DNA of 64,000 nt, taken from contig OZ244885.1 in assembly GCA_965221385.1 (NCBI GenBank), forward strand, positions 2,325,314 through 2,389,313, given 5' to 3'. Shown here one piece after another: positions 1 to 64,000 of this stretch. The DNA is from Dehalococcoidia bacterium (lineage in GTDB: Bacteria; Chloroflexota; Dehalococcoidia; Lucifugimonadales; UBA3495). Position numbers and translations under genes: made by a program. The notes beneath the pieces were generated by a model, which saw only the letters and a list, made by a program, of their open reading frames with translations, was not told where the DNA came from and ran no database searches. Positions within the stretch are counted from its first letter, which is position 1. Each line of letters opens with the position of its first letter.

Positions 1-680
1 TGGCGGTCCACGCCCGAACCGCACAATTGCTTGGAGTCGTTGGCGTGAACGGCGGCCAGCTTGTCGGCGCCGATAGTTTCGTCAAACTGGTCGATCATTG
101 CCTCCACCCCGGCAACGGTGGTCAGGTCGTACCCGGCGGCGAAGCTATGTTGGGTATCCAGGCATATCCGAAGGCGAGGGTTGTCCACCGCCTGTAGAAT
201 TCCGCCCAGTTCTTCGAACTTGGCACCGATGTGCTGTCCCATGCCGGCCATGTTCTCCAGGCAGAGGTAGGGGCCTTCCGGGGAATTGTCCAGCACGCGC
301 TTGATGGCGGTGACGGCCTGGTCGAAGACCTGCTCGTAGCCTTGGCCCTTGTGGCTGCCGGGATGAAAGATGACGCCGCCGGCTTCGATGTCCGCTGCCA
401 GGGTCATGTAGTTGATCAGGGACTGTACTCCCTTCTCCACCAGCTCGGGATTGGGGCTGCCCAAGTTGATCAGGTAGATGGCGTGGAAGAACACCTCGCC
501 CATGCCCGTTTCGGCTCGACGCTCCTTAAAGGCGGCGATCTCCTTCTCCGGGGGGTGTTTGAAGGCCCAGGTGCGGGCGGAAGAACCGAATATCTGGATG
601 GCTTCGCAACCTATTTCCAGTCCCCGGTCGATGGCCTTGCTAATTCCCCCCGCGGATGAGACGTGCGCTCCAATTTGCAT
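1..680 (-). CDS. nfo: Endonuclease IV (AP endonuclease 2 family), C-terminus cut by window edge
   Basis: Not in the ORF track because it runs off the window. Reverse-strand ATG at 680 with GGAGGA 5 nt upstream. Translation reads MQIGAHVSSAGGISKAIDRGLEIGCEAIQIFGSS..HAIYLINLGSP..FHPGSH..LENMAGMG..CLDTQHSFAAGYD..HANDSK. This is colinear with E. coli Nfo, including the metal-ligand motifs. Confidence 0.85.
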   Translation of the reverse strand, partial: MQIGAHVSSAGGISKAIDRGLEIGCEAIQIFGSSARTWAFKHPPEKEIAAFKERRAETGMGEVFFHAIYLINLGSPNPELVEKGVQSLINYMTLAADIEAGGVIFHPGSHKGQGYEQVFDQAVTAIKRVLDNSPEGPYLCLENMAGMGQHIGAKFEELGGILQAVDNPRLRICLDTQHSFAAGYDLTTVAGVEAMIDQFDETIGADKLAAVHANDSKQLCGSGVDR

Positions 681-835
681 GGTGTTCCTCCTTCCAAGAG
701 GTTTCCCGTTCTGGGCGGGTTTGACCGGCAGCAGGGTTAGTGGGGCCATTATAGCCCATTACCGTTTCACCGCTCGCTGACCGGCTGGGTTGCCGTACAG
801 GTCAGCGCAGTAGGGCCGGCATCAGAAACAGAATT

Positions 836-859
836 GGGGCGTCCAATACAGGACGCCCC
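836..859 (-). terminator. Intrinsic terminator downstream of the amino-acid binding protein gene
   Basis: GGGGCGTCC (836-844) / GGACGCCCC (851-859): 9-bp stem with a 6-nt loop. On the minus strand it is followed by AATTCTGTTTCTG. It lies 62 nt past the stop at 921. Confidence 0.6.
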
Positions 860-920
860 CTATCCTACCGGTCAAATCCTCTCCAGCCACCCACTGTGGG
901 AGGGCCAGATGGAAGGTTGC

Positions 921-2081
921 CTAGCGCAAAGGCGCCGCGTAAATCTGTCCACCCTTGGGGCAGTCGGTGCAGGGAGCCGCGCTCCACAGAGCGTTGCGGC
1001 TGCCTTCCCGGGCGATACCCAGGGGAGCCAGGTGCTTCTCGTAAATCTCGCCGTAGTTGCCAATCTCGCGGATTACGTCCTGGGCCACGGTGACTTCGAG
1101 CCCAAGTTCTTCCTGGCCGAAGGACCCTTCCAGGCCCATCATCCGGTCCACCGGAGTGTTGCCAGTGACCGCAGTGGGTACGCTGTCCGAGGTTACGCCG
1201 TAGGCCTCGGCGTAGATGAGGATGGCCATGACGACCTTAACCACATCGTGCCACTGGTCGTCACCGCTGGGAACGACGGGACCCAGGGGTTCCTCGGAAA
1301 TAGTGCCGGGCAGAATGACGTGGGCGCTGGGGTCGTCCAGGCCCTGCCGGATGCTGACCAGACCGGAGCGGTCGGTGGTCATGGCGTCACACTGGCCGCC
1401 GGAGTAAGCCGTCTCGGTGGCCACGTTGTCCGGGAAGGTATTGATCTCGAAGTTCATGCCGAACTGGTTGCTGAAGTCCTGCAGATTCAGCTCGGTCGTG
1501 GTTCCCTGCTGAACGCAGATGGTGGCGCCTTCCAGCTCCAGGAGGGTGGAGACTCCCATGCTGGTCGGAACCATGAAGCCCTGGCCATCGTAGAACATGG
1601 TCTGGGCAAAATTGCCCCACTGAATATCCCGCGTGGTGGTCCAGGTGGTGTTGCGGGACATGATGTCAACCTCACCCGACTGCATTGTGGGACCGCGCTC
1701 TGCCGCGGTGAGGGGGCGAACTTCAATGGCGTCCGGGTTGCCCAGGACGGCGGTGGCCACGGCCCGGCACAGGTCAATGTCGAACCCGCCAATGTTGCCC
1801 GCGGCGTCCAGGTAGCCGAAACCGGCAAGGGAATCGTTGCCGGCGCAAATCAGCGTGCCGCGCTCTCGTACCCGTTCCAGCCGTCCGGCCTCGTCTTCCA
1901 TCATCATTTCGGCTGGGGCTTCCGCCATGGCTTCCTGCACCCGGGCTTCAACGGTGGCATCGATGTTCGGAGTGGGAGCGGCCGGGGCTGTCGTCTGTTC
2001 CGGCGAGGTACAGGCTGCCAACAGGAGCAGCGAAAACAGGGAAACTAACGCAAATGAAAGGCTTTTCCTAATCATGGGCAA
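921..2081 (-). CDS. Amino-acid ABC transporter substrate-binding lipoprotein (general/polar amino acid, AapJ-like)
   Basis: 386-aa ORF with a lipoprotein-type signal (SLLLLAAC). Family-typical stretches: RGTLICAGNDSLAGFGY, GEVDIMSRNTTWT, ATICVQQGTTTE. Confidence 0.8.
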   Translation of the reverse strand: MPMIRKSLSFALVSLFSLLLLAACTSPEQTTAPAAPTPNIDATVEARVQEAMAEAPAEMMMEDEAGRLERVRERGTLICAGNDSLAGFGYLDAAGNIGGFDIDLCRAVATAVLGNPDAIEVRPLTAAERGPTMQSGEVDIMSRNTTWTTTRDIQWGNFAQTMFYDGQGFMVPTSMGVSTLLELEGATICVQQGTTTELNLQDFSNQFGMNFEINTFPDNVATETAYSGGQCDAMTTDRSGLVSIRQGLDDPSAHVILPGTISEEPLGPVVPSGDDQWHDVVKVVMAILIYAEAYGVTSDSVPTAVTGNTPVDRMMGLEGSFGQEELGLEVTVAQDVIREIGNYGEIYEKHLAPLGIAREGSRNALWSAAPCTDCPKGGQIYAAPLR

Positions 2082-2183
2082 GGGACTCTCCTATTCTTCA
2101 GATGTGGGGAAACTTCCTGCATTCTATTATGCACCCTCTGCCTTGAAATGCAATGCCGCCGGCTGAATTGAACGGCGGCAGCA

Positions 2184-2387
2184 TCATTCTCCTTCCTCCT
2201 GCGGCGCCGGCAGCACTTCCTTCACCCTTCGCTGAAGGTGGGGCCTGGGCACCATCACGTGCCGGCGGCATTCCAGGCACAGCAAGCCAATGTCTGCCCC
2301 AAGACGGGTTACCCTCCAGTAGTAGCCGCCGCAGGGGTGCTGCTTCCTCAGGCGAACCCGGTCGCCCACCTGCAAGTCTAGCGCCAT
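2184..2387 (-). CDS. DUF951 family small protein
   Basis: 67 aa: LQVGDRVRLRKQHPCGGYYWRVTRLGADIGLLCLECRRHVMVPR. This matches the GD.V.LKK.HPCG..W...R.G.D....C..C pattern of DUF951 (YyzM-like). It overlaps the pyrF 3' end by 10 nt. Confidence 0.7.
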   Translation of the reverse strand: MALDLQVGDRVRLRKQHPCGGYYWRVTRLGADIGLLCLECRRHVMVPRPHLQRRVKEVLPAPQEEGE

Positions 2388-3217
2388 CCCTTTCCCTCTT
2401 CATCAAGTATTCGGTTGATGGCTTCCCGCAGCTCGACGGTGGCCCGGCGGGCGGCCTGGCCAAAGTCGGGTCCATCCGAGGCATAGATGATACCCCGGGA
2501 CGAGTTGATTATGGCTCGGCGTCCGGCGGCATCCGCCCCGTTCCTCACGGCCGCGGCCAGGTCTCCGCCCTGGGCGGGGCCCACGCCGGGTATGAGCACG
2601 GGCATTTCGGGATTCAGTTCTCGAACCCGCCTGAGCTGATCCGGGGCGGTTGCTCCCACCACCAAACCCACGTTGCCATTGCCGTTCCATTGCTGGCTGA
2701 TATGGGCCAGGCGCTCATAGATGGGCATTGTCGTTCCATCCACCTGGACTGGCAACTCCTGCAGGGTGGCGGAGCCGGGGTTGGACCCCCGACACCAAAT
2801 GAAAATGCCCCGGTCCGCATCTTCAAGGAAGGGTTCCAGGGTGTCGGCGCCGCCCCAGGCATTGACCGTCACCGAATCGAACCCCCAAACCTGGAACATG
2901 GCCCGCGCGTAGGCCCGACCGGAGGGGCCAATGTCGCCCCGCTTGGCATCGCCGATGATGAATGCCTGCGGCGCCGCATCTCGTATGACCTTTATGGTGT
3001 CCTCCAGCGCCCGAAGGCCGGGAATGCCCAGGGCCTCGTAGAAGCTGAGGTTGGGCTTGTAGGCCGCGGTCAGGTCTGCGGTGGCCTCAACGATGGCCCG
3101 GTTGAATTCCAGCACATCCGACACGGGCATGCGGGCCGGTTCCGGGTCCAATCCCACGCACACCAGGCTTTGGTTGGCCTCGCAGGCCCCATCCAGTTTT
3201 TCGAGGTAGGTAGGCAT
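2378..3217 (-). CDS. pyrF: Orotidine 5'-phosphate decarboxylase, type 2
   Basis: Track ORF 2378-3370 trimmed to ATG 3217 (MPTYLEKLDGA..). Motifs LVCVGLDPEP and IIGDAKRGDIG. Length after trimming is 279 aa, typical of long-type PyrF. Confidence 0.85.
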   Translation of the reverse strand: MPTYLEKLDGACEANQSLVCVGLDPEPARMPVSDVLEFNRAIVEATADLTAAYKPNLSFYEALGIPGLRALEDTIKVIRDAAPQAFIIGDAKRGDIGPSGRAYARAMFQVWGFDSVTVNAWGGADTLEPFLEDADRGIFIWCRGSNPGSATLQELPVQVDGTTMPIYERLAHISQQWNGNGNVGLVVGATAPDQLRRVRELNPEMPVLIPGVGPAQGGDLAAAVRNGADAAGRRAIINSSRGIIYASDGPDFGQAARRATVELREAINRILDEEGKGWR

Positions 3218-3462
3218 GGCACATGTTCCGGCAGGGTAGAATTCAGCAAAGGCAAAGGTTCTACGGTTGGTACCCATTATAGCGATGGCGCAGGGGCTGC
3301 CGCACCATCCCCACGAGCCAGGCGGTTGATTTGGGCGGAGCCATGTCTCGGGATCCACCATCAAGGGCATGATTCGACTCCGGTTGCGGATTGACGGGAA
3401 TGAATTTGGTAGAATGACGCTGAAGCCGAATTGGATGGAAATTAGGCTGACATGGAGGGACT

Positions 3463-4146
3463 ATGGCGGGGCAAATTGCGCTGGTAGGGGGCGACGAGTT
3501 TCGCCGTAACTGCGGGGACATGGACCGGGAGATTCTGGCCGCAACCGGCAAGGATGCCGCCAGGGTGGTGGTCCTGCCCACCGCCGCAGTCAATGGCCCG
3601 GTCAAGGCGGCGCACGATGGCGTCACCCATTTCACCGGGCTTGGTGGCAACGGACAGCCCCTGATGATTCTGGACAAAGAACAGGCCAATGATCCGGCCA
3701 TGGTGGACCGGCTGGACGGCGCCGACGTGATCTACTTCACCGGGGGCAATCCCAACCACCTGCTGGAGACGTTGCAGGAATCCCAGTTGCTGACTGCGAT
3801 ATTGGCTGCGCTGGACGGCGGCGCCATCCTGGCCGGCTCCAGCGCCGGGGCCATGGTCATGGGCTCGGTGATGCGCCGGCCCCGGGCCGACGAGTGGGTG
3901 ACCGGTCTGGGCATTGCCGGGGAGGTTTGCCTCCTGCCCCACCACGAGCGCAGCAACCCGGACCAGGTGATGGAACAAATCCAGGAGCGGTTGTCCCCCT
4001 CGTTGACCATCTTCGGCATTGACGCCCAGACCGCGTGTCTGGGCGGCCCGGGCAACTGGCGGGTAACCGGCCACGGGCAGGTTACCGTGTACCGCCCGGA
4101 GGGCTGGCAACAGTACCGGGCTGGGGAGACCATCCGGGGAAGTTAG
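3463..4146 (+). CDS. Peptidase S51 / cyanophycinase-like (class I glutamine amidotransferase-like fold)
   Basis: 227 aa. GGAGGG SD before the ATG. Motifs FTGGNPNHLL and the nucleophile-elbow-like GSSAGAMVMG. Confidence 0.7.
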   Translation: MAGQIALVGGDEFRRNCGDMDREILAATGKDAARVVVLPTAAVNGPVKAAHDGVTHFTGLGGNGQPLMILDKEQANDPAMVDRLDGADVIYFTGGNPNHLLETLQESQLLTAILAALDGGAILAGSSAGAMVMGSVMRRPRADEWVTGLGIAGEVCLLPHHERSNPDQVMEQIQERLSPSLTIFGIDAQTACLGGPGNWRVTGHGQVTVYRPEGWQQYRAGETIRGS

Positions 4147-4179
4147 AACCTTCAACCCCAAACCAAGGTTCCCTGAACC

Positions 4180-4712
4180 GTAGGGGCGCACAGCCTTGTG
4201 CCCCTACCCCCGTCGAACAACCTTTTCGCCACCTGCCTCGCCCCCCAATTGTCATTCCCAGCGGTAGCCGAGGAACCCCAACCGCAGGGGGAAACCATCC
4301 TTCCCACTCCCTGTCCCCCACATCTGTCATTCCGAGCGCCAGCCGAGGAATCCCAACGTTGCGGGGGAGCTGTCAATGCCATTCCGAGGCTTTCCTCCCC
4401 TTCCCCGGTAAAGGGAACGTGTACTGGGAGTGGGAAGGTTGATTGATGGCCGCGGTTGGGATTCCTCGGCTGCCGCTCGGAATGACAGGTCTGGCTGGCT
4501 TGCGGTGGGTGGTGTGGTCACCCGTAACGGTTGGGATTCCTTGGCTGACGCTCGGAATGACAGGGTAGGTTGGCTGGGCACGGCATGGTTGGTTGTTAGG
4601 GGTAGGGGCGCACGGCTGTGCGCCCCTACTGTGCGTGGAGTTGGTTGGCTGGGAATGGCCGGTGACGGTCGCTTCTTTCGGTTGGGATTCCTCGGCTGAC
4701 GCTCGGAATGAC
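4180..4712. repeat. Repeat cluster 1: GC palindrome P plus forward and reverse copies of the 32-nt core
   Basis: P copies at 4180-4207 (imperfect) and 4602-4629. Forward cores at 4251-4282 and 4326-4357. Reverse cores at 4455-4486, 4530-4561 and 4681-4712. Spacing is 75 bp within each orientation. The cluster fills the convergent gap between the S51 gene and hisIE. Confidence 0.85.
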
Positions 4713-4723
4713 AGTCAAGGGGG

Positions 4724-5344
4724 CTACCCCCGCCTCTCCCGCAGGGTGTCCCATACCTCCTGGGGGCGGGACCCGGTGGCCGCCAGCAATACCAGGGTAT
4801 GGTACAGCAGGTCGCCAACCTCTCCGATGAAGGCCGCCCGGTCTTCCTGGACGGCGGCCAGGGCCGACTCACCCGCTTCCTCGATGACCTTCTGGGCCAC
4901 GCGGGCAACGCCTTCCTGGAGGAGACGCACCGTGTAGCTGTCCTCCGGCTGTTCCCGTTGGCGGTCCTGGATCAGGGCGAATAGTTCGTCCAGAATGCCG
5001 GAACCTGACTCGGTGACCTCGTATTCATCCGGCAGGCCATCCATGGGGTTGAAGAAGCAGGACACCTCGCCGGTGTGGCAGGCGGGGCCGTCGGGCTGCA
5101 CCTTCAACAGGATCGTATCGGCGTCGCAATCCACATAGGCTTCACGCAGGTTCAGGTAATTGCCCGAAATCTCGCCCTTGTGCCAAAGGTCTTCCCGGCT
5201 GCGGCTGTAGAACCAAACCTGCTCACCCTCCACCGTTCGTTTCAGCGAGCCGGGGTTCATGTAACCCAGCATCAGCACTTCGCCGGTGTTGATGTCCTGG
5301 GCAATGGCCGGAACCAGTCCCTTGTCGTTCAACTTTACCTTCAT
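4724..5344 (-). CDS. hisIE: Bifunctional phosphoribosyl-AMP cyclohydrolase / phosphoribosyl-ATP pyrophosphatase
   Basis: The N-terminal half carries HisI motifs (WFYSRSR..LWHKGE.SGN, DCDADTILLKV, GPACHTGEVSCFF). The C-terminal half is HisE-like (PEDSYTVRLL, AQKVIEEAGE). Confidence 0.9.
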   Translation of the reverse strand: MKVKLNDKGLVPAIAQDINTGEVLMLGYMNPGSLKRTVEGEQVWFYSRSREDLWHKGEISGNYLNLREAYVDCDADTILLKVQPDGPACHTGEVSCFFNPMDGLPDEYEVTESGSGILDELFALIQDRQREQPEDSYTVRLLQEGVARVAQKVIEEAGESALAAVQEDRAAFIGEVGDLLYHTLVLLAATGSRPQEVWDTLRERRG

Positions 5345-5378
5345 GTCCGTTCACCTCTGGCGGGGTTGGAGGGTCAAT

Positions 5379-6074
5379 CTAGTCATCGAGCAAACTGGTC
5401 AGGTCCAGCAGGCTGGATATACGGTGGTCGGGGTCCGGCAGTCCGGGGTCCGGCGCCGTTCCATTCCGGTTGATCCAAACGGAACCCAGGCCGGCCAGGC
5501 GAGCGCCCTGGACATCCTCCAGCTGGCGATCGCCCACGTACACTGCCTCTTCGGGGGAAAGGTTCAACTGCCGTAGCAAAGTATGGAAGAAGGCCGGGTT
5601 GGGCTTGTAGCTGCGGGCGCCCTCGGAAGACAGGGTAGCGGTGAAGGGAAAGTCCAGCCTCCGCAAAGGCGGGTCAAGGAAGCAGTCATCGGCGTTGGAC
5701 AAAACCAAGACCCGTCGCCTAAGGGATATGGCTTCCAGAGCCTCCCGGGTCTCCGGGTAGGGGTCCCGTTGCCCCATGTCGTTGATCCAGTAGTCGGCGG
5801 CGGCGTCCGAGTCGCCGGAAAGTCCCAGGGATTGAAAGGCATCGGCAAAGGCGTTCCGCCATGCTACCGAATAGGACTGGAAGGGGAAGCGGGAATCGCT
5901 GCGGGTTTGGCGGAAGTCGGTGCAGGCCTCCAGCCAGGCATGGTTCAGGGCATCCACCGACACCTCCAAACCCTGCTGTTCGATGATTGCGCCCATGGCC
6001 GCGTTCCAATGTTCGGGGCTGTCCTGGAACAGGGTGCCAAAGGCATCGAATACTACGGTGGTTATCCTGGTCAT
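5379..6074 (-). CDS. HAD superfamily hydrolase, haloacid-dehalogenase-type-II-like
   Basis: Track ORF trimmed to ATG 6074 (MTRITTVVFDAFGTLF). Motif I is DAFGT. Downstream motifs LSNAD and VGDR..D. Confidence 0.75.
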   Translation of the reverse strand: MTRITTVVFDAFGTLFQDSPEHWNAAMGAIIEQQGLEVSVDALNHAWLEACTDFRQTRSDSRFPFQSYSVAWRNAFADAFQSLGLSGDSDAAADYWINDMGQRDPYPETREALEAISLRRRVLVLSNADDCFLDPPLRRLDFPFTATLSSEGARSYKPNPAFFHTLLRQLNLSPEEAVYVGDRQLEDVQGARLAGLGSVWINRNGTAPDPGLPDPDHRISSLLDLTSLLDD

Positions 6075-6153
6075 GGTTCGTTGAGATTCACCTCGTTGAG
6101 AGTGGCGGGCAGGCCATGGTTCACAGCAGCTCATTCATGGATACATGGATAGT

Positions 6154-6999
<846 letters not shown>

Positions 7000-7168
7000 T
7001 GGGCGGATAAGCTCCGGCGGGTTGATTCTGGGACCCTGCAAAGTATAACACCTGTTGGCCCCGGCTCCCCGATGGTTCCCGCGACCATCCTGGCGCTGCG
7101 GCGGGTTGGTTGGCAGGCCCGATTTGCCTGGGCTACAATTGACCATTCCCAAACCTTGGAGGTGCAAC

Positions 7169-7564
7169 ATGGCAATTACACTGGCGGAAGCCAACCGGAT
7201 CGTGGAAGGGGCCCTGGCCCACGCGGCAGAACTGAACATCAAGGTCAGCGCCGCGGTGGTGGACGGGGGTGGTCGTCTCATCGCAATGCAGCGCATGGAT
7301 GGAGCCATTTGGGCCAGCGCCTATGGTTCCCAGGGCAAGGCGGTGGCCTCGGCGGCTTTCGGGCGGGCCAGCGGCGAGATGCAGGAACGGGCAACCCAGC
7401 CCACGCCGGCGGGCATCAACGCCGCTTCCGGCGGAGCGATGATCATGGGTCAGGGCGCGGTGCCCATCATCCGCAACGGGGTCATAGAGGGAGCCTGCGG
7501 TGTGGGCGGTGGCACCAGCCAGCAGGACGAGGATTGCGCCAAGGCGGGAGTTGCCAAACTCTAA
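7169..7564 (+). CDS. GlcG/HbpS-like heme-binding protein (DUF336)
   Basis: Start moved to ATG 7169 (GGAGGTG SD). Motifs [22 protein letters not shown] and [16 protein letters not shown]. Confidence 0.75.
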
Positions 7565-7733
7565 CTTGGTCGCCCCTGCAGTCAACCCATAAACAACGGG
7601 CATCGGTTTGCAGGGTTCAGGGCGAGAATCGCTCTCTGATGAGTGTGGCGTTCGGAAGGGGCTTGATGGGGCCGGTATGGCTCCCGCTGTCTCCCTTCCG
7701 GGCCGGCCCGGCTTGCTGGGGCAAACCCGTTCC

Positions 7734-8474
7734 TCAGGGAAGAAAGGCAAACACCGAGGCCGGCGAGCCGCTGCCGCCCACCAATTGCAGGGCGCCGATC
7801 ACCACCGTGGCGCCGGTGGGTGGCAGTTGGTCAAGATTGCAAAGGTTCTCCAGCACAATGCGCTTCCGTTCCAGGGTGCGGCGGTTGATGGAAAACTCCG
7901 TGTCGAGGCCGCCGTCCACGCCGTGGGTGTCTATGCCGATGCCGGCTGCTCCCCGCTGTGTCAGCAGCACCCCCAATGCCATTGCCCCGAAGCCGGGGAA
8001 GTGCATATCCCCAGCGCCAGCATCCCCGATGCTGGCCGAATCCCGCCTTGGGGAGATGCCCAAGTAGGATTGTGGGTCCGGCCATTTTTCCTGCCAGCCG
8101 GTGTACAGTAGGGCCAGACATCGGGGTGGAATGGGGCCATGTTCCCTTTCCCATTCCAGTAGCGCGTCAACCCCCAGCAGGTAATCGGGGTTGGCGGCAG
8201 CCCGCTCCCGGACGTCGATAACTATTGCCGGAAGGACCAAGTCCGACGGGGAGAACTCATCAATGCCGGCGCCGTCGGCGTAGAAACCGGCCGGGGTGTT
8301 GATGTGGGTACCCGAATGTTCCCCCAGGGAGAAACGCCGCAAGAAAAACCCGTCCCTTTCCAGGGTGGCGACCAGCTCAAATTCGGGTATGGGGTCGCCC
8401 GGCCACCGGGGTATGGCGGGATGGACGGGGTGGCTGAGGCTTACGATTCGCGACGATTGCAGGAATTGGGTCAT
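7734..8474 (-). CDS. Cyclase family protein (arylformamidase-like)
   Basis: 246 aa. HSGTHINTP matches the HxGTHxDxP motif of the putative cyclase family. Confidence 0.75.
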   Translation of the reverse strand: MTQFLQSSRIVSLSHPVHPAIPRWPGDPIPEFELVATLERDGFFLRRFSLGEHSGTHINTPAGFYADGAGIDEFSPSDLVLPAIVIDVRERAAANPDYLLGVDALLEWEREHGPIPPRCLALLYTGWQEKWPDPQSYLGISPRRDSASIGDAGAGDMHFPGFGAMALGVLLTQRGAAGIGIDTHGVDGGLDTEFSINRRTLERKRIVLENLCNLDQLPPTGATVVIGALQLVGGSGSPASVFAFLP

Positions 8475-8562
8475 CGCCAGCTACTCGCCGGGCCTTTACC
8501 CTGCAGCTGGCAAAATATCCAGTAATTCAAGAGGCTTGGTCCGCCCCTTCTCCCTGGCCCCA

Positions 8563-9360
8563 TCAGGATTCCTCCTCTTCTTCCATCCGCAGGCGGCCGA
8601 GGAAGACATCGGTAAGGATGTTGGTCTCCTGGATGGTACGGGGGGTACCGCTGTGCACCAGCCGGCCCTTGTCCAGGACGTAGGCGCGAGAGGCTATGTC
8701 CAGCACGCCCTTGATGTTGTGTTCCACCACGAAGATGGTGGTCTGGAGCTTCTCGTTGATTTCGCGCACCTTCTCGAACACCTCGCGAACCACGAGGGGG
8801 GCTAGGCCGAGGGTTGGTTCGTCCAACAGCAGGGCTTCGGGATTGGCCATGAGGCCCCGGCCCAGGGCCAGCATCTGCTGTTGGCCGCCGGACATTTGGC
8901 TGGCCAGGTCCCGGCGCTTATCGTAGAGAATCGGGAACAGTTCCAGGACCGTATCCAGGCGGCGAGCCTGTTCCGCCCGGTTGTGCAGGTACAGGCAGCC
9001 CAACTCCAAGTTTTCGGCGACGGACAGGTGGGTAAAGACCCTCCGGCCCTGGGGTACGAAGGAAATGCCCCGCTTGACGATTTCGTGGGTGGCGGCCTCC
9101 AGGGGTTGCCCCTTCCATAGGACCTGTCCCGCAGTTACAGGGGCCAGTCCCATGATCGCCTTCAGCACCGTGGATTTTCCGGCGCCGTTGGGGCCCATCA
9201 CTGCTGCCAATTCCCCGCGCCCCACGCCCAGGCTCACCTGCTCCAGCGCCATCACCGCGCCGAACTGCACTGTTATGCCGCGCAACTCCAGGATCATTTT
9301 GGAGTCGTTGGCCCCGTCGTTGGGTTGCGGTTGTTCCGTTGTGAAGGCTTCTCGGTACAT
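8563..9360 (-). CDS. livF: Branched-chain amino-acid ABC transporter ATP-binding protein
   Basis: Walker A GPNGAGKST, signature SGGQQQML, Walker B LLLDEP. The start is ambiguous between ATG 9360 and ATG 9297 (MILELRGI). Confidence 0.85.
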   Translation of the reverse strand: MYREAFTTEQPQPNDGANDSKMILELRGITVQFGAVMALEQVSLGVGRGELAAVMGPNGAGKSTVLKAIMGLAPVTAGQVLWKGQPLEAATHEIVKRGISFVPQGRRVFTHLSVAENLELGCLYLHNRAEQARRLDTVLELFPILYDKRRDLASQMSGGQQQMLALGRGLMANPEALLLDEPTLGLAPLVVREVFEKVREINEKLQTTIFVVEHNIKGVLDIASRAYVLDKGRLVHSGTPRTIQETNILTDVFLGRLRMEEEEES

Positions 9361-9498
9361 TCTCTTCTGGTTGGGTTTCCCGGAGATTTCCCGTCTCTAG
9401 GCGGAATTGGAAGTCTGGTCGGGCGTCCTGGGTTTCTCCATTCGCCAAGGCGTTGAATTGCGCTCTTTTCCTCAGCGGGAGAGGGGCTCAGGTTCTGG

Positions 9499-10257
9499 TC
9501 AGGCTCCCAGGTAGGCGGCGATAACTTCGGGTTGGCTTAGCACGTCCTCAACCTCGCCGGCCAGCAGCAGTTTGCCGCCGTCCAATACTATCAGGTGGTC
9601 GGCCATTTCCCTCACAATGTCCATGTTGTGGGACACGAAGATCAGGGTCCGTCCCTCGTCCCGGAGGCCCTTGAGCAACTCCTTGACCCGCTCCAACATC
9701 TGCGGAAAGAGTCCGGCAAAGGGCTCGTCCAGCAGGTAGATGTTGACGTTCAGGGCCATGGCCCGTCCTATCTCCAGCAATTTGCGTTGCCCGTAGGAAA
9801 GGTCCAGGGCCAGGGAATCCCGCTTTTCCCACATACCCACCTTTTCCAGGATTTCCCGGGCCTGCTCCCGGTACCGGCGGCTGGTTCGCTCGAACAGGGA
9901 GGGCCAGAATCTGCGGGTGGTGAGGGCCACCAGAATGTTGTCCAACACGCTGATCTGGTCGAACAGGCGAACCTCCTGAAAGGTTCGGGTTATGCCGTGG
10001 TCCGGGGTTTCGTAGGCGTGGATGGTCTTGAGGCCCAGGCCGTCAATGATCACCATGCCGCCGTCCAGGGGTAGCACACCGCTGATCAGGTTGATGAGGG
10101 TGGACTTGCCCGACCCGTTTGGCCCAACGATGCTGGTCACGCCCCGGCGGGGAATGACCAAGCTCAGCCCGTCCACTGCGGCAAGGGCGCCGAAATACTT
10201 GGCGATTTCCACCGTTTCCAGGATGTAGTAGTCCTGATCGGCGCAATTCTGGCTCAC
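9499..10257 (-). CDS. livG: Branched-chain amino-acid ABC transporter ATP-binding protein
   Basis: Track ORF 9499-10569 trimmed to GTG 10257, which forms a GTGA overlap with the livM stop. Walker A GPNGSGKST, signature SYGQRKLLEI, Walker B YLLDEP. Confidence 0.85.
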   Translation of the reverse strand: MSQNCADQDYYILETVEIAKYFGALAAVDGLSLVIPRRGVTSIVGPNGSGKSTLINLISGVLPLDGGMVIIDGLGLKTIHAYETPDHGITRTFQEVRLFDQISVLDNILVALTTRRFWPSLFERTSRRYREQAREILEKVGMWEKRDSLALDLSYGQRKLLEIGRAMALNVNIYLLDEPFAGLFPQMLERVKELLKGLRDEGRTLIFVSHNMDIVREMADHLIVLDGGKLLLAGEVEDVLSQPEVIAAYLGA

Positions 10258-11309
10258 AGTTTGTACCTTCCTGCCAGTCCCTGGGGACGAAATACCATCA
10301 GCGCCACCAATAACAGGCCCAACACCACCTGCCGGGCCTGCCCCACGTATTCCGAGGGCAGGAAGGGCAGGAAGCGCATCCCCTCTTCCAGCAGCACGAA
10401 GGCCAGCGCGCCCAGCAGGGAACCCCAGATGGTTGCCAGGCCGCCCAGGATGACGATGGACACCAACAGCACCGATTCCAGCAGGATGAAGGAGTTGGGG
10501 TCGATGTAGGCGCTCCAACTGGCGAACATGGCGCCGGCCAGGCCTGCCATCATGGCCGAGATTACCCAAACCGCCAGCTTGTAGTACGTGGCGTTGTACC
10601 CGAAAACCTCCGCCGCCTGTTCGTCCTCCCGGATCGCCGTAAGTATTCGGCCAAAGGAGGAGGTTACGATGAACCAGGATATGCCCACCACCAGGGCCAG
10701 CAGGACCAGGGCCAGCAGCATCAGTTCCAGTTCCGAATCCAATACCCAGCTGCCAATTTGGGGCCGGGCAATGTCGTGGATGCCAAAGGCGCCCCGGGTC
10801 AGTACTCTCAGGTTCAGGAAGACGTTGAAGGCAATGATGGCAAAACCAAAGGAGACCAGCACATAGATGTCGCCCCGAAACCGGTTGAAGGCCAGCCCCA
10901 CCAGCAGGGCCACCACCCCGGCGGCGATGGCAGCCAGGGGCAGCGCGGCGAAGAAGGGCAGTTCAAAGGTGGGTATGGCCCCGGTGCGCAGGTTTTCATA
11001 AGATGTGGTTGACGTGAGAATGGCCACAGTGTATGCCCCCACCCCAAAGAAGCCAATATGTCCGATGGACAGGAGTCCGGTGTAGCCAACCACCAGGTTC
11101 AGGCTGACGGACAGCATGGCCCAGATGGCGAATACGGCGCCCAATGTGACGGCGAAGGTGGTCCCCTTCCAGAGCATGAAAACCACCGCGACCGCAATTA
11201 TGATCAGGTTGGCCCACCAGCCCAGGTTGCCCCGGAACAGGCCGGCGCCTTCGTCGGGGTTGGGCCGGACGATTCCCGTCCGCCGCAACAGTTTCATCGC
11301 TCCGAACAT
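10254..11309 (-). CDS. livM: Branched-chain amino-acid ABC transporter permease
   Basis: 351-aa polytopic ORF with the LivM-type GYTGLLSIGHIGFFGVGAY motif. It sits between livH and livG. Confidence 0.85.
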   Translation of the reverse strand: MFGAMKLLRRTGIVRPNPDEGAGLFRGNLGWWANLIIIAVAVVFMLWKGTTFAVTLGAVFAIWAMLSVSLNLVVGYTGLLSIGHIGFFGVGAYTVAILTSTTSYENLRTGAIPTFELPFFAALPLAAIAAGVVALLVGLAFNRFRGDIYVLVSFGFAIIAFNVFLNLRVLTRGAFGIHDIARPQIGSWVLDSELELMLLALVLLALVVGISWFIVTSSFGRILTAIREDEQAAEVFGYNATYYKLAVWVISAMMAGLAGAMFASWSAYIDPNSFILLESVLLVSIVILGGLATIWGSLLGALAFVLLEEGMRFLPFLPSEYVGQARQVVLGLLLVALMVFRPQGLAGRYKL

Positions 11310-11312
11310 AAT

Positions 11313-12662
11313 CTATTTCCTCGGCAGCAGGCCCCGGGGCCACAGGGACAGGAACAGGATGAGCAGCAGGAAGGCGACCACATCCTTCCACTCGCCGGCC
11401 AGGTCCCAGATGGCAAATTGCTCTATGACGCCCAGGAGGAACCCTCCCACGATGGCGCCGTAGAGGTTGCCAATTCCGCCTACCACCGATGCAATCCAGC
11501 CCTTGAGCAGCAGCAACAGGCCCATGCGGGGTTGAATTGCCGTGTCGTGGCCGCTGAGAATGCCGGCCAGGGCCGCCAGCGACGCCCCCACGAAGAAGAC
11601 AATGGCCACTATGACCGTTGTGTTGATGCCCACCACCCGGGCCACTTCCTCGTCGTCGCCGATGGCCCGCACTGACCGCCCGAAGGCAGTCCATTTCAGT
11701 ACTGCCAGGAGGCCTAGGAAAACGACGATGGCCGCGCCGATGACGAAGAAATTGAACCCCTTGATGTTTGCGCCCCCGATGGTCCAGGGAACGCTGCCGA
11801 AGGGGTCGGGAAGGGGGCGTGGCGCGCTCTGAAACACTATGGAAATCAGGGCCGCGATGGCCAGCAGGATGCCCAGGGATGCCACCAGCATTATCAGCGG
11901 GGAACGGGACCTCTGCCGCAGATTGTAGTAGAGACCCCGGTACAGGGCCAGCCCAACCGAGCTTGCCAACAGGCATGACAGTAGCCAACTGAGGTAGAGC
12001 TTGCTTCCCGGTGAACCTACAGTCACAGCGCCCAGGGCCAGGGCAACCAGGACGCCTGCCAGGAGGGAAGCGGCGGCAATGAGCCGCCCTCGCCGGTCTC
12101 CCGCCGCGTTTGAAAGCAGGAAATTCAGCAGCCAAGCCGTTGCGATTCCGGCCAGGGCCGCTGCCAATGGGCCGAATAGAAGGTGCAATTCTGTTGGGAA
12201 GGTCAGAAGCACTGCCGTGTAGGCGCCGGCGACCAGGGCCAAACAGCCGCCGCCAATCCGCAGCGCCGTGAGGCTGACCCGACCACGCAGCCGGCCATAG
12301 AGGGCGGTGTGGAGCGCCCACGCCACCACGCCGGCCACCACGATGGCAAACACCAAGTTCAATATTGGGGTGTTGACCTGGTATTGGCCGCCCAGCCATT
12401 CCTGGGAGCGGAGGTAGAAGACGCCGTAGGCGCCCAGGCCGGCGGCGGCTCCGTAGTACATGTCCAGGAACCAGACGGTGCTGTAGACGAGGGTAAAACC
12501 GATGGCCATCAGCGCGTAGATGGCTCCTACGGAAAGGCCGTTGAAACCGAACTGTAAAGCCTGTTCCGGAGAGGTCAGCCCGCGCCAACCGATGTAGGCC
12601 AGAACCACAACGATGAGCAAGACGGCCACCAGCTTGTCGGTCCTGGCAAACTCTCTGAGCAA
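11313..12662 (-). CDS. livH: Branched-chain amino-acid ABC transporter permease (long form)
   Basis: 449 aa. LivH-type motifs GLSVGAIYALMAIGFTLVY and GGIGNLYGAIVGG. It is longer than usual because of an internal hydrophobic insertion. Confidence 0.8.
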   Translation of the reverse strand: MLREFARTDKLVAVLLIVVVLAYIGWRGLTSPEQALQFGFNGLSVGAIYALMAIGFTLVYSTVWFLDMYYGAAAGLGAYGVFYLRSQEWLGGQYQVNTPILNLVFAIVVAGVVAWALHTALYGRLRGRVSLTALRIGGGCLALVAGAYTAVLLTFPTELHLLFGPLAAALAGIATAWLLNFLLSNAAGDRRGRLIAAASLLAGVLVALALGAVTVGSPGSKLYLSWLLSCLLASSVGLALYRGLYYNLRQRSRSPLIMLVASLGILLAIAALISIVFQSAPRPLPDPFGSVPWTIGGANIKGFNFFVIGAAIVVFLGLLAVLKWTAFGRSVRAIGDDEEVARVVGINTTVIVAIVFFVGASLAALAGILSGHDTAIQPRMGLLLLLKGWIASVVGGIGNLYGAIVGGFLLGVIEQFAIWDLAGEWKDVVAFLLLILFLSLWPRGLLPRK

Positions 12663-12897
12663 AAGTCTTCTCCCACGCCAACCATATTGAACTGATGGAC
12701 AGAGACGGGGCTAATGGGTAAAGCTACTGAACGGAGTTTCTGGCATGGCGTCCTGGCGTCTGGCGCATTCGGGATTAACCGGAAGTGGTTAACATCTGCT
12801 GCCACTCACTGCGACACAGGTATCGATACCGGCGGTACCGATGCCGCCACCAATCTGGCCGCTACACAACAATCGGGCGCTCTTGCCGAGACACCCA

Positions 12898-12936
12898 GGG
12901 AGGGAGACCAGCCAGTGAAATGCCGACCTCCCTCCC
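12898..12936 (-). promoter_or_regulatory. Intercistronic stem-loop between the binding-protein gene and livH
   Basis: GGGAGGGAG (12898-12906) / CTCCCTCCC (12928-12936): 9-bp stem with a 21-nt loop. It lies 33 nt past the stop at 12969. There is no clear U-run. Confidence 0.4.
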
Positions 12937-12968
12937 CGTTGCGGTTCCGTTGAGCAAAGCGGTTGCGG

Positions 12969-14159
12969 CTATTGGGTGGGGGCGGAACCCAAGACGAGAT
13001 AACCGTTGTTCTCGGGAGTGCGTTCAGCCACAGGCAACACCTCGATGACGGAGTTGGAGAGGCCTACCACCTCGCCCTTCTCGTCAAAGCTGTATCCCTC
13101 GCCGATGGCCCCGCTCCAGGTGATGTTGTGGAGGCAGTCGCGGAACCCGTCCACGTCCTGGTCATCGCCGGTCTGCTTCAGGCACTCGGCGGCAATGTAA
13201 ACCGTATCGTAGCCCGAACCCAGGAACCAGGGGAGGGTCACGTAGCCATACCGGGAACGGAAGTTATCCAGAAACTCCCGCCCCTTTGCCGTATCCAGGT
13301 CTGGGCTGGGAATGATGCCCTTCAATCCGGTGGCATGGTCACCGGCAATTTCCAAGGCGGTGGTGCCGGTGGAGACGGCTTCGGCGTAGAAGGCGCCGTC
13401 GTATCCCAGTTCCCGAGCCTGCTTGACGATGGTACCGCCGGCAAATTCCGTTTGGGCGGCCAGCAACACGGCGTCAGGATTGGCGGCGAAGAGCTTGGTC
13501 AACCGGGTGCGGAAGTCGGTCTCGTCGGAACCGTACTTTTCCTCCCCAACCAGTTGGCCCCCAAGCTTCACGAACTGTTCCACGCTGGTTCTCTGGACGC
13601 CTTCGGCGTAGTCGGTGTTCTCGTTGATGGTAGCCAGGGTGCGGATGCCGTCTGCCCACATGGTGTTGCCGGCGTCCACGCCCAGGTTGGCGTCGTTGAT
13701 GGCGGTTCGGTAGATATACTCTCCCGCGTCCTCCAGGTCCGGACTGGTGGCGGAAGCTGAGAAGAGAACCACGCCATCCGCTTCGGCCAGGGGCGCGGCC
13801 CCCAGCATGGCCCCGCTGCAAGAAGTCCCCAGGATGATCTTTACCCCATCCACGTCGGTCAGCTTGTTATAGGCGGTGATGGCGTCCTGGGCCCCGCACT
13901 TGGAGTCTTCAACTACCAGTTCCAGGTTTTTGCCATTGATGCCCCCGGCGGCGTTAATTTCCGCTGCGGCCATCTCCTTTGCCTGGTTTATTACCGTTCC
14001 GTAGGTTTCGCCGGGGCCGGTGAGGGATTCCATGACCCCAATCCTGAAGGTGTCGTCCCCGCTTTCGGCTGGGGCGCAGGCCATGCTGACCAGGGCGAGC
14101 ATACCCATAATTCCCACCAGGCAAACGAGGGATCCCCTACGCAGTTTCTTTACATTCAT
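12969..14159 (-). CDS. Branched-chain amino-acid ABC transporter substrate-binding lipoprotein
   Basis: Start moved to ATG 14159, which has GGAGGAG upstream. Lipobox LVSMAC. Type I PBP motifs FRIGVMESLTGPGETYG and INAAGGINGKNLELVVEDSKC. Confidence 0.85.
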   Translation of the reverse strand: MNVKKLRRGSLVCLVGIMGMLALVSMACAPAESGDDTFRIGVMESLTGPGETYGTVINQAKEMAAAEINAAGGINGKNLELVVEDSKCGAQDAITAYNKLTDVDGVKIILGTSCSGAMLGAAPLAEADGVVLFSASATSPDLEDAGEYIYRTAINDANLGVDAGNTMWADGIRTLATINENTDYAEGVQRTSVEQFVKLGGQLVGEEKYGSDETDFRTRLTKLFAANPDAVLLAAQTEFAGGTIVKQARELGYDGAFYAEAVSTGTTALEIAGDHATGLKGIIPSPDLDTAKGREFLDNFRSRYGYVTLPWFLGSGYDTVYIAAECLKQTGDDQDVDGFRDCLHNITWSGAIGEGYSFDEKGEVVGLSNSVIEVLPVAERTPENNGYLVLGSAPTQ

Positions 14160-14348
14160 GGGTTTCCGAACTCCTCCTTCCATCGGCCCAGTTCAGGCTG
14201 TTGCCAATTATCCTAACACAGGAGTTTTCGCTGGACAAAAGAGACTTATCGTACTGGAGCGCGATGGCGATGGAGGATTCGTCAGTGAGAGTAACTGACC
14301 TAAGACAGTCAATGCCTCGGCCAAGATTGGCGGAGGCCACGATAATCC

Positions 14349-14597
14349 CTATACGACCATGGCGCCTCTGGCGAGGGTTAGCAGTTCCTGGACGGTGACT
14401 TGGGTATCCCGGAGCTTATCCTCGATGGCAATGCGGGCATCCACCCACTTCATGGCTTCCCGAGAGGTACCTACGGTTGCCAGTTCCACCCGTTCGGGCC
14501 TTCGGTCGTAGATGGTGTAACAGATGGAAGGCACGTCCTCGTGAATCACATAGCCCCGGTAGAATATGTTCATACCCTTCGCAATAGTTTCCAACAT
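14349..14597 (-). CDS. Hypothetical small protein (82 aa)
   Basis: Track ORF trimmed to ATG 14597, which has GGGAGG upstream. No family recognised. Confidence 0.4.
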   Translation of the reverse strand: MLETIAKGMNIFYRGYVIHEDVPSICYTIYDRRPERVELATVGTSREAMKWVDARIAIEDKLRDTQVTVQELLTLARGAMVV

Positions 14598-14789
14598 GGC
14601 GCGCCTCCCGGTGCATTTTGTGGAGGAGCCAGGTCTCAACTGGTAGCCCCTCGCTGATATGGGACACATGTTCGGATATTGCGTTCGAAATGTCAACAGG
14701 CAACTGTCATCGAATTTTTTGGCGTTCCTTATTGCCTCCGTCCTGCCGACCTGCCAAGGTGCATCGGGCTGCCAAAACGCAGGGCGGGA

Positions 14790-15800
14790 TTAACGGTGAA
14801 CCATTACGGAAACGGGAGTTAGCCGGCCGGTGACGTTCACACCCCGGCGGACTACCTTGGTGGCTCTTGGTTGGGTCCGGTCGGCAAACTGGATCAATGT
14901 CCCCAGTTCATCCGAAGCAATCGTGTCGCTGGCGGCAATTGCCCGGAATGCGATGGTACACAGCACGAAGGGGCGTTCGATCGTCCTTCTTACGGCGCCG
15001 GCCGCGCAGTCCAGTTCGCCCAGATTGTCGTCCCATTGGAATTCCAGGTGATATTCCAGGGTCTGCCCGGGAGTCAGGGATAGGGCCTGCAGCCGGGCCG
15101 GGTCAAAGTCCAGGTACACTTGGGCAGCGTCAACGGGCCGACCGGGGCCGGCCTCCACCACCACCTGCACTTGGAATTCGCTGCCTCGGCTCATTTCTGC
15201 GGCGTCCGTTGTCAGGGTAATAGGGACTCGGGAACGCGCCGGGTAACCGGGCGTGGGGGTTGCTGATCCGTGGCCAACTGAACCCGGGGTTACGCCCGGC
15301 GCTGTGGGGACGCCGGCGCCATCAGTTCCTGGGGTTGGTGTCGGTAAAAGCCCTTCCAGAATGCTGGGCGGAGTAGATGCAACGGGCGGAAACCCGGCGG
15401 CCGACGGCGTATCCGTCGGGCTGTCTGGCGTGCCCGGTATTACTGATTCCCAAGTTGGGCCAGGTGTAGAACTGGCCGGGGTTGGCGTAGCCGTGAGCTC
15501 TAAGGCCGCAGTGTCAGGCCCGTCAATACCCCTTCCGACCGGCGGCGTAGTCGAAACGAGCCGGGCACTGTTGGACGGCAACCCTTGCTCCCCTTCCGGT
15601 ACCCTGGGCGGTGTGGTCGGGGATAGCCCAGCAGGACCGGTCGTGCCCGAACCTGGCGAGCCGGACGGCTCGACCGTTGGCCCAGGACCGCAGCCCACCA
15701 GGAATAGGCAAACCATCAATGCCGCCAGGAGAAGATTGGGAAGGCAAAATGCTGCCGTTCCCCCTCCATCGCCTTGGGACGGGGTGGTATTGGCGCCCAC
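14790..15800 (-). CDS. Lipoprotein with Pro/Thr-rich linker and cohesin-like C-terminal domain
   Basis: GTG start. Lipobox LFLVGC, then about 170 aa of P/T/G/S-rich linker. The C-terminus FQVQVVVEAG..AAQVYLDFDPARLQALSLTPG resembles cohesin-domain signatures. The start is uncertain. Confidence 0.55.
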   Translation of the reverse strand: MGANTTPSQGDGGGTAAFCLPNLLLAALMVCLFLVGCGPGPTVEPSGSPGSGTTGPAGLSPTTPPRVPEGEQGLPSNSARLVSTTPPVGRGIDGPDTAALELTATPTPASSTPGPTWESVIPGTPDSPTDTPSAAGFPPVASTPPSILEGLLPTPTPGTDGAGVPTAPGVTPGSVGHGSATPTPGYPARSRVPITLTTDAAEMSRGSEFQVQVVVEAGPGRPVDAAQVYLDFDPARLQALSLTPGQTLEYHLEFQWDDNLGELDCAAGAVRRTIERPFVLCTIAFRAIAASDTIASDELGTLIQFADRTQPRATKVVRRGVNVTGRLTPVSVMVHR

Positions 15801-15823
15801 TAGGGAGGGGAGCAGTAGGGTGG

Positions 15824-17083
15824 TTACGGGGAACCGGATTCGAGGGATTGGAGGAACTCCGACATGGGTATGGTTTGCTGGGAGGAGGTGGCCATGTCTC
15901 GCACCACGACCTCGCCCCGGCTGATTTCATCGTCGCCCAGGATGACCACGTGGGCGATTCCCAGGGCATTGGCCTGGCGCATCTGACCGCGCAGGGCCCG
16001 GGAACCGCTGCTTAGGATGGCCCCCACTCCAGCCCGGCGAATGCGGGAGGCCAACTCCAGCGCTGGCCCTCGCGCCGCCTCCCCCACGTTGGCCACCAGG
16101 TAGGACGGCGACGGTTCGTCGGGAACCTCGATGCCGCTGCTCTTCAGGTTCAGGGTCAGCCGCTCCAATCCCGACCCGAACCCGATGCCCGGGGTGGGAC
16201 GACCTCCCAACTGTTCGATGAGACCGTCGTAGCGGCCGCCGCCGCAGATGGTGGACTGGGCGCCGGCCTCCACCGGCTGTATTTCAAACACGGTGCGCGT
16301 GTAGTAATCCAGCCCCCGCACCAGCCGATGGTCTATCTCATAGGGAATCTCCATGGCCGACAGGTATTCCCGCAGCTTGTTCCAGTGGTCGAGGCTCTCC
16401 GGGTCCAGGTGGTCCACCGACTTGGGGGCCGCTTCCCCGATGGTCCGGCAGCTTTCAACCTTGCAGTCCAGCAGCCGCAACGGGTTGCGTTCCAGGCGAT
16501 TCCGGCAGTCGCCGCAAAGGTCATCGTACCGGCCAGCGTAGTAATCCCGGAGGCCAGCAACGTAGCGGGGACGGCTTTCCCGGTCGCCAATGCTGTTGAT
16601 GAAGAGGCGGATGTCGGTGAGGCCCAGGGAGTGCATCAGCCGCCAGGCCAGTTCAATAACCTCGGCGTCCACGGCGGGATTGGCGTCGCCCAGCACCTCA
16701 ACGCCGAACTGGTGGTGCTGCCGGAACCGGCCAGCCTGGGGTCGCTCGTAGCGAAATACGGGACAGAAATAGTACATCCGCACCGGCTGGGGCAGATTGT
16801 GCATCCCATGTTCCAGGTAGGCGCGACAGACGGGCGCGGTGCCCTCGGGACGGAGGGTAACCAGGTCGCCCCCCCGATCCTCGAAGGTGTACATTTCCTT
16901 CTCTACGATGTCGGTGCCCTCGCCCACCGAACGAACAAACAGCCCGGCATCCTCGAAAACCGGACTGTCTATGCGGCCATAGCCGTAGCTGCGGGCCAGC
17001 GCCACAGCCTTGGATTCGATGTACCGGCGGTATTTCTGCTCTTCAGGAAGCAGGTCTGCGGTGCCTCTGGGGGCCTGAAACAA
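15824..17083 (-). CDS. hisS: Histidine--tRNA ligase
   Basis: 419 aa. TTG start at 17083 with ACGGAG upstream. The N-terminus reads FQAPRGTADLLP. Motif 2 is FRYERPQAGRFRQHHQ. Class II motif 3 is GGGRYD. Confidence 0.92.
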   Translation of the reverse strand: MFQAPRGTADLLPEEQKYRRYIESKAVALARSYGYGRIDSPVFEDAGLFVRSVGEGTDIVEKEMYTFEDRGGDLVTLRPEGTAPVCRAYLEHGMHNLPQPVRMYYFCPVFRYERPQAGRFRQHHQFGVEVLGDANPAVDAEVIELAWRLMHSLGLTDIRLFINSIGDRESRPRYVAGLRDYYAGRYDDLCGDCRNRLERNPLRLLDCKVESCRTIGEAAPKSVDHLDPESLDHWNKLREYLSAMEIPYEIDHRLVRGLDYYTRTVFEIQPVEAGAQSTICGGGRYDGLIEQLGGRPTPGIGFGSGLERLTLNLKSSGIEVPDEPSPSYLVANVGEAARGPALELASRIRRAGVGAILSSGSRALRGQMRQANALGIAHVVILGDDEISRGEVVVRDMATSSQQTIPMSEFLQSLESGSP

Positions 17084-17556
17084 TGATGCGCTCCGTAAAT
17101 CCGATGGGGGATGATTTTCAATCGACTGGGGCCCTTCTACGTGACGGCAATAATAGCAAATCCAAATCCAAATTGCGACAAGCGGGACCCTGCCGACAAC
17201 CCTTCAGCGCTAAAGTCGAGATGGGGGTGAAACGGAAACAGCGGTGGCAGGGTGATGGGCGACAGCGATTCCTAACCGGTTCACCCCGTCCGTCCCGCTC
17301 TACCGGTACCGGTGGCAGCCGTTCCCGGCCGGTGGTTGCGGCGGCGGGAAGCGGCGTCGATTATCACCTGCAGGGCCTTGCGGTTGCTCTTGCGGCGTTG
17401 CTTGTCCCAACGGCGGCTGCGTTTCTGCTCCCTTCTTTCGCCCCTCAGCATCGTGACCCCGGCACCGAAAACGCCGTCTGGTGGACCGTCCCCTGCGCGG
17501 TCAATGTCGTCCCCATTGGAGAGGTGGTTCGGTTGGACCGCATCCGGCGCCGCATC

Positions 17557-18795
17557 CTACACCACGCCCTCTTCCCGCAACTGGGCCAATTCTCCCGGGG
17601 TCAGGCCGCCGATGCTGCAGAGAATCTCATCGTTGTTGGCGCCCAGCAGGGGCGGGGCATCCGTCGCCGTATCGGGACACTCCGTAAGGCGAATGGGATT
17701 GTTAACCGTGCGGAATCGCCCGCCCAGGGAGTCGCCGCTCTCCACGAACATCTTGCGGGCCGCCAGGTGGGGGCAACTGTCCAGGTCGGCGGCATCCTGT
17801 ACCACACCCATGGAAAACCCCAACTCGATCAACTTCTGGGCAATCTCCAGCTTGGGTACGTGCTGCGACCATTCCTCTATTGCCGGCACAATCTGGTTGA
17901 AGTAGAACTCGCCGCTGATGCCCTGGCCCAGGTAACGGGGGTCTTCAATCAGCTCATCCCGGCCGATGAGGCGCCACAGGCCCTCCCATTTGCCGCCGCC
18001 CCCGCCGGAGCCGGCCAGGACGGCGTAACCATCGGAGGCCTTCAGGGCCAACTGGGCGGTGATCATGTTCTCCCGGGCGCGGGTGGTTACCTGACCCGTG
18101 GCCTGGTAGAAGGGCATGGTGCTGGTGGTGTGGGCCACCATGCAGTCGTACATTGCCATGTCCAGGTGCTGCCCCCGTCCCGTCTTGCGGCGGCTCTCCA
18201 GGGCCATCATTATTCCCAGGGCAGTCCACACGCCGGGCACCGAATCCCCGATGTTGTCCCCCACCATTTGAGGCGGGCCGTCGGGGGCGCCGGTGATTTC
18301 CATCCAGCCGCCCATGCCCTGCACACAGGGGTTGTTGGCCGGCCAATCGGAGTAGGGCCCTCGCAGACCCTCGCTGTCACCGAAGCCGGTGATGCTGGCG
18401 TAGATCAGGCCGGGGTTGATCTCTCGCAGGTGGTCGTAACCCAAGTTCAGGCGGCGGAGGGCGCCCGGCCCCCAGTTGTCCAGCAGCACGTCCGATTCCC
18501 TGACCAGATTCTCGAAGATTGCCTTGCCCCTGGAATGGCGCAGGTCCAGGGTGATGCTCTTCTTGTTACGGTTGATTGCCAGGAAGCGGGCGCTGACCCG
18601 GCGGCCTTCATCCCCCTCCACGAAAGGCTCGTTCAAACGGGCCCGTTCCCCCACTCCGGTGCGCTCCACCTTGATGACCTCCGCGCCCATGTCGGCCAGT
18701 ATCATGGCGCAGAAGGGGCCGGCTACAATGTGGGTGGCGTCCAGTACCCGGAGCCCCTCCAAAGGACGGGGTGCGGTATCGTTGCTATTGGTCAT
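17557..18795 (-). CDS. CaiB/BaiF family CoA transferase (family III)
   Basis: 412 aa. RVLDATHIVAGPFCAMILADMGAEVIKVE is the typical family III N-terminus. Confidence 0.85.
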   Translation of the reverse strand: MTNSNDTAPRPLEGLRVLDATHIVAGPFCAMILADMGAEVIKVERTGVGERARLNEPFVEGDEGRRVSARFLAINRNKKSITLDLRHSRGKAIFENLVRESDVLLDNWGPGALRRLNLGYDHLREINPGLIYASITGFGDSEGLRGPYSDWPANNPCVQGMGGWMEITGAPDGPPQMVGDNIGDSVPGVWTALGIMMALESRRKTGRGQHLDMAMYDCMVAHTTSTMPFYQATGQVTTRARENMITAQLALKASDGYAVLAGSGGGGGKWEGLWRLIGRDELIEDPRYLGQGISGEFYFNQIVPAIEEWSQHVPKLEIAQKLIELGFSMGVVQDAADLDSCPHLAARKMFVESGDSLGGRFRTVNNPIRLTECPDTATDAPPLLGANNDEILCSIGGLTPGELAQLREEGVV

Positions 18796-18989
18796 GGCAA
18801 ATCCCTCTGTGGCTAAAGCCGGCGTATTGTGGCCCTAATATAAGGCCGGAACCGGCGTGGTGACAATGTTAAGGACAAACCGCTCCGGGCGGCGAATCCA
18901 CCGTCTCAACCCGTACTGTGGCAAACCCGATGGATTCCTGTAGAATTGGTTGCAAGGCTGCCCGTCATTGCGGGCCAGGAGATGGACTT

Positions 18990-19844
18990 ATGACGACGCC
19001 ACAGACGAAGACGATTGATTGCCAGGTTCACTGCTACGAACAGAACCGCCCAGAACGCCCCTGGATTGGTTACCTGCAGGGCCCCGACGAGGTTACCGGG
19101 GACGATATGGTCGCGGCCATGGATGAGGTGGGCGTTGACGGGGCATTGCTGATTTCCCCCTTTTCCATGTACCGGTTTGACGCCAGCTATGCCCTGGAGG
19201 TGTACGAGAAGCATCCCACCCGGTTCGGTCTCATTCGCCCCTTCGACCCTCATTCCGATTCCATTCCCGACGAAATGGCCGAGTGGGTCAGCAATCCCGG
19301 CGTGGTGGGGGCGCGAATCATGCTGACCGCCGAACCCTTCGAGGCCGACCACCCCGGCCTCAACCAGATTCTGGTGGCGGCGGCCGGCACCGGAGTGCCG
19401 GTGAACGTCATGTGCTCCACCAAGCTGGAGCTCTTTGGGGAACTGGCCCGGCGCCATCCTAACACCCAGTTGGTCATCGACCACCTGGGCATACTCCAGC
19501 CCCCGGAACCGCCGGCGCCGCCCGAACCCTTCGCCGACTTGCCGTCGGTGCTGGAACTGGCCAAGCTGGACAATGTGGCCATCAAGATTTCCGGCGCCGG
19601 CACCCTATCCCACCAGCCCTTCCCCTATGCGGACATTTGGGAACCCCTGCGGCAGATTTTCGGTGCCTATGGCCTGGAACGCTGCATGTGGGGCACCGAC
19701 TGGACCAGAGCCACCAAGCTGCTCACCTACCAGCAGGGGGTGGACGCCTTCCGCGTCACCGACCAACTGTCGGACGCCGAACGGGCCGTGCTGATGGGGG
19801 GCACGCTAAGCCGCATCTACAAGTGGGAACCGGGGCAGGGGTAG
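18990..19844 (+). CDS. Amidohydrolase family protein (amidohydrolase_2-like)
   Basis: Start moved to ATG 18990 (AGGAGA SD). IDCQVHCYE metal motif, DHLG, and a WGTDW tail. Confidence 0.8.
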   Translation: MTTPQTKTIDCQVHCYEQNRPERPWIGYLQGPDEVTGDDMVAAMDEVGVDGALLISPFSMYRFDASYALEVYEKHPTRFGLIRPFDPHSDSIPDEMAEWVSNPGVVGARIMLTAEPFEADHPGLNQILVAAAGTGVPVNVMCSTKLELFGELARRHPNTQLVIDHLGILQPPEPPAPPEPFADLPSVLELAKLDNVAIKISGAGTLSHQPFPYADIWEPLRQIFGAYGLERCMWGTDWTRATKLLTYQQGVDAFRVTDQLSDAERAVLMGGTLSRIYKWEPGQG

Positions 19845-19861
19845 GGCCCGGTCCAAAGCCG

Positions 19862-20219
19862 GTCATTCCGAGCGGGAGTCGGGGAATCCCAACGGTACGG
19901 GGGAACCGTCATCGCCCCGGCCAGCCCCCCTGTCTGTCATTCCAAGCGACAACGGAGTCGAGGAATCCCAACGGTACGGGGGAATGGAGTCTCGGGGTAG
20001 GAAACCAGGTTCCCTGCCTACGGTTGGGATTCCTCGACTCCGTTGTCGCTCGGAATGACGGAGAAGGTTGGTTTGGGGTGGGATGGATGGATGACAGGTG
20101 CGGTTGGGGTTCCTCGGCTCCGTTGTTGCTCGGAATGACAACGAAGGTTGATTTGGGGTGGGATGGATGGTTGACGGGTGCGGTTGGGATTCCTCGGCTC
20201 CGTTGTCGCTCGGAATGAC
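19862..20219. repeat. Repeat cluster 2: two forward then three reverse core copies
   Basis: Forward cores at 19862-19893 and 19936-19972. Reverse 37-nt cores at 20023-20059, 20103-20139 and 20183-20219 (period 80). Cores 19936-19972 and 20023-20059 are 36/37 complementary. Confidence 0.85.
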
Positions 20220-20291
20220 AGCGTTCATAACCATGCTTGGCGGACTATTAAGCTTGCGGATGGTACAATTTGACGTGAGGAGGTTTTGTTG

Positions 20292-20945
20292 ATGCGTAAC
20301 ATCAAAAAAGCCATTGCATGGTCCCTTAGCTTCCGAGCCGCGATGTATATAACTTTTGCCGCTCCTTTTTTTGGCTGGGTCTACTTCGTACTTGCAATAG
20401 GGTTTGAGAACCAATTGCTAGACGGGAAGGTTTCGCCTGTTGTGGTCGCGGTGGGCCTGTTGATATGGTCGGTGGGAGCATGTGTCCCGTTACCCTTTTG
20501 GATGACAAGAAGAGAACCCATCATTTTATTTGCTCTATTTCCGATTGTTCTATATTTTCTCTGGCAGTATCAACGTGCCGGTTTTGGTGACATCATCGCT
20601 GAACTGCTTGAAAGCCCATTCCTCTTGATACCAGTGATTTTGGCTGCCCTTCCGTTCGCCTATTTTTTCGCTGCCTTAATCTATTTCTTCATATTTAGTC
20701 AATTGCGCAAGTTGCGGCGTAAGCGCATAGCTTTATTGGTAGAAAGTGTGGCGATGTTCTTGTTATTTGTACCGACCGTAGTGCTCACCATATTCATTGC
20801 AGATGCTATTGCAGATGCTACCGGTAACGAGCTATTACTAGACATAAGCATTGTAATCAGTGGCATTGTGTTTGGGCCGGTAATAGCTATTCCATTCGGG
20901 AAATTCCTGCAACAATTGGCCGATTTGCCTTCCCGCAGATTCTAG
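20292..20945 (+). CDS. Hypothetical polytopic membrane protein on an AT-rich insert
   Basis: ATG 20292 preceded by GAGGAGG (20277-20283) and an extended -10 TGgTACAAT (20261-20269). About six hydrophobic segments. Composition differs clearly from the flanks. No family recognised. Confidence 0.6.
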   Translation: MRNIKKAIAWSLSFRAAMYITFAAPFFGWVYFVLAIGFENQLLDGKVSPVVVAVGLLIWSVGACVPLPFWMTRREPIILFALFPIVLYFLWQYQRAGFGDIIAELLESPFLLIPVILAALPFAYFFAALIYFFIFSQLRKLRRKRIALLVESVAMFLLFVPTVVLTIFIADAIADATGNELLLDISIVISGIVFGPVIAIPFGKFLQQLADLPSRRF

Positions 20946-21022
20946 ATGGGACTTGACGTCTTGCCACTGAAGAGGCCCCTAGAATCAACCGGCAATTGAA
21001 CATTCGACTTGGGAGTAAAACC

Positions 21023-21446
21023 GTAGGGGCGCACAGCCGTGCGCCCCTACGGGTAACATCAACAGATCTTCCGGGGCCGGCGATTGTACACGCCCTACGG
21101 TCGGGATTCCTCGGCTCCGTTGTCGCTCGGAATGACAGTGAAGGTTGGTTTGGGGTGGGATGGATGGTTGATGGGTGCGGTTGGGATTCCTCGACTCCGT
21201 TGTCGCTTGGGTTGACAGTGAAGGTTGGTTTGGGGTAGGAAGCCCGGTTCCCTGGCTACGGTTGGGATTCCTCGACTCCGTTGTCGCTCGGAATGACGGA
21301 GAAGGTTGGTTTGGGGTGGGATGGCTGGTTGACGCCCTGCGGTTGGGATTCCTCGGCTCCGTTGTCGCTCGGAATGACAGACAAGGTTGGTTTGGGGTGG
21401 GATTACTGGTTGTTGGGGGTAGGGGCGCACAGCCGTGCGCCCCTAC
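21023..21446. repeat. Repeat cluster 3: P palindrome, four reverse 37-nt cores, P palindrome
   Basis: P at 21023-21050 and 21419-21446, both perfect GTAGGGGCGCAC-AGCC-GTGCGCCCCTAC. Reverse cores at 21100-21136, 21180-21216 (degenerate), 21261-21297 and 21342-21378. Period is 80-81 bp. Confidence 0.85.
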
Positions 21447-21476
21447 CCCTATTTCCTTTCGAGGCCGGGCAATGTC

Positions 21477-22712
21477 CTACCCCGGCCGTATCAGTACCAC
21501 CTCCCGCTGCACGGGCGACGAGGCGTAGGGGCCGGTTTCGGACATGTAGGCGTCTATTTCGGAGCGGACGCCAAAGTCGGGCAGGTATATGCCCGGCTCG
21601 ATGGAAAAGCCCACGCCGGGGATTATGCGCCGGGTATCGTGGGTCTCGAACCCGTCCAAGTTCACCGCCTCTCCGTGTACCTCGTAGCTGATGCTGTGGC
21701 CCAGGCGGTGGGTGAAGTAATCGCCGTATCCGTGTTTCTCAATGTAGCTGCGGGCCACGGCGTCCGCCTGCCACCCCTGCACCGCCTCGCCTCGTTGGAA
21801 GGATTGCTGGAGGAACTCCAGGGCCGCGTCCCGGGCCCCGATGACGATGTCGAAGATCTGCTGCTGTTTTTCCGGTACCCGATCCCCCACGAAGGCGGTC
21901 CAGGTGATGTCGGCGTAAACGCTGTCAGGAGTGGCTTCCCTGGCCCATAAATCGATCAGAACCCAATCGCCCTCCTGGAAGGGGCTGCTGCCCTCCGCCT
22001 CCGGTTCGTAGTGGGGGTCGGAGCAATGGGCATTGGCCGATACTATGGGCCCGTCGGCCGCCTCCAGTCCCTCCTCGGCAAAGCGGGCCCGGATGTATTC
22101 GGCAATTTCAAACTCCGTCACCCCATCGCCCAGCCTTTGGCCGATCCGCGCAAAGGCCTGGTTGACGATTACACCCAGCTTTTCGGCGGCCCGGCAGTGG
22201 CCGGCCAGTTGCTCCGGCGACCAGCGTTGGGTGGCGAACTGCATCAGGTCGGCGGAGGACACCACCTCCGGACCCAGGATGCGGACCAGCTCCACGGTGC
22301 CGGCGTCCACCCGGGAAACCCGGGGCAGCTCGTTGTTGGCGGAATACTCCATGGCCACCCGGTCGGCGTTTTCCAGGATATGGGACAGGTGGGTCAGGAG
22401 GGATTGCCGACTGCGGTAAACCACCAGGTTCAGGGCTGGCGCGCCGTCCTCGTCGGGAGCTGCAGCATGGGCGAACTTCCCGGCGTCCACGTGGTGGGTC
22501 AGCAGCGAAGGGTTTCCCGTAGCGGGGATGTACAGGTAGCAGGGTCGGGTGACGTGGCCCGATGCGGCTACCACCTGGGCAAATATGGGGTTGGAACTGC
22601 GATAGTCATGGATCAGCCAGCCGGATAACCCTTCCTGGGCCAGGTAACGGCGGGAAAGCTCAACAATGTCACTGAAGGCCGGGTCTGATGGCATGAGGCG
22701 CTCCTTGGGCAA
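21477..22712 (-). CDS. M24 family metallopeptidase (Xaa-Pro aminopeptidase-like)
   Basis: 411 aa. Metal-ligand motifs HRLGHSISYEVHG and GFSIEPGIY. Confidence 0.85.
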   Translation of the reverse strand: MPKERLMPSDPAFSDIVELSRRYLAQEGLSGWLIHDYRSSNPIFAQVVAASGHVTRPCYLYIPATGNPSLLTHHVDAGKFAHAAAPDEDGAPALNLVVYRSRQSLLTHLSHILENADRVAMEYSANNELPRVSRVDAGTVELVRILGPEVVSSADLMQFATQRWSPEQLAGHCRAAEKLGVIVNQAFARIGQRLGDGVTEFEIAEYIRARFAEEGLEAADGPIVSANAHCSDPHYEPEAEGSSPFQEGDWVLIDLWAREATPDSVYADITWTAFVGDRVPEKQQQIFDIVIGARDAALEFLQQSFQRGEAVQGWQADAVARSYIEKHGYGDYFTHRLGHSISYEVHGEAVNLDGFETHDTRRIIPGVGFSIEPGIYLPDFGVRSEIDAYMSETGPYASSPVQREVVLIRPG

Positions 22713-22866
22713 TGTAAGAAGTCAGCGATCTGAACCGTCTGCTGACCAAACGGCAGGTACGTGGATGGGCTGAGGAAGCTCGCCCCAATGCTCGCCCTGG
22801 TGAAGGTTGAAAAAAGCCGGAATCAGGGCGGAGTCAGGCTTGGGAAACGGACTGCCCGGACGAACC

Positions 22867-23652
22867 CTACTGGCTCTGACCGCCGTCCACTGAAATGGTG
22901 GCGCCGGTCAGGTAGCCGGCTTTCTCCGAGGCCAGGAAGGCGACCATTTCGCCGATTTCTTCGGGTCGGCCCAGCCGCTTCATGGGAACTCGCTTGCACG
23001 TCTGCCGGGTCAGTTCGGCCAATCTTTCCTTGTCGCCGCCCGCCTGGGCCTCCAGGTTCTGCTTCAGTTCCTCGGTGTCCAGGGCGCCGGTGAGCAGGCT
23101 GTTAACGGTGATGTTGAAGGGGGCCAACTCCTGGGCAAGGGTCTTGAAGTAGCCAATGAGAAATAGCTGGCGGGCCGTCCCCTGGTGGGCGCCCTTAACC
23201 ACCTGCTGCGTGGAAGCCAGATCCAAATTGATGATGCGGCCCCAGTGTTCTTGCTTCATGTAGGGAACGACTTCCCGGGTCAGGCGGATTGCGCTCAGCA
23301 GGTCGCGTTCCACCTCCTCGGCCACTTCGCTATCATCAATGTCAGAGAGGAAACCATCCTGATGTTGCCTGGTCCGGTTCACCAGGATGTCTATCTGGCC
23401 GAACCGGTTTACCGTGTCGCGAACCACCCGGCGGATGTCCCTGGGTTCGGTCAGGTCGGCCGGCATGGCCAGCACATTGTGCTGCGTTCCGATGCGGGCG
23501 ACTTCGATTTCCGCCCGGCGCAACCCCTCTTCGTTTCTGGCGCAGAGGGAGACCCTGGCTCCCTCGCTGACCAGCGCCATGGCTACATGCTTCCCAATTT
23601 CCAGGCCCGTACCGCCGACTATAGCCACCCGCTCAGCTAACCCAAGGTCCAT
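22867..23652 (-). CDS. SDR family oxidoreductase (divergent)
   Basis: 261 aa. Rossmann N-terminus VAIVGGTGLEIGKHVA..GARV and overall FabG-like layout. The catalytic YxxxK region is atypical. Confidence 0.75.
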   Translation of the reverse strand: MDLGLAERVAIVGGTGLEIGKHVAMALVSEGARVSLCARNEEGLRRAEIEVARIGTQHNVLAMPADLTEPRDIRRVVRDTVNRFGQIDILVNRTRQHQDGFLSDIDDSEVAEEVERDLLSAIRLTREVVPYMKQEHWGRIINLDLASTQQVVKGAHQGTARQLFLIGYFKTLAQELAPFNITVNSLLTGALDTEELKQNLEAQAGGDKERLAELTRQTCKRVPMKRLGRPEEIGEMVAFLASEKAGYLTGATISVDGGQSQ

Positions 23653-23925
23653 AATTTCAGGCTACCCCCGCCCCCGAATCTCGTCCGTGCTGGAATCTGC
23701 CCACGCCCGGCGATTCATCCTGGTTCCTATTGCTGTAAATTCTATGGAGGCTCAATTACAGCAGTATTACTGCCGGCGCAAGTGGCCAGACTACTTTAGC
23801 TGGCGGTGGCTCTCCCTGCCCGGCCCGCGTACCTGCCAGCCGGGACAGGGGCGCCGGGGGCAATGGGGCTAGTGTCGATGGACTTGATTCCAGGCTGGAA
23901 TGCCGAGTATTGTTCCCTGCACCCC

Positions 23926-23954
23926 TTGCCAGATCGTGAAAAATGGTGCATACT
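23926..23954 (+). promoter_or_regulatory. Candidate promoter of the 5S rRNA gene
   Basis: TTGCCA (23926-23931), 17 nt, CATACT (23949-23954). It ends about 18 nt upstream of the 5S 5' end. Confidence 0.35.
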
Positions 23955-23971
23955 CTACCCCGTTGAAAGTA

Positions 23972-24093
23972 CTTCCTGGTGGTTCTAGCGGGGTGGCCCC
24001 ACCCGTTCCCATCCCGAACACGGTAGTGAAACGCCCCAGCGCCGACGATACTGCTTTGGTAACGGAGTGGGAAAATAGGTCACCGCCGGGAAG
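23972..24093 (+). rRNA. rrf: 5S ribosomal RNA, not linked to a 23S gene in this window
   Basis: The sequence carries the universal 5S core. It reads TTCCTGGTGGTTCTAGCGGGGTGGCCCCACCCGTTCCCATCCCGAACACGGTAGTGAAACGCCCCAGCGCCGACGATACT..GGGAAAATAGGTCACCGCCGGGAAG. The termini pair as helix I. Ends are accurate to about 2 nt. Confidence 0.85.
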
Positions 24094-24246
24094 TATTTCA
24101 AAGAACCCCTGGCGCCGGCGGTCCCCCCACCCTCAATGGGGCTTCCCGACCCCGCCGGACCGTAAAGCTTCTTCGGACCAGCGCCGCTTCACCGGAAATT
24201 AAAGAGGTAGTTAAACTTGCTTGAAGCCGGGTGGCGCGGGAACTGC

Positions 24247-24276
24247 TTTACATTAACCGAATATCTACAATATAAT
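24247..24276 (+). promoter_or_regulatory. Candidate sigma-70-type promoter of clpC
   Basis: TTTACA (24247-24252), 18 nt, TATAAT (24271-24276), in an AT-rich patch about 130 nt upstream of the clpC ATG. Confidence 0.5.
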
Positions 24277-24409
24277 TCAGTCGAGTTAAATGTCGGGTAA
24301 TTCCAGATACAAACAGCAAGGGCGTTGCTTCGGTTGGTGTCCCGCGAGCGGCCCCGGTTCGGCCTGAATCCCCGGAAGCAGCCCCGTATTACCTGACAGG
24401 AGCGGTATT

Positions 24410-26875
24410 ATGGGCAGCAGATTCGAAAAATTCTCGGAACGGGCGCGGAGAGTCCTGTCGCTGGCTCAGGAAGAGGCCCAGCGCTTCAATCACAATTACA
24501 TAGGCACGGAACATATTCTCCTCGGCCTAGTCCGGGAAACGGAGGGGGTCGCCGCAAGGGTCCTCTCCGGCCTCAGCGTGGACCTGAGCAAGGTTCGGTC
24601 CGCCGTAGAATTCATTATCGGTAGGGGCGAGAAACCGGCCCAGGGCGAGATCGGCCTCACCCCCCGCGCCAAGAAGGTGGTGGAATTGGCGGTGGATGAA
24701 GCCCGCCGCATGAACCACACCTACATCGGCACCGAGCATCTGCTCATCGGCCTGCTCCGGGAAGGAGAGGGCGTCGCCGCAGGTGTGCTGGAAAGCTTGG
24801 GCGTCACCCTCGAAAAGGTTCGCACCGAAACCCACCGCATCCTCAGCAACAGCTCCACCACCAGCGGCTCCCAGGGGGCCCGCACCGGAACCCGTACCCC
24901 CACCCTCGACCAACTGGGCATTGACCTGACCAATGCCGCCCGGGACGGCAAGCTGGACCCGGTGGTGGGTCGCGACTCGGAAATCCAGAGGGTGGTCCAG
25001 ATCCTCAGCCGCCGCACCAAGAATAATCCGGTGCTGGTCGGCGAGCCCGGCGTGGGCAAGACAGCCATCGTCGAGGCCCTGGCCCAGCAGATTAACACCG
25101 GCGAAATCCCCGAAACCCTCCAGGGCAAGCGTCTGGTTACCCTGGACATGGGCGCCCTGGTGGCGGGAACCAAGTACCGAGGCGAGTTTGAAGAGCGTCT
25201 CAAGAAGGTCATCGAAGAGATAAAGACCGCCGGCAATTGCGTCCTCTTCATCGACGAGGTGCATACGCTGGTGGGCGCCGGCGCCGCCGAGGGCGCGGTG
25301 GATGCCTCGAACATCCTGAAACCCTCCCTCGCCCGTGGGGAAATCCAATGCATCGGCGCCACCACCCTGGACGACTACCGGAAGTACGTGGAACGAGACC
25401 CGGCCCTGGAACGCCGCCTGCAGCCCGTCCGGGTTGAGGAACCCAACGGCGATGAGACCGTCCAGATTTTGATGGGCGTCAAGGGCAATTACGAGGAACA
25501 CCACAACGTGGAATTCACCGAAGCTGCCATTCGTTCCGCCGCAGCCCTGGCCACCCGATTCATCCCCGACCGCTTCCTGCCCGACAAGGCCATTGACCTG
25601 CTGGACGAGGCCGGCTCCCGCGTCCGCCTCCGGGGCAGCGTTACCCCGACTTCTGTGAAGGATGCCATGGAGGTTCTGGAGAAGGTACGGCAGGAGAAGG
25701 ACGCGGCCATCCAGTCGCAGCAGTACGAGGTTGCCGCCGAGTTGCGGGACCGGGAACTGAATCTCAACCAGGACCTGGATACCCTGAAGGAGGAATGGCA
25801 GGAGGACCGTTCCAATAGCCGTTCCACCGTGACCGAAGAAGACATCGCCGAGGTGGTGAGCATGTGGACCGGTATTCCGGTTACCCGGCTGGCCGCCGAG
25901 GAGACGGAACGCCTCATCAACATGGAAGAGGACCTGCACAAGCGCATCATTGGGCAGGACGAGGCCATCGTCAACATTTCCAAGGCCGTCCGCCGCGCCC
26001 GGGCCGGACTCAAGGACCCCCGTCATCCCATCGGCGTGTTCCTGTTCCTTGGTCCCACCGGCGTGGGCAAGACCGAACTGGTGCGGGCCATGGCCGAGTT
26101 GATGTTCGGTCACGAGGACAACATGATCCGCCTGGATATGTCCGAGTTCCAGGAACGGCATACCGTAGCCCGTCTCATTGGCGCCCCTCCGGGTTACGTG
26201 GGCTACGATGAGGGTGGCCAGCTGACCGAAGGCGTGCGCCGCAAGAATTACTGCGCCATCCTGCTGGACGAAATCGAAAAGGCCCACCCGGAGGTCTTCA
26301 ACATCCTCCTCCAGATTTTCGATGCCGGCCAATTGACCGATGCCCGCGGACGCCGCGTGGACTTCCGCAACTCCATCATCATCATGACCAGCAACCTGGG
26401 TTCCGACCTGATCAAGCGGGACACCACCCTGGGCTTTGGGGTGAAGTCCGACGGCGCCCAGTCCTCCCAGCAGTCATACGAACGGATGAAGGACAAGGTG
26501 ATGGAAGAGGTCAAGCGCTTCTTCCGCCCGGAGTTCCTCAACCGTATTGACGCCACGGTGGTGTTCCACCAGCTGGACAAGGACCAGATTCATGCCATCG
26601 TTGACCTGATGATCAACATGGTGCAGAAGGAACTGGAAGACCGCAACGTCACCCTGGAAATAACCGACGCCGCCCGGGAATACCTGGGTGAGAAGGGGTT
26701 CGACCCGGTGCTGGGCGCCCGGCCCCTGCGCCGCGTCATTCAGAACGAAGTGGAAGACAAGCTGTCCGACGAACTGCTCAGCGGTCGCCTGAACGATGGC
26801 GACGTGGCCGTCGTGGACGTGGAGGAAGACAGCATCGTCATTCACTCCCGGGTACCCGAGGTCGCCCCGGTGTAG
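24410..26875 (+). CDS. clpC: ATP-dependent Clp protease ATP-binding subunit ClpC
   Basis: 821 aa. Two Clp_N repeats, Walker A GEPGVGKT and GPTGVGKT, and a UVR-like linker [13 protein letters not shown]. Confidence 0.92.
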
Positions 26876-26931
26876 GGCTGACTGCAGTCAACCCACCAAA
26901 GTTCACACCCAAACCAAGTCTGGCTACTGAC

Positions 26932-26958
26932 AGCAGGCCCTTCAATCGGGGGCCTGCT
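26932..26958 (+). terminator. Intrinsic terminator after clpC
   Basis: AGCAGGCCC (26932-26940) / GGGCCTGCT (26950-26958): 9-bp stem followed by ATTGTTATATT. Confidence 0.6.
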
Positions 26959-26995
26959 ATTGTTATATTGGGGTTTACAATCAGGAGGCCAGGCT

Positions 26996-28456
26996 ATGAA
27001 CCGTTCCAGGATTCAGGACAAGACCGTCTTCGCGTGCCAGGAATGCGGACACGAAAGCTCCCGTTGGATGGGCTTCTGCCCCTCCCCGGTTTGCGGTTCG
27101 CCCCTTCCGCTCCAGGAAGTGAGGGCGCCCTCAAACCCGCCCTCCCATAGAAGGTGGCTGGCCTCCACCGGAGAGGCTCCTCAGGAATTGTCCCGACTGG
27201 CGCCGGAGGACCGGGGCCGGCTGGCGTTGCCCTCGGAGGAGTTGAACCGGGTGCTGGGAGGCGGCATCGTGGCCGGCTCCGTAGCCCTCCTGGCGGGAGA
27301 ACCCGGGGTGGGCAAGTCCACCCTGCTGCTGCAACTGGCCCGGTACCTTTCCGAAAGCGGGAGGCGGGTTTCCTACCTCAGCGGCGAGGAGTCACCCCAC
27401 CAGGTGAAATTGCGTTCGGAGCGGCTGGGCTTTGGCGGCGAGGGTGTATTCCTGTTGACGGAAACCGATGTGGACCTGGCCCTGGCCCGCCTGGAAGATG
27501 GCAGCCCAAGCCTGGCCATCGTTGATTCGATACAGACCCTGTACACCCAGGATGCTCCCTCCGGCCCGGGCAGCGTGGCCCAGGTGCGAGAATGTGGCCT
27601 GAAACTGATGCAATGGGCAAAGAGCCGCAATGTACCCGTATTCCTGGCCGGCCACATGACCAAGGACGGCTCCCTGGCCGGCCCTCGGGTCCTGGAACAC
27701 ATGGTGGACTTGGTGATGTACCTCGAGGGTCAGGACATCAGCAACTACCGGGTGCTGCGCAGCGGGAAGAACCGCTTCGGTTCCACCACCGAAATCGGCG
27801 TATTCGAGATGACTGCCAAGGGGTTGGTGGAAGTCCCCGACCCCTCCAAAACTCTCCTTTCCCAACGGTATGAACGCAGTGTGGGGGCCGCCCTGGCGCC
27901 CACGCTGGAAGGCAGCCGCCCCCTGGTACTGGAGGTACAGGCCCTCACCTCGCCGGCCTTCGGCCCCGCGCCCCGGCGGGTGGCCAACGGGGTGGACTAC
28001 AACCGGCTGCTGATGCTGGCTGCAGTGGCAACGCGCCGGTCGGGTCTGGCGTTGGCGGGCCAGGACATAATCGTGAACGTGGCCGGCGGCTTCCGGATCA
28101 ACGAACCGGCGGCAGACCTGGCGATCATCCTGGCCATGGCCTCCAGCCTGTGCAACCGGCCCCTTGACCCGCAGATGGTAGCCATCGGAGAGGTGGGACT
28201 GAGCGGGGAATTGCGGACGGTACCCCAGGTGGAACGGCGGGTTTCCGAGGCCGCCCGGCTGGGTTTGCATCGCTGCATTGTCCCAGAAATGGCCCGCGAC
28301 GACCTGGCGGAGGTGACGGGTGTGGAACCGGTGTTCGTACGAACGGCCCGTGAAGCCCTGAGGGCGGCCCTGGGGTCCACCCAGAAGGCAGAGACCAGGT
28401 TCGAGGATGAGGATGCCGGGTGGGAATTGGAAAGTGTCGAGGAATTCCCCTTGTAA
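26996..28456 (+). CDS. radA: DNA repair protein RadA/Sms
   Basis: Start moved to ATG 26996 (AGGAGG SD). Zinc finger CQECGHESSRWMGFCPSPVCGS, Walker A GEPGVGKST, KNRFG motif, and a Lon-protease-like C-terminal domain. Confidence 0.9.
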   Translation: MNRSRIQDKTVFACQECGHESSRWMGFCPSPVCGSPLPLQEVRAPSNPPSHRRWLASTGEAPQELSRLAPEDRGRLALPSEELNRVLGGGIVAGSVALLAGEPGVGKSTLLLQLARYLSESGRRVSYLSGEESPHQVKLRSERLGFGGEGVFLLTETDVDLALARLEDGSPSLAIVDSIQTLYTQDAPSGPGSVAQVRECGLKLMQWAKSRNVPVFLAGHMTKDGSLAGPRVLEHMVDLVMYLEGQDISNYRVLRSGKNRFGSTTEIGVFEMTAKGLVEVPDPSKTLLSQRYERSVGAALAPTLEGSRPLVLEVQALTSPAFGPAPRRVANGVDYNRLLMLAAVATRRSGLALAGQDIIVNVAGGFRINEPAADLAIILAMASSLCNRPLDPQMVAIGEVGLSGELRTVPQVERRVSEAARLGLHRCIVPEMARDDLAEVTGVEPVFVRTAREALRAALGSTQKAETRFEDEDAGWELESVEEFPL

Positions 28457-28691
28457 AGGGCAACCCGTTTACCAATCCCTGCTCCCAAGTCTGCCGCTCG
28501 GAAAGACAAACTATGTCGGGCTGGAGTGGCGTGGCTTACCCTGAATAAAGTGTTGGTTATTGACTACCTCACTTGCGTTGTTTCCACTAATAGTTTAGTC
28601 TTTTGTGTGGAGGGTAACGCGAGGACAAATGGCCTTGAACAGACACAGTTCGGACCCCAATGCATAGTAGAACAATAAGTTGAGGATATGT

Positions 28692-29141
28692 ATGGCAAAG
28701 CCAACTCCAACATACTCAGGGATTCAGTTGCTTGCGATGTATTTTCCCGGTCCAGCACATTGGAGCAATGCGCTACTAACGGCTGCGCTGGAGCGCATAC
28801 TCAATGGCCCTGCGGAACACGAGCGACTCGAACATGAACACGGTATAGCAAGGTTCGATTACAACTTTATTGTGGGATTAGAGACTCAAATAAGAAGGGA
28901 GTTAGGCAGAAGGGCCAACCCTAATGCTGACGCTATAGTGAAGCGTTGCCCGAATTGTGCCGCCGCGCTTCATTGTATAAGAGGAGTGTGCAATCAATCA
29001 TTGGGTTGCGGGAATTTGCAGTGCAATTTCTCCCACTGCGACCGGATACACGATCATTATGATTGTATCCCGGATAGTATTGGAGCACTAACCAAATTGA
29101 AGACAGGAGTGAAGTCCAGCCTATCTAAGCTCTTTCGCTGA
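28692..29141 (+). CDS. Hypothetical Cys/His-rich protein on an AT-rich segment
   Basis: ATG 28692 with GAGGA upstream, 149 aa. The C-terminal part CPNCAAALHCIRGVCNQSLGCGNLQCNFSHCDRIHDHYDC has 9 Cys in about 40 aa. No family recognised. Confidence 0.5.
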   Translation: MAKPTPTYSGIQLLAMYFPGPAHWSNALLTAALERILNGPAEHERLEHEHGIARFDYNFIVGLETQIRRELGRRANPNADAIVKRCPNCAAALHCIRGVCNQSLGCGNLQCNFSHCDRIHDHYDCIPDSIGALTKLKTGVKSSLSKLFR

Positions 29142-29244
29142 CAACTGCTTTCAAGCACCCGTCCTGCCGAGATATTTCCACCGCCCATCCCGTCAACTTG
29201 TACGAATTCCACAGGGGGAAACGCTATGGCCGCGGTATAGCGCC

Positions 29245-29848
29245 GTAGGGGCGCACAGCCGTGCGCCCCTGCCTCCATCAACAACCCTCCAATCCATACT
29301 CCCCATGTCTGTCATTCCGAGCGACAGCCGAGGAATCCCAACCGAGGGGGGAAACCTTCCTTCCTAAACCCAGCCTCCCATGTCTGTCATTCCGAGCCAC
29401 AGCCGAGGAATCCCAATCGTGCGGGGGAAACCTTCCTTTCTACACCCAGTCCTCCTAGCCTGTCATTCCGAGCGACAGCCGAGGAATCCCAACCGTGCGG
29501 GCCAGCCTTCCCTGCCACGCCCAGCTCCCCATGTCTGTCATTCCGAGCGACAGCCGAGGAATCCCAACCGAGGGGGGAAACCTTCCTTCCTAAACCCAGC
29601 CTCCCATGTCTGTCATTCCGAGCGGCAGCCGAGGAATCCCAACCGAGGGGGGAACCTTTCTTCCTACACCCAGCCTCCCATGTCTGTCATTCCGAGCGGC
29701 AGCCGAGGAATCCCAACCGTGCGGGGGCACCATCATTGCCCTACCCTGCCCCTCTCGCCCCTTCCGAGGAAAAGGCTCCGTTGGTTTGTACAGGTATGGA
29801 ATGGTTGACGGGCGCCGTTGGGATTCCTCGGCTGCCGCTCGGAATGAC
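29245..29848. repeat. Repeat cluster 4: P palindrome, six direct 75-bp units, one inverted core
   Basis: P at 29245-29272 (one mismatch). 32-nt cores start at 29311, 29386, 29462, 29537, 29612 and 29686 (period 74-76). An inverted core lies at 29817-29848. Confidence 0.9.
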
Positions 29849-29945
29849 AGACAAGGGGGGCTGGGAAGGGCAAGAAGGGATGGATGGTCGACGGGTGCGT
29901 TTGGGCATCCCCTTACACCCGCATTGGGCCAGAGTGGACGCAGTC

Positions 29946-32519
29946 CTAAACGGGGGAGTTCCGTAGCCGCAGGGAGTTGCTGACCACGGTTACGGAACTG
30001 AAGGCCATGGCCAGGGCCGCCAGCACCGGATTGAGGAATCCCCGGTCCCCGAAGAAGAACTCCAGCCCGGTGGGTACGCTGCCCATTGCCGCAAATACCG
30101 GGAATAGTACCCCCGCCGCAACCGGAATGAGCATCACGTTGTAGAAGAAGGCCCAAAACAGGTTCTGTTTGATGGCCCGCATGGTTTGGCGGCTCAACCG
30201 CAGAGCGGTAATCACGCTGGCCACGTCATTGCCCATCAGCGTAATGTCCGCCGATTCCATGGCCACGTCGGCGCCGGCGCCCATGGCCATGCCCACGTCG
30301 GCCTGCACCAGGGCCGGAGCATCGTTGATGCCGTCTCCCACCATGGCCACCACCCGTCCCTCCGCCTGGAGCCGTCGTACAACCTCCACCTTGTCTGCCG
30401 GGAGCGTTTCGGCCTCCACCCGGTCAATGCCCATGTCTCCGGCAATGTGCCGCGCGGTCTGCCAATTGTCCCCGGTGAGCATCACCGGTTCCAGCCCCAA
30501 TTCCAGCAGGCGGGCAACGGATTCCCTGGAATCGGGCTTGGGAGAATCGGCCAGGGCAATGGCGCCCAGGGTCACCCCGTCCCGGGCCAATACCACGGGC
30601 GTCTTCCCCTGGTTGGACAGGCGCTCCAACTCCGGCATGAGCTGATCCACGTCAATGCCCCGTTCCGCCAGCAGGTCGGGCCTTCCCAGGAGGACTTTGG
30701 AGCCTTCTGCCGTGCCGGTGACGCCCTGGCCGGGGAGGGCCGCGAAGTCTGTTACCTGGGAGCGGACAATTCCCTGGCATTCGGCCTCGGCGACGATGGC
30801 GAGGGCCAGGGGGTGTTCCGAACCATACTCCACGCTGGCGGCCAGACGAAGCAGCTCCCGTTCCTTGGCTCCGTCCTTGCCATCCCCTTCCTCCGGACGA
30901 CCCGGAGGGGCCGCAACCACCACGTCGGTAACCACCGGCCTGCCCTCGGTGAGGGTGCCGGTCTTGTCCAGAACAACCGTATCCACCCGGTGGGCGGTTT
31001 CCAGGGCCTGGGCGCTGCGAATCAGGATGCCCCTTTCCGCGCCCTTGCCGGCGCCGACGATTATGGCGGTCGGCGTGGCCAGACCCAGGGCGCAGGGACA
31101 GGCAATTATCAACACAGCCACCAGGGTCAGGAGGGCATAGGTCAGGGCAGGTTCGGGGCCGAGGAGGAGCCAGAACAGGAAGGTAGCCACGGCCACCGCC
31201 CCCACCGCCGGCACAAACACCGAGGCCACCCGGTCCGCCATGCGCTGAATCGGCGCGCGGCTTCCCTGGGCCTCCTCCACCAGCCGGATAATCTGGGCCA
31301 GGGCCGTTTCCCGTCCCACCCTGGTGGCCTGGAAGCGAAGGTAGCCGGGGCCATTCAGAGTGGCTCCATATACCGGGTCTCCTGGCCGCTTCTCCACGGG
31401 CATGCTCTCGCCCGTGAGCATGGACTCATCGACGGCTGACGTGCCCTCGACGACCTGGCCGTCGGTGGGCAGGCGTTCGCCGGGGCGCACCGCCACGATG
31501 TCGTCCACCACCAGATCGGCAATGGGCGTTTCCACCTCTACGCCGTTCCGTACCACCCGCGCAGTGTCTGGCTGCAGGCCCATCAGACGGCGGATGGCTT
31601 CCGAGGTCTTGCCACGGGCGCGAGCCTCAAGAAAGCGCCCCAGCAGTATCAGTCCGATAATCAGCGCAGCGGTGTCGAAATAGACGGCCGAACCAATTCC
31701 CTGGCTCTCCAGCCAGGCCGGGCTGATGGCGCCGAGCGTCGTAATGACCGCGCTGTAGCCGTAAGCCACCGAGGAACCTAGGGCGACCAGGGTGTGCATG
31801 TTGGCCGTTCCGTGCCGCAGGGCCGGTATGCCCGAAGCGTAGAAGGGCCAGCCCGCCCAGAACTGCACGGGGGTGGCCAGCGCCCAGAGGACCCAGGGCC
31901 AGACTGCCCAAGAACCAACTTGCAGCCCGTTCAGGAAATCGGCCCAGGGCAGGGCATGGAAGGAACCCAACAGCAGGATGATGCCCGCAGTGACGGCAAA
32001 GGCGCACCGGTTGCGGAAGTAGCGTATCTCTTCGGTGCGGGCCAGCCTCTCCAGTTCGGCGTTGGTGTCCGTCCCGTCGCCTTCCACCCCGTCCAGCCGG
32101 TAACCGCTGTCCTCCAGGGCTTCGCGGAACTGGGGTATGTCGGCCAGGCCGGGGATGTAGGCTACTCGCGCCCGTTCCGTGGCCAGGTTAACGGCGGCCT
32201 CGGTTACGCCGGGTACTCGGAGCAGGGCGTGTTCAACGTGGCTGACGCAGGCAGTACAGGTCATGCCGCCCACCGTCAGGGTGGTGTCAATGGTGCCAAC
32301 CCGGTACCCGGCATCCTCGACGGAGTTCAGCAGGGAGTCCAGAGGCATTGAATCCGGCGCCAGCGTAACGGTCGCCCTCTCGGTGGCCAGGTTCACGGCC
32401 GCCGAAACCACGCCGGGCGTATCTCGCAGGGCGTTTTCCACGTGGCTGACACAGGCGGTGCAGGTCATGCCCCGGATGGGCAGGGAAATTTGGTGGCCCT
32501 GGCCTTGCGCTTCAGTCAT
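29946..32519 (-). CDS. copA: Copper-translocating P1B-type ATPase
   Basis: 857 aa. Two N-terminal HMA domains ([12 protein letters not shown] twice), CPC motif ([13 protein letters not shown]), DKTGT and GDGINDAP. Confidence 0.92.
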
Positions 32520-32724
32520 GGCGGTCCTTCATAGCGATCCTTGCCCCGTGATTATCTATCTGGTACAAATCTCGGCTGGTACGAAGGCCGGCGGTTTGCC
32601 AATTGCGCCCGGCCCTCACCAACTGAGAGTCTGTATTATAAGGCACTGGCAACAGATGGGAAATTCCAGTGGAGGGCATGGGGTGGGCGCCTTTCCTGCT
32701 CGGCCCTGGCGGCAAACACAACGA

Positions 32725-32753
32725 GAACGCCCCCGGCACGTCCGGGGGCGTTC
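32725..32753 (-). terminator. Hairpin terminator between small ORF C and copA (potentially bidirectional)
   Basis: GAACGCCCCCGG (32725-32736) / CCGGGGGCGTTC (32742-32753): 12-bp stem. The minus-strand tail is TCGTTGTGTTTG. It lies 45 nt past the stop at 32798. Confidence 0.55.
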
Positions 32754-32797
32754 GTTTGCGGGGTACGGCCCTTGCGGTTTTGGTCAGGGTTAGGATT

Positions 32798-32995
32798 CTA
32801 ACTGTAGGTGAAGTACCGGACACCCGCAAATGGCATCGAATAACTCCAGGTGGCAGTCTTGGGTTCAATGGCCTGTGCCTTGGCTGCCTCCGCTTCATTG
32901 GCGGCGTCCAATATCTCGGCCACCTGCTCGTTGAGCTTCTGTTCCAACTCGCGATCGATTTCCTTAATCTCCTGCTGAACTACCAACATAGTCAT
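32798..32995 (-). CDS. Small hypothetical protein C (65 aa), acidic helical N-terminus with aromatic C-terminal tail
   Basis: ATG 32995 has AAAGGAGG with GGAGG 7 nt upstream. It has its own promoter and terminator. Sequence: MTMLVVQQEIKEIDRELEQKLNEQVAEILDAANEAEAAKAQAIEPKTATWSYSMPFAGVRYFTYS. Confidence 0.55.
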   Translation of the reverse strand: MTMLVVQQEIKEIDRELEQKLNEQVAEILDAANEAEAAKAQAIEPKTATWSYSMPFAGVRYFTYS

Positions 32996-33096
32996 TACGC
33001 CACCTCCTTTTCTGTAGGCAACCCGAGACTCTATCGTAGTTCTCAGGGTTCGCCGTGTTGCCGGGCATCCGAATCCCGGTCGTTATTGTGAGGTAG

Positions 33097-33125
33097 ATAT
33101 TACACCTTGATATTAACCGTGTCAA
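33097..33125 (-). promoter_or_regulatory. Near-consensus promoter for small ORF C
   Basis: Minus strand: TTGACA (33125-33120), 17 nt, TAATAT (33102-33097). It is followed by a structured 5' UTR of about 100 nt. Confidence 0.5.
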
Positions 33126-33364
33126 GTGCTATTACCCCAAAGGCACCAGAATGAGTTGTCAACAATAACTCAATGGTGAAAACTTTCACCATGTCAACCT
33201 GCAGCTGGCCGGGGCGCACAGTATGGTCACTCCTTCCCTAGCCCGACGTTCCATCGTGTCCACACCCGGTATAGCCCTCTTCCTTCGCTGCCGGCTTTCT
33301 TGTTGCGGCTTGCGGTGAAGGGATTCCTCGGGTTCCCACAGAACCAGTTCTGTCCAAATGGAAA

Positions 33365-33390
33365 TGCCCCCGCCGCTGCCGGCAGGGGCA
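33365..33390 (-). terminator. Intrinsic terminator after small ORF A
   Basis: Minus strand: TGCCCCTGCCG-GCAG-CGGCGGGGGCA, an 11-bp stem including one G-U pair, followed by TTTCCATTTGG. Confidence 0.55.
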
Positions 33391-33416
33391 TTGCATTGCG
33401 CCAATTCGCGAGGGGG

Positions 33417-33605
33417 TTAGTCGCCGAAACCTCCGGTTTCCAGCTCCAGTTCCCGGTGGGACCGTTCCAGTTCCCGCTGGGTGCGCTGTTGATCGGTCAT
33501 TCCGGGGCCGGCGGCCCAGGCGTAGGCGACGATGACGCTGTGGGCGATGCGCTCCATGATGTTCACGGTGGCGCTGGCATTGATGTTTTCAGTATTGTTG
33601 GTCAT
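33417..33605 (-). CDS. Small hypothetical protein A (62 aa), paralog of B
   Basis: ATG 33605 with AGGAGGA 7 nt upstream. It shares W30-x2-G-P-x-M-[ST]-[DE]-Q-x-R-x2-R-x-L with ORF B at identical positions. Confidence 0.55.
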   Translation of the reverse strand: MTNNTENINASATVNIMERIAHSVIVAYAWAAGPGMTDQQRTQRELERSHRELELETGGFGD

Positions 33606-33649
33606 TCCTGGTTCCTCCTGTTTGAAGATTTACCATCAACGTACCCGTC

Positions 33650-33835
33650 CTATAGGTGGAGGGCGCTGACGTCGTGCTTAAGGTTTCGGACCTCGGCAAG
33701 ATCGCGTTCCTGCCGCTCCTGCTCCGACATGGCGGGACCGCTCAGCCAGTTGAGGGCCGTTCCCAGGTTGCGGGCCGCGCGACCCACGACACCCTCCTGG
33801 TTGTGGTCCAGGTGTAGTGACAGATGTACTTGCAT
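33650..33835 (-). CDS. Small hypothetical protein B (61 aa), paralog of A
   Basis: Track ORF trimmed to ATG 33835, which has AAGGAGG 6 nt upstream. The N-terminus MQVHLSLHLDH is His-rich. Confidence 0.55.
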   Translation of the reverse strand: MQVHLSLHLDHNQEGVVGRAARNLGTALNWLSGPAMSEQERQERDLAEVRNLKHDVSALHL

Positions 33836-33895
33836 TGGTTGCCTCCTTGTTACCGCCAAATGGTGAATATTGGCGCTGATTTACTATTTGATAAT

Positions 33896-33924
33896 ATGAT
33901 ACAACGACCTGATTATCTTGTCAA
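33896..33924 (-). promoter_or_regulatory. Near-consensus promoter for the B-A small-ORF pair
   Basis: Minus strand: TTGACA (33924-33919), 17 nt, TATCAT (33901-33896), in an AT-rich patch. Confidence 0.55.
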
Positions 33925-34045
33925 GCAATAAAACAGTGATTTTACTATTGTTCTGGGAAATAACTTTTTGGGCATTTTCGGGGGCTTCCCACTCCCTCCC
34001 CCTATGGGAGACGACAGCAGGGCCGGCCAAATCACAAAACAAAGA

Positions 34046-34066
34046 GGATGGGCTTTGGGCCCATCC
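34046..34066 (-). terminator. Intrinsic terminator after the LLM oxidoreductase gene
   Basis: Minus strand: GGATGGGC-CCAAA-GCCCATCC followed by TCTTTGTTTTGTGATTT. Confidence 0.65.
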
Positions 34067-34134
34067 CCCATGCTTGCAACCTCACGAAACGCCGAATCCT
34101 GGCGGCGCCCCACGTTCCCTTCCTTATTTGTATG

Positions 34135-35037
34135 CTACCAGTCGCCCATGCCTCCCAGGGCATCCCGGAAGCGGACAATGGCGTCAATATGCTGCTCCAC
34201 TCCCTCCAGACCACCGCGCCGGGCCTCCACGGTAATGCTGGCGGCTCCCAGTTCCCGCCAACCCCTTGCTTCGTCCACCCAGTCCTCGGGCTGCTTGTCG
34301 TCTATGCGGATGCGCCCCTCAATCCCCACCTCCGTCGGGTCCCGCCCGGCGGCCCGGATGTGCTCTCGCAACTGGGCAATTGCCTCCCGCCCCGGACCGT
34401 CCGGGGGAAAGTTGGGGAACCATCCGTCGGAGATGGTGGCAATGCGGTTCAGGACCGGGTCAGGGGGCAGCGGACTGGCGCTGCTGCCGGCACCCAGCCA
34501 AACGGGTATGGGTCGCTGCACCGGCAGGGGATTCAAGCCGGCGTTGTCCACCCGGTGCCAGCGACCATGAAAATCCACCACCTCCTTGGTCCATAGCTCC
34601 CGCAACAGGGCAATCTGCTCCTCGCTGCGGCGGCCTCGGTCCCGGAAGTTGCGGTTCAGGGCCTGGTACTCCACGTGATTCCATCCCACGCCGATGCCCA
34701 GACGCAGGCGTCCGCCGCTTAGCACATCCACCTCCGCCGCCTGCTTGGCCACCAGCGCCGTGGCCCGCTGGGGGAGGATCAGGATCCCCGTGGTAAGGCC
34801 GATGCGCCGGGTGATGGCGGCCAGGTATCCCATGAGGGTGAAGGACTCGTGGATGACGCTGCGATGGGTGTAGTAGCCGCCGGCCACGTGGTCATGGTGG
34901 TCTGCGCTGGCCCCCAGAACGTGGTCGGCGATGAAGAGGTGGGAATAGCCCAGTTCCTCGGCGGCCTGGGCGTACTCCCGTATGGCCCCCGGGTCGGAAC
35001 CGATTTCAGTTTGTGGGAAGATGGCGCCGATTTGCAT
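34135..35037 (-). CDS. LLM class (luciferase-like) F420-dependent oxidoreductase
   Basis: 300 aa. The N-terminus MQIGAIFPQTEIGSDPGAIREYAQAAEELGYSHLFIADHV is typical of this class. Confidence 0.85.
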   Translation of the reverse strand: MQIGAIFPQTEIGSDPGAIREYAQAAEELGYSHLFIADHVLGASADHHDHVAGGYYTHRSVIHESFTLMGYLAAITRRIGLTTGILILPQRATALVAKQAAEVDVLSGGRLRLGIGVGWNHVEYQALNRNFRDRGRRSEEQIALLRELWTKEVVDFHGRWHRVDNAGLNPLPVQRPIPVWLGAGSSASPLPPDPVLNRIATISDGWFPNFPPDGPGREAIAQLREHIRAAGRDPTEVGIEGRIRIDDKQPEDWVDEARGWRELGAASITVEARRGGLEGVEQHIDAIVRFRDALGGMGDW

Positions 35038-35166
35038 AATGCTCCTGTATGGTGCCGGCCTTTAGCGTTATCCCGTGAATTATGACGGTCAGTCGTATGG
35101 AATGCTTGGGAACTCCCCACCTTGCTCCATCAAGGGTCCCCCACCAAGGGCTTCGGGGCGCCGTTG

Positions 35167-36186
35167 TTAACGCCGCCGGTATTCGTCCCCGCAGTCGCCG
35201 ATATATTCCAGCAGATTTCGGCCCCTAGACGTTACCGCCTCGATGGCCGCCTCATCCTCGGAATCCAGGGTTAGCCCAAAGACACGGGCGTTATCCTCCC
35301 GGTGGTGGCTGATGCCCAACCGGACACCGGCGATAACCCCTGCCACGGCCGGCCGGTCCAGGATGAACCGGGTGGCCACGTTGGCGATGCTGACACCATG
35401 CTTTGCGGCGGTGGCGTTCAGGGCGCTCAGGAGTTCTTGGAAGAGGGTCCAGCCACCCCAGGCGTCGATCATCTGCTTGTACTTCTTCAGGCTGGCGGTG
35501 TCCAGGGTGATGGCCGTCGGTTCCGGCAGACCCAGGTACTTCGCCGAAAGCAGCCCGCCGCACAGGGTGCCGTAGGTAAGTAGGTGGATGCCGTTGGCCT
35601 GGCAATAGGGAGCCATCATGGCGGCGGGACGCAGGTCCACCAGGGAGAACTGAACCTGGTTGGAAACCACGCGAATGCCGTTCTCCACAATGGTCTTCAG
35701 GCGCTCGGTGTCAAAATTCGTCAGACCCAGGTGGCGAATCTTGCCGGCGTCCCGCAGATCGGAAAGATGCCCCAGGGCTTCCAGGTAGCGGGGATCGTCA
35801 TAGTCCCACCAGTGGAACTGCAGCAGGTCCAGGCAGTCCACGTCCATGCGCCGGAGCGAAACGTCCACATTGCTCTCGACAATCTCCCGGGTCATTGGGC
35901 CCGGTCGGGGAACCCACTTGGTGAACGCCTGTATCTCGGCCAGGGCCGCCTCTCCCCTTTCAGCGGCCAGCCGGCGGCGGAACTCCCCTATGAAATCCTC
36001 GGCGGGGCCGTAGTGGTCGGCCAGGTCCCAGGTGGTAAAGCCGGCGTCGTGAAACTCCAGCATACTGTTCAGGGCCGAGGTGGGGTCGATCCTGCCGTGG
36101 GCGCCGGAAACCTGCCAGAGTCCGTTTAGCAGACGGCAGATGTCCAGGTCGTGGGAAAAGGCAAAGGCGCCTCCCGAAATATTCAT
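35167..36186 (-). CDS. Aldo/keto reductase
   Basis: Start moved to ATG 36186 (GGGAGG upstream). AKR motifs FTTWDLADHYG and LGLTNF. Confidence 0.85.
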   Translation of the reverse strand: MNISGGAFAFSHDLDICRLLNGLWQVSGAHGRIDPTSALNSMLEFHDAGFTTWDLADHYGPAEDFIGEFRRRLAAERGEAALAEIQAFTKWVPRPGPMTREIVESNVDVSLRRMDVDCLDLLQFHWWDYDDPRYLEALGHLSDLRDAGKIRHLGLTNFDTERLKTIVENGIRVVSNQVQFSLVDLRPAAMMAPYCQANGIHLLTYGTLCGGLLSAKYLGLPEPTAITLDTASLKKYKQMIDAWGGWTLFQELLSALNATAAKHGVSIANVATRFILDRPAVAGVIAGVRLGISHHREDNARVFGLTLDSEDEAAIEAVTSRGRNLLEYIGDCGDEYRRR

Positions 36187-36339
36187 GGGACTGAACCTCC
36201 CGTAGCCGCCCGGATTTTGGTCATTATATAACGCCCGCCATCCGTCGGTGTGGTACATTACCCAGTGGAATTTGCCATCAGATGAGGAAAATGCCCCCCT
36301 TGAAGCGGATGGGCCTACGAACTGTACAGGAGGTTCCCC

Positions 36340-37443
36340 ATGTCAACTGCGCCGGAGAAGATTCGCCTGGGCATTATTGGCGCCAACATCCACCTGGGGT
36401 GGGCGCCCCGCTCGCACCTGCCCGCGGTGGCGGCCAGCCCGGAGTTTGAACTGACGGCCGTTTGCACCACCCGCATGGAGAGCGCGGAGGAGTCGGCCCG
36501 CGCCTTCGGGGCCAAAATGGCCTTCGACAACTACCAGGACCTGATCGACCACCCGGACATCGATGCGGTGGCGGTGGTGCTGCGGGTTCCCTCTCACTAT
36601 GAACCCACTATGGCGGCACTGAAGGCCGGCAAGCACGTCTATACCGAATGGCCCCTGGGCCAAACCACCAACCAGGCTCAGGAAATGGCTGACCTGGCCC
36701 GGCAGAAAGGAGTGAGAAACCTGGTCGGCCTTCAGGCGCGGGAAGCCCCAGCCATCAAGTACCTGAAGGAACTGGTGGAACAGGGCTACGTGGGCGATGT
36801 GCTTTCCTGCCACCTCAGCCTGGTTCGGGGTGGGTCCCAGCAACGACACTCCACCCGAACCTGGCAACGGGATAATGAGCTGGGCGCCCATACCCTGACC
36901 ATCGCCTGCGGCCACAGCATCGATGCCCTGAGCCATGTGGTGGGCGAGTTCAGCCACGTTTCCGGCGTGGTGTCCACGCAAACCAGGGAATGGTACGAAA
37001 CCGATACCGACCGGCATCTGCCCGTAACCTCACCGGACAACATCCTGGTCAGCGGGCGACTGAAGGACGGGGGTGTGGCTTCGGTGCACGTGGCCAGCAA
37101 CCCCTGGGCCGGCAGCGGCCTGAGGATGGAAATCTACGGTACCGAGGGCACCCTGGCGGCCACGTCGGTCGATTCGCCCCAGCTGCGGGAGATGGACATC
37201 AGCGGGGTGCAGGGGCTGGGGGAATTGCAGCCCATGGCGATACCCGACCGCTTCGTCAACGTGCTGGAGAGTATGCCCAGGGGAGAGGCCTTCAACGTCG
37301 GGCAGATGTACTACCAGTTCGGCCATGCGATACGTTCGGGCCAGGACTGCCAGCCTGACTTCGCCACCGCGGTCAAGCTGCACCACCTGGTGGACGCCAT
37401 CCGCCAGGCCTCCGATGAGGGCAGAGAGGTACCCGTGAGATAG
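36340..37443 (+). CDS. Gfo/Idh/MocA family oxidoreductase
   Basis: 367 aa. Rossmann N-terminus IRLGIIGAN and the EWPL motif (KHVYTEWPL). Confidence 0.85.
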   Translation: MSTAPEKIRLGIIGANIHLGWAPRSHLPAVAASPEFELTAVCTTRMESAEESARAFGAKMAFDNYQDLIDHPDIDAVAVVLRVPSHYEPTMAALKAGKHVYTEWPLGQTTNQAQEMADLARQKGVRNLVGLQAREAPAIKYLKELVEQGYVGDVLSCHLSLVRGGSQQRHSTRTWQRDNELGAHTLTIACGHSIDALSHVVGEFSHVSGVVSTQTREWYETDTDRHLPVTSPDNILVSGRLKDGGVASVHVASNPWAGSGLRMEIYGTEGTLAATSVDSPQLREMDISGVQGLGELQPMAIPDRFVNVLESMPRGEAFNVGQMYYQFGHAIRSGQDCQPDFATAVKLHHLVDAIRQASDEGREVPVR

Positions 37444-37605
37444 AAGTGACAGCAGTGCTGCCATCGCAGAGGAGCTCGCGGTAGTCCGCAACGGTTACCA
37501 CAGCGGACCAGGCGCCGGACTCGGATGCGAGCTTGCACCTGTCAGCCGGATTGAGGAAGGCTACCAATAGTTAGTGGGAACAAAAGCAGGAATGGAGGAA
37601 CAAAC

Positions 37606-37926
37606 ATGGTTTATGATTTTCGGCAGTACACCTTCAAGCCCGGGGCCATACCCGATTACATGAAGGCGGTGGAGGAACTCTCCATACCCATTCGCGCCAA
37701 GTATGGAGTCAAGTTGGCCGGCTGGTACTACAGCGAGGTGGGGGAACTGAACCAGGTGGTGCACATCTGGGCCTATCGGGACTATGAGCATTTCGACGAG
37801 GCCAAGGCCCAGGTGGCCCGGGACCCGGACTGGACCGGCAAGTATCTGCCGGCGGTTCGCGGTCTCATCGTCAATCAGAAAACGTGGTTAATGCTGTCAC
37901 CGGACTTCGCCCCGCAGCCGGCGTAG
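37606..37926 (+). CDS. NIPSNAP family protein
   Basis: 106 aa. MVYDFRQYTFKPG..GWYYSEVGELNQVVHIWAY is the NIPSNAP pattern. Confidence 0.8.
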   Translation: MVYDFRQYTFKPGAIPDYMKAVEELSIPIRAKYGVKLAGWYYSEVGELNQVVHIWAYRDYEHFDEAKAQVARDPDWTGKYLPAVRGLIVNQKTWLMLSPDFAPQPA

Positions 37927-37994
37927 GGTCCTCGCTGCGAAGGATTCGACCCGGCCAGTGCGCCGGGTCTCTGGTAAGGCCGGGCCGACTCCGG

Positions 37995-38396
37995 TCAGGT
38001 TCCCAGCAGGGCCCCCGGTATGTCTTTCACCCCAAATACAATGGCGTCAACGGCCTTGTGCATGATGTCGGGAGCATCGCCGTCGTGCCACAAGAGGACG
38101 GTTCGCTTCCCGGCGCCAATGCCGTAGCCCAATTCCAAGTGGGCCGAACGCCCGCAGGGGAGGACGCAGACCACCGCCTCGCATGCCTCCAACGCCTCCA
38201 TGTCCCGGTTGAATATGGATTGCACCCGGGGATGGTCCAGAAAGTTGTGTAGCTCCGCGGCGGTTATCTCGTCCGGGTTCCAGTCCGATCCGCCCTGGTG
38301 TCGGAAGTCATAGACTTCATGCCCAGCCTGCCGCAATACGCGCACGACTTCCGGGTATATCTCATTGCGCCAGGAACTGGCCACGTAAACCTTCAT
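37995..38396 (-). CDS. Nucleoside 2-deoxyribosyltransferase-like protein
   Basis: 133 aa. KVYVASSWRN..GHEVYDFR..VCVLPCGRSAHLELGYGIGAGK resembles the family usually annotated this way. Assigned from recalled pattern only. Confidence 0.55.
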   Translation of the reverse strand: MKVYVASSWRNEIYPEVVRVLRQAGHEVYDFRHQGGSDWNPDEITAAELHNFLDHPRVQSIFNRDMEALEACEAVVCVLPCGRSAHLELGYGIGAGKRTVLLWHDGDAPDIMHKAVDAIVFGVKDIPGALLGT

Positions 38397-38599
38397 AAGC
38401 CTCGTTCAAAAATGGGTTTCTCCCGCATTATACGGGAGCGGGGCAAGCGGGTGGGGGTGTTGGAGCCGGCGACCGGGGGATTCCTTGGTTCGTCGGTTGT
38501 GTGCAGCCGCCCGCCTCCCTCACTGCGCGCGACAGCCGGGGCATGGCGGACAGATGATATGCAGGGGACAGTCAACCTGAAATCCTGGCGGTTGGCCGC

Positions 38600-39445
38600 C
38601 TACCCGAAGTAATCGGCCAGGGCCACCACCATGCTGCCCATGTGCGGGTGTTCCGGTTCCACGTCCACCGGAATGCCGGCCTCGCGGAGGCGGCGGCTGC
38701 ACACCGGCCCCACCGACGCCACCACTGCGCCGCCGGTTTTGTCCGCACCATTCTCTTCCTGCTTGGGTGCGCCCAAGCCCTCCCGCAGGGCGTCCTCACG
38801 CCCTCCCTTGGCAGCAATGGTAAGCAGGTTTCCCACCTGGGGTTGGCTGGTGAAGGCCACCGCGTCAATCTTCCCGGCAGCCAGGTCGTCGATCATTGCC
38901 AGCGCCGGCCCTTCATCTTCGGGCAAGCCCCAGGTATAGAGGGTGACTTCGCGGACGCGGGCGTCCCGGTTCTCCAGGTGACGCACCAAGGGCTGGTTGG
39001 GGCCGCCGTAGCGTTGAACGGCCATCACCCTGCCGGCCAGGTCCCATCCTGCCAGGGCATTAATTAGGTCGGCGGTGGTATAGGGTTCGGGGGGCATGAG
39101 GTCGATGTGGATCTTGTGCTGGCGCAGCACCCGGGCGGGCTTGGGACTGCGGGCGATGACCGTCATGCGGTTCAGGGCATCGATGAACTCCTGCTCCTTG
39201 CCCATGGCTGCCGCGGCGGAGACCAAGGCCTGGGTTCCCACGCCGGTCAGCAGGGTGATGGCGTCAATGCCACCGGCGCAGGTTTCCAGCACCAACTGCT
39301 GAACCTCCGGGCTGTCCTCCAGGTACACCTCCTGAAGAACCGGCGCCGGATAGGGAACGCCGCCGTGCCGTTCGATCAGACCGGCCATCTCCGTGGTCAT
39401 CCGGGCTTCCACGAAGGCGACGGTCCTGCCGTTCAAAGAAGCCAA
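38600..39445 (-). CDS. hemD: Uroporphyrinogen-III synthase
   Basis: 281 aa. TTG start with GGGAGA upstream. Two-lobed HemD-like layout (GRTVAFVEAR.., ITLLTGVG, DAVAFTS). It lies directly downstream of sulfite reductase, consistent with siroheme supply. Confidence 0.75.
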   Translation of the reverse strand: MASLNGRTVAFVEARMTTEMAGLIERHGGVPYPAPVLQEVYLEDSPEVQQLVLETCAGGIDAITLLTGVGTQALVSAAAAMGKEQEFIDALNRMTVIARSPKPARVLRQHKIHIDLMPPEPYTTADLINALAGWDLAGRVMAVQRYGGPNQPLVRHLENRDARVREVTLYTWGLPEDEGPALAMIDDLAAGKIDAVAFTSQPQVGNLLTIAAKGGREDALREGLGAPKQEENGADKTGGAVVASVGPVCSRRLREAGIPVDVEPEHPHMGSMVVALADYFG

Positions 39446-39589
39446 TTGCTTTCTCCCGCCATGCTAAACGCGCTAGGATAAACGGCCCTGGGCGCAGGTC
39501 TGTCCGGCAGGGACTGTAGCCGTTCTCATACCCACCCAGTACAGCCAGCGCGCCCGCGCAAATCAGTCCCTGTTTGAATTACGTAAGGG

Positions 39590-41422
39590 TTAGACGGCGC
39601 ACTCGCCCTCACCCCGTTCCAGGACGTAGTTGGTGGTGCGCTCCCAGTCCACGTACAGCTCGCCGCCCACTTCCCCATTGGTGGCGGATTCCTGGATGGA
39701 TGACGCCACGGCGGTCAATTCCTCCAAACCCACCCGGTCCAGGAACTGGTTGAAGCTCTCGCCGTCTGCCCGATTGTCCTTGTAGTAGGTGGCTATTTCC
39801 CGCACCATGCCGGGAACCAGCTTGGCCGGCACCTTCACCTTGGGGATGCGGGTACCGATGCGGGAGTCTTCCACCCGGTTGTCGCCATAGTTTCCGCCCA
39901 GGAACATCTCGTAGGCGGGAATCTGGCTGCCATCCGGGCCCTTGATGGCCGCGCCGTGGAACCCGATGTTGGCGATGTGGTGCAGGCCGCAGCCGTTGGG
40001 GCAGCCGCTCATCTTGATGCGGATGTCCCGGACGCCCTCGTCCTGCAGCAGACCGTTCCACCCGCCCATTTCGGCGCCGATGGCCTTGGCCAAACCCATG
40101 GAGGAGGTGATTCCCAGCTTGCAACTGTCGGTGCCGGGGCAGGAAACCACGTTGGCGATGGTATGGGCGCCCGGTTCGTTCAGGCCGATGGCGCCCAGTT
40201 CCTCCCACACCTGGTGCAGGTATCCATTGGGAACCCAGCGCAGGGCCAGGTTCTGCTCCTGGGTGGCGTTGGCCCGGCCGCCGGTGTAGCGGCGCAGAAT
40301 CTGGGCCAGGCCCCGGAACTGGTCGGGGGTCAGGTCGCCCCGGACCGGCTTCACGTACACCACGTTGTACCCGGCCTGTTTCTGGGCAACCACGTTGGTT
40401 TCCAGCCAGTAGTTGTACTCGCCGCTGCCATTGCCCGTGTCGCCGGCGCTGGCCGGTGGTTCGGGAGGGTACTCCCTGTAAATGTCTTCGTCGGCGATGT
40501 ATTCCTTGGGGTCTATGGGGCCGATCTCCGCCAGCTCCGCCTCCACCAGACCGCGGAATTCCTCCAGCCCAATCCGGTCGATCAATACTTTCAGGCGGGC
40601 CATCATGCGGTTCTTGCGCAGGGACACCGCCTTATCGAACACCGTCCAGATGGCCAGGGCCAGGCGCAGGTAATCCTCCTCGGGCAGGAACTCGTAGAGG
40701 GGCTTGGCCAAACGGGGCATGATGGAGGTGCCGCCGCCCACGTAAACCTTGAAGCCGCGCTTCTCCACCCCGTCCTCAACCCGTACCTGGGAAATGTAGG
40801 TGAGGTCCTGGATGGCCGCTGCCACGGTATCCCGGGAATCGGTGCCGGTGAAGGCCGACTTGAACTTGCGGGGGAAGGACTGGGTAATGGGGTGGCGCAC
40901 CCCAAAGCGCACGTAGCCGGTCAGGTAGGGCGTCGGGTCGAACACCTCGTCGGCGTCCACGCCGGCCGTGGGGCAGCCCACCACGTTGCGCACGGTATTG
41001 CCGCAGGCTTCCCGGCTGGACAAACCCACCGCGCCCAGCTTGCGCAGCACGTCGGGACATTGAGGCAGGGGGACATGATGGAACTGGACGTTTTCGCGGG
41101 TGGTCAGGTGACCCTTGCCCAGGGGGGCGTAATGCTCGGCGATGTCCCCCAGGACTTCCAGGGAATCGGCGTTGACGATACCGCCGGGCAGCTTGACGCG
41201 AATCATCTGCACGTCGGCCTGGCGTTGGCCGTACACTCCCTGGCGGAGCCGGAAGGGAGTAAACTCGGCGTTATCCTGCTCCCCGGACTGGTAGCGGGCC
41301 GACTCCTCTTCGAAATTCACCACCTCGCTCTCCATGAAGGGTATGACGCCCGGCGCGGTGGCGGCCAGCTCAAGGCTCTCCCGGTAAACTTCCTCCTGAG
41401 TGCGCTGCTGTTTCGTGGCCAA
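39590..41422 (-). CDS. sir: Nitrite/sulfite reductase hemoprotein (ferredoxin-type, assimilatory sulfite reductase likely)
   Basis: 610 aa. TTG start with AGGAGG 5 nt upstream. Siroheme/4Fe-4S cysteine clusters CPGTDSCKLG and SGCPNGCG. Confidence 0.88.
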   Translation of the reverse strand: MATKQQRTQEEVYRESLELAATAPGVIPFMESEVVNFEEESARYQSGEQDNAEFTPFRLRQGVYGQRQADVQMIRVKLPGGIVNADSLEVLGDIAEHYAPLGKGHLTTRENVQFHHVPLPQCPDVLRKLGAVGLSSREACGNTVRNVVGCPTAGVDADEVFDPTPYLTGYVRFGVRHPITQSFPRKFKSAFTGTDSRDTVAAAIQDLTYISQVRVEDGVEKRGFKVYVGGGTSIMPRLAKPLYEFLPEEDYLRLALAIWTVFDKAVSLRKNRMMARLKVLIDRIGLEEFRGLVEAELAEIGPIDPKEYIADEDIYREYPPEPPASAGDTGNGSGEYNYWLETNVVAQKQAGYNVVYVKPVRGDLTPDQFRGLAQILRRYTGGRANATQEQNLALRWVPNGYLHQVWEELGAIGLNEPGAHTIANVVSCPGTDSCKLGITSSMGLAKAIGAEMGGWNGLLQDEGVRDIRIKMSGCPNGCGLHHIANIGFHGAAIKGPDGSQIPAYEMFLGGNYGDNRVEDSRIGTRIPKVKVPAKLVPGMVREIATYYKDNRADGESFNQFLDRVGLEELTAVASSIQESATNGEVGGELYVDWERTTNYVLERGEGECAV

Positions 41423-41519
41423 TTGATCCTCCTGCGAATTCTGTCCGTCTGTGTGCGTTGAAACACGCCCTGGGTTTCCCGTTAATCAGTTGCGGCCCCT
41501 TCCGTCGGGGTAAACAAAT

Positions 41520-41551
41520 CGCCCACCAAGTTGCGAAATGCTTGGTGGGCG
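41520..41551 (-). terminator. Leader (attenuator) terminator upstream of sulfite reductase
   Basis: Minus strand: CGCCCACCAAG-N10-CTTGGTGGGCG, a perfect 11-bp stem, followed by ATTTGTTTA. It lies inside the 5' leader, about 90 nt before the sir start. Confidence 0.55.
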
Positions 41552-41587
41552 CTGGGTTTCCGATTGACGCAATAATATACCCGCTCC

Positions 41588-41638
41588 CTATGTGGGAGGA
41601 CAGGTACAGAGGCAAAGGCAGATATTCCTGACTGTCAT
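41588..41638 (-). CDS. Putative leaderless poly-Cys leader peptide (16 aa)
   Basis: Below the track size cutoff. ATG at 41638 lies 8 nt after the -10 hexamer. Translation is MTVRNICLCLCTCPPT followed by a stop, with 4 Cys in 7 codons. Confidence 0.5.
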   Translation of the reverse strand: MTVRNICLCLCTCPPT

Positions 41639-41646
41639 GGTCAACA

Positions 41647-41675
41647 ATTCTAGCGGCGGCCTACTGCTTTGTCAA
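41647..41675 (-). promoter_or_regulatory. Near-consensus promoter of the sir leader
   Basis: Minus strand: TTGACA (41675-41670), 17 nt, TAGAAT (41652-41647). Confidence 0.55.
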
Positions 41676-41757
41676 TACCATTTGATACTAATGCCGGGTT
41701 AACATTTTCTACAATGATGTTGCAGAACCGACGGGCTTCAGGACGAAGGCCCTGATC

Positions 41758-42513
41758 CTACCCCCGGCTCGGAAAGGGTAAGCCGGACTTGCCCTGGTTC
41801 AACGCTTCGAGACAGGCGGGGCCGCATTTCATTTCCCCCATTTGAAAGCCCATACCTTCCCCGAAACGCATGGTCACCCTTTGCCGAATGGCGTCCATTT
41901 CGGGAATCCTTTCTGCTCTTCCCTCATCGGCCAGCCTGGCCATGGAGGTTACCTCCCGGTCGGTGATGCCACAGGGGACGATCTGGCCAAACTTGGACAG
42001 ATCGGGATTGACGTTCAGGGCGAAGCCGTGGCTGCTTACTCCCCGGCTGATCTTCACGCCGATGGCCGCTATCTTGGCCTCTCCGACCCACACGCCGGTC
42101 AAGCCGGGCAGCGTCCCGGCGGCAATGCCAAAATCGGCCAGGGTTGCAATGATTACCTGCTCCAGGGCGCGGACGTACTTCAACGGGCCCCCCCAGTCCC
42201 GCAAGTTCACGATGGGATAGGCCACCAGTTGGCCCGGGCCGTGATAGGTTATCTGCCCGCCCCGGTCCGTCTCGACCACATCTATACCCTGCAACGACAA
42301 CTCCTCCGGTGGCAGGAGAAAGTGCTCCGGCCTGGAGAGCCGGCCCCGGGTATAGACGGGGGGGTGTTCCAGCAGCAACAGGGTATTGGGAACCTCGCCT
42401 TCCCGAACGGCGTTGACCAGGTCGGCCTGTAGTTGCCAGGCGCGGCGATATGCAACCTGGCCAAGGTATATGGGTTGGCAGAAGGGCGTTTCAGACATGA
42501 AACATCGGGCCAT
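41758..42513 (-). CDS. lipB: Lipoyl(octanoyl) transferase
   Basis: 251 aa. RGGQITYHGPGQLVAYP and KIAAIGVKI motifs. The start is 42513 or 42498. Confidence 0.88.
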   Translation of the reverse strand: MARCFMSETPFCQPIYLGQVAYRRAWQLQADLVNAVREGEVPNTLLLLEHPPVYTRGRLSRPEHFLLPPEELSLQGIDVVETDRGGQITYHGPGQLVAYPIVNLRDWGGPLKYVRALEQVIIATLADFGIAAGTLPGLTGVWVGEAKIAAIGVKISRGVSSHGFALNVNPDLSKFGQIVPCGITDREVTSMARLADEGRAERIPEMDAIRQRVTMRFGEGMGFQMGEMKCGPACLEALNQGKSGLPFPSRG

Positions 42514-42589
42514 TCAGGCAGGGTGTGGAACGTCCGCGCCGGGTGCGCCCCTGCCGGTGACGTCTTCCCACACTGTCCACCCAGACATA

Positions 42590-44023
42590 TCAACCGGAAT
42601 AATCGGCGGTAATCGCTTCCAGCCGCCCCTTCATGGCCTGCATGAAGGCGCTGGACTCCGCGCCGTCGTTGATGCGGTGGTCGAAGGACATGCACAGGTT
42701 CATCATCGACCGTATGGCGATGGCGTCGTTGATGACCACGGGCCGCTTCTGTATGGCCTCGGTGGTCAGGATGGCCGCCTGGGGGTGGTTGATAATGGGT
42801 TGGGAGGTGACCGAACCCAGGGCGCCGGTGTTGTTCAGCGTGAAGGTGCCGCCCTGCACGTCCTCTATGGTCAACCGGCCCTCCCTGGCCCGCAGGGACA
42901 GATCGGCGACGGCGTGGGCCAGGCCGGAGAGGCTCAATCGGTCGGCATTGTGTATCACCGGCACCACCAGACCGTTGGGAGCCGCCACCGCCAGCCCAAT
43001 GTTCACCCGGTTCTTAAGGATAATCTTGTCATCGCCCCAGGAAGCGTTGAAGGTGGGGTTCTCTCTTAGGGTTGCCACCAACGCCTGAACGATGTAGGGC
43101 AGGAAAGTCAGGTCCACCCCCTCACGGTGGCGAAAAGCCGCGCGGGCGGCGTTTCGGGCCCCCACCAGTCCCGTCACGTCCACCTCCACCATGCTCCAGG
43201 CATGGGGTATCTGGCTGACGCTGCGTACCATCGCCTCGGCAATCATGCGCCGGACCGGGGTGATGGGCAGGTATTCCTCGTCCTCCCCGCCGGACTGGCT
43301 GGATTCGGGGGTAACGGAAGCCGGAATTGGAACTGCTGGGGCGCCGGTCTGCCGGGTTTCCAAATGTTTCAGCACGTCGTCGCGGGTTATGCGTCCGCCC
43401 ATGCCGGTGCCGGCTATGTTCGACAGGTCAACGTTATGCTCACGGGCCAGCCGCCGCACCGCCGGCGAGAGTCGGGGAGTTGCCCCGGTTTCGGGGGCCG
43501 ATGGTGGCGCCTCTTGGCCTGCCGGAGTGGGAAGGGGTTGACTGCCCTCGCGTTCCTCTGGTGGTTGGGCCAACGCGGTGGCCGGCGCAATTTCCGGCGA
43601 CACAGCTTCCCCGGCGCCGCCTCCGGTGGGCCCCACCATGACGGCGGAGGTGTTCAAATAGCCAATGCGGCCGGCGGAGGGGGTTGACCGGGCCGCGTCC
43701 GGTTCCCTGCCAGATTCCTTCGCCGATTCCCCATGATCTGCCTTTGCTTCCGGGGATTTTTGAGCCGCCGGGGCTTCCTGCCCCTCCGCCGGTTCCACCT
43801 CGGCGATGGGCGCGCCCATGGGGATGGTCTCTCCCTCGTCGGCCAGAATCTTGACCAGTTGGCCGTCCACCGGGGAGGGAACCTCCATCGTTACCTTGTC
43901 GGTCACCACTTCCACCAGGGGCTCGAAGCGCTCAATCTGATCGCCCGGCTGCTTCAGCCACTTGCCGATGGTGCCCTCGACAACCGACTCTCCGACATGG
44001 GGAAGTTCAATGGTCTGAGCCAA
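42590..44023 (-). CDS. 2-oxoacid dehydrogenase E2 (dihydrolipoamide acyltransferase)
   Basis: 477 aa, TTG start. Lipoyl domain VEVVTDKVTMEVPSP, E3-binding segment LSPAVRRLAREHNVDL, catalytic SFDHRINDG. Confidence 0.9.
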   Translation of the reverse strand: MAQTIELPHVGESVVEGTIGKWLKQPGDQIERFEPLVEVVTDKVTMEVPSPVDGQLVKILADEGETIPMGAPIAEVEPAEGQEAPAAQKSPEAKADHGESAKESGREPDAARSTPSAGRIGYLNTSAVMVGPTGGGAGEAVSPEIAPATALAQPPEEREGSQPLPTPAGQEAPPSAPETGATPRLSPAVRRLAREHNVDLSNIAGTGMGGRITRDDVLKHLETRQTGAPAVPIPASVTPESSQSGGEDEEYLPITPVRRMIAEAMVRSVSQIPHAWSMVEVDVTGLVGARNAARAAFRHREGVDLTFLPYIVQALVATLRENPTFNASWGDDKIILKNRVNIGLAVAAPNGLVVPVIHNADRLSLSGLAHAVADLSLRAREGRLTIEDVQGGTFTLNNTGALGSVTSQPIINHPQAAILTTEAIQKRPVVINDAIAIRSMMNLCMSFDHRINDGAESSAFMQAMKGRLEAITADYSG

Positions 44024-44173
44024 GCTTTCACCACCCTTGGTTGAGGATTGAATTCTCGGTCCGGGTCGGTTCGAAACTGTTTGCCCCAGCGGTCAGCGCT
44101 GATGGCAATGGCGACCTGCACACCGTGCCTGTGCCACCCCTGCAGGAGATTTCGCCGGCCCCGTGGGCCAGGG

Positions 44174-45160
44174 CTAATGGGCCGCCAATTTACGCAGTGC
44201 CTCCACAATCTTTGGGGCGCTGGGCATATAGGCGTCCTCCAGGGTTTGGGCGAAGGGCATGGTTGGAACATCCGGCCCGCAAACCCGGACTATGGGCGCA
44301 TCCAGGTAGTCGAAGGCCCGGTCCGCCGCCAGGGCCGCAATTTCCGAACCGACGCCACCGCTGATGTTGTCCTCGTGAACAATCAGCAGCTTGCCGGTCT
44401 TGCGCACCGACTCCAGGATGGTATCGGCATCCAGCGGTTTCAGGGTGCGCAGGTCCACCACCTCCACTTGAACCCCATCCTCGGCGGCCAACTGCTCCGC
44501 CGCTTCCAGGCAGTAGTGGAGCATCAGGCCGTAGCTTACCACCGTAATATTGGCCCCGGAACGCTTAACCTCCGCTTCACCGATGGGGAGGAGGTACTCC
44601 TCCTCGGGTACCTCGCCCCGCACCAGGCGGTAGGTCTTCTTGTGCTCCAGGAACACCACCGGATTGTTGTCCCGGATGGCCGATTTCAGCAGCCCCTTGG
44701 CATCATAGGGAGTGGCGGGGGCCACCACCTTGAGTCCTGGAGTGTGGAAGAAATAGGCCTCCACGTTTTGGGAGTGGAACAGGCCGCCGCGAATTCCGCC
44801 GCCGTAGGGAATGCGTATGGTTACCGGGGCGTTCAACTTGCCGTCGGTGCCGTAGCAGACCCGGGCCGCCTCGCCGATCAACTGGTTGACCGCCGGCCAC
44901 AGGAAATCGGCGAATTCCACCTCCGGGATGGGACGCATACCGCGAAAGGAGGCTCCCAGGGCAATTCCCATTATGGAGGCCTCGGCCAGGGGCATATCCA
45001 TCACCCGCTCCGGGCCGAACTCCTCGATAAACCCCTGGGTGGCCAGGAATACCCCACCGCGCCAACCCACGTCCTCGCCCAGGATGAACACCTGGTCGTC
45101 TCGGCGCATCTCCTCGCGCATGGCTTCCCGGACGGCTTCTATGACGCTCATTACGGCCAT
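44174..45160 (-). CDS. 2-oxoacid dehydrogenase E1 beta subunit
   Basis: 328 aa. Transketolase-like pyrimidine-binding fold (RVMDMPLAEASIMGIALG). Confidence 0.9.
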   Translation of the reverse strand: MAVMSVIEAVREAMREEMRRDDQVFILGEDVGWRGGVFLATQGFIEEFGPERVMDMPLAEASIMGIALGASFRGMRPIPEVEFADFLWPAVNQLIGEAARVCYGTDGKLNAPVTIRIPYGGGIRGGLFHSQNVEAYFFHTPGLKVVAPATPYDAKGLLKSAIRDNNPVVFLEHKKTYRLVRGEVPEEEYLLPIGEAEVKRSGANITVVSYGLMLHYCLEAAEQLAAEDGVQVEVVDLRTLKPLDADTILESVRKTGKLLIVHEDNISGGVGSEIAALAADRAFDYLDAPIVRVCGPDVPTMPFAQTLEDAYMPSAPKIVEALRKLAAH

Positions 45161-45298
45161 TGGCTTTCCTCAAGACCTGCTCTAACTGTCACTGGCGCAC
45201 CGTACCAATTGGTCAACATCAACCTGGGATAGCAATGAACCATACCCAGCTACGCCGGACTCTATACGCCGGGGCTTCCGGCGAACTCCTTCTGGGGT

Positions 45299-46351
45299 TC
45301 AGGGAGCATAGACGTGCTGGTGCAGGCCGGCGGGATCCGGCGGCGAAGCGGCGTCGGCCACATCCGTGGCCTCGTTCACGGCCCGCCGAGCCTCCGCCCG
45401 AATCGCCTCCTGCTGTTCCTCGGTAAGGTAGCCCCGTTCCAGGAGAAAGTCGCCAAAGGCGGCCACCGGGTCTCGCTGGCGCACCTCCTCGATTTCTTCC
45501 TTGGGACGGTAGCGGGTATCGTCATCGTCGGTGGTGTGGGGCATCAGGCGTTCCACCTTCATTTCCAGCAGCACGGGGCCCTCCCGCCGGGCGTGGAGAA
45601 TCGCCTCGCGAGTGGCCTCGTAGCAGGCCAGAAGGTCCAGGCCGTCCACGATAATGCCGGGGAAACCGTAACCCTCCGCCCGGTTGGCCACGTCGCCGAT
45701 GGCCATTTGCAGTCGCTGGGGCACGGAGATGGCGTAACCATTGTTCTCGCAGATGAACACCACGGGCAGCCGGTGGACGCCGGCAAAGTTCATGGCCTCG
45801 TGAGTCTCCCCCTGGCTGGAGGCGCCGTCCCCAAAATATACCAGGGTAACGCAGCCGTCCCCCTGCATCTTGCTGGCCAGGGCGTATCCCACCGACTGGG
45901 TTAGGCCGGCGGCAACCACGTTGGAAAGCTGAATCACATTGTGGGCCAAGTCGGCGCCCTGTAGGGGAAACTGCCGGGCGTTGCTGTAGGGGTCTCCCTC
46001 CTTGCCCATGAAGGACAGCATCACCTGGGTGGGGGACAGGCCCACGCCCATCTTGATGGAAAGGTCCCGGTAGTAGGGAAAGTGGAAGCAGTTGCCATCC
46101 TTCTCGGCGGCCAGCAGGGCGCCCAACTGGGCGGCTTCATGGCCCTGCCCCGAGGCGGCGATAGGTACCTTGCCCTGCCGGTTCATCATCCAGATCCGTT
46201 CGTCAATGGTGCGGATGGTTACCATCCTGCCGTAATAGTCAACCAGATCCTCCGGCGTGATACCCTGCGGCAAGGTATGGGAGGTGGTTTCTCCCTTGCC
46301 CTCGGTCAGCGCCTCTGTCTGGCCGTCGGTCTGATTGGTCATCTGTGTCAT
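45299..46351 (-). CDS. 2-oxoacid dehydrogenase E1 alpha subunit (TPP-dependent)
   Basis: Track ORF trimmed to ATG 46351 (GGAGGG 5 nt upstream). TPP motif GDGASSQGETHEAMNFA. Confidence 0.9.
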   Translation of the reverse strand: MTQMTNQTDGQTEALTEGKGETTSHTLPQGITPEDLVDYYGRMVTIRTIDERIWMMNRQGKVPIAASGQGHEAAQLGALLAAEKDGNCFHFPYYRDLSIKMGVGLSPTQVMLSFMGKEGDPYSNARQFPLQGADLAHNVIQLSNVVAAGLTQSVGYALASKMQGDGCVTLVYFGDGASSQGETHEAMNFAGVHRLPVVFICENNGYAISVPQRLQMAIGDVANRAEGYGFPGIIVDGLDLLACYEATREAILHARREGPVLLEMKVERLMPHTTDDDDTRYRPKEEIEEVRQRDPVAAFGDFLLERGYLTEEQQEAIRAEARRAVNEATDVADAASPPDPAGLHQHVYAP

Positions 46352-46475
46352 GGTACCCTCCGGCAGATTTACCGGGCTGGAATAGCGGTATCCGGTCGGG
46401 CAACATACTTCCATGGGCAAGCCTCAACCGGGAAGTGCGCGAAATCATTGAATGAAGGCCGCCGAACCTGCTGCA

Positions 46476-46504
46476 ATTATATATGCCCGATGGTGGGCGG
46501 GCAA
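46476..46504 (-). promoter_or_regulatory. Candidate promoter of the E1alpha-E1beta-E2 operon
   Basis: Minus strand: TTGCCC (46504-46499), 17 nt, TATAAT (46481-46476). Confidence 0.45.
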
Positions 46505-46548
46505 ATTGGGCAGGGCAACTGCGACCTGTTGTCGATTGGCCCATACCC

Positions 46549-46577
46549 TTGACACTCAAAAAGGACTGTGATAATTT
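46549..46577 (+). promoter_or_regulatory. Candidate promoter of the ACIII operon
   Basis: TTGACA (46549-46554), 17 nt, TAATTT (46572-46577). It is divergent from the E1 promoter. Confidence 0.45.
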
Positions 46578-46596
46578 TCACTAGGTTTGGCGACTG

Positions 46597-46947
46597 ATGT
46601 TGCCAAAAACTTTGGAAACTCATCCAGGGGAATTGTTCAAGGCAGGACTGATGGGCGATCCGAATGCTCTAACCAATGTTGATTGGGCCTACATCTCGAC
46701 CTGGCTAACCATGTACTGGATTGCCTTCCCCCTGGTCATTTTCACCGCATTCACCCTGATGATAGCCCACGGCTTCATTCCCTCCGCCGTCCAGACCGGC
46801 CATCTTCCCTACGGTTTTCGCCGCCTTGTATGGCCCCTGACCCTTTTGGCCGTAATCGTGTGGGTGGTGGCCTGGTTCTTCTGGGCATCGGTAATACAGA
46901 TGAGCCCGGGGATGTTGAGCAACATCTACGAGCGGCTCATCGTCTAG
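46597..46947 (+). CDS. Small hypothetical membrane protein at the head of the ACIII operon
   Basis: 116 aa with 2-3 hydrophobic segments. The start is uncertain because there is no clear SD. No family recognised. Confidence 0.5.
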   Translation: MLPKTLETHPGELFKAGLMGDPNALTNVDWAYISTWLTMYWIAFPLVIFTAFTLMIAHGFIPSAVQTGHLPYGFRRLVWPLTLLAVIVWVVAWFFWASVIQMSPGMLSNIYERLIV

Positions 46948-47064
46948 GGTGGCCCGGGATTTGGTCGGCGAGTTACGGGATGGGTCCCTGGCGCTCCAGC
47001 GGGACAGTCAGGGGCTGGTCGGTCGGAATTTCCGGCCGGACATTAACGAAATAGGCAGGTTCAG

Positions 47065-47733
47065 GTGCCGATGAGGCCAAGCGCAAATATAATTCCACTG
47101 GCCATTGCAGGATTGGTCGCTATCGGCGTTGTTGGGTTCCTGGTCGCAGTATTATTCATTTCCTGGTTCTCCAGCCCGCCCTTTGGTCTGGGCAATGCCC
47201 CAGCGCAACCCATTCCCTTTCCCCACACGGTCCACGCCGGCGCCCCGGAGGAGGGTGGCGCGGGCATAGCCTGTGAATTCTGTCACCGCAATGTTACGGA
47301 AGGCGCGGCTGCAACCGTTCCCTCCGTGGAGCAGTGTGTTTTCTGCCACCAGCAGATCAACCCAGAGAATTTGGTGGCCCTCTCCGACGCCAACCAGGAC
47401 CGGATGCAGTTGGTGGTGGACACCTTCAACGACAATGCTCCCATCGACTGGGAACGGGTGCATCGGGTCCCCGACCACGTGAGGTTCGTCCACGAGGCTC
47501 ACATCCGTTTCCTGACCGAGGGCGAATCCCGCAGCGTGGCCATGCCCATGGGAGATGGGCAGCCCAGGCAGTTGCCCATGACCACCCAACAGGCCTGTTC
47601 CGTTTGCCACGGCGATGTGGCCAACATGAGGGTGGTGCAGCCCACGCCGGGTCAATCGCTGAAGATGGGTACCTGCGTGGATTGCCACCGGGAGTTGAAT
47701 GTGGGCACGGACTGTACCATCTGCCATAAGTAG
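47065..47733 (+). CDS. actA: Alternative complex III pentaheme cytochrome c subunit ActA
   Basis: 222 aa. N-terminal TM anchor and five CxxCH motifs (CEFCH, CVFCH, CSVCH, CVDCH, CTICH). Confidence 0.85.
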   Translation: MPMRPSANIIPLAIAGLVAIGVVGFLVAVLFISWFSSPPFGLGNAPAQPIPFPHTVHAGAPEEGGAGIACEFCHRNVTEGAAATVPSVEQCVFCHQQINPENLVALSDANQDRMQLVVDTFNDNAPIDWERVHRVPDHVRFVHEAHIRFLTEGESRSVAMPMGDGQPRQLPMTTQQACSVCHGDVANMRVVQPTPGQSLKMGTCVDCHRELNVGTDCTICHK

Positions 47734-47783
47734 TTCCTTAACTGGTAGCAGGCGCAAGCCAAACTGAGCAAAGGCATCTGAGT

Positions 47784-50084
47784 ATGAAATTTACACGGCG
47801 CAATTTCCTGGCCTGGGCCGGCCTGTCCGCTCTCGGAGCGGTGGCTTGCGATGTGATCCAGGACGAGGAACTGAGCCTCCAAAGTCCCGCCTCCCTGCCG
47901 GAAGACCTGGTAAAGGGGAGGGATACTTGGTACGCCACCCTGGGTCGCCAGGCTACCGATGGCGAGGGCATCATCGTCCGAGTCATGGAGGGGCGCGCCA
48001 AGAAGATTCAGGGCAACCCCAAGTACCCGGTCAACCAGGGTAAGCAGAGCGTCCGCTCTGAAGCCGGCCTGCAGGCTCTGTACCATCCGGACCGGATTGC
48101 CGGTCCCATGGTGCGCAATGGGCCGAGGGGTTCGGGCCTTTACCGGTCAATACAGTGGGAGCCGGAGGCCCTGGACATGCTGCGCCGGGAGTTGCGGGCC
48201 CGCAGCGAGGGCATGGTCCTGATTACGGAGCCCCTGCGCGGTCATCTGGGGATGATTGCCGACCGTTTTGCCACCTCCCTGGGTGGGCGCCACCTGGGAT
48301 TTGAGGCGCTGGACAGCGGCGCCTACCGTTCCGCAATCAAGGGCGTATTCGGCCAGGACCGGTTGCCCGATTTCGATATTGCCAACGCCAACTATATCAT
48401 TTCCTTCGGCGCCGATTTCCTTTCCACCTGGGGCGCTACCACCCGTCTCTCGACGGCCTATGGCGAGTTTCGCCAGGGGAACAAGCGGCAGACCCAGGGC
48501 GACCGGGGATACCTGGTTCACGTTGATCCCCGTTTTTCGATGACGGCGGCAAACGCCGATGAATGGCTACCCATCCGACCCGGCATGGAGGGTTACCTGG
48601 CCCTGAGCCTGGCTTACGTGATTATTAGTGAAGGTATGCAGGCCGAAGGCGTGGATGTGGACGCCCTCACCGGTGGCCAGGGGGCCGCGGCACTGGCGGC
48701 CTTCGCCCCGGAGAGTATCGCCGGTTCGTTGGGTATTCCCCAGGAACTGCACGAGGGCAAGTCCGGAGCGGAAAAGATTCGCGACCTGGCTGCCAATTTC
48801 GCCAAGCATCCGCCGGCCATTGCCCTGGGCGGTGACAGCGCCGGCGCTCACACTAATGGCCAGTTCAACCTGATGGCGATTTATGCCCTGAATTACCTGG
48901 TGGGCAGCGTGGGCAGTCCCGGCGGCATTCGATTCAACCCCGCCAGCCCTCTGGGCAATCTTCCCGACGCCGCCTCTGTGGGAAACCTTCAGGATTGGGC
49001 CGGCGTGGTAAGCGACATAGGTAGTGGACGCACCCGCCTGGTGATGGTGCATGAGGCTAATCCGGTGCATGGTCTGCCAGCTTCCCTGGGGTTTGGCGGC
49101 GCGCTTAACCGGGATGATCTGTTCATCGTGAGTTTCTCCTCCTTCATGGACGAGACTACCGTTATGGCCGATCTGATTCTTCCCGATCGGGTGTTCCTGG
49201 AGGATTGGGGGGATGATGTGCCGGAACCCGGCCCCGGCTATGAAGTCATTGGGATGCAGCAGCCGGTGGTTAACCCCCTGGGCGACCTGGACCCCCGCAG
49301 TTTCGGGGATATTCTGTTGAGCATGGCCCAGGAGATGGGGCAGGAGAGTGAGCTCCCTTGGCCCAGCGTGGAGGCGGCCATGAGGGCCGGAGTTGAAGCC
49401 CTCTACGGTACCGGACGTGGCACTTCCAGCCAGGTTGCATCCGCTCCTGAGCTTTGGAATCTGATGTTGCGTCAGGGTGGCTGGTGGGACGAAGCGGCCA
49501 CTGGCCCGGTGCCCAACGCGCCCGGCAGTCTGTTGGGCGACATTGCCGCCTCGGCCCGGGAGCCGGGGTACGCAGGCAGTGGTGACTTTTACCTGCTGCC
49601 CTTCGCCCACAACACCCTGCTGGATGGCAGGAACGGTCACATTCCCTGGATGCAGAATGTGCCAGACCCGGTGACTACGGTAGCTTGGCAGACGTGGGTG
49701 GAATTGAACAGCGCCACCGCGGCCCGGCTGGACCTGCGGGAAGGTGACGTGGTTAGCGTTGCCACGGATTCAGGCAGCATTACCGGCGTCCTTTATCCCA
49801 ATCCTGCCCTTCCGCCGAATGTGGTGGCAGTGCCGTTGGGACAGGGACGGAGGGTCGGTTCCGACTTCGCCACGGGCAGGGATGCCAGGGAGAGCGCCAA
49901 TGCCCTGGATCTGCTGTCCCCCGGTCATCTTACGGAGAGTGGTTCCCTGGCCTGGGCCGGACATCGGGCGACCGTCCGGGGGACGGGAGAGAGCCTGAAG
50001 ATTTCCAAGTTTGAAGGTATTTTCCCGGCAAGGGAGATTGGCCACACCCCCGGCGAGCAGGTGGTTGACGTAACGAACCATTAG
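47784..50084 (+). CDS. actB: ACIII subunit ActB, molybdopterin-oxidoreductase-like module (B1), separate polypeptide
   Basis: 766 aa. Twin-arginine signal MKFTRRNFLAWAGLSALGAVA and complex-iron-sulfur-molybdoenzyme-like architecture. Confidence 0.85.
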   Translation: MKFTRRNFLAWAGLSALGAVACDVIQDEELSLQSPASLPEDLVKGRDTWYATLGRQATDGEGIIVRVMEGRAKKIQGNPKYPVNQGKQSVRSEAGLQALYHPDRIAGPMVRNGPRGSGLYRSIQWEPEALDMLRRELRARSEGMVLITEPLRGHLGMIADRFATSLGGRHLGFEALDSGAYRSAIKGVFGQDRLPDFDIANANYIISFGADFLSTWGATTRLSTAYGEFRQGNKRQTQGDRGYLVHVDPRFSMTAANADEWLPIRPGMEGYLALSLAYVIISEGMQAEGVDVDALTGGQGAAALAAFAPESIAGSLGIPQELHEGKSGAEKIRDLAANFAKHPPAIALGGDSAGAHTNGQFNLMAIYALNYLVGSVGSPGGIRFNPASPLGNLPDAASVGNLQDWAGVVSDIGSGRTRLVMVHEANPVHGLPASLGFGGALNRDDLFIVSFSSFMDETTVMADLILPDRVFLEDWGDDVPEPGPGYEVIGMQQPVVNPLGDLDPRSFGDILLSMAQEMGQESELPWPSVEAAMRAGVEALYGTGRGTSSQVASAPELWNLMLRQGGWWDEAATGPVPNAPGSLLGDIAASAREPGYAGSGDFYLLPFAHNTLLDGRNGHIPWMQNVPDPVTTVAWQTWVELNSATAARLDLREGDVVSVATDSGSITGVLYPNPALPPNVVAVPLGQGRRVGSDFATGRDARESANALDLLSPGHLTESGSLAWAGHRATVRGTGESLKISKFEGIFPAREIGHTPGEQVVDVTNH

Positions 50085-50176
50085 GGTTGGCGAAGGTCCG
50101 TATTTCCCATCGTTGGGCCCTCGGACGAATTAAGCGTACAGGATGCAACACATCCGATTCCAGAACGGGAAGAGTG

Positions 50177-50968
50177 ATGGTAACTACTCGAATTGACCAT
50201 AAGTGGGGAATGGTGGTTGACCTGGACCGTTGCAACGGCTGCCAGGCCTGCGTTGTTGCCTGCCAGGTGGAGAACAACATCCCCCTCAATGACAAAAACG
50301 CCTTCCTCCAGAATCGGGCCTATGAGTGGATTCGGGTGGAGCGGTATTGGGAAGGGGAGTACCCCAATATCAAGGCTCGCTTCATTCCGGTGATGTGCCA
50401 GCACTGCGAGAACGCGCCCTGTGAACCGGTTTGCCCGGTTTTCGCCACCTACCATAACGATGAAGGATTGAATGTTCAGTTGTACAATCGGTGCGTGGGC
50501 ACCCGGTACTGCATCAACAACTGTCCTTACCAGGTCCGGTTCTTCAATTACTGGCATCCCAATTGGCCGGAACGGTTGCAGAACCAATTGAATCCCGATG
50601 TGACGGTGCGTACTCGGGGTATTACGGAGAAGTGCACCTTCTGCGTACAGCGATTGCGCCGGGGTCAATTGCAGGTGGAGCGCCGGTCCGGGGGCGAACT
50701 GGACGATGGCAGCCTCAAGGCCGGCAATTATATGCCCGCCTGTGTCCAGGCCTGTCCCACCAATGCCCTTGTCTTCGGCGACCAGAACGATGTGCATAGC
50801 CCGATCAAGCCCTACTTCGAGGATGTGAACCGGCACAACATTCACCATGAGAAGGAGCGCACCACTCGCGGCTACCGAATGTTGGAAGAGATGAATGCCA
50901 AGCCCAACGTAATCTATTTGAAGAAGGTTGATCCCAACCTGGATTCCAGTGGCGGTAATCATGGCTAG
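50177..50968 (+). CDS. actB: ACIII subunit ActB, 4Fe-4S ferredoxin module (B2), separate polypeptide
   Basis: Start moved to ATG 50177. HKWGMVVDLDRCNGCQACVVACQVEN is the typical N-terminus of NrfC/PsrB-type subunits. Further clusters at CQHCENAPCEPVCP, CVGTRYCINNCP and CVQACP. Confidence 0.85.
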   Translation: MVTTRIDHKWGMVVDLDRCNGCQACVVACQVENNIPLNDKNAFLQNRAYEWIRVERYWEGEYPNIKARFIPVMCQHCENAPCEPVCPVFATYHNDEGLNVQLYNRCVGTRYCINNCPYQVRFFNYWHPNWPERLQNQLNPDVTVRTRGITEKCTFCVQRLRRGQLQVERRSGGELDDGSLKAGNYMPACVQACPTNALVFGDQNDVHSPIKPYFEDVNRHNIHHEKERTTRGYRMLEEMNAKPNVIYLKKVDPNLDSSGGNHG

Positions 50969-52391
50969 CAGCGCTGAACACCACCAGGTGGGTGGCCACG
51001 GGCATCATGCTGGAATGTGGGTCTTTCCCCGGCGGGAAGCGGTAACGTCCGATGTTGCCGGCAAGACCTTCTCGATGCCTTCCGGTTATAAGCTGGCCCT
51101 GGGCATTGCGCTGATACTGACCGCCCTGGGCGTGGTGGGCTTCATCGCCCGTGCCGGGGCCGATGGTTTCGACAGCCCCGGACCCTGGGGCTACTACGCC
51201 GCCATCTTTTCCTTCGTGTTCATGGTGACCGGCGCGGCTCCGCTGGTGGCGGCGGCCTTCCGGTTTACCAAGAGCCATTGGCGCCGACCCCTGTCCCGGG
51301 TGGCGGAGATGTTCGCGCTGGTGGGCGTGGTGAACGTAGTACTGTTTATACCGCTCCTGATGGTGATGCCGCCCATCTACAACGCCGCCGCAGAAGGGAC
51401 CGATTTGTCGGTCAGGCGAACCATCTGGTTCGAGGTGCCCTATGGCGCTCCATACGCCTGGGATTTCCTGTGCTTCGTGGGCTTGGCCCTGTGCAGCCTG
51501 GCGATTCTGTGGCTCTCGGCGACTCCCGACATGGCTCAGGCCAGGGTGACTGCCACGGGATTCCGCCGGGCCTTGTATGGCGGGCTGGCCGGGTGGTGGT
51601 ACGGCACCAAGCGGCAGTGGAACCAGCATCGGGCCGGTTTGGCCCTGCTGGGCGCGTTCTATTTCATGTTCCTGATTTTCGTGCAGTTTGTCTTCATTAC
51701 CGAGTTCGCCATGAGCATGGTGCCCTTCTGGAAGGATTCGGTGTTGCCGCCCATGTTCACGGTTATGAGCTTTCAGACCTCGCTGGGTTTGATTCTCATC
51801 GTCATGTTCATCATGCGAAAGTGGGGTGGCTACGAGGGCTACCTGGGCAAGGCCCCCTTTTGGTCAGCCAGTAAGATTCTGTTGGGCCTCACCCTGCTGT
51901 GGACCTATCATCTGTTTGCCTTCTTCATTACCTATTGGTATGGCCGCCTTGAGGTTGAGCAGAACATCCTGAAGTATGTTTTCGTGCAGCCATACCTGGT
52001 CATGTTCCTGGGGAATATGCTGTTCAGCTTCCTGATTCCCTTCCTGATGCTGATCTGGAATCCCCTGCGCCGGAGCGCCTGGGGCGCGCCATTGGCGGGA
52101 TTGGCGGCGCTGGTGGGCGGATTGTTGTTCAACTTGAGAACCTTTGCCGCCGCCTTCAACACGGGGAATCATTACGAGTTTGCCCTGTCGTCGGTGCCGG
52201 CGGCGGTCTGGCCCGATATGTGGGATGTGTTCATGGTTCTGGGCGGCTTGGGCATCGTGGCCCTGGTATTTCTTGTGGGCGCGAAGCTGTTGCCGTTGAT
52301 GTCCATCTGGGAAGTGAAGGAAGGAACTCTCTACCAGAGGATGGATAGGTTGATGAAGGGCGAGTACCTGGTGCTTGCCAAACCTGAATAG
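50961..52391 (+). CDS. ACIII NrfD-family membrane subunit (divergent, ActF-like)
   Basis: ATG 50961 overlaps the B2 stop by 8 nt (ATGGCTAG). About 10 hydrophobic segments. His-rich N-terminus. Assignment as ActC versus ActF is uncertain. Confidence 0.8.
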   Translation: MASSAEHHQVGGHGHHAGMWVFPRREAVTSDVAGKTFSMPSGYKLALGIALILTALGVVGFIARAGADGFDSPGPWGYYAAIFSFVFMVTGAAPLVAAAFRFTKSHWRRPLSRVAEMFALVGVVNVVLFIPLLMVMPPIYNAAAEGTDLSVRRTIWFEVPYGAPYAWDFLCFVGLALCSLAILWLSATPDMAQARVTATGFRRALYGGLAGWWYGTKRQWNQHRAGLALLGAFYFMFLIFVQFVFITEFAMSMVPFWKDSVLPPMFTVMSFQTSLGLILIVMFIMRKWGGYEGYLGKAPFWSASKILLGLTLLWTYHLFAFFITYWYGRLEVEQNILKYVFVQPYLVMFLGNMLFSFLIPFLMLIWNPLRRSAWGAPLAGLAALVGGLLFNLRTFAAAFNTGNHYEFALSSVPAAVWPDMWDVFMVLGGLGIVALVFLVGAKLLPLMSIWEVKEGTLYQRMDRLMKGEYLVLAKPE

Positions 52392-52510
52392 AGACGTTTA
52401 TTTGGTCAGTAAGGTAGGAGGACGGGACGCGGGCTGTTCCGTCCACGGAATTGAGGGGACGCTCCAGTCGTCCTCGGAAACCAGCAAAGGAAGGTAACGC
52501 AGGAGCTTCC

Positions 52511-53887
52511 ATGCAGGAAGGCAGAGTCCTAAGCACAAGAGAGATAAACCGGGATTTGCTACGGTCGATCCTGGATACGCCCCGTTGGTTTTGGCCCGTG
52601 GTTACCGTCCTGGGACTTATCCTGCTGGTTGCGGCCATTGTCATTGGGATCATGGTGAATCGGGGCCTGGGCGTAACCGGCCTCAATCGGCCGGTGGCGT
52701 GGGGTTTCTTCATCACCAATTTCGTTTTTTGGATCGGCATCAGCCATGCCGGCGTGATGCTGTCCGCCATTTTGCGGTTGGCGAAAGCCGAATGGCGCCG
52801 TCCTGCCACCCGCGCCGCCGAGGTGCTGACCCTCTTCTCGCTGATGACCGCCATGATTATGCCTATCGTGCATACCGGGCGGCCCTGGCGAATCCTGTAC
52901 TGGGTTTTCCCCTATGACTTTGCCCGGGGCATCTGGCCCAACATACGAACCCCATTGGTTTGGGACCCCAGCGCTATTTTGACTTATCTCACCTCCAGCA
53001 CCCTGTTTGTGCTCATTGCCTTGATTCCCGACTTTGCGGTGCTGCGGGACCATACCACCGGCATTGCCCATCGCTTCTACAGCGTGTTGGCCATGGGCTG
53101 GGAGGGCAATGCCCGCCAGTGGAAGCTGCAAATTGTGGCTGGTGTTCTGCTTTCGGCATTGATTCTGCCGGTTTTCGTGTCGGTGCATAGCATCGTGTCC
53201 TGGGATTTCGGTATGGCCGTGGCGGTCAAGTCCTGGCATTCGACGGTATTTGCGCCCTACTTCGTGGTTGGCGCGGTGCACTCCGGGGTTTCCGCCGTTA
53301 CCTTCGCGCTGATTCTCCTGCGCTGGTGCTACGGCTGGCAGGACTACATCCGGCACGAACATATTGACGCCCTCGGCCGCCTGCTTATCGTGGTGGCAAC
53401 CGGCTGGTTCTACTTCCTGGTCATGGAGCTCATGTTTGGCATGTATGGCCGGGAGGCGGACGAGCTCATGGTGCGCCAGACCCAGTTCACCTACTGGCCC
53501 TATAACTTCTGGTTCATTGTGTTCGTGGTTACCACCTACTTCATCCCGATTGTGTTGTGGCTCAGCCGGTCATGGCGACGGAACCTGTGGATAATGTCCA
53601 TCGCCTGCATTTCAGTGAACATCGGCATGTGGCTGGAACGTTTCCTGATCATCGTTCCCGGGTTGGTTAACAAGCAGCTCTTCACCTTTGTTTGGGCGGA
53701 CTACCGGCCCAGCATCTTCGAGTACGTTATAGTCGGTTCGACTTTCGCCCTGGTTACGCTGTTGATGCTGTTGTTCAGCCGGGTGTTCCCCCTGGTGCCC
53801 CTGTACGACGTGAAGGAAGGCGATGTGCTGAAGACCCAGGTCAGAATCGGGCGCCGCACGGTGCCGGCAACCTATAGAGAAGATTAG
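52511..53887 (+). CDS. actC: ACIII NrfD-family quinol-interacting membrane subunit (ActC-like)
   Basis: ATG 52511 with AGGAG upstream. GVTGLNRPVAWGFFITNFVFWIGISHAGVMLSAILRL matches the ActC pattern as I recall it. Confidence 0.8.
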   Translation: MQEGRVLSTREINRDLLRSILDTPRWFWPVVTVLGLILLVAAIVIGIMVNRGLGVTGLNRPVAWGFFITNFVFWIGISHAGVMLSAILRLAKAEWRRPATRAAEVLTLFSLMTAMIMPIVHTGRPWRILYWVFPYDFARGIWPNIRTPLVWDPSAILTYLTSSTLFVLIALIPDFAVLRDHTTGIAHRFYSVLAMGWEGNARQWKLQIVAGVLLSALILPVFVSVHSIVSWDFGMAVAVKSWHSTVFAPYFVVGAVHSGVSAVTFALILLRWCYGWQDYIRHEHIDALGRLLIVVATGWFYFLVMELMFGMYGREADELMVRQTQFTYWPYNFWFIVFVVTTYFIPIVLWLSRSWRRNLWIMSIACISVNIGMWLERFLIIVPGLVNKQLFTFVWADYRPSIFEYVIVGSTFALVTLLMLLFSRVFPLVPLYDVKEGDVLKTQVRIGRRTVPATYRED

Positions 53888-53941
53888 CCTCCATTCCGCA
53901 AGGGATTTGCGCTTGAGGTATTGTCAGAGAGGTATTTGAAC

Positions 53942-54448
53942 ATGGCGAGACGTCCTATCTTGGGTTTGTTTGACAGCGCCGATTCGGCCGCCGATGCGGG
54001 CGATGGGCTGCGTCGGGCCGGCATTCCCGAAACCGATGTGGACTATCTGACGGATACGCCCTATCCGGAAGGAGCCTTTGGCGAACGGGAAGAGCCTCAT
54101 CGGCTCTATATATTTCCCTTCATCGGCGCTCTGCTGGGCCTGACTTCCGGCATTTTGCTGACCTCCATGACCCAGGTGGCATATCCGATGGTCACCGGCG
54201 GCAAGCCCATCCTGTCCATTCCTCCCATGGCGGTGGTTTGCTACGAAGGCACCATGCTGGGAGCGATACTGTTCACCGTGCTGGGAATCATCTTCGAGTC
54301 CCGGTTGCCCAAGTTGAAGGCGGGTCTCTACGATTCCCGCATTACCGAGGGTTACATCGGTGTTTTGGTCAACACTGAAGAGGGCCAACATGAGGAGGTC
54401 GCCGGTGTTCTGGGAAGCGCCGGGGCCGTGGATGTGAAGCGGGAGTGA
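53942..54448 (+). CDS. actD: ACIII membrane subunit ActD (DUF3341-like)
   Basis: ATG 53942. A soluble N-terminal domain (ILGLFDSADSAADAGDGLRRAGI) is followed by two hydrophobic segments. Confidence 0.7.
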   Translation: MARRPILGLFDSADSAADAGDGLRRAGIPETDVDYLTDTPYPEGAFGEREEPHRLYIFPFIGALLGLTSGILLTSMTQVAYPMVTGGKPILSIPPMAVVCYEGTMLGAILFTVLGIIFESRLPKLKAGLYDSRITEGYIGVLVNTEEGQHEEVAGVLGSAGAVDVKRE

Positions 54449-55086
54449 GTTCACCAACGGGTTCGTACCCAACAAGGAAGGGCTTGGAACGCCGGATGCT
54501 ACGGAAACCGGCCAAAGCCGGTGGAAGGCAGCAAATGATGAATGTACCGTCTGAAAAACTGAAGACGCTGTTTGCAAGGGGATGGCAGTTGCGATATAGG
54601 ACTTACCTGGGTGGCTTGGCCTTGCTGGTTGCCGTGATGGCTCTGGGTTGTTCCCAGGGTTCCTATCCCCTGGATATTTTCTACGAAATGCACTACCAGC
54701 CTTCCTTCAAGGACCACGAACCGCCGCGCCTGAGCGTACCTGCCAGCGCCGTGCCCTACTACGAGTTACAGGTTTCCAACATGGACGGGGGCGAGTTGTA
54801 CGACATCAACTGTGCTATGTGTCATGGCGCCCTGGGCAAGGGCGATGGCGCCGTCCTCAATACCATGATGGAAACGTATGGTTACGTCCCCAGCGTTCCG
54901 GCAGACTTGACGGCGGTCGACGACCCGCTGATGATTGCGAAGGATGTGGCTAGCGTCACCAGTATCATGGTGGGCGGCCTGACGGTTATGCCCAGTTTCT
55001 CCAAGCTGCTGACACCAGAACAGATCGATGCGGTGGCCAATTACGTGGTGGACTGCTTGCAGGAGGTCAATCCCCAGGGTTGTTAG
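54445..55086 (+). CDS. actE: ACIII monoheme cytochrome c lipoprotein ActE
   Basis: Single CAMCHG heme motif and lipobox VMALGC. The start is ambiguous among GTG 54445 (GTGA overlap with the actD stop), ATG 54496 and ATG 54535. The end is firm. Confidence 0.7.
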   Translation: MSSPTGSYPTRKGLERRMLRKPAKAGGRQQMMNVPSEKLKTLFARGWQLRYRTYLGGLALLVAVMALGCSQGSYPLDIFYEMHYQPSFKDHEPPRLSVPASAVPYYELQVSNMDGGELYDINCAMCHGALGKGDGAVLNTMMETYGYVPSVPADLTAVDDPLMIAKDVASVTSIMVGGLTVMPSFSKLLTPEQIDAVANYVVDCLQEVNPQGC

Positions 55087-55216
55087 CAGGCCGCTAACTT
55101 GTTACTCTCCCCTGAAGAGTAGTCAGGCCGGGTTCCCGGGGAGCGAATTGGCTGTTGAATGGTTGCAAAATGGAGGGCAGGCAGATCGCCTGCCCTCTTG
55201 CCTTTCCCCGGGGCAG

Positions 55217-55819
55217 GTGCGCCACCGGGCGTTGTTCGTGGTGGCCATCGTAATTTCAGTGGTGGCGGTTGCGGCGCTCCTATTCGGTCTGGGCGCCACC
55301 CCCCTCCTCGCCCAGGAACCGGAGGGAGTTTACGACGAGGCCGAGGCCCAGGGCATCGACCGAATGCTGATGTGCCCCGTCTGCCCCGCCGAGTCCATTG
55401 ACCAGGCCCAGGTGCCCCTGGCTCGCCAGATGCGCCAACGGGTGCGGGAAATGCTGGCCCAGGGAGCCACACGGGAGGAGATTCTGGCGTACTTCGCCGA
55501 CCGGTATGGCCAGAATGTCCTTGCCTCGCCGCCCAAGTCGGGGGCAAACTTGCTGGCCTGGCTCCTGCCAGTGTTTGGGTTGGCGGCAGCCCTCATTGCC
55601 GCACTGATGGTTATCCGATCCATGACCGGACGCAATGGCGCCGTTGGTGTTTCCCCATTGGCGGAACAAGATGCCACCGCCCCTGTTGGCGAGTCCGATT
55701 TGGACCGCTACCTGGACGCCGTTGACCGATCTTTGGACATTGGCCATGCTGCTCCCGATCCGGCCGGCGATGGTGATGATGGGAGTGAAAGGCCAATGTC
55801 CGACCCAGAGAAACGTTAG
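55217..55819 (+). CDS. ccmH: CcmH/NrfF-family cytochrome c maturation protein
   Basis: There is no in-frame ATG before the signal peptide. GTG 55217 gives MRHRALFVVAIVISVVAVAALLF. CxxC motif MLMCPVCPAESIDQ and a C-terminal TM segment. The start is uncertain. Confidence 0.7.
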   Translation: MRHRALFVVAIVISVVAVAALLFGLGATPLLAQEPEGVYDEAEAQGIDRMLMCPVCPAESIDQAQVPLARQMRQRVREMLAQGATREEILAYFADRYGQNVLASPPKSGANLLAWLLPVFGLAAALIAALMVIRSMTGRNGAVGVSPLAEQDATAPVGESDLDRYLDAVDRSLDIGHAAPDPAGDGDDGSERPMSDPEKR

Positions 55820-56031
55820 CCTGTTGACCGCCCACCCTCACACCGGCGCGATGGGGTACTGTCCTGTATGGGTATGCCGATGGCCGTGGTTGAAAAGCGG
55901 GGCGGGCCTCTCTACAGTGTATCCAGCGGTTCCGGTCTCCCTGAATGAAGGGGCTTCCCTTCGGATCGGGTTTGACCGGGCCGAATCCATACTGTCCCGG
56001 GGCGGAAGCCGCCCCGTTGCCGGAGGTTTGT

Positions 56032-57252
56032 ATGAACTCCAGGGAATATGACGTAGTAATCATAGGCGGGGGCATAATCGGCCTTTCGACGGCCATGCAA
56101 TTGGCTCGCCGCTTCCCCCAGGGCCTCCGCGTTGCGGTGGTGGAAAAGGAAAAGGACCTGGCCACGCACCAAACCGGCCACAACAGCGGTGTCATCCACT
56201 CCGGCATCTACTATCGGCCCGGTTCCCAGAAAGCCCAGTTCTGCGTGGGGGGCGCCCAGGCCCTGATGCGGTTCTGCAACGAGAACGAGATAGAGTACGA
56301 CCAGTGCGGCAAGACCATTGTCGCCACCGAAGAGTCGGAATTGCCCCGCCTGGAAAACCTCCACGAACGGGGCGTGGCCAATGGAGTGCCGGGCCTGGAG
56401 ATGATCGGTCCGGAGCGACTGAAGGAGATTGAACCCCACACCTTCGGGCTGCGGGCCTTGTGGTCGCCGGCCACCGGCATTATAGACTACGTGAAGGTTA
56501 CCGAGGCCTACGCCTCCCGCTTCCAGCAGTTCGGCGGGGACATCTACATGGACGCGGCGGTACGGTCCATTGGCGGGGAAGCCGGCGCCATGACCATCGA
56601 CACCTCGCGGGGTACGGTCCAAGCCGCCCATGTCATCAATTGCGCGGGCCTGTACGCCGACCGCATCGCCGGCATGATGGGGGAGCGGGTGAACGTGCGC
56701 ATAGTCCCATTCCGGGGCGAGTACTACACCCTGCGCCCGGAGAGCCAGTATTTGGTGAAGGGCCTCATATACCCGGTGCCGGACCCTCGTTTTCCCTTCC
56801 TGGGGGTCCACTACACCCGCAACATTCATGGCTACGTGGAGGCCGGGCCCAATGCGGTGCTGGCATTCGCCCGCGAGGGATACCGCAAAGGCAACGTGGA
56901 CGTAGCCGAGTCCGTTGGTACCCTGACCTATCCGGGCTTTTGGAAGATGGCCGCCAAACACTGGCGCACCGGCATGTCGGAGATGCACCGTTCCTACAGC
57001 AAGGGAGTGTTCGTCCACGACCTGCAGAAGCTGATTCCGGAAATAAAGGAGGAGGACCTGGCTCCCGGCGGGGCGGGAGTTCGCGCTCAGGCGGTTGCTT
57101 CAGACGGCGCCCTGCTGGACGACTTCTCCATATTGCAGGGTCGGCAGGCAATCCACGTCCTCAATGCGCCGTCTCCCGGCGCCACCTCTTCCCTGTCAAT
57201 CGGGGAGCACATCGTGAACCTGGCCGTCGAGAGCTTTGGGCTGGAGGAGTAG
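56032..57252 (+). CDS. lhgO: L-2-hydroxyglutarate oxidase (FAD-dependent)
   Basis: Start moved to ATG 56032 (GGAGG upstream). The sequence has the FAD motif DVVIIGGGIIGLSTA. HQTGHNSGVIHSGIYY is typical of LhgO. Confidence 0.85.
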   Translation: MNSREYDVVIIGGGIIGLSTAMQLARRFPQGLRVAVVEKEKDLATHQTGHNSGVIHSGIYYRPGSQKAQFCVGGAQALMRFCNENEIEYDQCGKTIVATEESELPRLENLHERGVANGVPGLEMIGPERLKEIEPHTFGLRALWSPATGIIDYVKVTEAYASRFQQFGGDIYMDAAVRSIGGEAGAMTIDTSRGTVQAAHVINCAGLYADRIAGMMGERVNVRIVPFRGEYYTLRPESQYLVKGLIYPVPDPRFPFLGVHYTRNIHGYVEAGPNAVLAFAREGYRKGNVDVAESVGTLTYPGFWKMAAKHWRTGMSEMHRSYSKGVFVHDLQKLIPEIKEEDLAPGGAGVRAQAVASDGALLDDFSILQGRQAIHVLNAPSPGATSSLSIGEHIVNLAVESFGLEE

Positions 57253-57282
57253 GGCGCTCAGATCCCGGGACAACGCATTTGG

Positions 57283-58266
57283 CTAGACCCCGGACCTGAC
57301 CAAACCCGGCATCCTCTCTTCGTCTCGGGAAGGCGCCTCGCCCTCCCATTCGTCCAGGTGTACGTGGAAGTCGCTCAGGTGCTTTACCAGCGTGTCCATG
57401 AAGTTCCGCACCGCCCGTCCCAGGAACTTGCCCCTGAGAGTGCAGACTCCCAGCACGTTGGAGGGGAAGATGTGATCCAGGGACACTACCCCCAGCTTGT
57501 TGTGGTCCTCCGGGTGCAGGGTGAAGTCGTTGCCCACCGCCACGCCCATGCCGATTTCCACGTACTGCTTCACCGACTCGGCATGGTCCACTGCCAGTAC
57601 CACGTCGAACCGGCTGCCCTTGTCCTTGAAGGCCTGTTCCAGGTTGCGGCGGGTCAGGCTCTCCGGGCTGGACAGAATCAGGGGCCAATTGGCAATGTCG
57701 TCCAGGTCTATGGGGTGCTTCTGGAGCAACTGGTGGCCAGGCGGGGTTAGCAGCACCACGCGGTAGTCGAACAGCTTGAAGAATTCCAGGGAGGGCTCGT
57801 CGGCGGGGGGAGGAGAGGTGATTGCCAGGTCCAGTTCGCCCGACTTGACCATCTGGATTAGGGTGGTATAGGGGCGGGCCGTCAACTGGAGGCGGACATC
57901 GGGGTAGAAATCTAAGTAGGACTGAATGGGCTTGGGCAGATGGTGGGTCACCACATCCGGATAGGCTCCAATGTGAAGGGAACCCCGGCGCTCGGTATAG
58001 TCCATCTGGGTTTTCAGGGTATCTACCGATTCAACTATCGGGGTTATCAGTTCCAGGAATATAGACCCTTCGGAGGTTAACTGGATGGGTCGCTTGATGC
58101 GATCGAAGAGGGTTATGCCGAACTCCTCTTCCAGCTTTCTCAGGTGGGTGGTCACCGTAGGCTGGCCCAGTTCCAGTTTTCTGGCAGCCTTGGACACGCT
58201 ATGAAAGCGCGCCACATGGTAAAAGCTGATAATCTCCCGAAGCTCCATAATATGCAGTGACCTCAT
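57283..58266 (-). CDS. LysR family transcriptional regulator
   Basis: 327 aa. N-terminal HTH FHSVSKAARKLELGQPTVTTHLRKLEEEFG. Confidence 0.88.
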   Translation of the reverse strand: MRSLHIMELREIISFYHVARFHSVSKAARKLELGQPTVTTHLRKLEEEFGITLFDRIKRPIQLTSEGSIFLELITPIVESVDTLKTQMDYTERRGSLHIGAYPDVVTHHLPKPIQSYLDFYPDVRLQLTARPYTTLIQMVKSGELDLAITSPPPADEPSLEFFKLFDYRVVLLTPPGHQLLQKHPIDLDDIANWPLILSSPESLTRRNLEQAFKDKGSRFDVVLAVDHAESVKQYVEIGMGVAVGNDFTLHPEDHNKLGVVSLDHIFPSNVLGVCTLRGKFLGRAVRNFMDTLVKHLSDFHVHLDEWEGEAPSRDEERMPGLVRSGV

Positions 58267-58281
58267 CAGGATTTAGGACAT

Positions 58282-58345
58282 ATAATACATCGATAAAAAA
58301 TATTATTCAATATCACTTGACAAAATACTAATCTATATTGAGAAT
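58282..58345. promoter_or_regulatory. Divergent control region between the LysR gene and the ferredoxin gene
   Basis: AT-rich. Inverted repeat ATAATA (58282-58287)-N13-TATTAT (58301-58306). Plus-strand promoter TTGACA (58317-58322), 17 nt, GAGAAT (58340-58345). Confidence 0.4.
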
Positions 58346-58434
58346 GAAGAACGCTGGTATTGCCTTCAAACCGGGGCAACAACAAGCAAGAGATTGATCA
58401 TTTTTGCCTCTTCCTGCGAGGAGGGACAGGGCCG

Positions 58435-58677
58435 ATGGCTTTCGTGATAACGGAACCCTGCATTGGGGTCAAGGATGCTTCCTGTGTTGAAGTGTGCCCG
58501 GTGGATTGCATCCACACCGATGAAGCGGAAGAAATGTACTTCATCAACCCGGATGACTGTATCGACTGCGCCTATTGCGAATCGGCCTGCCCGGTCAATG
58601 CCATATTCGACGAATTCACCGTCCCCGGCAATATGCGGGAGTATGTCCAGAAGAACCGGGCCTTCTTCCGGAAGTAG
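58435..58677 (+). CDS. Ferredoxin (FdxA-like, two Fe-S cluster motifs)
   Basis: Start moved to ATG 58435 (GAGGAGGGA upstream). MAFVITEPCIGVKDASCVEVCPVDCI and CIDCAYCESACPVNAI. Confidence 0.85.
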   Translation: MAFVITEPCIGVKDASCVEVCPVDCIHTDEAEEMYFINPDDCIDCAYCESACPVNAIFDEFTVPGNMREYVQKNRAFFRK

Positions 58678-58874
58678 CCGATGAAGCGCCAGGGCAGAAG
58701 AGCGCCACAACCGGCCTTCGTCCTCTGAAGCAGGGATCGCCGGAAAGAATCGCGCCCGCTCCTCGCAGACTCTCCAGTTCGCCGAATCCGGGACAAGGGT
58801 AACCCCAACCTGATCCTGGAACGACACCGGATCTCTGAGAGACACCGGATCCTGGAACGACAAGGGTAGTTTTC

Positions 58875-60416
58875 TTGGAACTCTTCCTGCTGATCCTCAG
58901 ACGACTCAACGTCATCGGCAACTTCAAGGAGCTGGGCACCGACCGACAGCGCCGGGAAACCCTCATTGGTCTGGCCGCCACCCAGTTGATGGTCCAGCTG
59001 GCCAGCATGCCCATCGCGCTGGTCATACCTTCCGTGGCGCGCCATTTCGACGTCAACGTCGCCGAGGCCGCCTGGATGGTGGTCATTCGGCTGCTGTTGT
59101 TGGGCAGCACCGTATTCCTGGCAGCCCGCCTGGGCCAGAAGTATGGCCACGCCCGGGTTTACTTCTTCGGGGCGATTCTGCTTTCGGTCGCCAGCGTCAT
59201 GGCGGCCACCTCCTTCTCCACCACCCAGCTGATCCTCTGGAGCGGGCTGGTGGGTTTGGGCGGCGCCCTGGTTACGGCCAACTCCAACGCCATTCTTTCC
59301 ATGGTCTTCCCCGCTGCCGAACGGGGCCGGGCCTTCGCGGTGCCGGTGGTGGCCGCCCGCTTTGGCACCCTCATTGGGCTGGGGTTGTTTGGCATCTTCC
59401 TCCAGTTCTTCAGCCTGCAATGGGGCTGGCGAATGGTGTTCCTGACCTCCCTCCCCGTGGGCATTCTGGCCCTGCGGTACAGCTATCCCCTGCTGAAGTA
59501 CCACGCCCAGCAGAACGTGGAGGAGATGAAGCAGGTCTCCATCAACTACGTGGGCGCAACCCTGATGGTGGGTACCCTGGGCGCCTTCATCCTGTCGGGC
59601 CTGCACATGCACGAAGGGGCAGAGTCATTCACCTCCCCCGATGCCATCAGCTACCACATTCCCATGCACCTGCTCTTCTTCGCCTCCCTGGCCCTGTTCT
59701 TTGTAATTCAGCAGCGCAGTACCGACCCCTTCGTGGATTTTGGCTACTTCAAGCAGAAGTACTTCTCCATGGCCCTGTTTACCAACACTTGCTTCCACCT
59801 TTCCATGCTGGCGGTGACAACTCTGATTCCCATACTGGTGGAAAACGGGTTGGGTCAACCTCCCATCTTCGTGGCACTGGTGCTGCTGCCCAACCAGGTA
59901 CTGGGCTTGTTCCTGCCCACCCTGGGCGGTTGGGTGCACGACCGGTACAACCCGGTATGGCTGCGGCCAGCCTCCCTGATGCTGATCGCGTTGGGCTTCT
60001 TGCTGGCCGGTTTCTTCGCCGACGACATTCCCGTCATGGCCCTGCCGATACTGTTGCTGCCGATAGCCATTGGCTCCAACCTGTTCAACTCGCCAAACAA
60101 CGCCACGGTGATGAATTCCCTGCCGGAGAACCGCAGTTTCGCTTCGGGGATGCTGGAGACCACCCGGCAGATGGGTCACTCCATCGGCACCACCATCAGC
60201 GCTACGGTGCTTGGCCTGGCGCTGCCCGTGGCCATTGACCTGCTGCCCGTGGCGGAGGCCCAGGGCCACTACATGAGCGGGTTCCAGATTTCCGCCCTTT
60301 CGGTGGTGGGAATTATGATGTCGGGCGGTATTGTTGCCATATTCCAGCGAATCCCCACCACCAGTTCCTCCGGGCCCAGAGCCGCTGCCGCCCCCGCCGG
60401 CGGCGGCGATGGCTGA
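58875..60416 (+). CDS. MFS transporter (14-segment DHA2-like)
   Basis: 513 aa with many hydrophobic segments and MFS-like loop motifs. TTG start; the N-terminus is uncertain. Confidence 0.8.
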   Translation: MELFLLILRRLNVIGNFKELGTDRQRRETLIGLAATQLMVQLASMPIALVIPSVARHFDVNVAEAAWMVVIRLLLLGSTVFLAARLGQKYGHARVYFFGAILLSVASVMAATSFSTTQLILWSGLVGLGGALVTANSNAILSMVFPAAERGRAFAVPVVAARFGTLIGLGLFGIFLQFFSLQWGWRMVFLTSLPVGILALRYSYPLLKYHAQQNVEEMKQVSINYVGATLMVGTLGAFILSGLHMHEGAESFTSPDAISYHIPMHLLFFASLALFFVIQQRSTDPFVDFGYFKQKYFSMALFTNTCFHLSMLAVTTLIPILVENGLGQPPIFVALVLLPNQVLGLFLPTLGGWVHDRYNPVWLRPASLMLIALGFLLAGFFADDIPVMALPILLLPIAIGSNLFNSPNNATVMNSLPENRSFASGMLETTRQMGHSIGTTISATVLGLALPVAIDLLPVAEAQGHYMSGFQISALSVVGIMMSGGIVAIFQRIPTTSSSGPRAAAAPAGGGDG

Positions 60417-60633
60417 GCCTTGCCTTTGGACCATCCGTCAACGGCAATATCGCCAGGGTTGAATGGGCGTCCTTCATAGGCTTGTTCCACGGTGTGCCCC
60501 TTTGGCGCGCGCCTGTACCAGCTTGTCCCGTCGCTGCCTGGGCGAATGCCCTTTTGCCAGAAAGGCGGGGCGCGGGTACACTATTCCGACCCACCAACCC
60601 CGGTGAATACTTGAACTTATGAGGTAGAGAACC

Positions 60634-61587
60634 ATGGCCCTGTTCCTTCGGGATGATGAAGTAAACCAGGCGGTGACGATGGATGATATGCTGGCTGCCA
60701 TCGAAGAGATGCAGCGGCGGTACGGCCAGGGCGAGGTTATGAACCTGGGCCGAAGGAAGATAATCGCCCCCGGCGGAATGCTGTCGGTCATGGGCGGCGG
60801 CCTCTTCTACGACAACATCCTCGGGGTCAAGACCTACACCGTGGTGCAGGGCAAGTACTCATTTCAGGTCAGCATCTACAATTCCGATACCGGCGAGTTG
60901 ATGTGCTACACCCAGGCCAACCGGCTGGGCCAGCTTCGGACGGGGGCCACCACCGGCGTTGCCGTCAAGTACCTGTCCAACCCCGACTCCGCCACCGTCG
61001 GCATAATTGGCACCGGGTACCAGGCCCCAACTCAGTTGGAGGCTATCTGCAAGGTTCGGAACATCCGCCGGATCAAGGCCTTCAGCCGCACCGCCGACCG
61101 TCGGGACGCCTTTGCCCAGGCCATGACCAATTCCCTGGGGGTGACCGTGGAATCTGTCGAAAGCAGCCAGGAGGCAGTTTCGGGAAGCGACATCGTAATC
61201 TGCATCGCCGCCGTACTGGACCCGGTATTGCAGGGTGAATGGTTGTCTCCAGGGGCCACGGTGATCGGAGCCGGCCCCACCACCTGGCGGGCGCGGGAGG
61301 TGGACGATGCCACCTTCGCCCGCGCCGACAAGATATTCGTGGACTCCCCGGAACAGGCCCCCATCGAAGTGGGGGACATGGCCAGCGCCGTGGACCGGGG
61401 CATTCTCCAATGGAGCCAGTTGCAGGAACTGCGCCACGTGGTGGCCGGCACGGTTTGCGGTCGAGATGCCGTTGACCAGATCATCTATGCCAAGCTGATG
61501 GGTACCGGCGTGGCCGACGTGGCCGCCGCCAAGCTGGCCCACGACAATGCCCGGGCCCGGGGGCTGGGTATGGAAATGGAGTGGTAG
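60634..61587 (+). CDS. Ornithine cyclodeaminase / mu-crystallin family protein
   Basis: 317 aa. LGQLRTGATTG and the Rossmann motif VGIIGTGYQAPTQL. Confidence 0.85.
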   Translation: MALFLRDDEVNQAVTMDDMLAAIEEMQRRYGQGEVMNLGRRKIIAPGGMLSVMGGGLFYDNILGVKTYTVVQGKYSFQVSIYNSDTGELMCYTQANRLGQLRTGATTGVAVKYLSNPDSATVGIIGTGYQAPTQLEAICKVRNIRRIKAFSRTADRRDAFAQAMTNSLGVTVESVESSQEAVSGSDIVICIAAVLDPVLQGEWLSPGATVIGAGPTTWRAREVDDATFARADKIFVDSPEQAPIEVGDMASAVDRGILQWSQLQELRHVVAGTVCGRDAVDQIIYAKLMGTGVADVAAAKLAHDNARARGLGMEMEW

Positions 61588-61855
61588 CGTTTCCCACCCT
61601 TCGGACTGCCACCCTTGCCCGCCCGCTCGCAGTTGGCCTTTCCCGGCCGGCCCTGGAGCGTTAGTTTTGGTTTGACAGCGCATTGGCCGGTAAGGGTACG
61701 GCGCCCCGCTCTTTCCCCGGTTTGACCCACCAGAGTTTCGCCAGCTTGAAACTTTCTTAAAATTCTTCCCTTATATTTCCTACAGCGACCTTCTCCTGGC
61801 CGGGCCAATTGGCAGCGGCCCATAGTAGAATAGAGAGGGAAAAAGGAGGAATGGA

Positions 61856-62509
61856 ATGAAATTCACCGGAAACAGGGTATTCCTGCTTCTCTTGGGGGGA
61901 GCTTTGGCGCTGGGCATTGCCGGCGGCGTCGCATTGGTCGGCGTCTTTGCCGCGAGCCAGGTCTATGCCCATGGCGGCTATGCCACGAACGGCGACGGCA
62001 CAAGTTTCGCAGCCGCCATTGCTCAGAAGCTCAGCCAGGTATTGGATGGTGAGGTGACGGAAGCCCAGGTCCAGACCGCCATGAACGGGGTGGTCGCGGA
62101 CCGGCAGGTGGCAAACTTGGAGGCTAAGTTGGATGACCTGGGCGCAGAGGATGATGCCCGGTCGGCCATACTGGAGTGGTTCGACGACTACCCCTACAGC
62201 GACCTGATCCGGTTGCGCACCATCGGCCTCGCTTCTTCCGACCGGGTGGGTGGCTACCTGGAGCGCCTGGTAAACGCCGGCCACGTCACCCAGGAACAGG
62301 CCGACGGGATACAGGCATGGTACGACCAGCGCCCCGCCTTGCCGGAAGGCCTGGAACGGTCGGGTTACGGCCGGCATGGTAAGCGCGGCGATGGCGCCGG
62401 CTCCTCGTTCCGGGGCCGGCATCACGGCGGCGGGGACGGCGCCGGTTCCTTCTTCCGAGGACGCTTCCACCGGGGCGGGGAGACCAGTTTCTCCGGCAAT
62501 CCCCTGTAG
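61856..62509 (+). CDS. Secreted hypothetical protein with a C-terminal tandem 15-aa repeat
   Basis: AAAGGAGGA SD and a signal peptide. Repeated VT.EQ helix motifs (possibly DUF2680-like). C-terminus GDGAGSSFRGRHHGG / GDGAGSFFRGRFHRG. Confidence 0.55.
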   Translation: MKFTGNRVFLLLLGGALALGIAGGVALVGVFAASQVYAHGGYATNGDGTSFAAAIAQKLSQVLDGEVTEAQVQTAMNGVVADRQVANLEAKLDDLGAEDDARSAILEWFDDYPYSDLIRLRTIGLASSDRVGGYLERLVNAGHVTQEQADGIQAWYDQRPALPEGLERSGYGRHGKRGDGAGSSFRGRHHGGGDGAGSFFRGRFHRGGETSFSGNPL

Positions 62510-62689
62510 CCATACCCAACGCCATCGTTGGCCGCGAGGGGTTGCATCCGGGTTTTGGGGCGATGGCAACGAGGCTGCCTTCGCCCCTTCTTGTCAGCCA
62601 CCGGGGGGCAGTCATGTTTGGAATGAAGGGCTAATGGTAGAGTCGGCGTTCCCATCTGATTCGAGGCATCGCAACCAGAGTGGGAAGCC

Positions 62690-62831
62690 GTCATTCCAAT
62701 TCCCAGCCCCTTCTGTTTTTCGTTCCGAGCGACAACCGAGGAATCCCAACGGGGCGAGGGCACGGCGGTTCGGGGTAGCAATCCCGCTTCTCTCCCCGCG
62801 GTTGGGATCCCCAGGCTTCGCGTGGAATGAC
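62690..62831. repeat. Repeat cluster 5: one degenerate forward/reverse core doublet
   Basis: Forward core interrupted (GTCATTCC at 62690-62697; GTTCCGAGCGACAACCGAGGAATCCCAAC at 62722-62750). Degenerate reverse core at 62801-62831. Confidence 0.6.
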
Positions 62832-62896
62832 GTTGGTTCGTTGACCCGGTATCAGTACTGACAGACCAGCTTAACTGAATCAAATGGGAGCCAAGA

Positions 62897-63418
62897 ATGG
62901 TTTTTGGCATTGTCGCCGGTTCCGTAGCGGCGGTTGTAGCGATATTGGTGTCGCTGCCCCTGCGCTCCCCCAGCGACACGCTGTTCAACAGCGCGTCGCT
63001 GGCCGTGGCGGCCCTGACTGCCGGGGTTCTTGCCGGGGCGATTTGGCAGGCTCTGGGGCGGCGTCCCTCCGGCGCGCCCGTCTTCCTTCTCGTATGGACG
63101 CTGATATTCGTACCGGTCTCGGTCGCCGCAGTATGGTATGGCCGGTCCCAGTTGGACCACTTCACGGCCTTCGCAGCGCCGCTGGCGGTGATAGTATATG
63201 GGGTGACCGGTGTCCTGACCGCGCTTCTGGGCCGCTTGCTTCCCAACCTGCGCTGGTGGTGGGGCGTTATTGCCGTCGCGGCGGCGCTGCTGTTGGGCAT
63301 TGGCCTGGTCAACCAGGGGGATCAGGAAAGCGGGGAGTTGAAACTGCCGCCTCCCAATGCTTCCGCTGCTCCCGGAGGCTCAACTGAACAGGTCGGGCGC
63401 GGGTTGTCCCAGACTTAG
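62897..63418 (+). CDS. Hypothetical membrane protein
   Basis: 173 aa with about five hydrophobic segments. No family recognised. Confidence 0.55.
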   Translation: MVFGIVAGSVAAVVAILVSLPLRSPSDTLFNSASLAVAALTAGVLAGAIWQALGRRPSGAPVFLLVWTLIFVPVSVAAVWYGRSQLDHFTAFAAPLAVIVYGVTGVLTALLGRLLPNLRWWWGVIAVAAALLLGIGLVNQGDQESGELKLPPPNASAAPGGSTEQVGRGLSQT

Positions 63419-63447
63419 GTCGTGGCAGCAGCGGAAAGGCTCGAAGC

Positions 63448-64000
63448 ATGAAAGTTGCGCCAATGTCCCTTCGCCGGAACCTCAACAGGGCGCCCACAAC
63501 CTCAATGCCGGAAACAGGAATGCTCATGCGAACAACAATGGGAATTACATCGGGAGAACACTTTCGGGTTTTAGCAATCAGGGCAGTACTGACTGGTTCA
63601 CTCCTCCTGCTGCTGACCCTGGCAGCAGTGGGGTGCAGCCCCTCGGCCCAGCCCGCAACAGCGCCCCCAGCCACGACCGCCAGTACATCCCCGGTCTCGG
63701 ACCAGGTTGCTCCCACGGCGCCCCCAGTACCAACCGAGCCGGCGCCGGCTACGCCCGCCCAACCACCGGCGGCGTCCCCCGCCGTAACGGAGGCCCAGCC
63801 GGTTTCCCCAACTGAACCAGCCCCGGAGGATACTCCGGAACCGGAAAGTACCCCAGTGCCGGAAGATACGAACACACCCGAACCCGAGGCGGCGGGTATT
63901 GGCTACGTCATCGGCGAGGGTTCCGAAGTCACCTTTACCGTTAACGAAAAATTGGCGTGGCTGGACCTTCCCAATGATGCCGTCATGCGCTCGGCGGCTC
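63448..64000 (+). CDS. Lipoprotein with Pro-rich linker and YceI-like domain start (3' end beyond the window)
   Basis: Not in the track because there is no stop in the window. The reading frame is open from ATG 63448 (alternative ATG 63520 or 63526). Lipobox LAAVGC, a P/T/A/E-rich linker, then GYVIGEGSEVTFTVNEKL, which resembles the YceI family N-terminus. Confidence 0.5.
   Translation, partial: MKVAPMSLRRNLNRAPTTSMPETGMLMRTTMGITSGEHFRVLAIRAVLTGSLLLLLTLAAVGCSPSAQPATAPPATTASTSPVSDQVAPTAPPVPTEPAPATPAQPPAASPAVTEAQPVSPTEPAPEDTPEPESTPVPEDTNTPEPEAAGIGYVIGEGSEVTFTVNEKLAWLDLPNDAVMRSAA

Follow-up and report, generated by a model that had tools for sequence, protein, structure and literature searches.

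The trp, his, leu, thr, pheA and ilv leaders of E. coli and Salmonella each combine a short ORF that is rich in codons for the end product with four RNA regions that can pair alternatively as 1:2, 2:3 or 3:4. The stop codon of the ORF lets the terminating ribosome mask region 2, and an intrinsic terminator precedes the first structural gene. This terminator is more stable than the antiterminator, and the choice between them is kinetic. The same features are predicted for the leader described here, which is located upstream of a sir gene. However, the amino acid sensed would be cysteine, the phylum is Chloroflexota, and the ORF lacks a Shine-Dalgarno sequence, begins 7–9 nt after the −10 hexamer and appears to be leaderless or nearly so. 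Furthermore, its Cys codons alternate with others rather than being consecutive. There is no sequence homology between the classical leaders and the sir leader, for which no Rfam family exists.

Leader peptides with Cys codons have been reported in other bacteria. Canestrari et al. (2020, bioRxiv 10.1101/834739), who presented Ms5788A and the 'Cys ribulon' of mycobacteria, stated that cysteine-specific leader-peptide control was previously undescribed. Like the sir leader, the mycobacterial short ORFs are Cys-rich and head operons related to cysteine. They are leaderless, as the sir leader ORF is predicted to be, and several operons carry them, just as sir and a thiF-type operon do here. Sensing is by ribosome pausing at Cys codons, as is proposed below. 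Ms5788A, the only mycobacterial polycysteine short ORF to have been dissected, acts on translation by sequestering a Shine-Dalgarno sequence (bioRxiv 10.1101/834739). The partner of its polyCys tract is the Shine-Dalgarno of the gene that follows, and there is no terminator, whereas the sir leader has a covarying putative terminator and antiterminator. The likeness to mycobacterial polycysteine ORFs drawn in the first-pass annotation of this DNA therefore holds for the probably leaderless, Cys-rich layout and not for the mode of action, which is translational for Ms5788A and would rely on an intrinsic terminator here. The mycobacterial criterion of at least two consecutive Cys codons also sets the two apart, in that the ORF studied here has no adjacent Cys codons (some of its relatives have CC or CCC). 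The two kinds of leader are not homologous and come from different phyla.

The uORFC-8-2 motif, found upstream of cysS in Rhodobacterales by a Breaker-lab survey (PMC8632094), is likewise a predicted ribosome-mediated attenuator with conserved Cys codons in a stem that is followed by an intrinsic terminator. This alphaproteobacterial motif carries a tandem pair of Cys codons at positions 14–15, is not reported to be leaderless and is unrelated in sequence to the sir leader. It controls cysteinyl-tRNA synthetase, whereas the sir leader would control sulfur assimilation. The Cys leader peptides proposed for Actinobacteria (Seliverstov et al. 2005, PMC1262725) are also short ORFs rich in Cys codons, located upstream of cys or cbs operons and with their Cys runs near the stop codon. 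They have no conserved terminator hairpin and Rho dependence has been proposed for them, whereas a putative terminator and antiterminator are conserved in the sir leader. No description of a Cys leader attenuator in Chloroflexota was found in the literature searched, in agreement with an earlier remark that none was known from such a lineage. As far as that literature goes, the sir leader would be a known kind of switch that is new for SAR202/Dehalococcoidia.

The window analysed in this study is a stretch of 64,000 nt from contig OZ244885.1, and all element coordinates refer to its minus strand (Table 1). Most of the parts listed had been proposed in the first-pass annotation, which described a near-consensus promoter, a 16-codon ORF with four Cys in seven codons and no space for a Shine-Dalgarno, a hairpin followed by a T-rich tract, and then AGGAGG, the TTG start of sir and hemD. 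Every one of these elements is present where that annotation placed it. The closest solved structure to the sir product is 1zj8, M. tuberculosis NirA. The product falls short of the cut-offs of all NCBIfam equivalog models, and its sequence alone is compatible with either sulfite or nitrite as the substrate. A hemD-like gene follows sir in relatives as well, with a gap of only 13–15 nt in L136–L139 and of 144 nt in the window, where the two genes are probably co-transcribed and co-regulated. We consider it likely that transcription into sir is attenuated by a ribosome-mediated leader-peptide switch tuned to cysteine.

Table 1. Features of the sir leader and the genes that follow it, in order of transcription
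Feature	Position	Strand	Sequence or description	Basis or remark
Conserved element 5′ of −35	41681–41708	−	AAAATGTTAACCCGGCATTAGTATCAAA	sequence conservation
−35 hexamer	41675–41670	−	TTGACA	identical in all 33 related loci
−10 hexamer	41652–41647	−	TAGAAT, 17 nt after −35	TAnnnT in 33 of 33 related loci
Leader ORF	41588–41638	−	MTVRNICLCLCTCPPT-TAG, 16 codons	homologous ORF in 33 of 33 loci
Cys codons	41620–41618, 41614–41612, 41608–41606, 41602–41600	−	TGC, TGC, TGT, TGT	read from sequence
Region 1 (5′ arm of helix 1:2)	41594–41608	−	UGUACCUG-UC-CUCCC	MFE fold, RNAalifold
Region 2	41576–41588	−	GGGAGCGGGUAUA	starts at G of the stop codon
Region 3 (predicted antiterminator strand)	41547–41557	−	ACCCAGCGCCC	overlaps 5′ arm of the putative terminator
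Putative terminator hairpin (helix 3:4)	41520–41551	−	CGCCCACCAAG (41551–41541), 10-nt loop, CTTGGTGGGCG (41530–41520)	11 bp
T-rich tract	41511–41519	−	ATTTGTTTA	directly after the hairpin
Second copy of GGAAACCCAG(G)GC	41467–41479	−	GGAAACCCAGGGC, 13 nt	92% identical to 41561–41549
sir Shine-Dalgarno	41428–41433	−	AGGAGG	GGAGG before sir also conserved in relatives
sir	39590–41422	−	NirA/Sir-type siroheme/[4Fe-4S] reductase, 610 aa, TTG start at 41422	Pfam NIR_SIR and NIR_SIR_ferr
hemD-like	38600–39445	−	uroporphyrinogen-III synthase	HEM4 domain

The comparative evidence comes from 33 related Dehalococcoidia/SAR202 loci for which upstream DNA is available and whose Sir proteins are at least 66% identical. 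The promoter, the ATG and the Cys ORF precede sir in all 33. The gene on the other side of the leader is lipB in the window, and its place in relatives is taken by an MshEN-domain or a transposase gene, or by an opposite-strand OTCase gene or unnamed ORF. Because the upstream gene changes and the leader stays, the leader travels with sir and not with the gene upstream. For the same reason, and because a promoter intervenes, the hairpin was rejected as a terminator for lipB.

The promoter agrees with the consensus at 11 of 12 positions, and the 1.2 kb scanned holds no other promoter-like site, with 0.5 expected. Across the related loci its 17-nt spacer is fixed in length and free to vary in sequence. 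A gap of 8 nt (TGTTGACC) separates the −10 hexamer from the leader ATG at 41638 in the window, with no GGAGG-like sequence between them; the AGGAGG of sir itself stands 5 nt before its TTG. This gap is kept at 7–9 nt, again with no Shine-Dalgarno, in all 33 related loci. The second A of the −10 hexamer is 13 nt before the leader ATG and thus inside the −14 to −8 range that serves as a criterion for leaderless genes (PMC3160421). The short gap and the lack of a Shine-Dalgarno fit a leaderless ORF or one whose leader measures at most 3 nt. Upstream of the −35 hexamer, the conserved element (AATGTTAA...TTAGTATCAA) keeps its position in the closest clade (L001–L009, L022, L029 and L033) and is conserved in part in L010–L016. 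It might serve as a UP-type or transcription-factor site, and the attenuator model does not depend on it. There is also an inverted repeat, TGAC-N7-GTCA, around the ATG (41643–41629), which is present in 15 of 34 leaders versus approximately 7 expected. Almost all of its carriers are close relatives, and it was set aside as an RNA hairpin or operator and is considered a minor feature.

The Cys residues of the window ORF follow the order C-L-C-L-C-T-C, giving four in 16 codons. A density of at least four Cys in seven residues is reached by only 2 of the 985 ATG-started ORFs of up to 40 aa in the whole window, and the second of these lies inside long ORFs. The other Cys-rich short ORFs of the window were attributed to chance, as every one overlaps long ORFs. 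In the relatives, the ATG opens an ORF of 16–22 codons with 1–6 Cys (at least three in 29 of 33), and the family mean for the Cys share of leader peptide residues is 22%. Among 34 sequences there are 33 distinct peptides, in which Cys is retained and the remainder is variable. Conservation of the Cys-rich frame had been suggested earlier as a check on the proposed attenuator, and both the frame and its Cys codons proved to be conserved. TGY triplets occur 139 times in frame versus 38 times out of frame, and the latter are mostly TGT overlapping the start codon (ATGT). Both synonymous Cys codons are used (TGC 49, TGT 90), and 6-nt indels leave the reading frame intact. The in-frame excess of TGY, the variability of the peptide, the use of both codons and the frame-keeping indels together argue for selection on translation, and the leader ORF is probably translated. 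The segment TGT-ACC-TGT hardly varies within the family, and the Cys codons upstream of it differ in number, position and the choice of TGC or TGT. Four relatives, L017–L020, retain the RNA switch with only one or two Cys codons, which counts against the model. In one subclade, non-Cys residues are conserved at the amino-acid level (FEDDLFHLC).

Structurally, the leader is predicted to form three helices in which region 2 has alternative partners, either region 1, which lies within the leader ORF and holds its last two Cys codons, or region 3. Helix 1:2 consists of UGUACCUG-(UC)-CUCCC paired with GGGAG-CGGGUAUA, spans 41608–41576 with 13 bp and about −16.9 kcal/mol, and is present in the MFE fold. 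The first-pass annotation had recognised the pairing of CCT CCC with GGGAG and had understated the extent of the helix. Pairing is found in 86% of the alignment cells of helix 1:2 versus 37–51% in slid controls. Helix 2:3, which uses the region 2 segment GGGAGCGGGT (41588–41579), is made by the segments originally proposed. It is paired in 86% of cells on alignment A1, with double changes of GC to UA and GC to AU, and its covariation is reproduced on A2, an independent set of 51 metagenome leaders whose search pattern did not include region 3. For helix 3:4, 87% of cells are paired versus 37–50% in slid controls, and both-sided changes occur at 7 of its 11 pairs. Compensatory substitutions are thus present in all three helices, with slid controls paired at 35–62% for the three helices and at 27–63% over all structural comparisons, and unguided RNAalifold returns 1:2 and 3:4. 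Helix 2:3 and the 5′ arm of the terminator share GCGCCC and are therefore mutually exclusive, so that both the alternative folding and the covariation anticipated for this leader are borne out by computation. Taken together, the comparisons indicate that the sir leader is an element under selection.

The arms of the hairpin extend to 19 nt at 84% complementarity in a repeat search. An automatic terminator scan did not flag it, which is not counted against the terminator because the 10-nt loop exceeds the limit of 8 used by the scan. The U-tract of the window (AUUUGUUUA) is weaker than those at the same place in relatives, such as TATTTTTTTG or TTTTTTATTT, and this counts against the model. A long-range closing helix between the leader ORF and the sir Shine-Dalgarno region, seen in a 218-nt MFE fold, was rejected since it is not conserved and the intervening distance and sequence vary. 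The second copy of GGAAACCCAG noticed earlier downstream of the hairpin does exist in the window. Among the 33 related leaders it has only weak echoes, with 2 mismatches of 12 in L007, 3 in L022 and L036, and 4–6 mismatches of 12–13 in 30 leaders. It is lineage-specific and was therefore rejected as a functional region 3′.

Full-length MFE folds contain 1:2 and 3:4 in most leaders, and 2:3 forms in 33 of 34 when region 1 is omitted from the fold and region 4 is not yet made. Mean energies are −13.6, −15.4 and −19.3 kcal/mol for 1:2, 2:3 and 3:4, respectively. A point against the model is that, in the window, the terminator (−21.0 kcal/mol) wins over the antiterminator (−14.2 kcal/mol) at equilibrium even with the leader ORF masked. 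Read-through can then come about only if 2:3 is made earlier, an order that is also accepted for the E. coli trp leader. The geometry of the sir leader is also of the trp type, with the last Cys codons in region 1, a stop codon that abuts region 2, and a region 3 that serves as the 5′ arm of the terminator. It counts against the model that, of the Cys codons, only those numbered 9, 11 and 13 are positioned for a stalled ribosome to open helix 1:2. Prolonged stalling at the first one (41620) would leave 1:2 largely intact. A ribosome at a stop codon covers approximately 12–13 nt downstream, and with this footprint a ribosome at the leader stop codon would cover region 2.

In the proposed mechanism, transcription from a strong sigma-70-type promoter would yield an mRNA with its 5′ end at or near the AUG of the 16-codon leader ORF. 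On an RNA carrying no ribosome, helix 1:2 (41608–41576) and then terminator 3:4 (41551–41520) would form, and together with the U-tract would stop transcription approximately 90 nt before sir. If Cys-tRNACys is plentiful, the ribosome would reach the UAG at 41590–41588 and cover region 2, and the terminator would again form. If Cys-tRNACys is scarce, the ribosome would stall on UGU-ACC-UGU (41608–41600), which is inside region 1. With region 1 occupied, region 2 would pair with region 3 (41557–41547) once the latter is transcribed, taking the 5′ arm of the terminator and permitting RNA polymerase to read through into sir and probably hemD. Most likely, low levels of Cys-charged tRNA would turn up sulfur assimilation through this leader. 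The logic of trp/his/leu attenuation keyed to Cys, as first suggested, is supported computationally by comparison and folding, from which we infer where transcription starts, that the leader is translated, that ribosomes stall on it, the efficiency of termination and the response to cysteine.

Other explanations have been considered for the same data. Stalling might act on translation in the manner of Ms5788A, opening a structure that hides the sir Shine-Dalgarno without any termination. The layout is alike, with a Cys-rich short ORF, leaderless in Ms5788A and probably so here, before a cysteine-pathway gene (bioRxiv 10.1101/834739), and the leader codons CCU CCC of the window resemble an anti-Shine-Dalgarno. 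However, CCUCCC is not conserved, being replaced by CCGCCC, CCCCCU or AUCUGU in relatives, and the partner of the Cys tract is region 2 rather than the sir Shine-Dalgarno. The distance from hairpin to Shine-Dalgarno varies from approximately 15 to approximately 100 nt, and the GC-rich hairpin with its T-tract is conserved and covaries. This makes translational control unlikely. Even less likely is a functional Cys-rich micropeptide, such as one that binds a metal or cluster and partners sulfite reductase, with the hairpin as its own terminator and sir expressed by leaky read-through. An ORF under clear selection for Cys that is probably translated would agree with such a role, as would the conserved FEDDLFHLC residues of one subclade, but the non-Cys sequence is otherwise so variable that nearly every leader encodes its own peptide. 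The 3′ half of the ORF is constrained as RNA, since ACAUAGGG is kept despite a frame-shifting 1-nt insertion, and the covarying alternative helix 2:3 would have no role. Moreover, unrelated Cys-rich ORFs with different peptides recur before sir in other phyla.

The conserved unpaired nucleotides of ACAUAGGG and the two mutually exclusive structures could instead be signs of a riboswitch or protein-binding leader with direct sensing of a sulfur metabolite, the ORF being incidental, and an Rrf2-family regulator gene is located beside a homologous thiF-type leader. An Rfam 15 scan of 40900–42200 with E values up to 10 returned two noise matches only (E = 2.8 and E = 4), and the leader thus matches no known riboswitch or leader family. 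It has three simple helices and lacks a conserved junction or pocket, and the position of the ATG, the frame and the Cys codons are conserved although a riboswitch does not need them. Independent, non-homologous leaders share only a Cys-rich ORF and a terminator, and we rate direct sensing as less probable again than a micropeptide. A chance association of a random short ORF with an ordinary terminator has in its favour only that GC-rich genomes hold many spurious ORFs. Given the rarity of such Cys density among the short ORFs of the window (2 of 985), and with conservation at 33 of 33 loci and covariation already refuting it, its probability is negligible.

Attenuation keyed to cysteine is also consistent with the wider distribution of such leaders. 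A homologous leader is found in SAR202/Dehalococcoidia before an operon encoding a ThiF-family protein and a PLP enzyme (cysteine-synthase-like), which supports a role in cysteine metabolism. Neither in the window nor at the sir loci was a ThiF or PLP-enzyme operon found. The homologous thiF-type leader adjoins an Rrf2-family regulator gene. Non-homologous Cys-rich leader ORFs precede sir in other Dehalococcoidia, in a Flavobacteriales MAG and in Flexithrix dorotheae, and these carry hairpin and T-tract signals that are weaker in some. The analogous leader of F. dorotheae (L064) has 9 Cys. Among 36 distant loci, whose upstream DNA totals 108 kb, all Cys-rich short ORFs lie 130–320 nt before sir. 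Six metagenome pattern hits (L081, L082, L093, L112, L128 and L132) have no promoter, ORF and terminator context and were dismissed as chance.

These observations hint at convergent evolution, in which the same solution arose more than once, in at least two Dehalococcoidia lineages and in Bacteroidota. We also entertain, as a tentative proposal with slightly less than an even chance of being correct, that one family of leaderless, terminator-based Cys-codon attenuators forms a lineage-wide cysteine regulon of SAR202/Dehalococcoidia that operates without a dedicated protein and includes at least the sir-hemD and the thiF-type E1/cysteine-synthase-like operons. Its analogues before sir in other Dehalococcoidia and in Bacteroidota would be of independent origin, and the subclade with M-x-[LF]-EDDLFHLC (1–2 Cys) may have shifted from codon counting to a sequence-specific nascent-peptide effect. 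If this is true, then Cys-codon attenuation of sulfur assimilation is widespread and largely unrecognised.

The SAR202/Dehalococcoidia examined here are uncultured and known only from MAGs and environmental contigs, of which many are marine. The sir leader would provide the first regulatory handle on sulfur assimilation in these organisms, and in metatranscriptomes the ratio of leader to sir reads would serve as a readout of cysteine limitation in situ. The alignments can serve as the seed for a new RNA family, and the cultured Flexithrix dorotheae DSM 6795 has an analogous element, which could be tested there. More generally, the putative attenuator would extend cysteine-specific leader-peptide control to a second, distant phylum, in the classical terminator form and with leaderless initiation.

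A short Cys-rich ORF precedes sir, a gene for a NirA/Sir-type siroheme reductase, and all the sequence elements from which the first-pass annotation had proposed a Cys-sensing, ribosome-mediated attenuator of sulfite reductase are present in the window (see table). In a promoter scan, the leader promoter is the sole sigma-70-like site in 1.2 kb, with 11 of 12 positions matching and 0.5 sites expected by chance. No Shine-Dalgarno sequence is found before the leader ATG, and that of sir itself is strong. The solved structure closest to the sir product is that of M. tuberculosis NirA (1zj8), a sulfite reductase. An Rfam scan around the leader (40900-42200) gave no family match. Two of the 985 ATG-started ORFs of up to 40 aa in the window contain at least four Cys in seven residues, and the leader ORF is the sole Cys-rich short ORF that is free of overlap with a long ORF. 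The other lies inside overlapping long ORFs of GC-rich coding sequence and most likely reflects chance.

Features of the window and of related leaders (regions 1 to 3 are the predicted pairing segments of the leader; window positions unless a locus is named)
Feature	Position or loci	Strand	Remarks
Block AAAATGTTAACCCGGCATTAGTATCAAA	41681-41708	-	just upstream of -35
-35 TTGACA	41675-41670	-	then 17-nt spacer
-10 TAGAAT	41652-41647	-	8 nt ahead of leader ATG
Inverted repeat TGAC-N7-GTCA	41629-41643	-	centred on leader ATG
Leader ORF, MTVRNICLCLCTCPPT + TAG stop	41638-41588	-	ATG at 41638
Region 1	41608-41594	-	within ORF; holds last two Cys codons
Region 2	41588-41576	-	begins at stop-codon G
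GGGAGCGGGT	41588-41579	-	
GGAAACCCAG(C/G)GC, two copies	41561-41549, 41479-41467	-	13-nt direct repeat; downstream copy beyond terminator
Region 3, ACCCAGCGCCC	41557-41547	-	GCGCCC in common with terminator 5' arm
Hairpin CGCCCACCAAG, 10 nt, CTTGGTGGGCG	41551-41520	-	ATTTGTTTA next
sir Shine-Dalgarno AGGAGG	41433-41428	-	
sir TTG start	41422	-	
sir	39590-41422	-	two NIR_SIR/NIR_SIR_ferr domain pairs
HEM4 uroporphyrinogen-III synthase (hemD)			next gene after sir
lipB			gene upstream of leader
Second Cys-rich short ORF, MWSPSCCSSCSCPCGPGACC...	11294-11383	-	
EDDLFHLC-type leaders	L017:2786-2836, L018:2832-2882, L019:2783-2833, L020:2804-2854		
EDDLFHLC-type leaders	L136, L138		about 170 nt upstream of sir
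thiF-type leaders	L088:5064-5348, L133:5782-6000	+	
Further thiF-type leaders	L074, L076, L077, L079, L086, L087, L090, L091, L094, L105-L107, L114, L117, L118, L121, L124, L131		
Non-homologous Cys-rich leaders	L049, L052, L053, L054		-283 to -235 from sir
Non-homologous Cys-rich leaders	L058, L067		-224 to -168 from sir
Non-homologous Cys-rich leaders	L043, L066		
Flavobacteriales MAG leader	L062:2682-2990		two tandem units, MKQTFVYMFMCCNMCCAKSI and MNKRYTKMEMCCALIQLC
Flexithrix dorotheae DSM 6795 leader	L064:2773-2945		9-Cys leader MNCFNNCCCNCCCCCEIQ...

A protein-guided scan that took one genome for each species found 70 loci, almost all of them in Dehalococcoidia/SAR202 MAGs, and the 33 with a Sir at least 66% identical and upstream DNA available were compared. 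In all 33, sir is preceded by TTGACA, exactly 17 nt, TAnnnT, 7-9 nt, and the ATG of a 16-22-codon ORF. Both hexamers show virtually no variation and the sequence between them varies freely, a pattern that marks a real promoter. From the leader ATG back to the second -10 base is 12-14 nt, a spacing within the range for recognising leaderless genes (PMC3160421). Because the upstream neighbour differs between loci (lipB in the window; in relatives an MshEN-domain or transposase gene, or else an OTCase gene or unnamed ORF that lies on the opposite strand), the leader belongs to sir. The sir-hemD gap is 13-15 nt in L136-L139, compared with 144 nt in the window.

The 34 aligned leaders (alignment A1, comprising the window and the 33 relatives) encode 33 different peptides with an average Cys content of 22%. 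TGY triplets occur 139 times in frame (Cys codons TGC 49, TGT 90) and 38 times out of frame, and most of the latter are the TGT overlapping the start codon (ATGT). Where the N-terminal halves differ in length, the indels are of 6 nt and keep the frame. The final two Cys codons (UGU-ACC-UGU) hardly vary, and the earlier ones differ in number and position. The conservation of frame and Cys codons on which the earlier proposal depended is therefore found among relatives, and the alignment indicates selection on the ORF as a Cys coding sequence. The frame is altered by a 1-nt insertion (A1 columns 54, 61-69) in L015 and in the marine SAR202-type leaders (L023, L025-L028, L030, L031, L036), and the ORF ends 9 nt later at a TAA or TAG inside region 2. 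ACAUAGGG is still kept in these leaders, which argues that it is constrained as RNA and not only as a stop codon.

Six sir leaders of one subclade (L017-L020, L136, L138) encode M-x-(L/F)-EDDLFHLC (x = R/Q) with only one or two Cys. Nucleotide differences within this subclade fall mainly at third codon positions, which means that selection acts on the peptide itself, and it may exert an effect as a nascent chain. These leaders retain the terminator, and L018, inspected by eye, still allows a 2:3 pairing.

Three helices were defined on A1, with slid positions as controls, and all three carry the compensatory changes anticipated in the first-pass annotation. The terminator (3:4) is paired in 87% of alignment cells (controls 37-50%) and changes on both sides at 7 of 11 pairs; the corresponding values for helix 1:2 are 86%, 37-51% and 5 of 11. 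The antiterminator (2:3) is paired in 86% of cells (controls 35-62%), with GC replaced by UA at one pair and by AU at another. A metagenome scan with a pattern covering region 1 and part of region 2 only yielded 51 further non-identical leaders, which were aligned with that of the window (A2). On A2, helix 2:3 is 78% paired (controls 27-63%) and the same two positions covary, one as GC versus UA, UG or AU (14 sequences) and the other as GC versus AU (17).

RNAalifold without guidance returned 1:2 plus 3:4 as the consensus, and per-sequence folding of the full leader gave the same in most cases. Helix 2:3 forms in 33 of 34 leaders when region 1 is excluded from the folded segment and region 4 is not yet made, in agreement with the alternative structures proposed earlier. 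Mean energies for 1:2, 2:3 and 3:4 are -13.6, -15.4 and -19.3 kcal/mol (window -16.9, -14.2 and -21.0). Since the terminator is favoured at equilibrium, the antiterminator must act by forming first, which is likewise the accepted situation in the E. coli trp leader.

At the level of sequence, the leader geometry is that of trp-type attenuation. A ribosome covers about 12-13 nt downstream of its A site, and one terminating at the leader stop codon would mask region 2. Termination would follow when Cys-tRNA is plentiful or the ORF is not translated. A ribosome stalled on the last Cys codons would leave region 2 free to form the antiterminator, and polymerase would read through into sir and probably into hemD. 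A ribosome stalled at 41620, the first Cys codon, would for geometrical reasons scarcely extend to helix 1:2, which probably makes the final two or three codons the decisive ones.

Translational control as in Ms5788A, a mycobacterial polycysteine leaderless short ORF that acts by Shine-Dalgarno sequestration (bioRxiv 10.1101/834739), does not fit this element: the sir Shine-Dalgarno sequence is not a pairing partner of the Cys tract, the distance to that sequence is variable, and a covarying hairpin with a T-tract is conserved. Neither a functional micropeptide nor a metabolite riboswitch explains the full feature set, in which Cys is retained in an otherwise variable peptide, the alternative 2:3 helix is conserved, and ACAUAGGG persists through the marine SAR202 frameshift. 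Chance is excluded because of the conservation. Sequence analysis thus supports the attenuator interpretation, and we regard transcription attenuation at Cys codons as the likely mechanism.

Several other features accompany the window leader. The second GGAAACCCAG(C/G)GC copy that had been left unexplained is real; the 33 related leaders show weak echoes only (two mismatches in L007, three in L022 and L036), and it probably represents a duplication specific to this lineage. The block upstream of the -35 shows conservation across the closest clade and, in part, in L010-L016, and may be a transcription-factor or UP-element site additional to the attenuator. The inverted repeat at the ATG, longer in L022 (TTCCTGAC-N7-GTCAGGAA), is more frequent than in shuffles, mostly among close relatives. 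This repeat cannot be an RNA hairpin if transcription begins at the ATG, in which case it might be an operator.

A homologous leader precedes an operon for a ThiF-family E1 (about 280 aa) and a PLP-dependent enzyme (316 aa, cysteine-synthase-like) in about 20 of 62 metagenome pattern matches. Most copies have the promoter TTGACA-17/18-TAGACT, then 8-11 nt and ATG. The ORF has 15-19 codons, a C-terminal CTCP(P/Q/L)T and only two or three Cys. Behind it, regions 2 and 3 recur, again with a terminator and T-tract. The invariant C-T-C, in most cases without further Cys, supports the last codons as the decisive ones. An Rrf2 regulator gene lies just upstream of the operon and nusA-infB downstream, and the ThiF homologues of these contigs are named SAR202, Dehalococcoidia or Chloroflexi. 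The presence of the leader at a second operon suggests a multi-operon Cys attenuation regulon.

Other Dehalococcoidia, with a Sir about 50% identical, carry different, non-homologous Cys-rich leader ORFs of the types MxxxKYCSCCGP, ...CACCGT(T/Y) and ...RRLCCCT. These start 4-10 nt past a TAnnnT box, and a GC-rich hairpin with a T-tract comes after most of them (the tract is weak in L049 and L053); they look like separate, independent forms of one device. Bacteroidota sir genes also have upstream Cys-rich leader ORFs with terminators (L062, L064). In L064, a clear antiterminator, GGAAGGCUUC/GAAGCCUUCC, competes with a CCUUC/GAAGG-U8 terminator, and the idea is testable in Flexithrix because it is cultured. 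Across 108 kb of upstream DNA scanned at distant sir loci, every Cys-rich short ORF lies 130-320 nt before sir.

Cys leader peptides were predicted in Mycobacterium, P. acnes and B. longum by Seliverstov et al. 2005, who found no terminators (PMC1262725). Canestrari et al. 2020 reported cysteine-responsive control by polycysteine leaderless short ORFs in mycobacteria and stated that uORF-mediated attenuation for cysteine had no earlier description (bioRxiv 10.1101/834739). In Rhodobacterales, a Cys uORF that works through a terminator was predicted ahead of cysS in a Breaker-lab survey (PMC8632094). Our literature search found no report of such an element in Chloroflexota, or before sir in Bacteroidota. 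The window element would work like classical attenuators and has their defining features at the sequence level. Unlike the mycobacterial class, it has no consecutive Cys codons, Shine-Dalgarno pairing or homology, so the likeness pointed out earlier does not extend to membership of that class in the strict sense. By these comparisons we place the element in a known kind of attenuator, as a new example. For specialists, the mechanism itself is no surprise, and the leaders constitute a clean, useful new family with an evolutionary angle.
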